Of a DNA stretch of 64,000 bases, positions 1 to 64,000 are shown piece after piece. Under the pieces are notes generated by a model. The model saw only the letters and a list, made by a program, of their open reading frames with translations, was not told the DNA's origin and searched no databases. Position numbers and translations under genes: made by a program. The DNA lies in the NCBI GenBank assembly GCA_038496445.1, contig JALMLS010000466.1, positions 434,001 to 498,000 on the forward strand, written 5' to 3'. The first letter of the stretch is position 1. Each line of letters begins with the position of its first letter. The DNA is from Trichosphaerium sp. ATCC 40318. Its lineage: Eukaryota; Protista; Tubulinea.

Positions 1-3000
1 TGACGTGACACTGGGTTTAACAGCGTCAGTGAGGGCAAATCGGTTAATACGTTTTGGAGAGGTTTAGTTGAATAATAAAATAATACCCAATTCTTACTTA
101 CTACCCCAAGAACGAAACAACGCCTCCTGCAATTTCAGAGTGGAACATTACCCGAGTTTGCAAGGTATGGGTAAACCCAAGGTGGACACGTGTTCATTAC
201 AAACCAGGCATTTCTTCCGAGTATATGGTTGTCCTCATGTGCTATCATACTTTCGAGTATTTATCCTCTTGCAGCACCCATAAGCGCACGTGTTGACAAA
301 AAACGAAAGAATTTTGTTTTGTTATTATTTGGTTTCTCTAATCGTCTATCAAGATTATTATCGTTGCAATTACCGTTATAACTGCCATTGAGAACTGTTA
401 CTTTGGCAAAAAGGATAGCCAGGTAGGCAATCTCACTGTAGTTACGGTCATCGTGACTGTTGAGGTATTGTTTGGTAACATTTTTTTGTGCTAGTGCCGC
501 TATACTGTTGAACGCAAAGCAACCGTTGTTGTTAATGGAATGGAGGTTATAGATGATGTGAGAAACTTGGTGCCTGGCGATATTGTCAGAATTAGTATTG
601 GTGATTACATACCTGCAGATGTACGCCTAGTAGACACTAATGTATTCTCTACGCACTTGATCTACAGCTACAAAGATTCACAGCGTCGGTGTAATGATTG
701 CGTTTCTGGACAAGAAGATATAGAGGATGCACTTAATGTTGCATTTTGTGCATCACTAGCAATAGAGGGTACAGCGACAGGTACTGTTTTATGTCTTTAC
801 TTTTATTATCTGCATTTTCTGTGACTGTTGTAAGGTGTTGTTGTGAATACAGGCAAAAATACATGTAAGTTTCCATTCCTCTGGTGCCACGTCTTTTTAA
901 CACTAGTGCTCTTAGGGATTTACAAGAAATCTGCGAAGAATTTGAAGAAAAAAATTCAAACAAGAAAACAGGTCTAGTTTTTTAGGTTCTTACGTCGTTA
1001 CCTGACATACCATGTTAGCTGATATTGGAGAGAATCCAAAATCTGGAAGGAATATTATTTGTTATATTGTTCACGTTGTCCAGTTTCTTGTCAGTATTCG
1101 TGCATGTAGATGGCATATTCTTCTTTGCGGGACTTCTGTTACTAGGTTGCTCTGTTATTGCGTTTTTCTTTGGTTTCTTACCAGCCTTTAGCACCTGAGA
1201 TGCTCAAACTAGTCATTTGGGTTGCTCTGAGATACTCGATATATCGAGTGAGCAGCAATGCTGAAGTCAAAGTACAATATGCGTCTGTTTAAGCGAGCCT
1301 AATAGATTCTCATAGAGTGTACAAGCTATTGAACATCTTGGTACCACTTTAATTCACACTTTGACTTTTGTGGTTTAATGCTATGCTTTAGCCAATGTTA
1401 CTGCTATTTGTATTGATAGATGTTGTATGTAATAACTATTGATATCATTGCTTTAACACTGTCTTTAGCATTAATACAAGGAACATGGTATGATATTATC
1501 AAAAAAGAACTTAAAGAAATTGTAAAGTTGTTTTAGCCCTGTGGTTGTTGGGATTTGGTGTGATGGCAGAGTATGGGATATAAATGATGGAATAATAGGA
1601 TCATATATTGGAAATTCTGTACATTCTTCACACATTCGAGAGTACAACTGACACCTAAACTAGTCGTTTCACATGCTCATAAACGCTTCTTTGCTACTTT
1701 CTCGACAAAGGTTTGGATTGCTTAGAGATGACGCTATCGAAAACTTTGCTCGAGAAACACAGGTTGACTTATGTGAGACGAATTCGAGGATTATTTATTC
1801 TAATCAAAACAAGAATTTCTCAGTAAGTTGTCCAGATGGTCTATTTTTTAATATCCACGTGATATTTATTTTTAGCTTTGTGTATTTAAGGAGGATGTAA
1901 AAGGTGTTACCACATTATCAGTTATTGTCAAAGGTCCACCGCTGATGTTGATTGATATGTGTGATAAGTTTGTCAAGGATGGACTTGAGATACATTTCAA
2001 TAGTGAGATGAAACGTAGTTTCAAAGATGGTCATGATTGTCTTCATAAAAATGGATCAGAATACTTAGTTAGTTTCTGTCAATTAAGTACTTACCCTCCT
2101 CTTTGTTTTTTATTTAAATTTAACTAGGTCTTGATTCAACAAAGTACAGAGGAGGAGACTACGACTTTGGTTCAGATAAGAACTTTCCTCCAAAAACTAT
2201 GGCTTTTCTTGGAACATTCTCTTTGAAATTTAAGCTCATTGAAGGAGTCAAAAAAACTAGTACTTCACATGATTTAAATCAATCCAACAACTTGACTTGT
2301 TGACAGTAACATGTGCACGAAATGATGGTTTAAAATTCATAATGATGTCTTGGGATGGTGATGAAACTACAGCTAAAGCCATTGCTGAAAGATGTGGTAT
2401 ACTAACAAGTACATCAATACGGGAAAAAAACTTTGCATAAACAAGCTATAAGCAACCAATATCTAACATGATTTTTAAGAGAATCACCAAACCTTTGGAC
2501 ATACAATTGTGGTCAATAGACGCAAACTGATTAATACAAAAACCAAGAAAGATTGGGACAAGTACGTTCTTCTTTTCTTTTTGAAACACGTATTTACACA
2601 ACATTGTACTAACAATTGCTACTTAAGTGTTTTGAAGCATGATGAGATTATTTTCACCAAAGCATCTTCCTTAGATAAACACTGGATTGTTAAACATCTT
2701 AAGCGTATTGGTCATACCGTAGCAATATTTGGTGATGGTACAGGAGATTATTCTTCAATTCTACAAGCAGATATTGGTATAGCTCCTAAAAATCTCAGTA
2801 CAAATGTAGTAAAAGATGCTAGTCAGGTCATAACTCAGTACGCCCATATATTGAGTATATGTGATTACATTTTGAAGTTGTTGTATTAATTTCTTGACTC
2901 GCAGGGATAAAAATATTACCACTCTTATTGATTTAATTAACGACAGTAACAATATTTTTGGATTGATAACAAACTCAGTTTCTTGTATCATGTCGAGTAT

Positions 3001-3590
3001 GATACCGCAAATAATTGGATTGATCTACATTATGCTTAAAATGCGTAATCCGTTGTTGTTTATTTACCTACGTGCGTTGCAACACCTACACCCTTTTCCT
3101 ATTTTTTTCCTTTTTCAAAAGGTAAACGTTTTGCTGAACGTTAACTCTATTGTAGTTGTATTTGATGTTTTACTTGTTAATTTAAGTGATTTGATAAGAA
3201 TTTACTTTAAAAGTAGCACGCACTCACATATTACCAAGAGGTACAATGGTGCCTTTAAACAAATGAATCCTAATAGCTTTTAGCATACCACTCCTACAGC
3301 AATTTCTACCAATCATCAGAAACGGCCTGCTTCAAACCTTTGCTGGCTTTTCAGTGTGCGTCAACCACCGCGAAACCGTGGCAATACTGTGCTCATTACT
3401 TTGTAATAGATCCTTTATAATCGCTGGTTGGTTTCATTTTGTACGCCTTCGAATTGATAGAAAAAAAACTTGTTTTAACCTCACTTTCTACTAGAGAGAA
3501 GTAAAACAGTCATCATGGATACTTATGCTTGGATACTTTTTTGCAGTATTAGTCACGCAAATACTACTCATAGTATTTGATAGGAAATGA
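1..3590 (+). CDS. Highly divergent P-type ATPase (type IIC Na/K-like) with degenerate catalytic motifs; 5' end lies outside the window
   Basis: Spliced exons give LVPGDIVRISIGDYIPADVR, EGTATG-VVVNTGKNT, APEML (PEGL), VKSVQAIEHLANVTAICIDRCSLIQ (aligns to [20 protein letters not shown]), TAKAIAERCGI, HDEIIFTK and VAIFGDGTGDYSSILQADIGIA. The 3' end is approximate. Confidence 0.8.
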
Positions 3591-3654
3591 AAGAAACATT
3601 CAACAAACAAAAAACTGTTTAAACATTCATGTTTTTATTCAACACGTAGTCAAT

Positions 3655-5326
3655 TTAATTACCATCTCCTTGACCCCAATAAAACTTTCTTTCCATAATC
3701 TTATTAATAAATCCTTGTTGGAAAGACTGGTTTTCTGTTTCTTTCAACTCGTTATAAAAAGCCAATCCCTTATTATAACCACGTGTACCAGCGTCATCAA
3801 ACCTAACATGAAAAAAAAAAGTCAATACTGCTCTTACATCGTATTCTAAAGCATACGTGTGATAAACCAATTCATCAATACCAGCATATTCTGCAGCGGC
3901 TAGTTGTAGCGCAGCCATCAACTCCCTGTCACCTCCAAAAGCACCTATTTAAACAGTTACAAGAAGCAAAATATACAAGGCATGCAGAATGTGCACTCCA
4001 GCTTAGTCTTAACTCCTACATACCTGTTCCCCAATTACCAGTGTGTACTATGACGTTTGGAGATTCTATGGACTTCTCTTTTGCTATCTATACAGCGAAA
4101 TATAAGGTACTGTTTCACACTATTGACTAACCCTAAGTGATTCGTGCTTTGCAGCAAAAAAAGAAGTGTATGCAGTTGTAAACATATCAACAACTTGCTC
4201 TAGTTTGTATGGACCTCTACCATTTCCAAGAGCAGCCATACATATCAGATTGGTAGTAGTTGGTGGATTGATCACCTCAGTTGCACGTCTTATTGCATCA
4301 CGACTACAAAACGATCAATAAGAACTCTTTAACAGCAACTTTTAAAAAATTATGATTGTACCTTGCCGTTTGGAATTGGTTACCGTACAGACCAAAAGGC
4401 CTTCCTCTATTAGGGTTTCTATCAGTAGCGACCTAGTATGTATAAGATTAGATTGTAGAACAGTAAAAAACCCTCGGATATGTACCTTGCAACGACGTTC
4501 AATGCCAGCAATAAGAATAGGTGTTGGAAAGAATTGATCTCTTGTCAAAGGCTTTAAATTGGGATTCTCGGCCGAGTTCGACTTCAAGTACTCTACAATA
4601 AACGTCTAAGAGTGATTGACTAACGTGACCTGATAGCATACCTTTAAGGTGACCCAAGGAAGGATGTTCTACAAAAAACAAAAAATGTAAGAAAACAGCG
4701 AAATTCACTTCAGTGAAAGCGTGCCTGCTACTTGCATTTCGTCTTGAGCGAATAATGGTCCTCCGTGAGCCACGAATAGATGTGTATCTGCAAAGTTAAC
4801 ATACCTTTTGGAGTAAATAATAATTCTGAACTCAACGTGGCACTTACCATTCAATGTCGTTTTTATTTTCACTTTCTGTATAAGAAAAAACGTCTTGTTG
4901 GCTCTTTAGAGTACATTTCTGGTTTGGCGGAAATCTTTTCAGAAAACGGTAAGTGGTTGTAATCTATGCCTTCTATGTATTACATAGAGGTTAATTACGC
5001 ACTTATTAACAACAGGGATGGCTTTCCAGCGTGTAAACTGTAAATGGCCTGAAATTCGGTTAACACAGTTTTCATTGTTTTTATTTAGTACCTTTGTGTT
5101 CTGTGCCAGTGGGACATGCTATATCGTACACTAATTTTTTGAGTGGATTGTTAATGAGCGTGTTAAACGCTTCTACCATGCTACTAGTTTTAATTTTTAC
5201 GCTGGCAGAGCAGAAGGGAGATATATCCTGTGGGTGCCTGCGTACAAGCTAGTTAGTTTGTAGTACTTTTTGACACGTTTACGTGTCTGTAGTGAGGAGT
5301 TTCTGGTGACTCTCAGCGTTACCCAT
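3655..5326 (-). CDS. PARG-like (poly(ADP-ribose) glycohydrolase macrodomain) protein of a bacterial-type family
   Basis: Spliced product MGNAES...VYDIACP...WYVNFADTHLFVAHGGPLFAQDEMQVAEHP...PTPILIAGIERRC...VHTGNWGTGAFGGDRELMAALQLAAA...WGQGDGN. VNFA, GG-x4-QDE and TGNWGxGAFGG correspond to PARG motifs. Confidence 0.75.
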
Positions 5327-5848
5327 AGTTCCTGTTGTAAAAACAAATAACAGCAACAGTAACTTGACCAAACAGCTTAAGTAGCCTAAACTCATTGTAA
5401 ATTCCTACTGTAAACAAGAAGTAGCAACTTGACAGGCTTAAGGTATTATGCTTAATGCAGGTTATGCGGCTATACAGATATACAACAAGTCACTTTTAGA
5501 TTTTCACAATAATAACTGTACATGATATCCTTTATTGCGTACTTTGCCTTGGATAAGTGAGCTTGCTAAGACCAATGCATAACGAAGACAACTATTGGGA
5601 GCCTACAAGAGCAACGCAATAATATTTCCATTTAGCTTACAACGAAAACAGTGAATCCGAGTGTAGGCAAAATATGTACAGGAGCTTGGTACTTTAAGAA
5701 TACAACTGTTGTGTCACTAGCAAAAGCTACAGTTTTGCATCAAGGCACGTGCCGTGAGGGTACCTTAGAGTTCACATAACTATTTTAAGCAAACTATCAT
5801 TGTAACCCCGTACCTTTAATCAACACTTACGCTGAACTAGTTCCTACC

Positions 5849-6144
5849 ATGACAGAACCAAATGCCGCCACGAAAGACGTGCCTAAAGAAACTCCACCCA
5901 AGCAGACAGAAAAAGCTGATAAGCCTGCTGCAAAAGGCAGTACGTACCCCGCCTTACTTGAATAAACCTTTCTTACGTTCAATTTTGTGTAAAGCATGTG
6001 ACGTATGAAAAACTGCTTGTTAGAACTCACGCACGTGTAGGAACGAAGAAAATGAGGCAAAAACCTGAAATACAAAATCTCATACTACCTGTAACATTGG
6101 ATGATACAGATGGCTTTAATTGTCCTGCTTGTGGCATGGGATAA
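5849..6144 (+). CDS. 64-aa K/P/T-rich peptide ending CPACGMG (ChrA-like MNIO RiPP precursor motif)
   Basis: Exon 1 5849-5939, intron 5940-6040 (GTACGT...CTCAC...GTGTAG), exon 2 6041-6144. Product: MTEPNAATKDVPKETPPKQTEKADKPAAKGRTKKMRQKPEIQNLILPVTLDDTDGFNCPACGMG*. Additional upstream exons are possible. Confidence 0.75.
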
Positions 6145-6812
6145 CAAAAAACAAGGCAACGTTTGCTCAAGAATTCTGCACTCAAGTTGGTGTAGACCAG
6201 CAAAAAAAATGACAAATCGAGTACTAATAAAAAAAAGTTTTTTAATTATAAGTCTTGAATATTTAGTGTGATTATTTATGTACATTGCATGAACATTGGT
6301 TTGGCCAGACTTGGAGTTAATGTTTTTAGTACTACCACTAAAATACCTTGCTCTCAAAAAGAGATAGAGAGTTAACAAGTATTAAAATTAGTAGTACTTT
6401 GAAAATCCCTCGAAGCTAGAGGTGCAATGTTCGGATTATATAAATAACTGTCTGGCCAATTTTAGATTTTGGTTTTTGCCTTTTCTTCTTTTTTTTTTCT
6501 TTTTTTTTTTTTTATCCTTTTTTACAGCCGGTTTCATCTTAATCTCGAAAAAAAACTGTACAGTCGGGAACAAGATGAGTTGTCAAAAAAAACGGTGAGT
6601 CGTGAGAGAGGTAGAGAAACATTCGTGACACAAAAAAAGAGATGATATAGCCCATATGATATAGCCCATATGTTCGTGCGTTTGGTTTTTTTTTCGGTGG
6701 TTGTTTCTCCGTCTTTTTGGTGGATCCTGCTTTTTTCAATAATTGGAGAATTTCGTTTTTCTTTTTTTTTTTTTTCAGTTTGTTTTGATTTTCTTCTTTT
6801 TTTTTTTTTGTT

Positions 6813-9766
6813 TTACTCGGTACCCTTATCCGCTGGTTGCCCTGAACCTTTGTGAGCCAAGATTGTCGTTTTTTGCTTCTAATGCTTACTGAGGTTTGTT
6901 TGAGTAGGAGGTGGTGTCGTGTTTCTCACTGGAGTCCTCTTAGTTGCAACAGGTGATGAGGGTGTCTTCAAAGGAGCTGCTTTAGCAGGAGACTTAAAAA
7001 AGGAAGCAGAGTCAGAAGAAATCAATCAAACAGAAAAAATCAAAAAAAAAAATCGGATAAATACCTTTGGAGGTGCTGCCTTTTTAGCGCGTGCCATGTC
7101 AGCATAACTTGGCGTGGAAGGCGTTTTAGGTGGCGCTGTAGGCGTAGAAGTAGTTTTGACTGGCGTCTTTGGAGCAACAGCTGTCTGTTTATCCTGCAAA
7201 AAAGGTTGTTTAGTAAAGAATAATTTTTCTTTTGAGAAATCTTTTTTTTCTTTCAAAAATTTTCTTGTGTGCAAAGAGATGCACCTCTTTTCCGACTGGT
7301 TTTTTAGGAGTAGTATTTGCTTGTGGTTTATTTGCTTGGCTTCTAGGAGCAGATTTCCTTGGTGCATTACCCTTTGAAGGCGTTGAAGAACCGTTTTTGT
7401 TAAACTTTGAGCGTTTCTAAAATATTTAGTGAGCAGATGACCAAAAAAGTTGTGTGCAACAATAACGCCAAACAAAAAACAATTAAAAAACGAGAAAGTA
7501 GGCCTACCTCTTGTGCTCTCTTTGGTTTACTTGCAGGAGCTTTCGAAGCTGGTGACTTTGAAACTTGAGGAGCAGTTTTTACTACATCCTTAAAAGATTT
7601 TCCACCGAGTTTGCTATTAGCAGGTTTCCCTAAAAGCAAGTGAGCGAAAGCCGTTTATTCAAACGTGTAAAAAAATGGGTGGCGAAAGGCTTTTTTTTTG
7701 TTGATTACGTACATGCTGGAGCATCTTTTTGGCTCACTGAAACCTTTCCGTCAGGTGCAGGTGCCTTAGCAGGTGCGGGTTTTGTTGTATCTCGAACTTT
7801 TCTCTTGTCTTCAACTACTTCTAATTTTGCTCTAACGATACAGTTAGTAACGAAAAAAATACCACCAATGCGCATGTATAATTACACGTTACGGTACGCA
7901 TTCTAAAAGAAGAAAGAGGCAAAAAAAAAAAAAAAAACTGTACTTACTCCGGTGAAATAGTCTTAGTTTGCTCTAATTCTACTACTGCGTCCTTCAATAC
8001 GACTGGACAATCATCTGTGTCAAAACTAGGCGATTTGATACCTTTTTTTGTTTCTTCAAGTATAACTGCAAGCATTTGCTCTCTAGAATATGCCTGAACA
8101 TCATCTCCGTCAGGAGAAGGTAGTGGAGGAAAGTGTGATGATGTAAATTCAATCTTTGTTGCAACATGTGCTAAACGAACGTTAAAACTAGAAAAAAACG
8201 CAATGGAGAAAAAAAAGGTAAACAAAACAACAAAAAAAATGGAATTCAAATAAAACAAGCGCTGAACCAAACGTACGTTTAACTGGTCTCCCTCTTGATG
8301 TCTTACGTTTACCTCTGTTACCACTACGGTTACCATTTGTATTCTAAACGCAGTTTTAGCCGAATAAATGCTGTTTTTGCTTCAAAAAAAAAAAACAAAA
8401 CAAACAAAAAAAACAAACGCTTACACGATTTTCGTTTTGTCCTTCTGAGTAATTCATTTGATTACGTTTGTTATAAGCATTTCTTCCACCTCTACCACGG
8501 TTGAACCTCTTATTATTACGACCTCTAGATTCTCCTCTGTATCCCCCACGACCCATACGATCAGCCCACATGTGGTTGTACCTAGATAATCATTGTGAAT
8601 TTTTGGAACTTGAACGGCGCTTTTTGTCATGCATTATAACGCGAATAAAGCACGTACCTAGGCTGGCCGTTCGCCATTTGATTTTGGTAAAAATTAGGGT
8701 AGCTGTAAGCTGCTGGTACAGTAGTAGTAGCTTGTGGTTGATAGTAACTACAGTGGATGAGCGAGTCGTACGTAGAATATTGATCAAGCGGATAATAAAG
8801 CGTACAATCCTTTCAAAAGTGTTTCAGATTTAATTCTGCAAGATATTGCTTTGTCATTGTATTTTTGAGATCGAAGAAAGAAACACGCATCAACAGTTTG
8901 ATCCTAAGCGATAAAAAATGAGTTCTCAACATACATTTTATTATTTTTCGCAAATTATGACATACCTCCTCCTTGAAAACTACAAACCAAGTGTTGCTAA
9001 CATCTGAGCGTACAGATACAATGTGTTGTGCGTATTCTGATCCAAACAGAGCTTTTATATCCTAAACGCGTTAGAAGACGCCAATAAAAAACTATTTCAA
9101 GCATAATTAAAGACAAGAAACAATATGCAGCGCGTTTACGCTACTATAGTTGCGATCTGTCACATGTCAGTAAAGTACCTCCTCAGTAACTGTACTGCTC
9201 GGAATATCGCGAATAATTATCGTATTACGCTTGTTTAGTTGTTCGGTTGGTTTCGCGGCCGTTTTGTCGCTATTAAACACAGCTTTTTCTGATTTCTCTA
9301 AAGCCTCCAAAACCAGGTCTTTATCTTTTGTGAGGGCCAATACTGTTGCCACTTGCATTACGTTTTCAATAGGCATAAAATGATTCCCGTCCATCGATTG
9401 CACAAGAACTGGATCAGTTGCCAAATAGTCCTTTGTAAATACATGATCGATTTGCTTTTGTAAGATACGCAATAATTGATCCCTATCTAGAACGTACGAG
9501 TGAGAAAAAAGGTAAAAAAGCGAATCTGTAAAGCGAGGCAGACACAAACGCCAAAATTCCAATACGGTGGCATATATGGTCTTACCCAAAGGTGCTACAG
9601 GCTGGGCGGATGTATTCCATTGCCAAGGCTCTGCTTGCTCTTCCGAAAGCTTGTATACGCCATTATCCGTTTGTTTTTGGGTGTTCAGCGCTCTAGGGGC
9701 ATCATTCTCCGTAGTTTCTTTGAGCGCCGTTTGCACAACAGTTTTCTCAACTTGTGTACTGCTCAT
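6813..9766 (-). CDS. La-related protein (LARP4-like): La motif, RRM, RGG-rich region and low-complexity tail
   Basis: LQKQIDHVFTKDYLATDPVLVQSMD (La motif), RNTIIIRDIP and NTWFVVF (RRM), GRGGYRGESRGR, EFTSSHFPPLP; multi-exon. Confidence 0.8.
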
Positions 9767-10209
9767 TGCGCGCTAGAGATCGCCACCCGTGTTTTGTAAA
9801 TAAAGTAATGCAACAGCAGCTATTTTGTACGAAAAACAAAATATATGTGAAAATTTTGTTGGATTTTTATGGCCAAATGCGTGTATCATCAAGCCTTCAC
9901 TTTCAAACGCACATAAGCATTCTTAAAACAATACTTATAAATAAAAAGGACGTAGTACAACAAAATTTGCATCTTTTTTACTTTTTGGGCTCTTGCACCT
10001 TATCTATTTTGACAGTAATGACATTCCATTGGATAAACATATACTATAGAGTGTGTTGACGATAACAAAACAAACAAAACGCGAACTGTGGGTTTTTACG
10101 TTGAAAAAAAAAATCTGTCAACTCATTTTTTTCTTTTATTGGTTCTCGAAGAAAAATTACATTTGACAAAACGGGACGAGTTGTTGTCAAGCTAGAGAGG
10201 GCATTTTTT

Positions 10210-12189
10210 TTACTTTTTCTTCTTTCCACCGCCGCCACCGCCGTGTTTAAAGACAATGATATCAGCATCTTGAACAACGTAGTTACGTCCTTCTTGTTTG
10301 TATTTACCTAGCACGAGGTCAGAAGGGAGTGTTTGCTAGTGTATTGCTGCGTGCCTTTAGCTTTTACTTCAGATTCAGTACCGAGTTCTTTCAAATCAGC
10401 AAACTTCATGACTTCAGCGCAAATAAAGAATTTTTCGAAATCTCCATGGATGACAGCACCGGCTTGTGGTGCTTTTGAATTGGCCTAATATAAAGTTACA
10501 TCATGCTGGTTTTCCTGAGTTGCAAGAAAATCTGTTAAAAGCATACGTGAAGGGTCCAAGCTTTGACTTCATCAGGTCCACAGGTGAAGAAATTGATGAG
10601 GTGGAGTGTACGGAAACCTTGCAAGGTGAGTAAGTCACTGATGTGTCTATTACTTTGAGGTACCTTGTTGAACAATACGAGGAAGCATAGACTTTGTCTT
10701 CTTTTCCTTGCAATATTTTGCGGCTTCTTCTGGACCAAGATGGACAAGCTGAAGAATAATCAATTAAAGAGGTTTAACATTCAGTCATCAAAGCACGTAC
10801 ATTTTGCTCAAACGGTACACTGAATGGGATGATCAAATCTCCCTTCTTTTTGCTCTCAACCCATTCCTTGATTTTGGCCAACCTTTGCAAACTGTAAGGA
10901 AACAAAGAGTAGAGATACAAAACAAAAAAAAAGTGCACAAACAAAATCTAAAACACAGTTCGCGTTGTGAGCCTCCCAAAACTTTTTTGTTGTCTGTGCC
11001 AACGATGTTGAGAGTGCAAGAGGCGTAGAATGCTTTGGTAAGGCCAAAAAAAAAAGCAAGAAAGCGCTTGTTATTCTCACCATTTGTTCTTTTGTCTGAG
11101 GAATCCGCGTTCGCTCAAGTTGACAAGGTAGATTACTGGTTTAGCGGTCAACAACATCATTGAGTTCAAGACTTCAATCTTTAATCAGTTTCATTAGTAT
11201 TCAAACGAGAGTACAATATGAAGAGCTACGTACTTCCTTGTTGCTCCATTCGCAAGTACGGATTTCTTCGCGATCCTCTACAAGTTTTTTGTAGATCTTA
11301 CCGACAATGACCTACAAGAAAAACCATGAGCGCTCGGACGGGCCAAAGTCCAACAAATTGTTTCGAAAAAAATAAAAAGAAAGAACCACATACTGCTTCA
11401 TCACGCTTTTCCTTTACTCTGGTTGCTTCCTTATCAATTTTTTCTTTGTAAGTCGTGATCCATTCAATATCTTTCTCCATAAGTTCTTCGGAGATGACTT
11501 GCAAATCTCTGATAGGGTCTACATTTCCTTCTACGTGAGTGACATCTTCATCCTCAAAGCATCCTATTGGTTGAAAAAAACGTTAAAAAGACCTCAGAGT
11601 AGGCTTGTAAGCGAGATACGTACGAACAAGATGGAAAATGCCGTCAACACCTTGGATGTTTGACAAAAACGCATTACCAAGACCTTCTCCCTTTGAAGCA
11701 CCCTTGATCAAACCAGCGATATCTACAACCTACAGAATAATGTTTTAATTCAATTATACGTTTGATAGTGTTTTCCTAACCTCCAAAAAGGCGTTCATTT
11801 TCTTTGCTGGTTTATATTGCTTTACAAGCCAATCAAAGCGTCTATCAGGAAGTGTAACACGCGGTACATTCTGTCAGCACAAAACAATAGAACAAGCACG
11901 TATCTGACGTAGGATCGATGGTACAGAAAGGATAGTTCTCTGCAGGCACGGTAAGACCAGCGAGAATGTTAAACAGGGAAGATTTTCCTAAATACCCTCT
12001 GTTAGTACGAGCAAGCGTTCGTGTACTAGAGAATTAATTCGCAATTTTCACCCATTCTTCTCTGTGAGCGACGATTACGCGACAAAAAGACGTACCAACG
12101 TTTGGAAAGCCAACGATACCCATTTTCAAATGGTTTTTGACTCTACCGAGCATCTTTTTCACCTCTGGCTCACCCTTTTTCTTGCTCAT
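10210..12189 (-). CDS. OLA1: Obg-like ATPase 1 (YchF family)
   Basis: [74 protein letters not shown]. Confidence 0.95.
11864..11903 (-). other. 40-nt AT-AC intron with U2-type signals in OLA1
   Basis: Minus-strand intron ATACGT...CTGACAGAATGTAC. Its removal gives [18 protein letters not shown], collinear with OLA1. No GT-AG pair restores the frame without deleting conserved residues. Confidence 0.75.
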
Positions 12190-12446
12190 TGTTGCAACGC
12201 TTTGTAACTATGAACTGTGCAGAAACAAAAGCAAAAAAAGTCAAAAGCTTAAGTATGCGCGGCTTAAACAACCAACAAACTTGCTTTACATAGCCTGGCT
12301 ATGACAACAGACACGGCTCTTTACATTAACAAAGAGCTTGTCTGTTAACCTGGCTCACGTGCGCACAAGGTAGAGAGATACAAGTTGGCGTTAAATGTCA
12401 CAAAACCTGTGCACATTGACTTTTATTTACAACAATTGCACTACTT

Positions 12447-14458
12447 TTACTGTGCGAAATTGATAAACTCCTCAAGCAAAAACTGAAGGTTTCGAGGGAA
12501 TGAATAGAGGTGTAAAGTAGAATAAAATTGTGTGACCACACGGTAAATACCGTCTTGAATACCTACAGAAAGAAATAAGAAAGACATGTATAAAATAAAT
12601 TCCAAAAGAAAAAATCAGCGTACATTTTACGACAGCATATGCTGTTGGAACACAAGTCATGGCAACGCCCTGATCGTGCTTGTACTCTTCGTATTTTTGT
12701 AAAGTGGCAAGACCATCAAGTAAAGCTGTAAGAACACGTGGGATTGCATCAGAAGTTTGTACACTTCCGTATGTATCATCAAGTTTTGAGGTTGCAATTA
12801 AAGTTGTAATTGCTTCAATACCCCAGCAAACGCACTCCCAGTCTCCAAATAGAGTATTTTCATTCGTAACAGGTCCATCAAAAGGAAGTAGCTGTGGTAG
12901 ACCTTTATAACCAATAATCCTTGGACCAATAGCATCACCTGGCTTGCTTTGTACAAATTTAAGCATGTATGTCAAATAGTTGAGCGGGTGAATGCAAGCC
13001 TTATCAAACAGTAAATAACAAATTAATTAAGTATGAAAAAAAAAACCAAACAAATAACTTGGATTCCTTTTCCTAGTACGCACGTCAACTGCTGAGTTCC
13101 ATGGCTCAAAAATTTCTTGGTTGCCTGTGCCATAAAACTGTCTTCTTATATTAATACTATCTATAGAACGTTGACGAAGCCAGAAGAATGCGTGGCGCTA
13201 CAAATAGGTGTGAGAAGAGGGAGGTGCTACATGACATTTCATCTTGCTTACACGAAGTAAGTATGCTGGTATGATTTCATCTGCGATAACGTCTTGCTGT
13301 GTGATGACACCAAATCCTGGAAGCATTGCAGACATTAGAGCAGGTAGATCAGCTTGTGTTCCAGTAGGTGTAACGAAGTCGACTTCCTTTATGGAGAGGT
13401 GAGTAAAAGAGAGCAGCAAGTGAAGTTTTCAACAAAAAAATTGATGGATTAAAAACGTACATAGGTGTGTAGGGCTAGTTGTAACCTGCGTGCTGCTGAA
13501 ATGAAAAATATAGTCACGAGAACAGGACCAATGGTGGAGACAGGATTCCATGATGAACCAAAATCCACGCCACGATACAGGAAAAACTCAAAGAAATATT
13601 GAAGTCCTTTAGCTGATAAAACCAAAGGTATTACATCTAGTTCAGTATGACATTAGATGGGATTATTGATTTTTTCCCGGGCTTCACGCACCTCTTAATG
13701 ACTGCGCGATTGCATTACCAGTTCCTCTTTTTACTTGTGTCAGAAGAGGTAGCTTAAAAGATTTTTTAATCATGTGTTTGTGTTGACAGGTGTTTTGTCA
13801 AAAACGCCTTCACGTGGGTTACAAAGTACGTACGTTCACGCGTGGAAACATTGGCATATAATGCTTATTACGCGTTGTCATCAGAATATAATGCGCTGCG
13901 ACTGTAAAACTGACCCAGTACGCGTAAGGATGTCCCATTCGAATACCAAATAAGTAACAGGCTGACAAGGCCATCCATCCTGCTGTAATGGATGATAGTA
14001 TAATTGCTAAATAATCCCGTTACAACTACAACAAAAAAATAGCGCTTTTTTTGAAAAATCAACTTCTCAACTCGTTTGAGAAAGTTTTTGGGACTTTAAA
14101 AAGCTAAAATGAACATGTACCAGGTAGTGGGAATCGTAGCTAATGATACTGTTAGAGTTTGAAGGGAGATAAGGTAACATACCTTTAAAATCCAATGCCA
14201 TAAACAAAATACAAGGGCCGCGCATAAGCAGAAGAACAAGGCGAAATATCGTAGGGTAAAAACGACGACAAGGCAAATCAGAAGCCATACGACTCCATAA
14301 GGTATCATACGCCTCAAAAGGCGTTTGTGGAGTATATCTGATGCTCTCATATGGAACTCGCGTAATTTGGGAAAATTAAGCACTTGTATTGTCATGGGTA
14401 CGTTTTTAGGCTCTCTGATGCGCCTCTGAGGACCATCGAAGTACCGTTGCATCTCCAT
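12447..14458 (-). CDS. NDC1: Nucleoporin Ndc1-like
   Basis: N-terminal transmembrane segments and a C-terminal WGIEAITTLIATSKLDDTYGSVQ...IPRVLTALL...GIYRVVTQF block typical of Ndc1. Confidence 0.7.
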
Positions 14459-14588
14459 TGTGGAAAATTTTTTTCACTCTGTTTATTTGTTAAGTCAGTG
14501 TATTACTCGATCAAATGGATAAGCTGCTTTCTTGGTACAACCATCAAAGAAAAAAAAAACCAAGAGTAGAGAACGTGTTTGTTGGTAT

Positions 14589-16826
14589 TTATTCCTCTTT
14601 GCTACAAATATCAGGTAGACCAAGAGCAATAGCGTGCTGTGTGATACTAGACTTTCTTCGTCTCTTTCTTTGAGGTAGATCTTCAGGAAGCTCTGTCTCG
14701 CATTCTTCGTTGTATTTCCTCTTTCTTTCTTGAGCAATCTGTTCTTTGGCACTTTTGAATTTTTGTATAAGTCTGAGACAAACACTTCCTTGGACTTGTC
14801 TACCTTTGCTTCCAGCAGGACGAAGTGCGTCTCGTTCAACTAAAAACTTGCACAACTCTGATAGGTTACTCTTGCCGAGCTTGACAGACTTCTGGAGTGT
14901 CTTAACCATGACGTATGATTTATCCATGGCATAGTCAAGAATGGCTATTATGCCATTCAATAGCGTGTCGTCTTGTATAATGTCTTCTTCGCTAAATTTA
15001 CAGGACTTTGCCTTCTTCTTGGTTGTCTGAACAGCAAAAAACGTAGAAGCTGTCATGAGACCTTGCTTAACGAGATCCTCTCTAATACCTAAGAAAATAA
15101 CAAGTCAGTACAACCTAAGGTTGATTTTTTGTTTTTTTCCTTACTTTCGGCTTTTGCACTATCTACTTGCGGAATCAATGCTTGGATATCAGTCACGCTG
15201 CTATCTGGAGCTAATCGTCCCTACAATGTATGTTTAGAGTTTATTCAATGTTTGCGTTTGTATTACAGCACGCAGTGCTTCAATGACTTGGTCAATCGGT
15301 TGGGCGACAGGACGTGTTCTTATTTCGGGATCTATATCTTCTTGGTGTAATCCGTAAAAGATCTAAAGAGAAATCACAAAGGAAGCAAAAAAGAAAAAAA
15401 AAAACAGTAGCTATCGTACAGGAGACGGAGGACTTTCGTCGAATACAGCAGAGGTGAATAAAGGCGGAGACATACCGTTACTATTTTGTGACGAAGAAGA
15501 CAGGTCCTGAGATGATTGAGATTCTTTTTGAATCTGGCTATCCGTTGAAATACTCTGACTTTGGTTTTCGAAGTTTCTTCTTGCAATATCTTTGTCAGGT
15601 TTGTCCATTTGCACCTCGCTTTCAGCTGGGCTGCATAGGTCTTCAGACTCGGGAAGCTGATCCACTTCATCAAACTCGCCACGCTCAACTTGAGACTCGG
15701 ATATCTCGGCTGTCTTGATTCTGAAAAGGCGAGTAAAGACGACAGGTAAAAAAATAGAATTCGTACTTTAGCGTGAGGGAATGGTAAGGTGTTTTTATTT
15801 GGCCAATGTGTATTTTTGAAGGTGCAGTCTCGTAGGTTACTTCATCGTTGATTGCTGAGCGGAAATGAGGCGGTTCGTAGTCGTCTGGTGTGTTTTCTCT
15901 GTTTTTTCTATTAGCAGGCAACAAGCAATGCTGGATGGTTGTAGCGTACGTGTAGAATAGCCTCATAGCCAACAGTCTCTGCGGAGGCACTGGTTCGAGT
16001 GTCTGTGTCATGCTTGGATACGTGAGTGGTGTTTAATTAAGGTGTCATATACCATATTAGTCGGCGTAGTAGAGTAGCAGTGGAATGTCGGATCTCGTCC
16101 TACATAGAAAGAGTTATTTTTTCGCGTAGATACTATGTATCTACTTACCTTTGTATGTGCAGCAAATGTCTTTTTATGTTGTTTTGATCCAGTGGTCTAA
16201 TATACGGAATGAGAATAAGAAGGTCCATATCAACAAACTAACTAGTGACATTGAGATATCTTCTGCGTTTGGGTAATCTATCGAAACTAGCACGACGTGT
16301 AAATGTAATTTGCGTAGAGGAAGGCGTACAGTTGTAACTTTCAAGAAGCGTAGAATCATCATCTGGATCCAAGTAGATGCCAAATACGATCTTGCGCAAC
16401 TTGACGATTGATTAGAGTGCGTACGGCTTTCTTAAATCGTACGTATCGTTTCTCAAGTGCATCAAAAGCACCGTTTTCCAACCACACTATAATTTTCTCT
16501 GAGTCACTATCGCGAGGTAGAAGCGTTTTAATATTGATGCCTTAAAACAGTTGAGTACAAATGTCACATTTTACGCGTTAGTGTACCTGCCAATCTCTTA
16601 TCACCGTAGTACACTTCTGGAAATATACCTGATTCGTTAGTGTTATTTACTTTGCAAAATCATACCGCGTAAGTAGCTACACGAAATGTCAGTTGCATTA
16701 GTTTGTTCTGAATACTACACACCATATACTGGAAACTGAGGAGCGTAGCATGTTGCGCATAAGCTTTAGTGATTGGGTACGCGTAGGTACTTGTGGATTA
16801 TGCTGATGTTGCATCATTCGTGACAT
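14589..16826 (-). CDS. HOP1: Meiotic HORMA-domain protein
   Basis: QSLKLMRNML..SVSSICYLRGIFPE, WLENGAFDALEKRYLRKI, MTQTLEPVP, MRLFYT, TPDDYEPPHF; basic C-terminal closure-like motif RRRKSS. Confidence 0.9.
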
Positions 16827-16916
16827 GGTTACTTGATTGTTTAGTAAGGCTTAACAAAGTAATAGCATTAAGTCAGTAATGCGATTTATTATTAGTTTAC
16901 GTGGAGTTTTCGTAAC

Positions 16917-18757
16917 TCATTTTGGCTTAGATTCAGTAACTGTCTCTTTGTTTTCTGGGGTCTTCAAGAATGCTTGATTACCCTTAATATGGCGATTATG
17001 GAAGCGAAATTGCTTTGCTGATCGCGTGCCAAACTGTATTGCTCTTTTAGCTGCTTCAGAGGCAAACTTCAAACCGAGGTTGGTAGCAAGTGTGCGAAGT
17101 ATTTTCTTATCACCAACTCCTATTGGCTCATTTAGATCGCATATCTCGTACAATTGCTTTGAGCGTAGAAACGCCATAACTCTCTCGTCCAAGAAAACCA
17201 ATCTGCTCTCTACAAAAATCAGTCCATGCATCACACCACACAATTTACAACGTACCTTTACCGTTACTGGATATAACGCGATCATCACGGCCCATGTTGC
17301 GTGTCCATATTCTACCAACATCTATATCCAATTCAGCCCCTAATCCAGGCCATCCACCGTTGTTAAACGATGAGCGATGTCTACCATAACCAGCAAGTTG
17401 TTCATCTGCTCCAGAACCCAAAAGTAATACTCGAGCCTTTGACGAATACGGTTTCTCCTCTGTATACTCAATACCAACACCTCTGGCAGATAACCATATA
17501 GCTACAGCTATAGTTACATCCATCACTGTATCAGAAGGCGCCATAGCCTCTGTGACAGTTGGAATGAAAGTCTCCATCTCTGTATTAGAAACATTGACGA
17601 GAACAAGTCTAAACCTATCTTTACCAAACCTTTCTACCAAGTCTTTATAAGATGCAATAGCATTCTTCCTATCAGGTACAGCATTGAAATCTGCACCAGG
17701 TTTTGCAAAAGCAACATTCAACAAGTCAATTGTATGTGTAGGTAATACTTCTCCTGCTAAAGCAGCTACAACTGCAGAGTCAAGTCCACCAGAGAATAGA
17801 ACAGCAACATCGTCTTTTTTAGTATCCTGTACTCTTGCTGTAACAGCCACCTTCATTACGTCATATAGCTCTGTTGACAGTTTCTCCCAGTCTATTTTAA
17901 TACCTTCTGGTGGACCTTGTATTCCACCTCTTGGATCCTTTGTAGGGACATCAAATGGATAATGTTTTGTAACTATGCTATCTGTATCCAAGGAAACTTT
18001 AAACAATCCCGTTGAAATCTCCTTCCAAGCTATAGTAAAACAGTAAGCGATGGGCTTGGTATTTTTAGTGTACATCTTGTTAGTGTATTTTCCACAATGT
18101 CTCCTTGTGGTACGATAGATGAAATGATCAATAAATCAGGTGTCTCATGAATGAGCAAAGAACGTCGTCCAAGAGTATCCCTACCGAACCAACAACTCTT
18201 GGAATCAGGTTGAACTAGTGCCATTGCCCAAGGACCTAGAATACCATTGAATGTGTTGACAAGATCTTGATCATTTCTATCTCCAAGTGTTTTAGCTAGA
18301 TGAATACCATCATTTTCACCTGAAGGCACCTTACAATGTCCGTAAATTTTAAAGGTTTTTTTTGGCTTTTTTCACTCACGTGGATGTTTCCTCCAAATAT
18401 TTCACCGTTCCATGCTAGTAGACCACTTTTTCCAGTATCTAGCGGTTGTATGGTAATACCTGAATACGTTTTGAGGGTGTGTTAATGAAATAATTGTGTA
18501 CCTTCTCCTCTGAGGCCTATTATTGCGTTAATTGGTATTTTTCGCGTAACGACGTACCTAGAACACTTGCAACTAAGGTTACTTCCCAACCATTTATAAC
18601 AACGGTCTTCACTTTGATGCTATCAGGTCCTATACGCGTTGAATACTATCTACAAAGAATATTGTTTTATACCTCGACGGGACAACGGTTCTTTCCATTT
18701 TTCAACATCTGGTGGCTTTGTACCTGCTCTACAAATAATAAGGGTAATTCCGCACAT
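16917..18757 (-). CDS. ASNSD1: Asparagine synthetase domain-containing protein 1
   Basis: MCGI N-terminus, RRGPD, WNGEIF, FGRDTLGRRSLL, LFSGGLDS, IDLLNVAF, LGSGADEQLAGYGRH, RNMGRDDR. Confidence 0.92.
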
Positions 18758-18888
18758 ACCAGTTTGTAGAGGCGTTTCTGCTTTTTCTGTGCGTCAACTT
18801 ATTTCTTGAAGGTTTCTCACACCAATCTCAAGAAACACATTGAGCGTATAAAACTGTGTCTAATATTATTTGTACAATTTATGGGAAA

Positions 18889-21800
18889 ATGAGTACAACA
18901 AACCCAGAACAGCAATTACCCGCGTTTTTATTACGCGTTGGGCGAAGTAGGCATGGATTGGTGCTCGTGAGGGCTTTACATCAAATTGTAGCTGACAATA
19001 AGCTTAACCCACGCTCCCCAATACCCTACATCGGTTTAGTGACGTCCAGACTTGTAACAATAATCGAATCGGCGGAATTTGATTGGCGTGCGCCTTCTAT
19101 GGAAGCAGAGCAACAAATTACAACGAATCTAATCATGCTCCATTCTTGTCTTGAAGTGTACGTCATTTTTTCTCTGTTAAACCAAAATGTTCATAAAATG
19201 AACTAAAACGTATTTAGATCGCCACCACTAGTTATAAAAAAGTCATTCAGCAACTTAGCAAACGTTATATTAACAATTCTATCAAATGGAGGTGAAATGA
19301 ATACAGCTATCACACCAGTGCGTAAAACACACCTACAACCAATTTTTCGATTAAAAATACAAAAAGGCATGCGGTGTAGCTGGTTTAATGCTTCTCCACA
19401 ATTGCAATATTCCAAACGCAAGAACAAGTTGTACAAGTCTTATACGTATTCTATTGGACTTGATTAACAGATCTATAAATGAGAAATTTGTAAGAGCTGC
19501 ATTTGCAGGCACGTGTGTCATGACAAGTTGTCGACAATTTTAGTAACATACTGACGGATTTTCTTTACAGGTTTTAAAGTAGCTATGAGCTCAAAATCAA
19601 ACCCAATGTTAGCAGAGTTTATTGCACAATATACAGAACCTATCATTCTAAAAGCACGTGATACTGATAAACATATCATTCATGCACTTCGATTATTATC
19701 TTGTACTATTCGTGGCATGCCATTGAGCGTACGTTGAACACAAACAGTACTTTTTCTCTTTTTTTCCGTTTGTCTTTGAACTGAGATTTTAAGGTTTGTT
19801 CGTTTTTGATGTGACTCGTTCTCACTAATTATCTTTTTAGGTTACAAAGCCTATTCTTGAAGCACTGTTACGGTTCCCTGGTATTGGTAATCCTAAACTA
19901 ATTCAACTTTCGTTGGAAGTATTCAAATATGTTCTTCTTGATTACAATGACTTGACACCACATATTTTTGATGCACTACTTAAAGCAAAACCAAAAACTT
20001 CCAAAGCCAGTGCAGGTGCAACTTATGCGTATGTCAACGCAGTGTCTCAAGGTATCAAGACACTCTCAACGTACGTAAAAGCAAAGATTTCAAAGAAACA
20101 TTATTTTTGTTGCTGTTTCTGTTCATGTTATTGTGCCTTTTACTGACTATCTACCAGTGGTAACCCTCCAATATTGCTTCAAAAAATAGCGCCATACTTC
20201 GAAAAGGTTATACCTGTTTTTAGAGTTGAGGGTATGGCTGACGAAGTACTAATGATGATGACAACAGTAATTGAAGAGTCACTTACGCCATCAGTAATAT
20301 CGGCTTTCCTCTCTAGCACAACAAACCCAGTTCCTGGACAACAAGTATCTAAAACATCACCAATACGCTCTATTGTATCTTCATTCGAGACTGGACTGTC
20401 TTACGTGTACGTGACGTCAAACAAATTTAGCTCTTTCCAAAAAAACCCACAAAAATTTACGTTGAATTCAGGTTCCACGTTTCTTGGTGTCAAATGCTTC
20501 AAGCCATTGTTGTTTTCTTCAATATGATCCAACAAGCAGTAACTGGAAATCCTACATTTACAACTAGAGCCGCAGAGACATGTGGACCTCTTTTACAAGT
20601 TATTGCTTCATTACATAGCGGTGGTAGCGAAACTATAAAAGCTCCAACACAACACGTCGAAATGGCATTGAAAGCTGGTTTAGAAGCACTCGGCATGCAA
20701 AACTTTCTAAAATTAGTACCTATTGAGTACCCAAAGGTAACTCATCTTGAGAGTCAGTCTTCGAAACATTTCCTAGTTTTTTCTTCTTTTTAGCAAGAAC
20801 TAATTTTTTCCTTTCAGGTGCAAGGTGATGGAAGTGTAACAACTGGATCAAACCTTTTCTTACTTCCTTTTTTTTCACATGCTATTGAGAATCAACCAAT
20901 TCGTGTTTTTTTGAATGAATTCTATCCAGCCATAAACCACGTATCAAAGTGCGTTGAACGTGCTGCTCCTGCAGTACGACAAGGGTTGAATACTATTGAA
21001 GCTCAAATATGGTATCTACTACCAAAGTTTGCAAAAGGAGCTCCAGATATTGCAGAACAGGTACTGTATTTAATCGATAATCATATTTTTTTTTGGGTTC
21101 GGAAATTAGTAAAAATTGAAGTCGTTGTATCTCGCTTTGTGAAAACCAGTTTCTTGTTTTTCTTTCATTTTCTTTAAAATTACTATTTGTATTACTTAAA
21201 AAACATATGTGAATAACATTATATAATCGTGTCATTTGACAAGTAATACTTTTTTCTTCTTACTTTTGATAAACTTTTTCTTTTAGTGGGCAAAACTAAG
21301 TTTCTTTTTTTTTTAGTTTCCTAAGCTAGCTAATATTCTTGGTTCACGATTACAAACCTCACAAGATGTAAATACTATCTGCAAGACATTAAGTAATATT
21401 ATTCGAAGTGTCTGTAACCTACCAGAGGATTCACCAGCAAAAAAAGTAGTTGTAGATTTTGCAAAAAATTTCTTGCCAGTTCTTTTCAACATGTACTTGC
21501 AAGGACCAAATCTCCAAGGAGATATCATACAAACTGCAACTGCATTGTATATTAGAATAAGTCCACAGGAGGTAACAAAACGAAAATTATATAGATCACG
21601 TGACTCACTTTTTAAAATAGTTACAAGCCAACCTTTGGAAAACTGTAATATCAAAGATTTTGGTGTCTCAGAAGAGAATGATTGAAACACAATGTGAAAC
21701 ACCTCTTGCTATGGTTCAAATGCAACGTTTGATTCTTATTTCAAAGGCATTTGTAAAAACAATTAGCCCTGAACAGCGTCACGTTCTTTACTCGACACTT

Positions 21801-23735
21801 CAACCGCTTCTTGAACACAAAGATAGATCTTTACAGAAACGTGCTTGGCAAACAATTGCTGGCTTGGCTAACTTAGATAAACCTTTTGTTGAACAACAAT
21901 GGAGAACGTTACTAGAGACTTACATTAAGTCAAATGAAAAGAGTGCACCTGGAACAGCTTACGTACGTTTTTTGTTGCCGCTCAAAAAAGTGTTTTGTTT
22001 TAAAAACGTTTCGACTTTATTTGTGACTAACGAGTTCCTAGTATCGTTTGCGTGTCTTGTATGCTTTGTTTATGTTCGCGCCAGCGTCTGAATTACCAAT
22101 CCTATTCCGTACTGTAGTACCTTCATTGGTGATTGCAGCAAAGGAAGGAAATGCTAGAGCAAGACAACTTGCAGTAAACACGTTTACAGATTTGATACAA
22201 AACAGACTCATTGTTGACGGTGCTCAAGATAACAGTGATAGAGTGAATGGTATTGTACGAGATTTAATAGCTATGCTTGCAGCAGAATCACCACTAGCAA
22301 TAGCAGCAGTCATTGGTACACAGACACTCTATACCGCGAGTTTTTTTGCTAATTTTTTTCCCCCTAGATATTCTTGCACACATCACAAAGTCGTATCATG
22401 GTACGTTTTTATGAAAAATACAGTCATTTCTTTTCCCTTCATGTATTTTCTTGACATTACGTCCGTCGGAAACTCATGTTTTTTCTACCCAAACGAGGAA
22501 GTTCTCGTTTACTTTTTTTTGTTTTTTTGTCGTTGTTATTCATGGGTTTTTTTTAGAATTGATGGGTCAACAGCTTGTTGGATTATTGCAGACAATAATG
22601 ATCATGTTGGATTCACCAGATACTTCAGTAGCTCATGCTTCTATTGGCTTTATGAAAGTTATTATAAAATCTACTCCAAAGGCTTTCATTGCAGAATATT
22701 TACAGGATATTTTAAGCGGTGTTTTAAGTGATGGTAAAGGTGTTGGTATAACAAAGATGAAGGGTGATATTAAAGTCATTGTTCAGAGTATTATAAAGAA
22801 ATTAGGGTACGAACAAACCAACACAAAACCAAAATAGTTTTCTTATAATTTTCGGGGTTTCTTCCCTGCATAGTTGGTTTTTGTTCGCTAAAGGTTGAAG
22901 CTGTCCTCGTCAGAAACTTATATTTTTTGCTTTAGTATCGATGCAGTATTACAAGCTACTCCTTATGAGCATCATCGATTTATTTCAAACACACGTAAGC
23001 AGATGAGAAGACTTAAAAGACAAAGCAAACAGAAAAAGAAAAACAAGAAAAAAATTAGCTTCGATTTTGATGACGATGATAGCGATGATGAAGAATTATC
23101 ATACTTACAAGTACGCAACTTAAAAAACCACTACTCTTGTGCTCTTCTTTTGACATTAATGGCTGTTTTAGAAATCTACAAAGGGCATTAACCTTCAATC
23201 AACATGGGTTGTTGAAGCTGATACATCAACAGAAGGCATGGATCTTCTTGATTCTTCTGCTGGAAATGCTCATATCCGAGCAACAAATCCAAGATTTCAA
23301 AAATCTCTTCTTAAAACAAAAGAGGAATTCAAATACTCAGATGATGGCCGCTTGATCATTGAAGACCCAGAAGCAGAGGTAAAGTTGGAAAAAAAAAAGT
23401 TTGACTTAGACTTACAAAATCAATAGGGAGCGGATGATGGTAACGACTCAGATTCGGACTCTGATGACGATGTTAGTATGTTGGACGCTAAACGCACACT
23501 TCACAATAGAGGCAAGCGTAAAACGCCTGAGCCTGTTTCCGGTAGAAGGCGTGGACCTTCCATACAAGACGGAAAAAGATATAGAAGTAAGAAGGCTGGT
23601 GGTGATGTAAAACGCGGTAATATGGATCCTTACGCTTACGTTCCACTTGATCCTCGTCTTGTAAACAGAAAGAGACGTAAGCTTGCAGAACGTCACTTCA
23701 AACAGTTGATTCCACCTGGTAAAGACAAGCGATAA
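18889..23735 (+). CDS. RRP12: RRP12-like ribosome biogenesis HEAT protein
   Basis: QIWYLLPKFA, FAKNFLPVLFNMY, LQKRAWQTI, KEGNARAR and the C-terminal GKRYRSKKAGGDVKRGNMDPYAYVPLD signature. Confidence 0.9.
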
Positions 23736-23820
23736 GTATAAACGTAAAAGAAATAAAACAAAATAAAGAAAAAAACTTAAACATTTCAAACTACAATCGT
23801 GTTGTGTATTGTTAGACTGG

Positions 23821-26800
23821 TTAAAACAAGAACATTGAGTCGAATTCTCCATTGTGTAAATCAGCAAGTAGTTCTTTGACATCTTGTTCTTGTTGGTGAT
23901 TGTTAGAACCATTGAAGGCTTTCTGTGGTAGTTGATTGTTATGAGCTTGGATGTTGTGTTTCTTCGGAGTGGAGTAGTTGAACTGGATGCGATTACTCTT
24001 TTGAGGTAGTACTTTTGGTGCAGTTCTAGGGGGTGCTCTAGAAGCTGCTTGAATAGTCTGTTGCTTTGGAGCTGCTACTCTTTTGTAACCATTGTAAGGT
24101 GAATATTGTGGTGGGACTCTATTGTTGTTTTGCTGTTTAGTTACAGCCTGAGTTTGCAGCTTGAACTGGGCAAAGTGATTAAAGCTGGGTGCAAATTTCT
24201 TTGCTACTGTGTGCGTTCCAACTTCCTTCTTTGTGTTTTGGGTTAAGCATGGGCGCTGTGCTCCGTAAGGTTTTGGTGGAGGCGCTTTAACAGTGTAACT
24301 GCTGGTGTTCTTTCGCTGTGGATAAGCGTTGAACCCTGAGTTTTTCTGGGTTAGGTTTTGTGCTCTAGAAAATATATTAAGACTTCAGATAAGAAGTATG
24401 AAAAACAATACCGTGGATTGTGTTTTGCGTTGGCTCCACAATAAAAAGCGCTTCGAGATTGAGCAGGAGTAATCACAGATGGTTGAAAGTTCTGACTTGC
24501 GATGCTTGTTGAGTTATAGCGCCCGGTACCTAGTGGATTATTTCCAAGCTGTACAGCTGGCGCTTTTATCCTCCTACAGCTATAAGTTTTTTCCAAAAGG
24601 GACACCATACCTTAATCCAGGAGTAACAATCATGTTTTCTTTTTTAGCTGCTAGAAGCGAAAGACCAGTTTCGTCTACTGCTAGTCTCTTGTTCGGATAT
24701 TGTTTGTCTAGTAGCTGCGAATTGAATTGAGGTTGCTCACCACTAAAAACAAATGTATCCAAAGTTTGTTGAACCTGAGCAAGCAATCTTAGTGTTGCAG
24801 TAAGAAGAATGAAAGGCGTACATTGGCTGATATCGGGATAGCTGCTTCAGATGGAGGAGGCAGATGCTGTCTATAGAAACGTAAGTGTTAATATCTTTAA
24901 CTTAGAGGTGGGTACCTTCTACGCCGTTTAATACCTCGCTTACAACACTTGTGTTTACAAGTTTGTTTATCTCTACAAGTATGGCGACAAGCAGTCATCA
25001 AGACTAGCAAGTGTTATTAAACACATAAGAGGGTGCCCTACCTGATTGGGAAGAATTGCTGATTTTCGAACCAGAAGTTTGACCATCTGTAGTGCGTCTG
25101 ATTGTCTGTTGATCACTAATGCTGGCCATCGTTGATGTTTGATTGCTCAGCCACGGTATAGGATCAACTCCAACTATGATATTCATCAATTAAGGACAAA
25201 CACACGTACTCACCATATTGGTCATTTACAAGAGTAACTTTGATATCCTCTGTTAATGTTGATTCAATCGGTACTACATAGTTGATTACTTCTGCAGAGG
25301 AATATGTTGGGAACGACTTGACATCAACAAGAGTTGTACTGGAATGGATTAGGAATGCGCAACTTGTTTTGAAAGAAATACCTGTAGCCTACTACCAAAT
25401 ACGTTTTTCTAAAAGCAGTTGCCTTTGGTTTCCTTTTAAGTGTTCTCTTCACTGTAATGGCAAGTACATCCTTGGATTGTTTCTGCTGCTATTGATAAGT
25501 TACTAGAAGAACTAACATATAAACTGTGTACCCTGGTGACATTGATTTGGAATTGAGGTATTTCATCAAGGAACTCAAGCACTCGATCTCCAAAAGGTGG
25601 ATTCCTAGATAAAAACTACTACAATCAGTATTCAGTATAGTTCTAAACTCTCACCATTTCTATTTGGCGTGGATTACATTTAGCTAGTTGTGATAGCGTT
25701 GTGATACCTCTCGTTGCCAGAGTCATGCCAAACGTTGCGCCAATGCTCTTAACTTGTCTTGTTTGATGAGGAAAGTTATCCCACATTTCCTGGACAAAGC
25801 TCTTCCTCCTTGTAAAGTAAGTTGGAAGGTTGATTTCTATTAATGTCACGTACATCTTTAGTATGTTTATGATTCCAGGGTACAGTTTTTGGTCGAGAGC
25901 AAATTGCTCCATTGCAAGTAGAATACGTCTACCTGTTTCAAAAAACTTACGTGCTTCTTGTTTCATTGAAAAGTCTTCAATGTTTTGTTGGTTTAATGAA
26001 GCCTTCGTGCGGTTTGTTAGCTGTCAAATTATGGTTTTAATAGTTTGTTATATTTTGGTACTTGGATGATAGTGTTAATCTTCATATGAGCGTCTTTAAT
26101 TCTACCGTCTAGCTTAAAACGAGATTCCTTGTTTAAAGCATTAAGTGCTTTCTTCTCAGACCGCCTCTTTTAGAAGTGAATGTTAGCGAAACTGTTAGCA
26201 CATATGAAGGCTTACAAGTACGCATGTCTTGAATTCATCAGCTCTTGATATTATGTCGATTACATTATCCATTCCAGTTTCATCCCCAAGTTCAAAAAAC
26301 AACTTCATTGTTTCAAAGCGAAGCTGTGTATATTGTAAGAAAAAAAGCAGAATATAATCAAAAAATGCTTACGTAGAACTTTGCCATGACAATGCCCAAG
26401 TCCATAGCCTTGAAAGAGAAACTATCATTCTCGAACGATATCATATTGTATTCACCGAGGGCTTTCAATTGCTCTAAGCATAGCTCTATTATACAGGTTA
26501 GGAACAAAGTCTGAATACCTTGTACCTTTTATTCGCTGGTGTATTTGGGTATCTGATGAAACACTCTCAAGCCCATAGTACTTTGGGTTCCTCTTGATAC
26601 GTACATAAAGGAATGTAGACTTGATCCACTCGATAGCAGAACCGACATCTGCCATGGCACCGAGAGATATCTCAGCATTTAAATGCTCAACCATTGTAAG
26701 ATGCAAACTACGAGTTGTAAATCCTTTTTCAAATCTTGATGTTGTACCTGCTTTCTATAATTTGCTTTCCGTGCAATACGTTTCTGTACGATGCAGCCTG

Positions 26801-29044
26801 GTGACAATTTAAGTAAAAAAAAGGAATCTCGAGGTCACACCTTAGATTCCTCCGTTAGTATCACGGCAGTAGCACTTGTATCGAACTGAGGCCGGCCTGC
26901 TCTCCCGATCATTTGTTTCAGTTCTATTGAGTTGTACTCGACACATCCACCACTTCGCCATAGTGACGTTCCCTTTAAAACATTATGACAACTACTAGTA
27001 CTCAAGCGCACCAAAATAATAACTAGATGAGCCGGTAGATTTACGCCTTGTGCTCTAAGAAAAAAATACATGAGTAGTTTATAAAGAAAGAAACGTACAA
27101 AGCGCTAGTTGAAAAGACAACCTTTAAGATTCCCTTTGCAAATAAATCTTGAACCTTTCTTCTGTTTTGTGCGAGCATCCTGTAATCTATTAACATTTAA
27201 ACTTCTATTCTTTGTACCCAGCATTGTAGTATGCAATACCAACTTGTATTAACTCTGAGGAAAATTGTGTAAGTACGAAGTAATATAGGTTTGTTGATTG
27301 CCTTTTAGAGTTTTATCAGCCACTCTAGAAGCTGCTTCCATTAGCCTACCAAGCTATTAAAGTTCATATTCTTCAAGTTCCACTTACGACCGTCTTGTTG
27401 CTCCACTAACTAGCGGTGCTCGAATATCCTTCTTAAGTTGCAACGCTGCTTGAGTTGTCATCTTTCGTGAAGAACAAAACTAGCTTTTCGTTAGGATTCA
27501 AAACGCTATCCGCCTAGATTACCACAAGAGTCGGACGTCCACTGCTGTATCTTGTCAGAATCTCTTCTATCCTGTATTTCAAACGCATATTGAACAGAAA
27601 ATCGTTTGTATTTTGCTTCTGTCCGAGCACTTCAATGCGAAGCTAAAGTGGAGGTAAATAATAAGAATAGAAACCAAAGAATACAACGTACCTTTACAGG
27701 CCTGTGCTCTTCCGAAAACCTATCCCATGTCAACAAATAAGTAGTGTAGATGCTTACTGTTTTATATTTTTATTTGGCACGCTAAGCCACTCGGCAATAT
27801 CTCCTATATTATCAACTGACTTGCATTAGAAAAAGGTAAATGCAACAACTTACTAGTTGCTGATAAGGCTATGAACCTCATTGGAGCATTCTGTCTCGAA
27901 TACGAAGATGCCGCTTTCATTCTAACTATTTTAGATACTTCAATCGAGATCTTTTTAGTACCGACTAACTACAGCTTCTAGAGTGGCGCCTCGGCTGGGT
28001 TCATTTAGAAGATGTACTTCATCGATGAGGATTAATCGAACACGCTCCACAAGGCTTCTCATTTCCTTCCAGCGTCGCGTTGTACTATCCCACTTTTCTG
28101 GTGTTGCCAAGATGACATCAGCACGCGAAAGGCTTCCTCGAGAAAGAGTTGTGGAGTCGCTCGTAAGTTCAACACCTACAGTCTTTGTAAGCGAAAGTTA
28201 GCATTTAGCGTGATGTACATGTTAGCTTCAAGTGCTTGAATTTTCGCATCCAGTCTTGCTTCCGTTCTTGGCAGAGAGCCTTTATTGGCGCCATATATAA
28301 CGCAATAGGCTTATTCTAGTCTCTGTTTAGAAGAAAGAATAATTTGGATGTACTTGCCTTGTCCGTATTGTTGGAGTACTGTTGGAATAGACGAACCATT
28401 GCAAGCTCGAAGCATACTGTTTTACCTGCTCCAGTGGGCGCTTCAAATATTGTAAGAAACCTAAAGGGTTTTTGTAGATTTGCATACCGCTTATTACAAC
28501 GTTTTCATCGTTATTTGTGAGCGCGTCGAAGCATTGAGATTGTACTGGGTTAAAATGCGGATAAGGAAACAAAGACCTAAACCTTTGTGGAACTGCCGAG
28601 ATGCCTTTACTTTCATTAGGACAGGCGCGGATTAGAGCTTATGCGTACTTATGCATCCTGATGGTACAACCAAGTTTTCACTTTGTAGAGCATCTACCAC
28701 ACCAGTTATATGAAGTAAAGATTAGCGCAATGTGTACCAATGCGTGCTAAGTTTTGATTGTACGCAAAATCGTTGGTATGTTGAGATGAAGCCTGGTGCA
28801 AACCAGCTTGAGAGTTTGGTACATCCTATTACTGTTAGAGCCGCAGTAGTGATTGGCTACCCATGATTGAGACGGCATTAGCAACTCATGATCTGGGACA
28901 GGTCCAGGATTAAAGAAGTCTTTAAAATCGAACTCTTCTATAGGATCGCTGGCTGAGAGTAAGCAAACAATAACAACCAAGTAAACACCTTTGTTGCGAT
29001 GCGAAGTCCCAATTCACTTCTTGGACGTCGTCCGAGATGTTCAT
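23821..29044 (-). CDS. MER3: Meiotic crossover DExH helicase MER3/HFM1
   Basis: FPYPHFNPVQSQCF, SAPTGAGKT, ATPEKWDSTTRRW, IDEVHLLNE, AQGVNLPAHLVI, QMIGRAGRPQFDT, EHLNAEI, RNPPFG (Sec63 region). Confidence 0.92.
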
Positions 29045-29254
29045 CAATGTTGTGTAGTTTGTTATTACAAAGTTAGACGTGAGTAAAGCTGAATGGTGCC
29101 TTAACTAAAACGTCAAACTATAGAAACGCTGCCAGTTTAATTTTTGATTGCTCGTTTATGTAGTTGCGAGTATTGAGTTGTTTCTTTTTGACATCGTTTA
29201 TGTTAAGTTCAGTTGTATTGTGCAGATAATCATTTGCATACTGTACATAGCACT

Positions 29255-29867
29255 ATGGTGAAGATTACACGCAAATTTGGGCGCTCGCCTAAAGCTAGAG
29301 AGAAAATGATTCGGTACGCGTTTATTTCTCTTTTAAACTCACCCAATCCAGTACTATGGTCACCCAAGTGCTAAAACATCAAAAAATTCGCACTACCAAC
29401 CCAAAAGCCAAGGAAGTGCGAAGGCATGTAGAGCGCATGATTACGCTCGCAAAGGAAGGTACAGTGTTTGGTAGAAACAAAGCGCTAGGCTTCCTCACAG
29501 AACCGTGGGTGGTAAATAAGCTATTTTCTGAATACAGCCAACGCTACTGGGACAGAAATGGTGGTTATACGCGAATACATCTTTGTGGCTACAGAAAAGG
29601 CGATAACTCCCAAATGGTACGTTGAGACACCTTTAAATCGTGTGGGCAGCCATTACGCGAGTGTTAGAAACGATTACTCACTATTGCAAAATCGTTTTTG
29701 ACCTAAAACACTAGGCCATTTTGGAGCTCGTTGGAAGACCAGGTGATCCTTGGGAGGCCGCCAAGGAAGCCAAGAAACTCCAAGAATCTCAACAGCCTGC
29801 TGTAGTTGAAGACCCAGTACAACAGTCACTCAACGAAGGCGCAGCTGCTGCGCAACAATACTCTTAA
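29255..29867 (+). CDS. MRPL17: Mitochondrial ribosomal protein L17 (bL17m)
   Basis: RKFGRSPKAREKMIR, IRTTNPKAKEVR, RNGGYTRI, RKGDNSQMAILEL; 3 exons. Confidence 0.92.
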
Positions 29868-30027
29868 AGAGACAGGAGCACCAAAGCTGTTTCATTCTCT
29901 GTTCAACTGTTTTAATCGCTAAAAGCCATGTATTCTATAAAGAAATCTTACATTTCATGACACGTGTTAGCTACCATGGTAGCTTAAAAAGGCCTGTGTA
30001 GGTGACCACGGTATTGTCTATTATCAT

Positions 30028-31947
30028 TTAATGTCCCCACGTTAATTGCACATCTGTATCAGTATTTTCAAGCATCCTATTTTCGCGTGGCTCCCAAATT
30101 ACCTGACGCTGAATGAGACAATTTTGAAGTGATAAAGAAAAGGGTTTCCGTACCTCATCGGTATTGGTATTACGTATGAATAGTTTGAAAGGAGCATCTT
30201 TGCGTTGAACTACAGCAACAGTACATTTCCACAGGTTTCCTGAAGTTACTATTAGCAAAGCTTCAGGTGCAAGCTAAAAGCTTGCCTTCGTTCCATGTTA
30301 ACGGCTCATTATGCCAAATACCATCACCGTTAAAAGCACACGCCATCCACACTTCTTCACCCCACTTGGTTTCGTAGTGTACTGACATATTCACCCGTTT
30401 GGCACCTACATTAAATTTTTGATGAGTTCACTTGCACAACTTTCTTCAAACAAAACTTACTCCTTAGCTGCTTGTCAACCACAATTTCATCCAAGAATGT
30501 AAACACGCTTGTAATAGCTGATGCACTGGTCCATTCATGCTTTTGGTGACCAGCTGACCTACAAGGGCATCCAGCAATAGCGTTCTTCACAGGAGTGTCC
30601 AATGGTGCTATATAAACAATTACAAAGAACAATAATATGTCAACAACAGTACCAGAACTTGTCACCCAATCTATACACTTTTCTGTAAGAAAATCCTTAA
30701 CATAGGCCTTATCACCTCTTTCAACAGAGTGAACAGAATCAGTAAACGCAATACAATCAAGACGAGCTGCAGCAGCTCTATTGCGTCTTATCAACTCTAC
30801 AGATCCGTCTCCACCTCTAGAATGTGCAACACAAACAACTTGCAAAGCACTCGCCCTACCGACGAATTGTTCCCATACATACATTATGTGGTTTATGTAG
30901 TTCTCGTTTAGCTTTAAGAGAATCAGATTTAATCACTTCAAATTTGTTATGCTTACCCGTATTTTGACATGTTCTCCTGCTGGTTTTGGTACTGGTAAGT
31001 ACTCTGGAAGCTCCATGATATCTCCATCACGGCTTGGGTTTTCATCTTGTTCTTCACCATCCTTTTCCTTTGTGATAGTATACCCTCTGTTTGCGTTTGG
31101 GTTAAACACAACTACGCCCCAGCCTCGCTCTTTTGCTTGTTGCAGATATGGTAATATTGTTCCGTCATCAAGTGTATTATTAATACATAACGCACGAGCC
31201 CATTGACCAGCTCTATAATCTCATCATTAGTACGAAATCCTTCTAAGTTTTACTATTACCTAACAGCTCCAGATCCTTGAATGATTAACAGTAATGTGTC
31301 ACATGTCTGCCAATTATCGGAGGTAAAAATATTGACTGTTGGCTCTTGTGGTTGTGCATCGAGTGGAAGAAATACCTATGATTGAATGAGTATCTTCTGA
31401 GCTAAAGATGTCTGCCTCTTGTAGACCGTAATCATCTGTCATTAGATTTTGAATATCGTTGATGAGGCAATCACCTTTTATTACTTGTCAATGTTCATGT
31501 AAAGTAAAAGCAACGTACCAAGCGAATCGTAGTGTTTTTGACCGCACCAATGAAAAGGACGCCCTGAAAACGTTTAAGATTGATGGTTTTTTCTCGCTTT
31601 GTGTTTGTGTACCAGTGTCTTTGTTGACTAATTTACCGTTTCTGTACTCATAGTTGAAGTCTCCAATAGATTTTGGGGCGTTTGTGGTTGGTACAGTTTT
31701 TAATAACGCCTTATTTTATTAGGAGGTAGTACGCGCGTCGACATTACCTGGTAGAGCTTCCAGTTCTCTTCAGATGCATTTGCTTTAACGTCTGCAGGCG
31801 TTAACCTAACAAAGTCATTACACGTATTTGCCATAACACTAGAAACCAGTACTTTTCGTCAGAGCCTGGTTTGGTAAACTCCAACAAATGTTTGCGTGTA
31901 TTTCCAAAAAGCTCTGATAAATACGTGTCCCAGTTTGTAGTTGCCAT
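30028..31947 (-). CDS. FAM172A/Arb2-like alpha/beta-hydrolase-fold protein with a C-terminal CBM20-like domain
   Basis: LIIQGSGAVRAGQWARALCIN, VAHSRGG, IAFTDSVH, SAGHQKHEWTS. Intron 30406-30460 joins in frame to VHYETKWGEEV...PLTWNEGNLWKC...VIWEPRENR. Confidence 0.8.
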
Positions 31948-32065
31948 TTTGATAAAAGAACGCTGGAAAGACAAGACCTTAAGTCGATCACACTTAATTT
32001 TTTATTTTTAACACTTGCAAGAATCACGTTTTCTCATGTTGTTCTTTGCATTATAATAATTTCCT

Positions 32066-33455
32066 TCACTTGTTTTCACTCTTAGGTGCATCAGTAACAA
32101 CGGACCTACAATTAGAATAAGTCGACAAATCGATGATTTTAAAACCATTTAATAACTTACGTGAGAGTAGGCGTCTTGCTTGAATCACAAGAATTACATC
32201 CCTTGCTGCTACACTTCCCATCTCCAAGCTTTTGTCCTGTACCAGAAAATGGTAAATAAGAACTAGAGTCTTGAGCTGGCTGCATTTGTTTTATCATTTC
32301 CAAAGCAAGATTTGTCTCAGCATTTACTCTTTCGATACAACATTAGTACACATTCAAATCATTGGCAGAATGACTTACGCATTAACCGAATGCTTGGGTG
32401 GTCTACTTCTACCATTATTTGTATTCTTTATGTATCCCATACTACCCAATCCACTTAATGTGCCATCAAGATAAGTAACCTAAAATCCATTGAACAACAG
32501 TTTTTTTTTCATAAATCAAATGAGAAATGTCAAATAAATAAAAATCGTACCAAAGAGGAAGGTAAATTCACACAAGAAAAGTAACCAGAGCAATCTACAA
32601 TCTCAGAAATTACCAAACAAATTGGAAATAATACTACTCAAAAAGGGACATACATAAGCCTCCAACACATATACCACTGAAGTGACCTTTTGTATCGTTA
32701 GTCGTACAATTTATAAAGTAGATATCATACCAAGTAGAGAAACATTAGCACCTAATAGCCATCCAGCAAGTTGCATTCCTCCAAGCATTGCCCATAGAAA
32801 AAACTGAGGGCTTACAGGGTAGAAGAGCAAAGGTATTGCTGTATTTTTTGGCGCGAATAAGCACCTGACAGTGAGGTATGCAAATAAAATGCCTAGAGGA
32901 ATTATTGTCAGAAAAAAAGCCATTTGCAACGTTGACGTTGACATCTAATACATACCTGAAAAACCAACAGAGCTAGCGCCCAGAAACTCGCTTGTTTGGT
33001 AAATAGGGTTTGTATCAAATCCTAGGGCGACAAGCACGTGAACTGTACCAGAGAGTAATGCAAACAGTAACGTTTGCCATAGAAACGTCCATGAGCCAAT
33101 TGTCGCTTCGAAATACATTCCTAAACCCTCAAATATTTTTAATTTTACTTTTAACCGTCTTTCAAGCGTACTTGTAGCGCAAATAGGTTGACAACCAGGT
33201 GTACCAAGCTTACGTGAAAAAAATTGCTTGTTATTACTCTGTACCCTTTGTTACCGTTACGCGAGTGTTTTAAAGAGCGTTGTTACCTTCATTCCATGGT
33301 TTTGCGATTATAACTTTTGGTTGAAGTGAGTAGTCGGACAGTTTCCATTCTAGGCTGTATTGTAGTGCGTATACGATGCATAAAGTGACCATGAGAATTT
33401 TAGTTATCAGTGGCACTCCAAGAATTGCTCTCAAGCTGAAGCCTTGAGCTGACAT
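32066..33455 (-). CDS. Rhomboid intramembrane protease (RHBDL4/Rbd2-like) with SHP box
   Basis: FFHVSLVHLVVN, catalytic GFSG, LLGHFSG and C-terminal FSGTGQKLG. Confidence 0.85.
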
Positions 33456-33609
33456 GCCTAATATACAATTTGTCCCGAACGTCAAGAAATCCAGAATATA
33501 AAAAAGGTCAAATGAAATTCTTGAGTCTGCTTTACAATTAGAATTTGATAATTAACGGCAAGGCATACGCCAATATTCTGGCTCGTCAGTAAGTAATACG
33601 GCGAACTGA

Positions 33610-36600
33610 ATGGAAACTGGCGTTGTCAACCTTGTCTTGGATTTCCTTAAGGCCCACAACCTTCAGAATGCTCACAAAGCACTAACAGAAGAGATTGGTA
33701 TCCACAATAATCAAATTGCTGTTTTTTTAGCTGATTTTCTTTAACATCAACAGAAGTGTGCCCAATTCCCTCAAACACTCGTAAAACATCGAAATTAGAA
33801 CGTACGCCATGCTTACTGTTTATAACCAACCTATTGTGGAGAGCGCAATTTTCCCTTTCTAAAAACTAGCAATTTGCCCTATGGCCATCTGACTATCGCT
33901 GTAGGCTTACTCAATGGAGCACAGAATGCATCTGCTGAAAAGGATAATTCTATCCCTCACCCTTTACCAAGGCCATTGGCCGCAGCGAAAAACGGTACTT
34001 TGGGTGGAGGAGGTCAACCTTCAAGCCTACCACCAATCACAGAAGGCCCTTTAGCAAATGCAATTAATCGCACTAAAGGTTATTGTCGTAGTTGACACCA
34101 AATTTCCAATCTCCCTCTTTTTTTTTTTTGGTTTTGTATTGTGTTGAGGAAAAGTAGCATGTATTAATTTCCTTAGATATCGACAAGAATCTAAGCAAGA
34201 GTTACGATGCCCCTGCCTCATATCTAACCAAACTTGCCCAAAGAAGAAGCAGAGTTTCATCACGTATGCCTTATGAATTCTTTTTCTAACAAAACCCAAC
34301 AAAATCTAATACTACACACGCAGAGCGTAATCGTAACACTGATGCCACAGCAACACAACCAATTTTTGGGTCACAACCAAACCGCCCTCGTTCTAGAACA
34401 AGTTCTATTGGTGAACACGCGAGACGCCCATTATTTAAAAAGTAAACGCAAATTTCGGTCTTTTACCTCAAAAAGGGCATAGTTTCTAGCGATCTTTTAG
34501 TTTGTTTACTTATTGATTTAGGCGTGGCAGCGTTGAGATAACGTCAGTTAACACCATCGTTACTGACGGTACTGCAAAAAAAATAGTTTGTTGGTTTATT
34601 TTTACTGAATTGTTTGTTAATAGGCAGATCGGAAGCGTCAGTAACCTCAGCGTCAGATATTTCCGAAGAAGAAACAGATGGTTACTCTCGCGCAGAAGGT
34701 AAGCCAATAATACTGTTTCTGGACGTCAACCGAAGTGACATCTCGTTTTAGCTCCTGATCATGTAAAGTTAATTTCAGCTGGCGCTGATGACGCCTCAGA
34801 CACTAGTAGAACGAGTGACGATGACTCTGAATATTCAGGACGAGCAAGCGCATCTTCAACTAGGGTTTGTTGATTGTTTAGCTTATTAGGATCTAAAATA
34901 AATCATAGACTCCGGGAAGCAGAACGCCTGGCATGTTTACACTAGAATTGGATAGTATTGATATAGATAATAAGCCGTTAAATGGAAATGTAGACGATCC
35001 TTACGCAGATTTTAATTTAGTTCACCCACCAGGTATCGCGTCATTTTACAAATTGTGCGTGCACAATTTAACTCTCTTTGTAGACGCAGGGCCATTTAAG
35101 TTTTTTGATCTTAAGGTACACCTCTACGCGTTACATTTCTGAAGACATTTTCATTTGGGTTTTTTTTTTGAAACGCGGTTTTTTTGCTAACTTGAAACAA
35201 TAAGGTTGTTTATCAAAAGAAGAAAACAGGCTTTGAAGAAACACGAGACTTTCCTATTCGTACGCACGATTACATTGGCGGTCGCTACGAAATTATTTCA
35301 TTCTTGGGTGCTGCAGCATTCTCTAGAGCTGTTAAGTGTTTAGATCATAAAACAGGCAAAGACGTACGTGGTTTTTTACTTCAAAGCGAAAATCATAAAG
35401 CTACAACCCCTAACCCTGCTGCTTTCAGGTCTGTATCAAAATTATTACAAACAATAAGGACTTTTTTGATCAGTCCTTGGATGAGATTAAACTGTTGTCA
35501 TATGTTAATGCAAGCGGCGACCCTGACGAATATAATGTACTAAACATGTTCGGTACGAAACAATTTGTTTTGTCGTTTTTGCTGTTTTTCTGAAACTGAC
35601 TTCTAATTGAAGATTATTTCTACTTTAAAGAACATCTCTTTATTGTATGTGAGTTACTTGGAAAGAACCTCTACGATTTTTATTCTCAAAATAGAGAAGC
35701 AGGTATGTCTCACTCGTAAAAGAGTTGAAACCATGTCCATTCTTTATGCTGATTTTTTTACTTTAGGAGGAGATCTTTACTTCACAATTCCTCGCCTTCA
35801 AAGGGTTGCAAAACAAATTATTAAGGCTCTCACGTTTGTGCATAGCCTCGGTTTGATCCATTGCGATCTAAAACCCGAAAATATCTTGATAAAGAATGCC
35901 GCACAGTACGTCTAATTAAAAAACATACACAACTCATTTTTTTTTGTAGATGTGAGGTGAAAGTCATCGATTTTGGCTCAAGTTGCTTTACAACAGACCA
36001 CTTGAGTTCGTATGTACAATCACGATCATACAGGGCACCAGAAGTTATTTTAGGTACTGAATTTTTTTTAGTTATCACGTGCCTTTCACGTGACATTTTG
36101 CTTTTTCTTTAGGTTGTTCGTACGATGCTCGCATTGATATATGGTCTCTTGGTTGTATTCTTGCTGAGCTCTTCACTGGACAAGTACTGTTCCAGAACAC
36201 TTCTGTACCAACGCTATTAGCTCGCTTGATTGGTATTTTGGGTACGCCAATTTGTATCAAAGAACGGTGTGACTCAAAAACTTGTAGGCCCAATTGGTCC
36301 TGAAATGATGAGTAAAGGAAAATTGGTCCATAAATTCTTTACTGCGAATAATCGCGTGTATGAATTTGTTGAAGGATCAAATACCATACAAATTTTAAAA
36401 CCAAAACAAACTTCACTAGCAAGACGTTTGGGTAACCCAGATGATGAGGTGCGACCCTGTTATATTACGACTTATTTGTGCTAATAATCTAAAAGGAGTT
36501 TTTGGATTTTATGAGCAAACTTCTTCGCATTGATGCACGCGAACGGTACAATTCTTTGTTTCTTTTACTTGTTGGCTAATAGTGATGTTTTGTAGACCTT

Positions 36601-36680
36601 CTTCTAGTGATGCCTTAAAACATAGTTGGTTTGAAAAGAAGTACCCATTCGAGTTGTACATACCAGATAGTAGTAGTTAG
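33610..36680 (+). CDS. DYRK-family kinase, DYRKP (plant-type) subgroup, with N-terminal LisH-like motif
   Basis: KTGFEETRDFPI, LGAAAFSRA, FFDQSLDEIKLL, IHCDLKPENIL, IDFGSSCFTTDHLSSYVQSRSYRAPE. Confidence 0.9.
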
Positions 36681-36847
36681 ATAAGAAGGAAAAAAAAACA
36701 CTAGGCTAACGCAATTTTTTTTGTAAATATTTAAGTGAGTAATGGAGTTCAGAAACGGAATAAAAACGTAAAGATATCGTTATTGTCCCAAACCCCGATA
36801 TTAGTGTATACCTTAGAATGGTACTAGTGTATAGTAGCGTTTAAACC

Positions 36848-37082
36848 ATGAATACTTTCTCGTCAAGTGCTCATACCATCACGCTTTCACATTGGCAGAA
36901 TATTACAGATGAAGGTGACTCAAAGGTGCTCATACTCTAGATCTTAGTAGTACAGCACTTACAGATGAAGCAATTAAAGCACTATCTGGTGTTCATAGCA
37001 TTGATATCACTTTTTGCAACAACTTTACGGGTGAAGGTATTGATCTGAGTGGGTTCATACAGTAAGGAACAACTTGCTGTAA
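36848..37082 (+). pseudogene. Frameshifted, intronless leucine-rich-repeat fragment
   Basis: AHTITLSHWQNITDEG / LKGAHTLDLSSTALTDEAIKALSGVHSIDITFCNNFTGEGIDLS / VHTV across two frameshifts, then a stop. Confidence 0.65.
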
Positions 37083-37267
37083 CCAAAGTGAATCTATAAT
37101 TGTTCTGACAGCTAAAATAACAATTGTTTTGGCAAGTAGGCAGACTTCCAACAGTATTTAGTGTACAGACCAAGTTCGAAAGTGCCAGGAAACTACTACA
37201 TGATGTACTACATCTTGCTTGAAATTTTTATTATTTACAACTAGTTTTTTTTTTTTCCTACTTTCTT

Positions 37268-39794
37268 CTAAACACGTTTTCGCTTTAAGTCAATAGTACT
37301 AGATTGTTCACCTTCAACCGGACTATGCTGTGGTTGTAACCGGAATACTCTTTGATCATAAGGATTAGTGCTCTTGGCGCCTTGTTGAGCGCGTTTGGTT
37401 GCTTTACGATAATATCGTCCGAGTACTTGGTCTTTGTCGTGTTTAACGTACATCTTCTTACCATCTGGTGTAGTACGAAGTTGTAGAATGTAAACGAATG
37501 ATTTGTTTTCACCCAAAAAGTCAATGAGTGTTTTTTTCTTATCTGCTGTATCATCAGGTTGTATAAGGTAGTGTCTTGTCTCCTCTGGTTTGATTTTATA
37601 CGATATGACAAATTCCCCTTCCATACGCTTTGATAGACGTATAAGGAAGGTACCAACTTGCTCATCCTTCAAAGCGCGCTCTGCTTCTCTTCCAGTGACA
37701 AATGTGCATAAGTAGCTGAACAAACGTAAGCTTCTACGCGCCACTTCAAAACTGAACAAAATCAACGCACCCGTTATTAAACAACCACAGAAGGTGCTGT
37801 TGGTATCTTATCTTCTTCAAACCAGGACCTAACCAATTCCAAAACTGATCAAACTCTTTCTGGGTTATAACAGTTTTTTCCTCTACAATATTAACATCAG
37901 CAATGGTTTACACAATATACCTAAAGAAAAATCGCATACCTATGCCTTGATTGAACTTTGCTTTTAATAAGTAATCAAAGTCCGTTAAAAACAACGGACG
38001 TTGTATATCATTTATGTCTTGTTTTGTTGCTACCAAATAATGTTTTTGAAAATGATTCCAGAAGTACGGAATTGTGATTTCGAATTGATCTACAAAAGTA
38101 GGTATTGTGAATACAACGTGGTGAGAGTTTAATTAATAAGGTGTACCACCAAATGCATCTTGTTTTAACCAATAACCAGCAGCTTTCTTCCATTGGGAGT
38201 TTGTATTCGTCATTGAGATGAACGGTTTTGATGGAGCACTCTCCAGCAATTTTGTGAGCGTTGTACCATCAACTACAACCTACAAAGAACGAGTTAAAAC
38301 TAAAAACCACTTTCCAGATTGCTCAAAATCATCAAAAAAAAAGCTTCAAGTCAAACTTTACCTGTATCTGAACAGTAAATGCGATTGACACTAAGCTTGG
38401 GAATGTTCCAGAAGGGAATTTAAGATCATTGAATACAGCAACACCATTTTGATCAAAAACCTTTTTATAAGTCTCGAGCTCTTGATTTTTTTGTTTGTTT
38501 CTTTGTGCAATATTTAATAGAGTAGGTTGTACGTGTCCAGTGCTAACATGAGAAGCACGAGACGATGTGAGTAGTCGTAAAGAGAAAGTGCCAATAAATT
38601 TTTTATGCAATACAACACCTGCCTTCTCTTGAAATAAACCAAGATAAACAGGATCTCCTCTAAAGAAGAAGAAAATAAGCAAAAAAAAAAAAAAACTGCC
38701 GAAATTTATAACCTCTTTTTTCGGTTACTCACCTCTGACCGGCAACGCCTTGTTGTAAATACTCAACGTCTCCCTCGTATATTTGTATTTGTGGTAATAG
38801 ATGTGCTTTAATATATTCTGTAAGTTGCTCAGACGCCTTGAATTCTTTAGGTTCCAAAAACTGTTTTGTTTCAAGAGTCTAAATCCATAATTTAGTACTA
38901 CAACATGGACCTTAACAAAACTTTTCTCGTTGTGGACAACAAAAGGGTAGCTTCAACGAAATAAAAACCAACAACGTCACGATAAAACACGTAATCCATG
39001 GTGTCTCGGGTAGACAGAGACAAAAAAAATAGTGTACACAATAGTATACTTTGTAAAGAACGGACGATCAAAGTTCTAGCGTTGCGCACCTCAACTGATT
39101 GTAATATTTGCATAAGTTGTTGTTTACAAGCCTGTAATTCACCAACTACTGAAGCAAAATCGCTTTGAACTAAAGAAGCTCTAACATGTTGTAGTCTGAC
39201 TTCAATTTGTTTAACTTCTGAAATGAACCTTTTAAGAACGTGACGTAAGATTTTATGAACAAACTAAATTAAATACGCGTACAGGCCCTGAGAGAGTTTT
39301 TCCTTCTCTTGGAACCCGTCTCTGTGTAATTGATCCCCAGGCGGCATACCCTATGTATTTTTACATCTCAATATTACCAACTAAACACTCTACGTACGGG
39401 TTGCTTTTCTGAAATATTAAAATCAGTGGTAGGATCTAACTTCCGCATTCTTTTTTGTGGTGGTTGAAGCATCAAATCGTCCGTGGCCTCAACGTTCGTA
39501 TATAATTGTTCTACGCCTTGTAGTTGTTGTGTTATAGCTTCGTGCTGATCTGCTCGATTTTGCATGTGGCCATTTTCTACGTGCTGTGCGACACCAGGGG
39601 CATCGTAGGGGTCGTTTGGCGCGTCGCTTGGGCCCCAATTAAAATATCCTGTTGTAGCGCTGGCCTCCTGCGTGTAACTACCATAAACTTGCATATTGCC
39701 ACTGTATTCATTATAAATAAACGAATAACGTGCACTTTTATAAAAAAACGTACAGCATCAAGTCCTCATCGTCAAGGTGATTATTGTGGGTCAT
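37268..39794 (-). CDS. STAT transcription factor (Dictyostelium-type)
   Basis: Coiled-coil region, FNDLKFPSGT, SMTNTNSQWKKAAG, FWNWLGPGLKKIRYQ, SH2 domain GTFLIRLSKR...RHYLIQPDDTADKKKTLIDFL, tail NPYD. Confidence 0.9.
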
Positions 39795-39969
39795 GTTGCG
39801 TGACAAAAGCCAAAAGAGTTGTTTTACTTTGAGTTTTCTACACCAAAAAAGTACATGTTCACTAAACGAATGCATAATACCCGGATAAGTTCCGTAAACT
39901 GTTACCTTTTTTCCACAATAAAGGAAAACACTAATTGCAGATCGCGAACTGCGCTTGTATTTATTATGC

Positions 39970-42900
39970 TTACAAAAGTGAGCCTCTTGGAGAGGATGTA
40001 CCCTCAGATAGTGAGTCAAAGCGATTTGCGCGGGCAGAACGCGTAGTGTTACGCAAAGCGCGCACAACACGAATTTCTGTGGTGAGCACATTGGCAACCT
40101 TACCCCTAAATATCCGTCAGCGAAAAAACATGCTACTAAAAAGGAGGAAAGCTCTTTCTAAATTCGGAGGGACCCAAATCTTACCATCTGCTACGGGCGC
40201 TTGGTCTTGGTGTCTTTCTAGGAGATAATCCTTCACCACCACTTATCAAGCTCTCTTCTTCTTCGTCTTCTGGGCCACCTTCAGCAAGGGACAAGCCATC
40301 GTTATCGTAACTCATTGGCTCAGCAGTAGGTTCTTCAGGCACACGAATAAACCTCAAGAGGAAGCCCTACAAGTGGTAAGTATGAAAATAAAGTGGTAGA
40401 GGCAACAATAGAATCACATACCCAAGGAAGCTCGATGATACCAGCTACAACACAGAATCCCCATTGCTTGATGTCTATACTATTGTAAGTGGCCAGTGCG
40501 GGACTAAAAAACACGTACTCAATGGTTTAGTTTGGGTGGCTTTGCCACCAAATTGAACAATAAGTGCTTGGACGGCCATGGTTGACACAATAACGCCCAA
40601 GAAAATCCAGTTGGTCCACAAGTGGCTAAATATATTGACACCTACAACGAGTATGAACACGGTAACCATAACTAATTGAGTACTTACCATCACCGAGTAT
40701 ACGAGCATTTAACTCATTGAAAATTTGTGCGAACACAAAAGCATTGAAAATAATTGTATTAGTGATTTCCTTTTTGACAACGTCGTTGTTTCCTGAGTAT
40801 AACCATGGGAACCATTTCTCGCCAGCATACAAGATACCGAACAAAAGGAACAATTGGTAAACGGAATGACCAATGATAAAGCGCCACATTCTAAGGAATG
40901 TTACTCTTTCTTCAAATCATTCTAGTACGTACTTGTATGTGATTAGCATACCATTACGGCCGTATGGTTTACGCTCGAGCAATGCAGGTGTTGGAGCCTC
41001 TGTGGCGAGGGCGAGAGCAGCGAGGGTGTCCATAATAAGATTAACCCACAAGAGTTGAACAGCTTTCAATGGACTTTCTCCTTCAGTGATAGCACCGACG
41101 AAAGCGATAGTTACAGCAACCACATTTACTAATAGATAGTTAATAATGTCTCTTCTAATGATTATAACACAGCGTACCAGTGAGCTGAAATTGGACAAAT
41201 TTACGAATAGAATCGTAAACATTTCTACCCCACATGACAGCCTTTACAATGGATGTGAAGTTATCATCAAGCAAGATGATATCTGAAGCGCTCTTAGCAA
41301 CTTCAGTTCCAGTAATACCCATAGCAAATCCTACATCAGCTTCTACGAGCTGTGGGGCATCATTAGTACCATCACCTTGAAATATGGGTAAGTAACAACG
41401 CTAAAAAAATATTGTGGAGTACCAGTTACAGCAACGACTTCACCCAACTTTTTCAATGCACGGACGACTCTGTATTTGTCACTTGGAGATGATCGAGCCA
41501 TAACTTGGAGGCGAGGAGCAATCTCAAGAACTTGAGCATCAGTCAATTGTCTGAACTTTGGACCTAGATGACGGGATAAGAGACTTTTCGAAACAACTTT
41601 AATTGCTCACCTTCAATAGCAATACCATCAGCAGTCAAGATGCCACATCGCTTAGCAATATTCTTGGCAGTAAGAATGTTATCACCAGTCAACATACGGA
41701 CTGTAATTCCAGCGCCTTGACATTGCTTTACGGCTTCTGGTACTTCTGGTCTGACTGGATCTTCAATACCAACAATAGCGATGAGTGTCATGTCTTTTAC
41801 AACATCGAAGTCATCTTCAATAGCTTTTTTAACAAGCTTTTTACCGTCTGGGAGTTTTCTTACAGCGAGAGACAAAGTACGCAAACCGTTTGAAGCGTAC
41901 TATTAGGTGTTACTAATGCACTAACGAAAATTGTAGGTACCGATTCAATAGTTTTGAGGAGTTCTTGCTTCTTTGCGTCAGTGAGTGTTTCCTCAGTTTT
42001 AGCACCATTCTTTGTAACCATGTAATCTTTGCACAAGTCAAGTAGAACTTCTGAAGCACCCTTGCAGTAGACAGTGTAGTCTGAGTCATTGTCCTTTATG
42101 ATAGTAGTCATCCTCTTTGCTTTGCTAAGCAGAATAATTAGTACCAAAGAAAGGTCTGCACTCTTACCTTGAGAATGGAATGATATGAGCGACATCAGCT
42201 TCTTTGCGGACAGTCTCGTATTTAGCACCAATTTTTTGGGTAAGAAGGAGCAAAGCACATTCGGTTTTGCTTCCAACGTAATCTGGTGGGCCAACATCTT
42301 GTTGGACAATGTAAGCGTTTGAGTTGACGCTAATTCCATCAACCAAAGCTTTGTATGTATCGGCATCAATGGAGTCTTCAGCAAGCTCATCGTCTTCATC
42401 AAACAATTTACCTAAAAAAACGTAAGGCTTCTTCCAACATCCACAATTATGCATACCGGCAACCCACGATTTGACAACGGTCATTCTGTTTTGTGTCAAA
42501 GTACCAGTCTTATCAGAGCAAATTTGAGTGGCGGATCCCATAGTTTCACAAGCAACAAGATGGCGAACCAAATTGTTGTCCTTCATCATTTTACCCATAC
42601 TGTAAGCCAAGGAAATGGTGACAGCAAGAGGCAAACCTAGAATAACTTAGAAGGTTGATAGCAAGCAAAAACACACCTTCAGGCACAGCGACAACTACAA
42701 TAGTAATTGAGGTAATGACAAACTTGACCATAATATCCAATTCTTTCCATTCCCAATCGATTCTGTCAACCATTCTGCCAACAGACCAACTAAATTCAAA
42801 ACTTAATTTCGTGCAACCTTTTGTTTGCGTTTGTACCGGATAATGAGAGCAAGGAAGATGAGCAAAGCAGCGCCAAATCCAAGTTTACCGACCATTTCAG

Positions 42901-44112
42901 CTAACCAATCTAGGCGTTCTTGGAGAGGTGTCTTTTCTGGCTCTTTGACAAGCAAACTCTTCAAAATACCCCATTGACTGCTGGTACCGACTGCAACGAC
43001 GACCATCTTACCAGTACCTTCAGCAATTGTACAACCAGAGAGGAAGATCATGTCTTTACCGCCCTTTTTGATTGCCATAGGTTCACCAGTCATAGAAGAC
43101 TCATCCGTTTTCAAACTGTGTCCCTCGATGTATAAACCATCTGAAATTAAAAAAATATTGTGTTAACACACTTTTCCGACTTTTTCGGGTTTGGTTTTCG
43201 TTTCTCGTACCAGCGGGTATGTAATCACCAGTTTCAAGTAGCACAATATCTCCAACAAGCAAATCGAATACAGAGATTACTTTCTGTTCACCATCACGAA
43301 CTACCTTAGCTGTTCTATCATTTGATCTTGTAGATAACTCTTTAAATTTTTGCGCTTGATTCCAATCATTACCGGCTGTCACAAGCGATACTAATCCAAC
43401 TATTTTGAAGTTAGAAAAGCGCCTTTATCTTCTTTTTGCAGCTCAAAAGTTCTTACCGGCTACAAGAATTGCAGTTCCTTCAATCCAACCGGTTTTGCGG
43501 TCGTGTCCTACGCTCATCTCAAGTATCTGATAATGCGTTAGTTAAAAAAAAAAAAGATACTAATTGGGCGTACGATACTGACGATAGCAGCGACTGATAG
43601 CAGCAACTAAGAATTTAGTGAGCGACGTGTTTTACGCGTTGGGAACACAAATTAACGCACCAAGATCTTATCTTGCAGTGCTTCCCAAAGAAAGGAGTAG
43701 AATGGAGGTACTGGAACCTCTGGGAAGCGATTTTCACCAAACCTATTGCATCACTAAGAATGAAATACCTTGTAATTGAAGAAACTAAGAACAATTGCTC
43801 TTGTGCGTGTAGAGTAGAAAACCGCTAAAAAGTTGCAAAAAGCCCAACGCACTCTTCAATTCTTTCCTCAAAAGGCGCTTCGCCCATGCTGAGACCCTCT
43901 TCTGCATCAGAACCAAGTTTTCTCACTAGAGCTTCAACAGCTCCGCTTTTTTGCAAGGTCTCCTCTGAAAAACCATTAATTAAGCTCTACATGCTCAACG
44001 CACTGTCGTCTTTATCTGTGATAAGGTCTACAAGTTCTTGGCGGCCAACTCCGAAGCCATCGCTTCTAATGTCTGCGACTTCAATTTCCACGAGGTCGTC
44101 TGACTTGTCCAT
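39970..44112 (-). CDS. Plasma-membrane-type Ca2+-ATPase (P2B)
   Basis: [71 protein letters not shown]-terminal CaM-binding-like [19 protein letters not shown]. Confidence 0.96.
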
Positions 44113-44435
44113 GATAGATAGCCGAAAACTAATCGATAAAACTTAATGCGTTTACCTTATGCATAAAATATGCAACACAAAGATTTAGGCGCCTAAAGTG
44201 TATAATTACGTGAACTTAGCGTAACCATGTTGTAAACCCTACATTCGGCATGCCTAAAGTGTCACTCAGTACGCAAAAATAGGACCTAAAATGGAACAAT
44301 CGTTTTTCGCGTTATTGGTACTCATAACATATTTCAAGAACTTACTTAGCGAGAAACAGGCACATTTCATAGCTAAGTCGTCAGTATCGTTTTTTTTAGT
44401 GCCTTAATTTGAACAACACAACAACAGCTAAAACA

Positions 44436-46061
44436 ATGTCGGAGAAACCACGTGTGCTTATTCTTGGTGGAGTAGGGTTTGTAGGACGAAATCTCGTTAC
44501 CTACCTTGTGAAGAACAACCTTGCCTCACGAATCTGTGTCGCTGACAAAGTTTTGCCCCAGGTTCGTAGTTAACTATTGAAACGGAACTGCTTCGGACTA
44601 TTTTGTAACGATCTGAATTAGACAGCTGGTTTGAGCGCTGAGGAGCTAAAGACTTATGAAAGCGAAATGGTTACTTTCAAACAAGCGAGTTTGGCTAAAG
44701 ATGGTTCGTTTTGTGCCCTTTTACTGATTTTAAATCAATGTAGCACACATCGAGAAAGTATTCGCTCACGATGGTGGAAACTGGAAGTATGTCATCAATT
44801 TGGCTGCTGTGACTAAATACAGTCAACCGTTTGAGGTTAGTCTCTGATCCAGCGCAGCGTTAGTACACTGTTACTAATTTGAGGCGTAAATACGCCCTCC
44901 CGTCACTCACGCGTCATGTCATAGGTATACAAGGAGAACATTATCGAGTTATCCCAAAAATGCGCCGCTGCTGCTAAAGCAAATGGTGCAGCACGTTATG
45001 TTGAGGTCTCCACTGCTCAAGTATACGATGCTGGTAAAAAACCATCTGTAGAGACTTCAAGTTTGAAGCCTTGGACACAACAAGCAAAGGTACAGAATAC
45101 TACTTATTCGCTAGCTACTGCAAAAAAAACAAAACTAAAAAAAAGTTATTGTATTCACATTTGTTAAAAAAGCAAAATCTGGCAAAGCATTGACCGTTAA
45201 ATTTTAGGCAAGTTTGGAAGCCGAGAACTCTGTAAAGGCCTGCAGTGGCTTGAACTACGTAATTGTTCGTCCTGCTATTATCTATGGTCCTGGTGACACC
45301 TCTGGCATTAGTACGTTATAATATATTTGTGAGTCGTTAGCGCCTTATACCTATTCTAGCTCCTCGTATTATTGCCGCCGCTACTTACAAGGTACTAATT
45401 CGTTGTTAATTTTATTTTTAAAATTCGCTTAAAATGATTACGCAACCAATATTGACCTGCTTTCTAGAAACGTAATAAGCCTATGGAGTTCTTGTGGACC
45501 AAAACTCTCAAGATCAACACTGTTCACGTCCGCGATGTTGCCACCGCTGTATTTTTCTTGTGCGAAAAAGGTGAATCTGGTGCCGTCTACAATCTCGCTG
45601 ATAAGAGCGAAACTGGTACGTGTAACGTTACAACCGTCAGCTGACATTCTTTTTTAAGACCAAGGAAGCATAAACAAGGTATTAGAAGAAATTTTCGGTA
45701 TCAAAACTGGTTTCAAGGGTACACTCATGTCCAAAACTGCTACAACTGTCTCCATGAAGACCGTAGCTGAAGTAGCCAATGATAAGCATCTCAAGCCTTG
45801 GTCCGAGCTTTGCAAAGACAAGGGAGTCCTTGACACACCACTTACCCCATACCTCGACGAGGAATTGCTTTACAATAACGGTCTATCAGTTGATGGTAGC
45901 GCTATTGAAAAGTTGGGTTTCAAATACAGCGAACCAAAGGTACAAAAATCTCGTATTTGGTGCATCACTAAGATTTTTTTTAGCTCAACGCTGGCCTTAT
46001 TCGCGAAGTCATTACAGATTTTGAGGCAAAGGGTTATTTCCCAAAAGGTGTAGCATCATAG
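44436..46061 (+). CDS. NAD-dependent epimerase/dehydratase (extended SDR)
   Basis: VLILGGVGFVGRNLV, INLAA, VSTAQVY, VRPAIIYGPGD, NTVHVRDV. Confidence 0.88.
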
Positions 46062-46268
46062 ATCCGAGTTTATCTTTGTCTTACTGTAACCGTTGTAAAA
46101 TGGCAATAAATACCTGTGTTTAAAAAGATCGTAGTTGTTTGTGACACTAAACTGTTTGAAGAAAGTAGATTACTTGACCGCCAACGTTTTGCCTTTTTAT
46201 TGGTTTTTTTTAACACAGAAAGAAACATTCGCAATTTTTGAAGTTGAAAGTTTACAAAAACAGAAAGC

Positions 46269-47663
46269 ATGTGGCGCGTTATTGCCTATGATCAAGTGAG
46301 CTTACACAGTACGCTTGCTTGGTTGTATAAATTGCTAAATAGAGCACAGGAACTTTATCATCGCGTAATTCGCGCTCGTTACGCGTAAAAGTACGTAACG
46401 CACAACGCCCGTTCTATTCAGGGCCAAAAACATCTGTTATGAGCCAAGTGTTGGAAAAAACGCCAAAACAGGTGCGACCATACTTGTACGTCATTTAATT
46501 ACGCCGTGAAGCACTAAACTCAGAAAAATAGGGATTTGTTAAGATTGGATAAGCCTATTGGTTCTCAACTGCTCTACGCACCCTGCACGTGGGGATTAGC
46601 ATTCGGGGCACATGCCATCGGTGGTCTACCTTCTCTAGGGATGCTGGGTACAATTCGACAGAAAAACAATCCTTTGACACTTGTAGGCCTATTCGGTATT
46701 GGATCTGTAATTATGCGCGGCAGTGGTTGTGTTATTAATGATTTATGGGATAAAGAAATTGACAAAAAAGTGTGAAATTTTTTGGTGAAAAAAAAGACTG
46801 ACATGTTTAGGTTGAACGCACTCGCTCAAGACCTCTCGCTAGTGAACTCATTTCGCGCACACAAGGTACCTGAATCTAATGCCTAGGATCGAAGTACTTG
46901 AACTCACGTAACAATAGCTATTGGATTTCTGGGTGTCAATATGTTAATGGGTACTTCATTCTACTTTGGTAAATTTCTAATTATTGCAGGCCTTGGCGTT
47001 TTATTGCAGTTAAACAATCTTTGTATAGCTTTGGGTATTACAGTTTTACCACTTGTCGCTTTGTATCCAGCAGTTAAACGTGTATCTTATTGGCCTCAGC
47101 TGGTTCTTGGATTCACATTCAACTGGGGAGCACTAATGGGCTTTGCAGCAATCACGGGATCAATCTCAGCTGTACCAATATGCCTTTATATTGCAGGGAT
47201 CAGTTGGACTCTTATTTATGACACGATATATGCTCATCAAGATAAGAAAGACGATATAGTGGCTGGCGTTAAATCAACAGCTCTTTTATTCGGTGATAAC
47301 ACAAAGTACGATCTTTTTTATTTGCAAGTTTTTTTTTCTGAAATCCGAAAAAATGCTAAATGTGTGACAAGTTTTAGCGAAGCTTTTTGCTAACACTTAC
47401 CTAGGCGTACTTTATATGCTTTTACAGCAATTACAAGCACTGCGATGGTTGGCGCTGGTATAATGGCAGGTATTGCTTGGCCTTTCTATGCCTTTGCTGC
47501 GGCAGGAACTGCACAGCTATGCTGGCAGATAAAAACAGTTGATTTAGATAACCCTAAGGATTGCATGAAGAAATTCGTCTCCAACAAACATTATGGCTTG
47601 CTTATGTTTGCAGGTGTATTTTTTTCGTCACTTATGACTTATATGCCAACATTGGCGTTGTAG
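46269..47663 (+). CDS. COQ2: 4-hydroxybenzoate polyprenyltransferase
   Basis: [57 protein letters not shown]. Confidence 0.95.
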
Positions 47664-48241
47664 TTAAACAAAAACACAAAGAACAAAAGATGTCTTCTTT
47701 TTTACCTTTTTTTTTCTTTTGTTCGTCACAATTTTGACACAACTTCGTTTGGATAATGTACGCTCTAGGCTCATTATTGTGTAAAAGAAGAAATAAACGA
47801 ACTCCGTCTTATTTTAAGTCCGTAAAGAACGGACAAAAAAATAGAGGTAAAACTCTGCCAACTCGCCCAAAATCTCGTTTTGTTATTAGCTAGATGCTCT
47901 TGTAAATTCCCAGCACTTCCGAATAATGTCAAACACAGGGAACAGTTTCATATCATTTCATGTTTAATTGTAATACACGTGAAGGAACAGTTATAAGACG
48001 AAAGTTTTTGGAAAGGGAGTTTATTGTGTACTAGTTATCAACTCAACCAAAATAAAAAAATTGTTTTAATCTGTGTTTTGGTATGAGTTTCATCGTTTGA
48101 GTGGGTGGTCCAATTTTAACCTTTTTACCACGTGTGCTGTAGTGTATCGGGACTTTTTTGCCATTATTTTTTTTGTAACTTTTCAACCATGGTATTCGGT
48201 AATCGCACAAACTCAAAGTAAGCGACCCTAGCAGTAAGCTC

Positions 48242-50511
48242 ATGTCGTCTAAAAAGAGCAGGGGCACTAGGAGCCCCCGCAGGGCAGGAAAGAAGAGCCG
48301 AGCGCCATTACAAGGGGAGCTAAATACTACCGAAGCCTTACGAACAACTAGTAGCAAGTTTGGTTGTAGCAAAAACACTATTAGCATTAATAGCAACAGC
48401 AGCAAAGCAAAAACCCAAAAACCCCGCAAGCGCGAGAGTAGCAGCACAATCGCCTCTTCTAATGAAAGCTCGTCGAGCACTTTAAACCTAATACAAGATT
48501 TACCAGAGGAGGTATTAGTTCAGGTGCTCTGCATGCTAGACGCAAACAAGGTAATAGAATTCGCAGGGGTGTGCAGTGCCTGGGCTCGTATTGCACAGGA
48601 CGAGATTCTTTGGAAGACTTTATGTTATCGTCGCTACCATAGCATTGAACAAACTACTATTTCCCAATGCGAAACGTGGAAGCAAGTTTTTTACAACAAA
48701 ACATTGCTAGAAAATAAAACCTGGATTCCGGCACAAACGAAGGACATGAAACCAATTAAAACGTTTTATAACGAATTTTTGGGTACGGCTTTTTCTCTTT
48801 TTTTTTTTTTTTTGTCACTTTCTTTTCCCTGACGGCGTGCACCCCTGATTTTTAAACTGTTGATCATTGAATGTGCTAATTTCCACTTACAGCTATTACT
48901 TGCCTCGACTACAGCGGTAATTTATTAGCTACTGGTGCAGGTTTACAAGATGAAGCTTTTGACTTGGTTGCTGGTTCGTTTTTTGCAGACAAGACAGTAA
49001 AAGTATGGGACATGGATACCGGAAAGCGATTACACACTTTAATGGGCCATACAGAGTCAATTACAGATATCAAGATTTCGTACGTTTCAAATTAACCCTT
49101 TGTAGTTACACATAACGCGTGTGGGTGCAACCCTCATTTTCTTGACTTCACCTCTAGAAAAACAAAAATTCTCAAAACTTTGATGTTTTTTTTTAATTAT
49201 TATTCTCGCTCTATATTTAATTGTAACATTGCTTTATTATAGGGGCAACATGGTAGCTTCCTCTAGTTTTGATCATTGCGTAAAGGTTTGTGAAATTACT
49301 TGTCCTCTTTGTTTTCTGCGTTACTTCACGTTGTTTTACTAAAACATTATAAAGCTATGGCGGTTACCAACAGCTGAAGACTATGATTACGATGAAGATG
49401 ACGAAGATGATGTACCATCTCTCCCAAGTGACTACGAGTACTGTGTATTTACACTAAAAGGCCACCGGTATGTATAACTACTAAATGGGCATCCCTAAAT
49501 CCCGCAATTTCTGATATTCCGAAAATCGTAACTCTGGAGTAGTAAAACTGTTGAGAGCGTATACTTGGACGATAGAAAGGTTGTGAGTGCTGGAGGCGAT
49601 AGAAAAATAAAAATCTGGAGCGTGCGATCGGGGCAGTGTCGAGAAACGCTAGGAGGACGTCACTGTGGTAAGTATTGTTTGTTTTGTAGATTGGGCGTTG
49701 TTTTCTAATTTATTGTTTAGAAGACGGTCACCGAATGGCTATTTTATGTATGGACTACAAGACTGGTAAAATCTCAACTGGTAGCAAGGATCATAATGTG
49801 AAACTATGGGATATGCACAAGAAAGTAGTTATTCGTACTATGGAGGGTCACAAACATCCAGTTTGTAAGTTTTTTGAATTTTTTTTTTGTTTTTTGCAAA
49901 TTCTTCCTAGCGTTCTTGTTTTTCTTACAGTGTCTGAAAATACTAAGTGTTCCTTTTGTAGTGAAAGTACGCATGGACGACCGATTTATCGTGAGTGGAG
50001 GACAAAAGAACATAAAAATTTGGGACAAGTCATCTGGCGAGTGTATACGCTCTATTCGTGGTCACTCAAGTGTTCTACCACCTGGGTGGATATCTGGCCT
50101 TCAATTTGACGAAAATAAAATCATTACATCGTACGTCTGTACCCTTTATTTTCCGTTTTCCTAACTTGAGGTTTTACTCAATCAATTTTTTTTGGTAATA
50201 CTTTTTTTCTAATGTTCTGGTTTTAGTGCCTTTGATCGTACAGTTAAGATTTGGGACTTCAGGACAGGTCGGTGCTTGGCTACATTGAAACCACACAAAG
50301 AACGTGTAACGTGTTTGAAATACGATAAAGGCCGTCTAGTAACAGGTTCAAAAGATAAAACAGTGAAGGTACACCAACAAAAAATATTGCACGTTTTTAT
50401 TTCTTACTGTTGCCAAAGATTTGGAATTTTGGTGCTGGTGGTGCTAGTACATCTTCCTGTCCAGCTTTGAGCGAAAAAGGTTCCTCAAAAAATGGATGTT
50501 CTATTATGTAA
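48242..50511 (+). CDS. F-box/WD40 protein with C-terminal CaaX (CSIM)
   Basis: F-box DLPEEVLVQVL...VCSAWARIAQDEILWK; multiple WD repeats (DKTVKVWD, DHNVKLWD, DRTVKIWD); last exon ends GCSIM*. Confidence 0.9.
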
Positions 50512-50795
50512 TGTGTGTTTAAACGCCTGTCACTGTGATCAGTTAGATGTTACTTTCCATTTCTCCTTACGTGTAATTTTGCTGGTGAAGTACGTACTAC
50601 TGACACGGCATTTGGTCTGTCTTTTTAAAAAAGAGCAGAGAACTTGTAATTTAAATAAATCGCCAAGCGAATATAGGCTACTTTTTGTGTACCTGTTCTT
50701 TTGTGCGACATATCGCACTATTGGCACAAAAAAAAGTGAACAAGTTGCAAGGAAACAAAGACTCTTGGACGCTTTAATTTGGCCTTTTTTTTATT

Positions 50796-53116
50796 TTACT
50801 CTTCTGTGTTGTAGTGCTCTACACGTATTAATTTTGAAATATTTTGATTCAAAATCGTTGAGAACTTGTATATGATGTGTTCTAGGCCCATTGAGGCAAT
50901 AGTTTCAGAAGGTTTTTCCTTTTCAGCTAATAATGCCTTAACCACTATTTTGTAACAGATTTTAGTTTTGTGATCCTACAACAGTCTAAAATGCCGTACA
51001 AATATGAGAGGCAGATCTAAACTGCGAGGAAGCAGCGTCTTCTTGAGAAGCAACTGAAAACCATTACATTGAAAAAAATAAGAAGGCAAACGCGTAGCTG
51101 TCTTACCTTGTAGTAGTTGACCCAGTAGGCGCTGCGAAAGAAGTCTAGGATGTCTCGCGTAAAGAGCTCTAAAATTTGCTTCTAGGATGTACCAGGCTTC
51201 TTCTCTGACTCTTACATCGCTGTCCCGGCAACAATGGCTTACAGTGGATACAGTAGCGTCATCTAAGCGGAGATCTGCTAGTATTTGTAGCGCTTGGATG
51301 CGAACGGTTGAAGATTGGTCTGATGTTGCCAACTTCTGCAAAGATTCCTGAGCAAGCCCAGAAATTGGCGGAGTAAGCTTGTTCCACAGGGTAACAACAC
51401 CTGATTGGTGGTAAAAAAAGTACTGTTGTTTGACAATAGGGTAGCGAACCTGAAATACCTTCTTGTCGAATGCTAAAAGGAGTAAGTACTGTTTAGGATT
51501 AATTAGATAATACTACTCACTTCATCGTTGAGTCTTGTAGCATAGCTACGAATAGGATGATTGCGTGATTTTCCTTCGGTAGCGAGTAGTATGAATATAT
51601 CGTGTTCAAAAAACGTGCAGCTTTCTGTCTTACTAGTGCCGGAATGTTACATTGTTTTGTACGATTTTTTGTAGAACCTTTTGATGAGTAGACGGACATA
51701 AGTTTGTCCATGCTGTTTAGTACGAGCTTTCTAACTCGTATTGACATCTCCATCGCTTTACAGATTGTTTCGGATATGCCTAAGATTGTACTTCGTTAAA
51801 CGAAGAGTTTACTTGTTCGATATACTGTACGTTTTATGCCCTTCATGTCAATGCTGTGAGCTGTTTTTGATGTACTTTGTACTTGAAAAAGTTAGTACTG
51901 GAGCTATCTTTGTATGCTTACCAAGCATATGTAAGAGCCATGGTAACCTCTGCTTCATGTAGAACATATCGTTGTCACAAACAAATGCTAACATTGACGC
52001 TATGCAGGACTTAGTGAGACACATAGTCCATCTGTTACCTGCTACTGTGCATGTTGGATCATCGTGTTGCTGTTGCACTACTCGGAGCTGCAAAAGTGTA
52101 AGCGTGGAGTAGTGTCATGGAGCTTACGATAAGATCTAGGCAGCAGTCTGATACTCCAGCAAACTGTGTGTACGCATCTGCTATTAGGGAGAATACTTGC
52201 TGTACAATAGTTCTATCTCGATCAACATCTAGGCTACACGCGGCACAGACTACAAGTTTTAAACTTGCATACACTATTTAGTTCGTTATTGATTAACATA
52301 AATTGCTACGTACGTTCGGATGTTGTTGACGGAGGCCAAAATCCAGTAGGTGAATCTTTCGCCGATAACAGGTATTGTACTATATGAGATACTTGCATGC
52401 TAAGCCACCAGCCCGTAAACGCCTATGATAGAAAGTCAAGTCATAGCTTAACAGCGCTTAAGTTGCTAGAAGCCCTCGATAGTTGGCTTGGCGCAGGTAA
52501 ACCCATTTAACTTGTGCTCAGTCCACAATATACCGTTTTGCTATGCTAGTGCCAATTAAATCTAGTGGCATGCCAGAATCATCGAAAACGCTTGCAACAA
52601 CCTCTCAAACTGTGGATAACAAAAACAAAACTTTTGACCAAGAAGTTGGTTGTCTATTCTCTTCTGCCATTTTCCATGCTTGTTCAGCTCATCATCATAT
52701 CTTGCCCATTGCCGCCTTCTTCGAAAGAAGTGGCCAACACAAATATGCTGATGTGTCCAAATCGATAATAAATAGTTGAATCTCAACTGGAAGATGTAAT
52801 AGATGGCAAACATCAGATTGCAAAGTAAATCCCTATTTATCAGTCATTTGGTACTTTATTTTAGCTAATGATACACTATCAATACCTTTGGTGCACCAGT
52901 GTTGGTACTGGCGAGCATTTTGAGTGTTAATAACTTGTTTCTGACTTACAGTGAGGTCAAGGGATGTAAACAAAATAATAGCCAGGGCTACCAATTTATA
53001 AGACATACAACTGTGTGCTTTTAGTATTTGCTTACATTGTATGTGGCAGAAATCACGTGTAATCGCTACTGACACGCTTTTGTCGAGAGACACGTTGGTA
53101 CGCTGTTTGGATACAT
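50796..53116 (-). CDS. Hypothetical HEAT/ARM-repeat-like protein
   Basis: Multi-exon ORFs with DQSSTVRIQALQIL and CRDSDVRVREEAW HEAT-like motifs. Boundaries are approximate. Confidence 0.5.
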
Positions 53117-53306
53117 TGTTGTGCGGAAACGTTTTTATTTTGCTTTTCTTGCACCGATTTCTAGCCTATATGGTTAACGTTGGTTGAATGCTAGTTATTA
53201 AACGAGTGCACGGTTTCTACATAAAGCTGTACGGGCCATCCAGTTCTAGAAGTGCCGTGGGATGTTAATCATCGTCTAATGATATCAAATTTACTTAGGT
53301 GCTTAT

Positions 53307-54746
53307 TTATTGCTCAACTACAGTTTCAGGTTGTCCATTTACTTTAAAGTTAAATACATCAGGCCTGTTATAGTGTCCAGTCTAAATCGTAGTGAATACA
53401 TTACCAGTAGCGCAAAGCAAAAATCAATAGAGGACGTACAACATCGAAATCCATCTTTCCTTTAACAATCAAACTCAAGTCAAGATCGTGAACTAATAAT
53501 GTCTCTTCCTTGTCATTGAACGCTAGGATATTTCCGAAAGGATCTATAATAGCACTTCCACCACAACTCATCACTTTTTTAGCTTCCCTGTCAGCACTAA
53601 AACAACAAAAAATAAGCAAAAACGGATCAAGGCCGAAGTTTGGTAAGAGAATAAAAAATCACGTGCTCTGAAATCTCCTCTTTTAAGGGCATATCTTCTG
53701 GGTACATGTCAGAAGTAAAAAACTGGTTACAGCCAAGGACAAAGCATCGTCCCTCTTGAGCAATAGTCTAAATAGTAACATTTAGACACCAAGTTTGAAA
53801 GTTCTTTTTTTTGAAGTAACCTGTAGTAAAGGTGTCCACGTGGTTCTTGCATCTGCAGTAGGAGCAACATAAATATCAACACCTGTACAATAAATTTATA
53901 AGCTTGTATGTCCGTTTTAAAGATTATTTGCTGAGAACCTTTGTTGTACATTGCCATACGTGCCATAGGCATGAAGTTCTCCCAACATATTAGACCGCCA
54001 ACAGTAACGCCGAGTTTGGTCTTTATAGTAGTAAGCGTAGATCCATCCCCTTCGCCCTATAGTACACGATTAATACAATTAATAGCTTAGGTGTGTTTGT
54101 ACCCAAATGACACGTTCCTGACCTGTCGGTTTAAGCTTCCTATGTTTCCCAAGTAGCTCCCCACTTGGACCAAAGTATAAAATTGAGCAATACAGTGTCC
54201 CTATGTCACATTACATCTTAAACAAAGAAGTGAGTTACCTTTAGTGCGCTCCATAACACCCACGGCCATGTACATGTTACTCTCACGTGCCATAGCGCCT
54301 AAAAGTGTTACCATTTTTATGTAGTGTACTGTACAAAAGTACCTAATCGCTTAGTTTGTGGTCCTGGAACATCAACTGAGTTTTCGTAGTACTTTTGCCA
54401 CAATTCTCTTCCCTTTTCTGCTCTTGACCCAACAACAGTGCCAAATGATAACCCTCTTGGGTAACAAGGTACTAAAGCCTATAGATAATCAATCACGTGA
54501 TAGCACGATTAATGATTTGTAAATGAAGGTGAGATATCAAAAAAAACCCTAAAAAGTGTACCTCAGGAAACACAACTAACTGTGCATTCTCTTTTGCTGC
54601 TTTAGCAACCCATACACCTATTTTCTCGATTGTTTTGTCACAATCAAATCCAACACTACCAATCTGAGCTACAGCAACGCGTACTACACGTAAATTAATT
54701 GTAGAAATGATAAATAACCTAAAAGCGTACTACTTTTTGAAGCCAT
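53307..54746 (-). CDS. Nitrilase (branch 1, carbon-nitrogen hydrolase)
   Basis: Catalytic triad motifs [12 protein letters not shown] and [10 protein letters not shown]; C-terminal [14 protein letters not shown]. Confidence 0.92.
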
Positions 54747-54954
54747 GATAGAAAAGTCCAAAACAATACAGTTTACAATGCCTTAAACTCGTTAAGTACT
54801 GCTACGCTACGAATCCACAAAAACAAATTCATAGTGATGCTAATGCGAAGAAGGGAGTGTCGTTTGATGGTAATCTCAATTTTTTATTATTTCTTTCGCT
54901 GTTACCGTAAGTACAAAGTTTCTTATAAGAAGTGTTTTTTTTTCGACTGTAATT

Positions 54955-57781
54955 TTAGGCAGTGTCATTCAAAGCGTCTGCTTTGAACGAACCACTACTT
55001 AATTTAAACAGAATATCGTCAAGTTTTCCACATGATGCTGCAACAAATCCTAAGTATATTGGAGATGCTCTATATGGTCGTGTCATGAATTCAGGATGAG
55101 ATTGAACTCTAATCGAATCGTTAGTTTACCAAACTTACGGTTTTTTCTGTTGGTACCCTATGTAGAATGGATGTGTAGGCAGTTCAATGATTTCTTGTCT
55201 ATCACCTGTCTCAGAATCTTGGTTTACACCAACAAACATGAGACCGTTTTTCTCAAACTCAGGAACAAGTTCAGGGTTAACCTCATATCTAAGAAAAAAT
55301 TGAGAAAAAGGTTATTTTCCTCATTGTTGTGCTCTAATCATACCTGTGTCTGTGTCTTTCAGATATGACTTTTTTGCATCCGTAGAGTTTGTACGTGATA
55401 CAATCTTCAGTCTTAAACACTGTAGAACGCTTACCAAGCCTCATAGTACCACCCTGTTAAAACCAAGTCAACAAACTTACAACAAAAAACATAAGAATTA
55501 TCTTTTTGAGCACTTACCATTTTACCACTGTGTTCGAGCATCTTAACAATAACCTTTGGTTCAGATTTATCATCCAATTCAGCTGATCCAGCATTTTCCC
55601 AACCCAAAACAGAACGTGCATACTCAACAACAGCAATCTAAAAAAAAGAATTAAGAAGCTTATTTTTTCTTCGTTTATCTCTTTTTGTCGTACCTGCATA
55701 CCAAGACAAATACCCAAATAAGGTATTTTATGTTCTCTAGCATGTTTTGCAGCGAGAATTTTACCTTCAGTGCCTAAACGAAGGGAGATGAGCAACTTGT
55801 TTTTTAAACACGTGAAAAACACGTGTACCTCTGCTACCAAAGCCACCAGGTACAAGAATACCATTAGCTTTATGAAGTGTGCCCCATGACTCAAAATAAG
55901 CAGCAGGATCATCTGCTTTCTTCTTTTCTTCCAAGCACTCAGCTTCAATCCAATGAATTTTGATTTTATGTTTCACTTGGAAGGAAGCATGTTGAAGTGC
56001 CTTGATAACACTCAAATAAGAATCTTGTAGGCCTGTATATTTGCCTATAAACGAAGAAATTAGCAAAAGCAACAAGATATAAGAATAGCAACACCGTAAA
56101 ACTCGAGGACGGATAAGAAACAAACAATTGATAGGTTTGTTTAAGAGAAAAATATCAATTAGTATTGAGAATGTCACGTACCAACCATAGCAATATGAAT
56201 AGTCTCTGAGTCTTCAAAACGATCTAAACTATCTACAACATCTGCCATAGCATCCCATTTTTTCAATCGTGGCATGCTCTTACTACAAAAAGGCGTTAGA
56301 AGGATCATGTTGGTACCAACATTTCGCTTATTCAAAAAAAATAATGTTTCGACAAACCTTGGTGTGGTTGCGAGTTTGTTTGCCAGAATTTTAGACAATC
56401 CTTGTTTGAGCAGCAAGCCTTATTGTTTTTTTTAACACTAGTGTATAATACTTATCTTATAAGTGACTTACTTGGTACTCTGTAAATATTTGAAACATCA
56501 TGACAACCAAGAACATGTTGTGGAGTGACATGACAAAAGTTTGATATTTTACGTTTGGTTACTTCAGATATTGGCTGAGAAGAACGACAAATGATCACGT
56601 CAGGGTATAATCCAAGTGCCCTCAATTCACGAACCTTTAGAGCAATATAAGCACACATGCACAATATTCACAATAACGTACTGAGTGCTGTGTAGGCTTT
56701 GTTTTTTGCTCACCTTTAAATAAAAATCGTCAAAATAAAGTCAAAACAATATATATACTTGATACGCACCTACAACACCAAGGACTGGTACAAGAGATAC
56801 ATGCATAAGCATAAAATCATTTGGACCGAGTCTATCATCAAAAGAGAATTGACGAAGTGCCTATGACGACTGTTGTTAGTTGGAGTACTAAAATCTTATT
56901 TTTTTTGTTTTACCTCAATGAAAGGCATGGATTCAATATCGCCAACAGTACCGCCCAACTCAATAATACATATCTCTGGAGGATCTAAAAGTACTCATAA
57001 GTAATCATCATACACAATCACGGCTATTTAATACCATCAGAACCATCTACAGGGATGTGTGATACACGCCAAATCCAGTCTTTAATTTCATTGACAATAT
57101 GTGGCACCACCTTAATTAAAAGCGCGTTAAATCGATGAAATATAATACAGATACAAGTGTTATTTAGGAGAAAGAATATGAAGACAAGCTGTTTGATTTT
57201 TTTAAGACATTTTGATTTTTTCTTGTTTTGGGTCGCACCTGTACTGTTTTGCCCAAAAAGTCTCCACGACGTTCCTGCGGATATGTTAGTATCGTTTCAC
57301 GCGTATTATGAGGCTTAAATATCGTTGTACCTTCTCAATAACGCGATTGTAGATTTTACCAGTGGTGATGTTGTTGTCGCGTGTTAAGGTAATATCAACA
57401 AAGCGCTCATAGTTCCCCAAGTCTAAATCAGCTTCACCACCGTCGTCTAACACGAATACTTCACCATGTTCAAAGGGGCTCATTGTGCCAGCGTCTATGC
57501 TACATTTTGATTATTTTCAAGGTGATTTTACAGAATTCTGTATTGTTTAAACCGTACTTGATGTAAGGGTCGATTTTTATAGCGGTGACGCGAAATCCCA
57601 TGCTATGTTGAGTTTAGAAATCAAACAAACGAAGTTGTTCATTACGAATATAAAAGTTTGCGAAAAAAAGCGTATACGCCTCCCGCACTTACCTACGCAT
57701 AATCCTCCCTGTGCTTGAAGCAATAACACCTTTGCCCAAACCACTCAAAACGCCTCCAGATACAACTACGTAACGAACCAT
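54955..57781 (-). CDS. CTPS: CTP synthase
   Basis: [72 protein letters not shown]. Confidence 0.97.
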
Positions 57782-58094
57782 AATATACTAAGCAAGCGTA
57801 GCAATACAAACAAGCTTCCCGCCTATTTTGTGTCAAAAGAAAAGTTGGCGAAAAATATGAAATTTCTTGTAAAAACAGAAAAACTAAGTTGATTAATCAC
57901 TGTACACAAAAAAAATGAGGCTTTTTAAGCAATACAACGGTCCTACTTGTAGTCTCTATAAGGCCCCATGCGAAGTTGCTTTTCACCTGTTCAGCAACGA
58001 GTAATACAAGTAATTCGCGCTGCCTATAATGATGATCACAGACAAGTTGTAGTGTAAAGTACACGAAATAAGTTAAATTTATTGAGACAGATAT

Positions 58095-61000
58095 TTAGTT
58101 CTTTACTTCAAATCTGCTAATCATTCCTCGTACACCTGCTGGAGACTTTTGTGCTTTGCCGGATTGCAAACGAGCTAGTTTTTTCTCTCTCTTCTTTGCT
58201 TCTTCAACTTGATTATTTTCAGCTACCTCTACTTTGGTATCTACTTGCACCTCGACTTCAACTTCAACTTCAACAGCGGGTTTTGGTGCTTCCTTGGCTT
58301 CTTCCTCTTCCTCTTCCTTTGCTTTCTTGGCTGCTTCTTTAGCTTCTGCTCTAGCTGACTTGGCTGCTGCCTTGGCTTCAGCCTTAGCTTCTGCTTCTTG
58401 TCTGGCAGCTTCCTGGGCCTCGGCTTCTTTTCTAGCTGCTTCTTTAGCTTCTGCTCTGGCTGATTTGGCTGCTGCCTTGGCTTCAACCTTAGCATCTGCC
58501 TCTTTCTTGGCTGCTTCTTTGGCATCGGCTTCAGCTTTAGCCTCAGCTTCTAGTCTGGCAGCTTCCTGGGCCTCAGCTTCAGCTTGCTTTTGTCGTCGTA
58601 GCTTACGCAGTCTCTTCTTTTCCTTCCTATCTAGCTCCTTTTGTTCAGCATCACCTGTTTCACCATTGGATGTAACCTCAGCACCGAAATGAATGTCACC
58701 TTCCATGGCACCAACTTCAATTTTAAGTTCTTTTTCTTGCTCTTTTGGAGCTTCTTCCTCATTAGTTTCTTCAACTTCTTGCTTCTCAGGCTCTTCTTCA
58801 TGTTCTTCAGCGCTGGTAGCTTCTTTTTCTTCTTTTTTCTCTTTACTTTCATCTGCAGCGGATGCTGATTTTTTGTCACTATGTGACTTGTCATCAGCTA
58901 CAGGCTCTTCGTAAACAGCTTTAGACTGTTCACGTTTGAACCACAAGCGACCTATGCCACCTTGCCAAGCTTGAATGAGGTCGGCTAGAAGGACGAAATG
59001 TAAGTACAAACAAACATACAGGAGAGCTTCGTACTCTTTAATTCTGTCCGCATCTTCTTAATTGGCTTTAAGTCTACAATATCCATGTCTTTAACAAGAC
59101 AATTGATGCAATTTTGCCTGAAAAAACCCAGTTAAAATGTAAATTCTAATACATTGTATTTTGCGTACTTTAGATTTTTGTTGTACTTCAAGCACTCAAG
59201 GTATGTAGTATCCAAAATGTATAGTGCTGTTTGTGGTCTTACATTAGTTTCAAGAATCTCTGTAAGTGTTGAAAGGAGCTCTGGGATGTTAAAGCTCTCT
59301 ACAAAATCCACTAGATTACAAGCACATAATACAGGAATCTAAAAAATACGTTATAAATCACTCCTTATGGATTTTTCTTAAACGTACGTCAGTGTTTCTG
59401 AAGTAAATCCACCGTAACAATGCATCAAATGATGTTTTATCGACGCATTTGTAACGCTTATCTAGTACACAAACCTCACCTTCCTTTAGAGCAGCGAATA
59501 ATGTCTTGAACTCTTGTGAAGCCCTATACATTTTATATGAGCACAGTAAAAGGTTAAACAGATAACAGGCAATACGTACTCTACCAAAACTGCTTTGTGA
59601 CATGGTACAACGTCTCCCTTGAGCTTGAATTTGATGTCACCTGTTTTCTAAACGATTTATAAGCGATGAAAGAGAGTTGTAGAGGTAAACTTACAGGTGT
59701 GCTTTCATAGAGAGTCTTAAAGTCTTGATGAATGGTAAATTTATCAATAAGCTTTGGTTTTGGTAGAATTACAGTCTCCTCTAAAGAGCAACAACCTATT
59801 AGAATTGACACGAATAAATTTGTACTGTTACCTCCTCTAACGATTAATACAGCTTCCTGAAATAGATCCAAGCCTAAACGAGCGACCTGCTTGCTCTGTA
59901 AGAACTCTGTATTATGATCTACAGCGAATTGGAAGCAAACATCTTTTGCTGGTGTGATCTGCAATTAATGGTGAGTGTGAGTCACGGAATGAGCAAAAAA
60001 TACTAGATTCCGTACTTTCATATCACCAGAAGTGCGAAGAACTCTGTAAACATTATCGAGAGTCAATTTAGTAGATAACCATTGTTGTGCGAGTTCTAGT
60101 AAGCGTTTCATTTCGTAAGTGTGAGCGAGGTAAATCACTGACACAGCTAACATCTCTGTCAATGCATCGTAATCCAAACAACCACTAGTTTTGTACTTGT
60201 TAATAAATAGACCTCTAGATAGCAATTATTTAAATTGTTTATGTACCTGTAAATATAGTGCAATACACGTTCCAAAGCTACAGGTATAAGAGGAGGAACA
60301 TCTTCTAGCTCAAGCGTTGTGATATCTTTTTTAACTTTTCTTGTTTTCACGATTTTGGTGAACATGTTAGGACAACGAACTCTAATCACATACGAGTGTG
60401 CAGGTATAGGTGTACCCTACAGTATTACTTAACAACATCAAACAGACAAGATAGTTGCCAACGTATTAACACGTGCCTTTACTAAGAATATAACGTCTGT
60501 GAATGTGCTTGCACCTGTGGCAATCATATCTACATGATTAACCTCAAGACTAGTACGAACTGAACGCTTTGCGATAGTACCAACACGCATTGTACGATAT
60601 TTCTTGGTTGCTTTTTTCTTGCCTTTTTTACCAGGTGCGGCTGACTCGAAGCTGTATTCGTCTGCAAGAAAAACAATGTTAAAACAAGCTTGTTTTAAGC
60701 GGTAATAAAAAGAAATGTCTCGCAATATTTTTTTTCCTTATTTTCCTTGTTTAGAAATATTATCAATTTTTGTACCTTCGTATCCTGAGTTAAACGATTT
60801 TGTGCGTTTTTTAAGTGTTTTGTCTTGTTTAGAGACATTAGAGAGCCTGTGTGCGAATAAGGGAACATAAAAAGTTGCTGTTATGCGTTGTACGTCTTTT
60901 TCTTGCCACGAGCACTCTTTGGGTAAGACTTTCTTCCCGAATCTAGAGAAAATTAGCGTGTTGAAGTGTTAGATGCTGGTAAATCACCTTCTGAACTGTT

Positions 61001-61606
61001 TACAGTACTCCTTTGTGTTGAAACTCTGTCAGAACTATTGTTTCGGCTAGCATCGTCTTTACTGAGAGTAATGGCGTGTTCACTCTCCACATTATCTTCG
61101 TCTGACGTAATATAAGCTGGCATGTGCTAAAGTAGAAGCGTACCGGTAAGAACTGAAATCATGGCATTAACTTCTTTGAGAGCAGATTTAAGCGTAGCTA
61201 CGCTGTCACTGGAAAGTTTTACTGATAGTACGTTCTCTGCGTTCACCTTTCGGAATCCTATCGTAACTTACTTGTTTTGTTCAAGGTTTACATGTTATAC
61301 ATACCTATGGAAAGCAATAATGAGCGTGTTTGAGGGAATTTTTCAAACTCCCTTATTTTAAGTGTTCGCGCTGTAGCTCCGTCTGTATTCGTAGTGACAG
61401 TACTTAGTACTTTGCTCAACCACCCCATTACCACCAGGACCTATAAATATTTACCATTGGCGTTACATTGTATGTGTAGTACGTCTGGCGTTCTTGCGTT
61501 ATCATTGGGCTTGAATGACTCCAACAATTTGGAAAAGGATTCCTAACAGCTAATTTAGCTCACGTTGTTGGCAATAATGTACTTTAGGGATGGTATCCTC
61601 CGACAT
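58095..61606 (-). CDS. Tandem BTB/POZ-domain protein with charged coiled-coil tail
   Basis: TDVIFLVKGTPIPAHSYVIRVRCP, VLHYIYS, GDIKFKLKGDVVPCHKAVL, FDALLRWIY; E/A/K-rich tail. The 5' exons are less certain. Confidence 0.8.
58323..58587 (-). repeat. Imperfect internal duplication in the coding tail
   Basis: EAEAQEAAR.EAEAKAE and AKAAAKSARAEAKEAA each occur twice, with near-identical DNA. Confidence 0.8.
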
Positions 61607-61956
61607 GGCTTTGTCTTATGGGATGGAATAGAATGGCAACTATTGACTTTTGTTGATCGTGGTTTTTAAAGTTGCAAAAAGCGCTCTCCTACCTCGCTCA
61701 TGCTAAAAGAGGGTCGACCAAGGTGTTTTAAAAAAATTACGGCAGAATCGAGGTGTACTGTTGTTTCCTTTTAGGGTTAACGCCATCATTGCGTTATCGT
61801 TGATATACGAGTATCTGGCGCTGTTTATTTCGCGCAACTATGCAGTTAATGTACAATTCCTTGCCTAGCGAAACACCAAAAAGAAAAGATGAACGGTGGT
61901 TGTTGCTTTGTTAAACAATTCTTAAACGGACAATCTCATTTTATGTAAAAACTTGT

Positions 61957-64000
61957 TCATTGCGATTTCTCGTTTACTTTTTCAAGTGCCTTCTCCATTA
62001 GGCTAGTATACACAGGATTTAAATGTGTACCATCAAGTTCATACTCTTTTTTTAGCTTATCATTTTCTGTAAGCAACGAATCAAAAAATTCAAGCCATTT
62101 CATTTTAGGATTACCAAGATCTATTACTTTACGCCTGAGCACTTTGTTGAACACTTTTACTATGTGCCTACACAAAATTATAATTAAAACATGCAACAAT
62201 TCACCTCTCTTTGAACCTCGCTCTTTGCGTACCTTGTGACATCAATGACTGGAATTACAGGGTGTATGTAAATAGTGTAATCGTATTTCTCCATCAGTTC
62301 AACAAGAACTTTAAGGTAGATATCAACCGTCACAGTTGCGCCTTCTTCAATATCCTATTTTTGGAAAATTGTTTAGGTCCAAAAAAAAAAAATGCTTTTT
62401 CGCTATTTTAATGAATGTGTGGCTGAAAAAGACGAAAACAAAGAGAATAGGAGTGAAACATATAGAATAAACTCTAACGATTGTTTTTAGGGTAAATTGT
62501 TTTGCTCTTGTCTTCTGTCAAGCATGGTTTTTGTAAGAAAAAAAAAAGAGTTTTCTGGTTTGTGATGCTGTCTTACCTTGTATCTACACTTCTGTACTGA
62601 TATAACAAATCCTTCGCGACAATCTATTTCACCAAATACAAATATAATATGAGATCCTTTCGGTACAGTTGGCACTACATTATAAAAGTTCTGTTTTGGG
62701 AAGAAATTGCTTTCAGGTCTCAAATGCCAACATTTTAACCCAGTCACAAGTTTGGGGTAAATTAGATGGTCGCTACCCTATACATTGAGTTGTTAGCAAA
62801 CCAAAAAATGTGCTAAAGCCAACACTGTCTCAAGTTTGTTCAGCTGATGTACCTTATATTTTATTGTTTGCCAAGCTGGCGTCATTGAATGACTATCACC
62901 AGCGACGTATAAGTATGGCAACTTTTTTAGAGGGAGAGTGTGATACGTCATTAATTGTTGTATGCAGCAATAGTAAGCATGCTCATTACGTATGCGTGTT
63001 TCATGCATGTTTCGGCCTTCGCGTACAGGTGCTATTTTTTGTGAGTGTTGCTGTTTGTTAACACTTTCTTTTGAATAGCGTACTTATGATATCAGTCAAC
63101 GGTTCAATGACATCCAGTGCACCCACAATATAGATTATTTTAACGAGCGTACACAGTAGTGCAAGAAGATCTAGTTCCAAGGAGTTATATGGCTGATTTG
63201 GTGGTTGAATTGGGAACGACTTCATAGGGATTTTCTGTGCAGAGTTTTCTAGTTTCGGATTAGGTGACAGCTCACAAAGCCCATTAATTTTTTTTGTACT
63301 TGGCTTGTTGGGGTTTGTACTATGAAAGTCTTCTAGGTTACCAACATGGGCAATAAGGTTGTAAATATGAGCACCAGATAAATTGGATATGTGGATATCT
63401 GGATTGTTCTTGCAAAACTTCTTTATGGCATCATATGCGTCCTTTTGTACATTAGGTAGGTAACATAAAGGTGCTAGTGTACCTGGTACTTGTTAAGAAC
63501 TTCGAGTGCATGTACGTAGTTTAGGCAATATGTAGCACTGTTAGGTTCTAAATCAAGAGCTTCCTAGTGTTTCTGGTGAGGGTGATTGTGAATCTTGAGA
63601 GTTTTATACCCCATAGAGAGTTGCAGCTTCCTTAACAGCTTTTGGGAAACAGTAAGCAGGTGGATGTTTTTGTAGCAATACGCACCTCCATTATCCTTTA
63701 TAACTAGGGCAAGAAACGCTAGTGCTGGACCGGATTGCTGTGCGCTATCCATTTCATTCTTAAGCGCTTTAACACCCGCCTTTTGTGTTAACAAGCTAAG
63801 TTGTTCTCGGACAGCCTTATTTTCTAAACAAGAATAATAGTAAGTAACATGAACGAGCTGATTTTGTTTGAATACCTGATTGTGTTATAAGTAGCTTTAA
63901 AAATACTTTGAAAGCATCACTATAAAATTTTTGATATACCATTGCTTTGCCATACTCAAACAAAGCATCAAAATTATTTTCATCTCTTCCAAGCACGTTC
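61957..64000 (-). CDS. Helical-repeat (TPR-like) protein with C-terminal SGNH/GDSL-like domain; 5' end lies outside the window
   Basis: ATLYGEALDLEPNSATY (TPR-like); YVAGDSH, FGEIDCREG and LDGTHL (SGNH-like blocks). Confidence 0.75.

Follow-up and report, generated by a model that had tools for sequence, protein, structure and literature searches.

A candidate two-exon gene for a CPACGMG-terminated peptide in Trichosphaerium, and ChrH-type MNIOs in other amoebae

The 64-kb stretch of Trichosphaerium sp. DNA analyzed in the current study (hereafter, the window) is ordinary eukaryotic DNA with a GC content of 38.6%, and contains spliced genes whose products have P-type ATPase, La, Ndc1, Asn-synthase-domain, SH2, UbiA-like, and F-box parts. 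The peptide locus considered here lies in a gap of approximately 3 kb, with the P-type ATPase gene (+ strand) on one side and the 3' end of the La-domain gene (- strand) on the other. Upstream of the candidate peptide gene, about 2.5 kb (3300-5800) lack a convincing ORF on both strands, which is unusually empty for a gene-dense window, and a T-rich tract with about three copies of TTTTCTTCTTTTTT-like units (6481-6523) is found between the candidate gene and the 3' end of the La-domain gene. Elsewhere in the window, an E/K/A-rich and internally repeated (AEAKEAARKEAEA... units) open frame of 304 codons (58095-59009, - strand) has no Pfam match and looks like a coiled-coil or low-complexity exon. 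We found no paralogue of the peptide within the 64-kb window, and neither Rfam families nor tandem repeats at the peptide locus. As SH2, F-box, La, and Ndc1 genes and other spliced genes surround the locus, the eukaryotic setting proposed in the initial annotation is borne out. An origin from bacterial DNA or contamination was rejected based on the spliced eukaryotic flanks, a local GC content equal to that of the window, and a DNA likeness to bacterial loci that is confined to the motif.

The spliced translation is a peptide of 64 aa, rich in K, P, T, E, and A and ending in DGFNCPACGMG, in which a polar K/P/T/E/A-rich part is followed by a short LILPVTL patch and then by DDTDGFNCPACGMG (Table 1). 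By direct reading of the letters, the reading frame resumes in phase across the 5939/6041 junction, and the initiating ATG is the first one 3' of an in-frame stop (5786-5788). Direct reading and translation thus agree with the initial annotation of a GTACGT..AG intron and of a K/P/T/E-rich peptide of this length ending in NCPACGMG-stop. The two-exon ORF had also been described as missing from the ORF track, and this is the case, since a listing made without splicing contains only two pieces of the gene (5849..5965 and 5998..6144). Exon 2 includes an internal ATG (6052), from which unspliced RNA would yield a 30-aa product with the same C-terminal end.

Table 1. Coordinates of the candidate peptide gene and associated features in the window
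Feature	Position	Strand	Description
Exon 1	5849..5939	+	ATG-initiated, 30 codons and 1 base; MTEPNAATKDVPKETPPKQTEKADKPAAKG and the first base of Arg31
Putative intron, phase 1, 101 nt	5940..6040	+	GTACGT...TGTAG; 3' end reads CTCACGCACGTGTAG (CACGTGTAG)
Exon 2	6041..6144	+	Rest of Arg31, then TKKMRQKPEIQNLILPVTLDDTDGFNCPACGMG; stop TAA at 6142-6144
Core motif CPACGMG at the extreme C-terminus	6121..6141	+	Putative recognition/modification site of a ChrH/DybH-type MNIO
AATAAA	6226..6231	+	Possible polyadenylation signal, 82 nt 3' of the stop, judged from the letters only

The putative intron is in keeping with the splice sites preferred in this genome. On both strands of the window, GTACGT is present at 70 sites where 27 are expected, and it is the top donor (23/70) among the ORF-supported candidate introns, a set in which the shortest member has 40 nt and which is noisy at its long end. 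Some of these candidates are of similar size (83-112 nt), and several end in TGTAG or TTTAG. The clearest candidate introns in the window measure just 40-100 nt and have TTTAG or TGTAG ends. The Asn-synthase-domain gene at 17255 has an intron with the same donor type as the peptide gene, in which AAAG is followed by GTACGT...TTTTGTAG.

One alternative is that the locus is untranscribed intergenic DNA that happens to spell CPACGMG and a stop, with the two-exon model being an artefact of looking for one. A comparable model, with an exon starting at an ATG, a strong donor, and an acceptor in phase, can be built at only 49 of 2,028 ORF ends of the window (2.4%, with real genes included in the count), a share that leaves some room for a chance fit. 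The in-phase donor found here is of the type preferred by the genome. The motif itself was found only once, i.e., the CPACGMG of the 64-aa peptide is the single occurrence of CPxCGxG, CPACG, or CxxCGMG in a six-frame scan of the 64-kb window. Computed from the trinucleotide make-up of the window, the chance expectation of CPACGMG-stop is 2.2e-7 per window, 3.4e-4 per genome of 100 Mb, and 0.055 over 250,000 windows, so that one chance match among all those windows would not be absurd, while in a given genome it would be. The match, besides, falls in an amoeba, a group that has intact ChrH-type enzymes (see below).

The composition of the peptide is also coding-like, and in the correct frame only. 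Judged by log-odds of codon frequencies derived from exons of the window, the spliced coding sequence ranks within the highest 1% when compared with 387 null ORFs of 50-90 codons, and its other two frames score far lower. The choice between synonymous codons is uninformative in this genome, and the codon score thus reflects a protein-like composition. Further points compatible with a chance ORF are the location in a 3-kb stretch without another clear gene, a leader without positional likeness to the bacterial ones, and the sequencing records. Several sequencing runs contain approximately 0.38 of the words of positions 4800-6800, and none of the listed runs with this stretch is recorded as RNA. 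Considering the evidence on both sides, we regard a chance ORF as unlikely, though more probable than the other alternatives discussed below.

In bacteria, the ending is well known. CPACGMG is the core of the precursors ChrA, DybA, and MelA1 (PMC10214503, PMC12636315). In 115 clusters of Chryseobacterium, the ChrA precursor terminates in this motif, from which ChrH (DUF692, now MNIO) makes a macrocycle, an imidazolidinedione, and a thiomethyl group (PMC10214503). What the initial annotation had stated about ChrA and ChrH is confirmed by these reports (PMC10214503, PMC12452194); in later work, ChrI has been found to be dispensable (PMC12636315, PMC13056109). The more general CPxCGxG is found throughout the ChrH subfamily, in Bacteroidota, Cyanobacteria/Melainabacteria, Myxococcota, and Planctomycetota (PMC12636315, PMC13056109). 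The product of DybH is unmethylated, with a mass shift of -4 Da (PMC12636315, PMC13056109), and the seven-residue tag alone is sufficient for this enzyme, since GFP-CPACGMG was recognized and modified (PMC12636315). The carriers range from lipoproteins of 50 aa up to a TPR protein of >30 kDa, and the large cyanobacterial-type carrier has been reported to be secreted (PMC12636315). The biological function of the macrocycle/hydantoin derived from CPACGMG is unknown to date (PMC12636315, PMC13056109), and its ring has been compared by the PNAS authors with the B ring by which lantibiotics bind lipid II.

As a control, bacterial and archaeal genomes were scanned at the DNA level for CPACGMG-stop, which gave at least 120 loci, each with a range of 8 kb. 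A ChrH-type MNIO was present within 8 kb at about 100 of the 120 bacterial loci listed (105 BLAST rows, with one ChrH as query against all ORFs of the listed loci, a few loci giving more than one row, and a Pfam check added). The presence of a ChrH-like ORF near most of the listed loci indicates that the ending is a near-diagnostic marker of the pathway. A scan of metagenomes for FNCPACGMG-stop retrieved 10 contigs, all with bacterial precursors of the lipoprotein or signal type.

In the peptide of the window, NCPACGMG is directly followed by TAA, and CPxCGxG is thus located at the extreme C-terminus, as in ChrA/DybA-type precursors. Among 18,950 NCBIfam families, the top two matches of the 64-aa peptide are the ChrA-type precursor models (E 0.0016 and 0.054), both with scores below the cut-off, i.e., 19.0 bits for NF050124 (cut-off 50) and 14.2 bits for NF050125 (cut-off 40), compared to 124, 71, and 66 bits for bacterial controls on the precursor models. 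We attribute this shortfall to the missing signal region and to a leader that matches in composition only. In HMMs made from the bacterial peptides, the score of the real leader does not exceed those of 500 shuffled versions with the seven C-terminal residues left in place, and homology of the leader to bacterial precursors was consequently rejected. The initial description of a ChrA-like, K/P/T-rich peptide thus stands for size, composition, and the CPACGMG end, but not in the sense of a homologous leader. Given that recognition depends only on the tag (PMC12636315), a non-homologous leader is to be expected.

Searches for relatives of the peptide gave little. Its exact 64-aa, 47-aa, and 38-aa forms are not in the protein collections, which is weak evidence, as ORFs of 64 aa are rarely annotated and annotation or ORF-prediction pipelines seldom retain them. 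The ESM Atlas returned nothing with exon 2 as query. A word-based protein search found no relative of the peptide either, and this result is void, since it also missed bacterial precursors of the same collection that share four 5-residue words with the query.

The N-terminus (MTEPNAATKD...) is polar and lacks both a hydrophobic signal sequence and a lipobox, in line with the earlier statement that no signal peptide follows ATG 5849. Among the matches listed, every short bacterial precursor opens with a signal of the Sec or lipoprotein type and continues into a linker rich in K, P, T, and E, and the amoeba peptide is without such a signal. It had been suggested that intron-like segments of 30 nt (5760-5789) and 39 nt (5802-5840) could extend the N-terminus. 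This suggestion had to be abandoned, as there is no upstream exon that could be joined and both segments are below the length of the shortest candidate intron (40 nt); an upstream signal-peptide exon was rejected as well, since within 600 nt no ATG exon with a GT[AG]NGT donor fits the frame. With a polar N-terminus and no joinable upstream exon, the product, if the gene is real, starts in the cytosol, the compartment in which an MNIO lacking a signal peptide, such as the amoebal enzymes described below, would encounter the 64-aa peptide.

No MNIO or ChrI homologue was detected in the 64-kb window by tblastn with 1,450 ORFs from the bacterial loci (E 1e-3), which corroborates the earlier remark that the window holds no DUF692 enzyme. 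Clustering of precursor and enzyme is not required in eukaryotes. MNIO (DUF692) peptide chemistry is treated as bacterial in the literature consulted, both for the superfamily and for the ChrH subfamily, as the papers on these groups name bacterial members only (PMC12452194, PMC13056109). A survey of approximately 14,000 MNIOs mentions no eukaryote (PMC12452194), reports of fungal 'DUF692' proteins represent bacterial contamination according to their own authors (PMC8070225), and none of the papers that we found mentions a eukaryotic ChrH-type enzyme.

Intact ChrH-type MNIOs, as judged by their sequences, nevertheless exist in amoebae. With a profile built from 16 ChrH-family proteins, we retrieved 278 proteins (E <=1e-30) out of 1.84 billion representatives, and the cluster names were examined for ten of these that were AT-rich or outlying. 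One of them, P0218, is KAL6074639.1, a 443-aa 'DUF692 domain-containing protein [Balamuthia mandrillaris]' (GCA_031835245.2, contig JAVKOQ020000023.1; L121:10001-11735). Its gene has five exons and four GT-AG introns (75, 155, 77, and 96 nt), and the splicing model reproduces the protein exactly. The neighbors code for a dual-specificity phosphatase (PTP/DSPc), a universal stress protein (Usp), an LRR protein, and a desaturase-cytochrome b5 fusion. The location among eukaryotic genes and the four introns indicate an integrated eukaryotic gene and not contamination. The protein bears two eukaryote-style inserts, acidic/lysine-rich in composition. The Balamuthia locus has a GC content of 47% and no excess of GTACGT, compared to 38.6% GC in the window, and thus belongs to a genome other than that of the window.

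The best non-self match of P0218 is P0219, a Trinity transcript from EukProt. Both are sisters in the trees (SH-like support of 99 in a FastTree of 144 rows; SH-aLRT of 92 in an IQ-TREE of 40 rows) and fall among enzymes of planctomycetes, myxobacteria, and cyanobacteria, not with the ChrH/DybH of Bacteroidota. Their profile score against the 16-sequence ChrH alignment is 334 bits, and both belong to the ChrH/DybH subfamily of MNIOs (PF05114). Both keep 48 of 48 invariant columns, including H64, H101, D178, H209, D228, and H230 (L001 numbering), which occupy the positions of the published iron ligands, and have the fused C-terminal helical (KKW) domain. In DybH, the ligands of the three irons in the PF05114 TIM barrel are H65/H102, D179/H210, and D228/H230 (PMC13733907). 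No CPxCGxG was found within 10 kb of the Balamuthia KAL6074639.1 gene.

Some other proteins of the search deserve mention. Two AT-rich Logan candidates, P0204 and P0207, were rejected as eukaryotic MNIOs, as they are part of bacterial operons with their own precursor. They represent very AT-rich, divergent bacterial ChrH-type MNIOs (P0207 and P0204; Logan contigs, L122:1-159 and L123:1951-2145), each with a small ORF directly upstream, and one of the two is followed by a 2OG-Fe(II) oxygenase gene, a cluster make-up that is not among the described ones that we found. P0179, P0193, P0234, and P0242 are ChrH-type MNIOs of approximately 700 aa fused to a second domain, high in GC and presumably bacterial; the Pfam families of P0193 are alcohol-dehydrogenase/zinc-binding ones.

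The amoebal enzymes bear on two further alternatives. The precursor could be a relic that arrived with an MNIO operon and, though its reading frame is intact, has ceased to be expressed or to be modified. The lack of an MNIO linked to the precursor within the window and the absence of the signal peptide seen in the short bacterial precursors (among the matches listed) are compatible with this possibility. An old unselected copy that had gained an intron should not, however, keep 7 of 7 core residues, a direct stop, the ATG, and two open exons, and all catalytic residues are kept in the amoebal enzymes, implying a continued need for a substrate. We thus consider a relic very unlikely.

The locus could also encode a real small protein with an unmodified CxxC tail, metal- or redox-active, that resembles the core by convergence. 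In many proteins, a CxxC end serves to bind metals; a cytosolic product is probable here, as there is no signal peptide, and a metal-binding peptide was named as an alternative in the initial annotation. Convergence in seven residues and in the C-terminal position is, on the other hand, far less likely than descent, because the cognate enzyme family is present in amoebae, and this explanation appears to us the least probable of those considered here.

Overall, the locus is probably a real substrate gene of a horizontally acquired ChrH/DybH-type MNIO pathway. This reading builds on the exact seven-residue core with its stop, which is single in the window and expected at only 3.4e-4 per 100 Mb; on the sufficiency of the tag for DybH, the near-diagnostic value of the ending in bacteria, and the ChrH-type MNIOs of amoebae; and on the ATG, the GTACGT donor, the in-phase acceptor, the coding-like make-up, the AATAAA, and the best NCBIfam matches. 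Against it stand the lack of a signal peptide or lipobox, the NCBIfam scores below cut-off, a leader equal to its shuffles, the lack of an MNIO in the window and of CPxCGxG near the Balamuthia MNIO, the absence of the peptide from protein collections (a weak point), and the 0.055 chance matches per 250,000 windows.

The idea of a domesticated eukaryotic MNIO-type system, already raised in the initial annotation, has gained weight, because intact ChrH-type MNIOs that are spliced or transcribed occur in two other eukaryotic data sets (Balamuthia and EukProt). The locus may belong to a eukaryotic RiPP system of the CPACGMG type, which would be the first in a eukaryote. More specifically, an amoebal lineage that includes this organism, Balamuthia mandrillaris, and the source of P0219 may have domesticated a complete ChrH/DybH-type pathway, in separate intron-bearing genes and with loss of the export signal, a scenario for which we see the chances as evenly balanced.

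Based on these observations, we propose a theoretical scheme for this pathway. An amoebal lineage would have taken up a ChrH-type enzyme and its substrate from bacteria, after which the precursor and enzyme genes would have become unlinked and gained introns, as expected of an old transfer. We infer that the gene is expressed and spliced, that an enzyme is encoded in the same genome, that the core is modified, and that the product has a biological role. The locus would encode a cytosolic substrate peptide of 64 aa (30 aa if unspliced), in which the disordered K/P/T/E-rich part would act as carrier or spacer and not as a recognized leader. The putative enzyme, encoded elsewhere in the genome, would recognize the C-terminal CPACGMG only. 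It would oxidize the second Cys, followed by formation of a Cys-to-Cys macrocycle, and the Gly-Met-Gly backbone would be rearranged to a hydantoin (imidazolidinedione). The product would be either a thiohemiaminal at -4 Da (DybH type) or S-methylated at +10 Da (ChrH type). With the export signal lost, the hydantoin-macrocycle would form on a cytosolic eukaryotic peptide. We speculate that the product could serve as a tag that binds cell-wall precursors or is otherwise antibacterial, and the likeness to the lantibiotic B ring, with its binding of lipid II, would suit a bacterivore.

If this reading is true, eukaryotes would have their first example of an MNIO-dependent RiPP and of chryseobasin-type chemistry, and this RiPP class would span more than one domain of life. 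The reading would also mean that a precursor-enzyme pair can survive horizontal transfer whole and then be taken apart in the genome. A bacterivorous amoeba would offer a second, very different cell type for the function of the product, with a cytosolic carrier instead of a secreted or lipidated one. Moreover, eukaryotic annotation would be shown to miss such substrates, because they are two-exon ORFs of 64 aa.

Among known eukaryotic systems, the fungal borosins, dikaritins, and amatoxins, the plant cyclotides, and the cone-snail peptides share with the proposed one a ribosomal peptide and a dedicated maturing enzyme, and to our knowledge none of them uses an MNIO. The best NCBIfam match of the amoeba peptide is ChrA (NF050124), the chryseobasin precursor of Chryseobacterium, which it resembles in size (64 vs. 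approximately 70 aa), in its K/P/T-rich disordered middle, and in the CPACGMG end. Unlike ChrA, it has no Sec signal peptide, scores 19 bits against a cut-off of 50, contains a putative intron, and comes from a eukaryotic host, without a ChrH-type enzyme adjoining its gene within the window; the amoebal enzymes, in turn, branch elsewhere than the ChrH of Bacteroidota. The lipidated precursors of the DybA type (DAG-RiPPs; NF050125) end in CPACGMG, often as NCPACGMG or FNCPACGMG, as does the amoeba peptide, which differs from them in lacking a lipobox cysteine or signal peptide and in reaching 14 bits against a cut-off of 40. DybH itself needs the 7-residue tag only (PMC12636315). In the MelA1/MelH/MelHc system of Melainabacteria and Cyanobacteria, the carrier is large, secreted, and folded, whereas the amoeba peptide is small, and MelH/MelHc have the C-terminal enzyme domain on a polypeptide of its own, while it is fused in the amoebal enzymes. 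This system shows that the tag works on an unrelated carrier, i.e., a TPR protein of >30 kDa, and the amoebal MNIOs are found in the non-Bacteroidota half of the tree, together with cyanobacterial, planctomycete, and myxobacterial enzymes.
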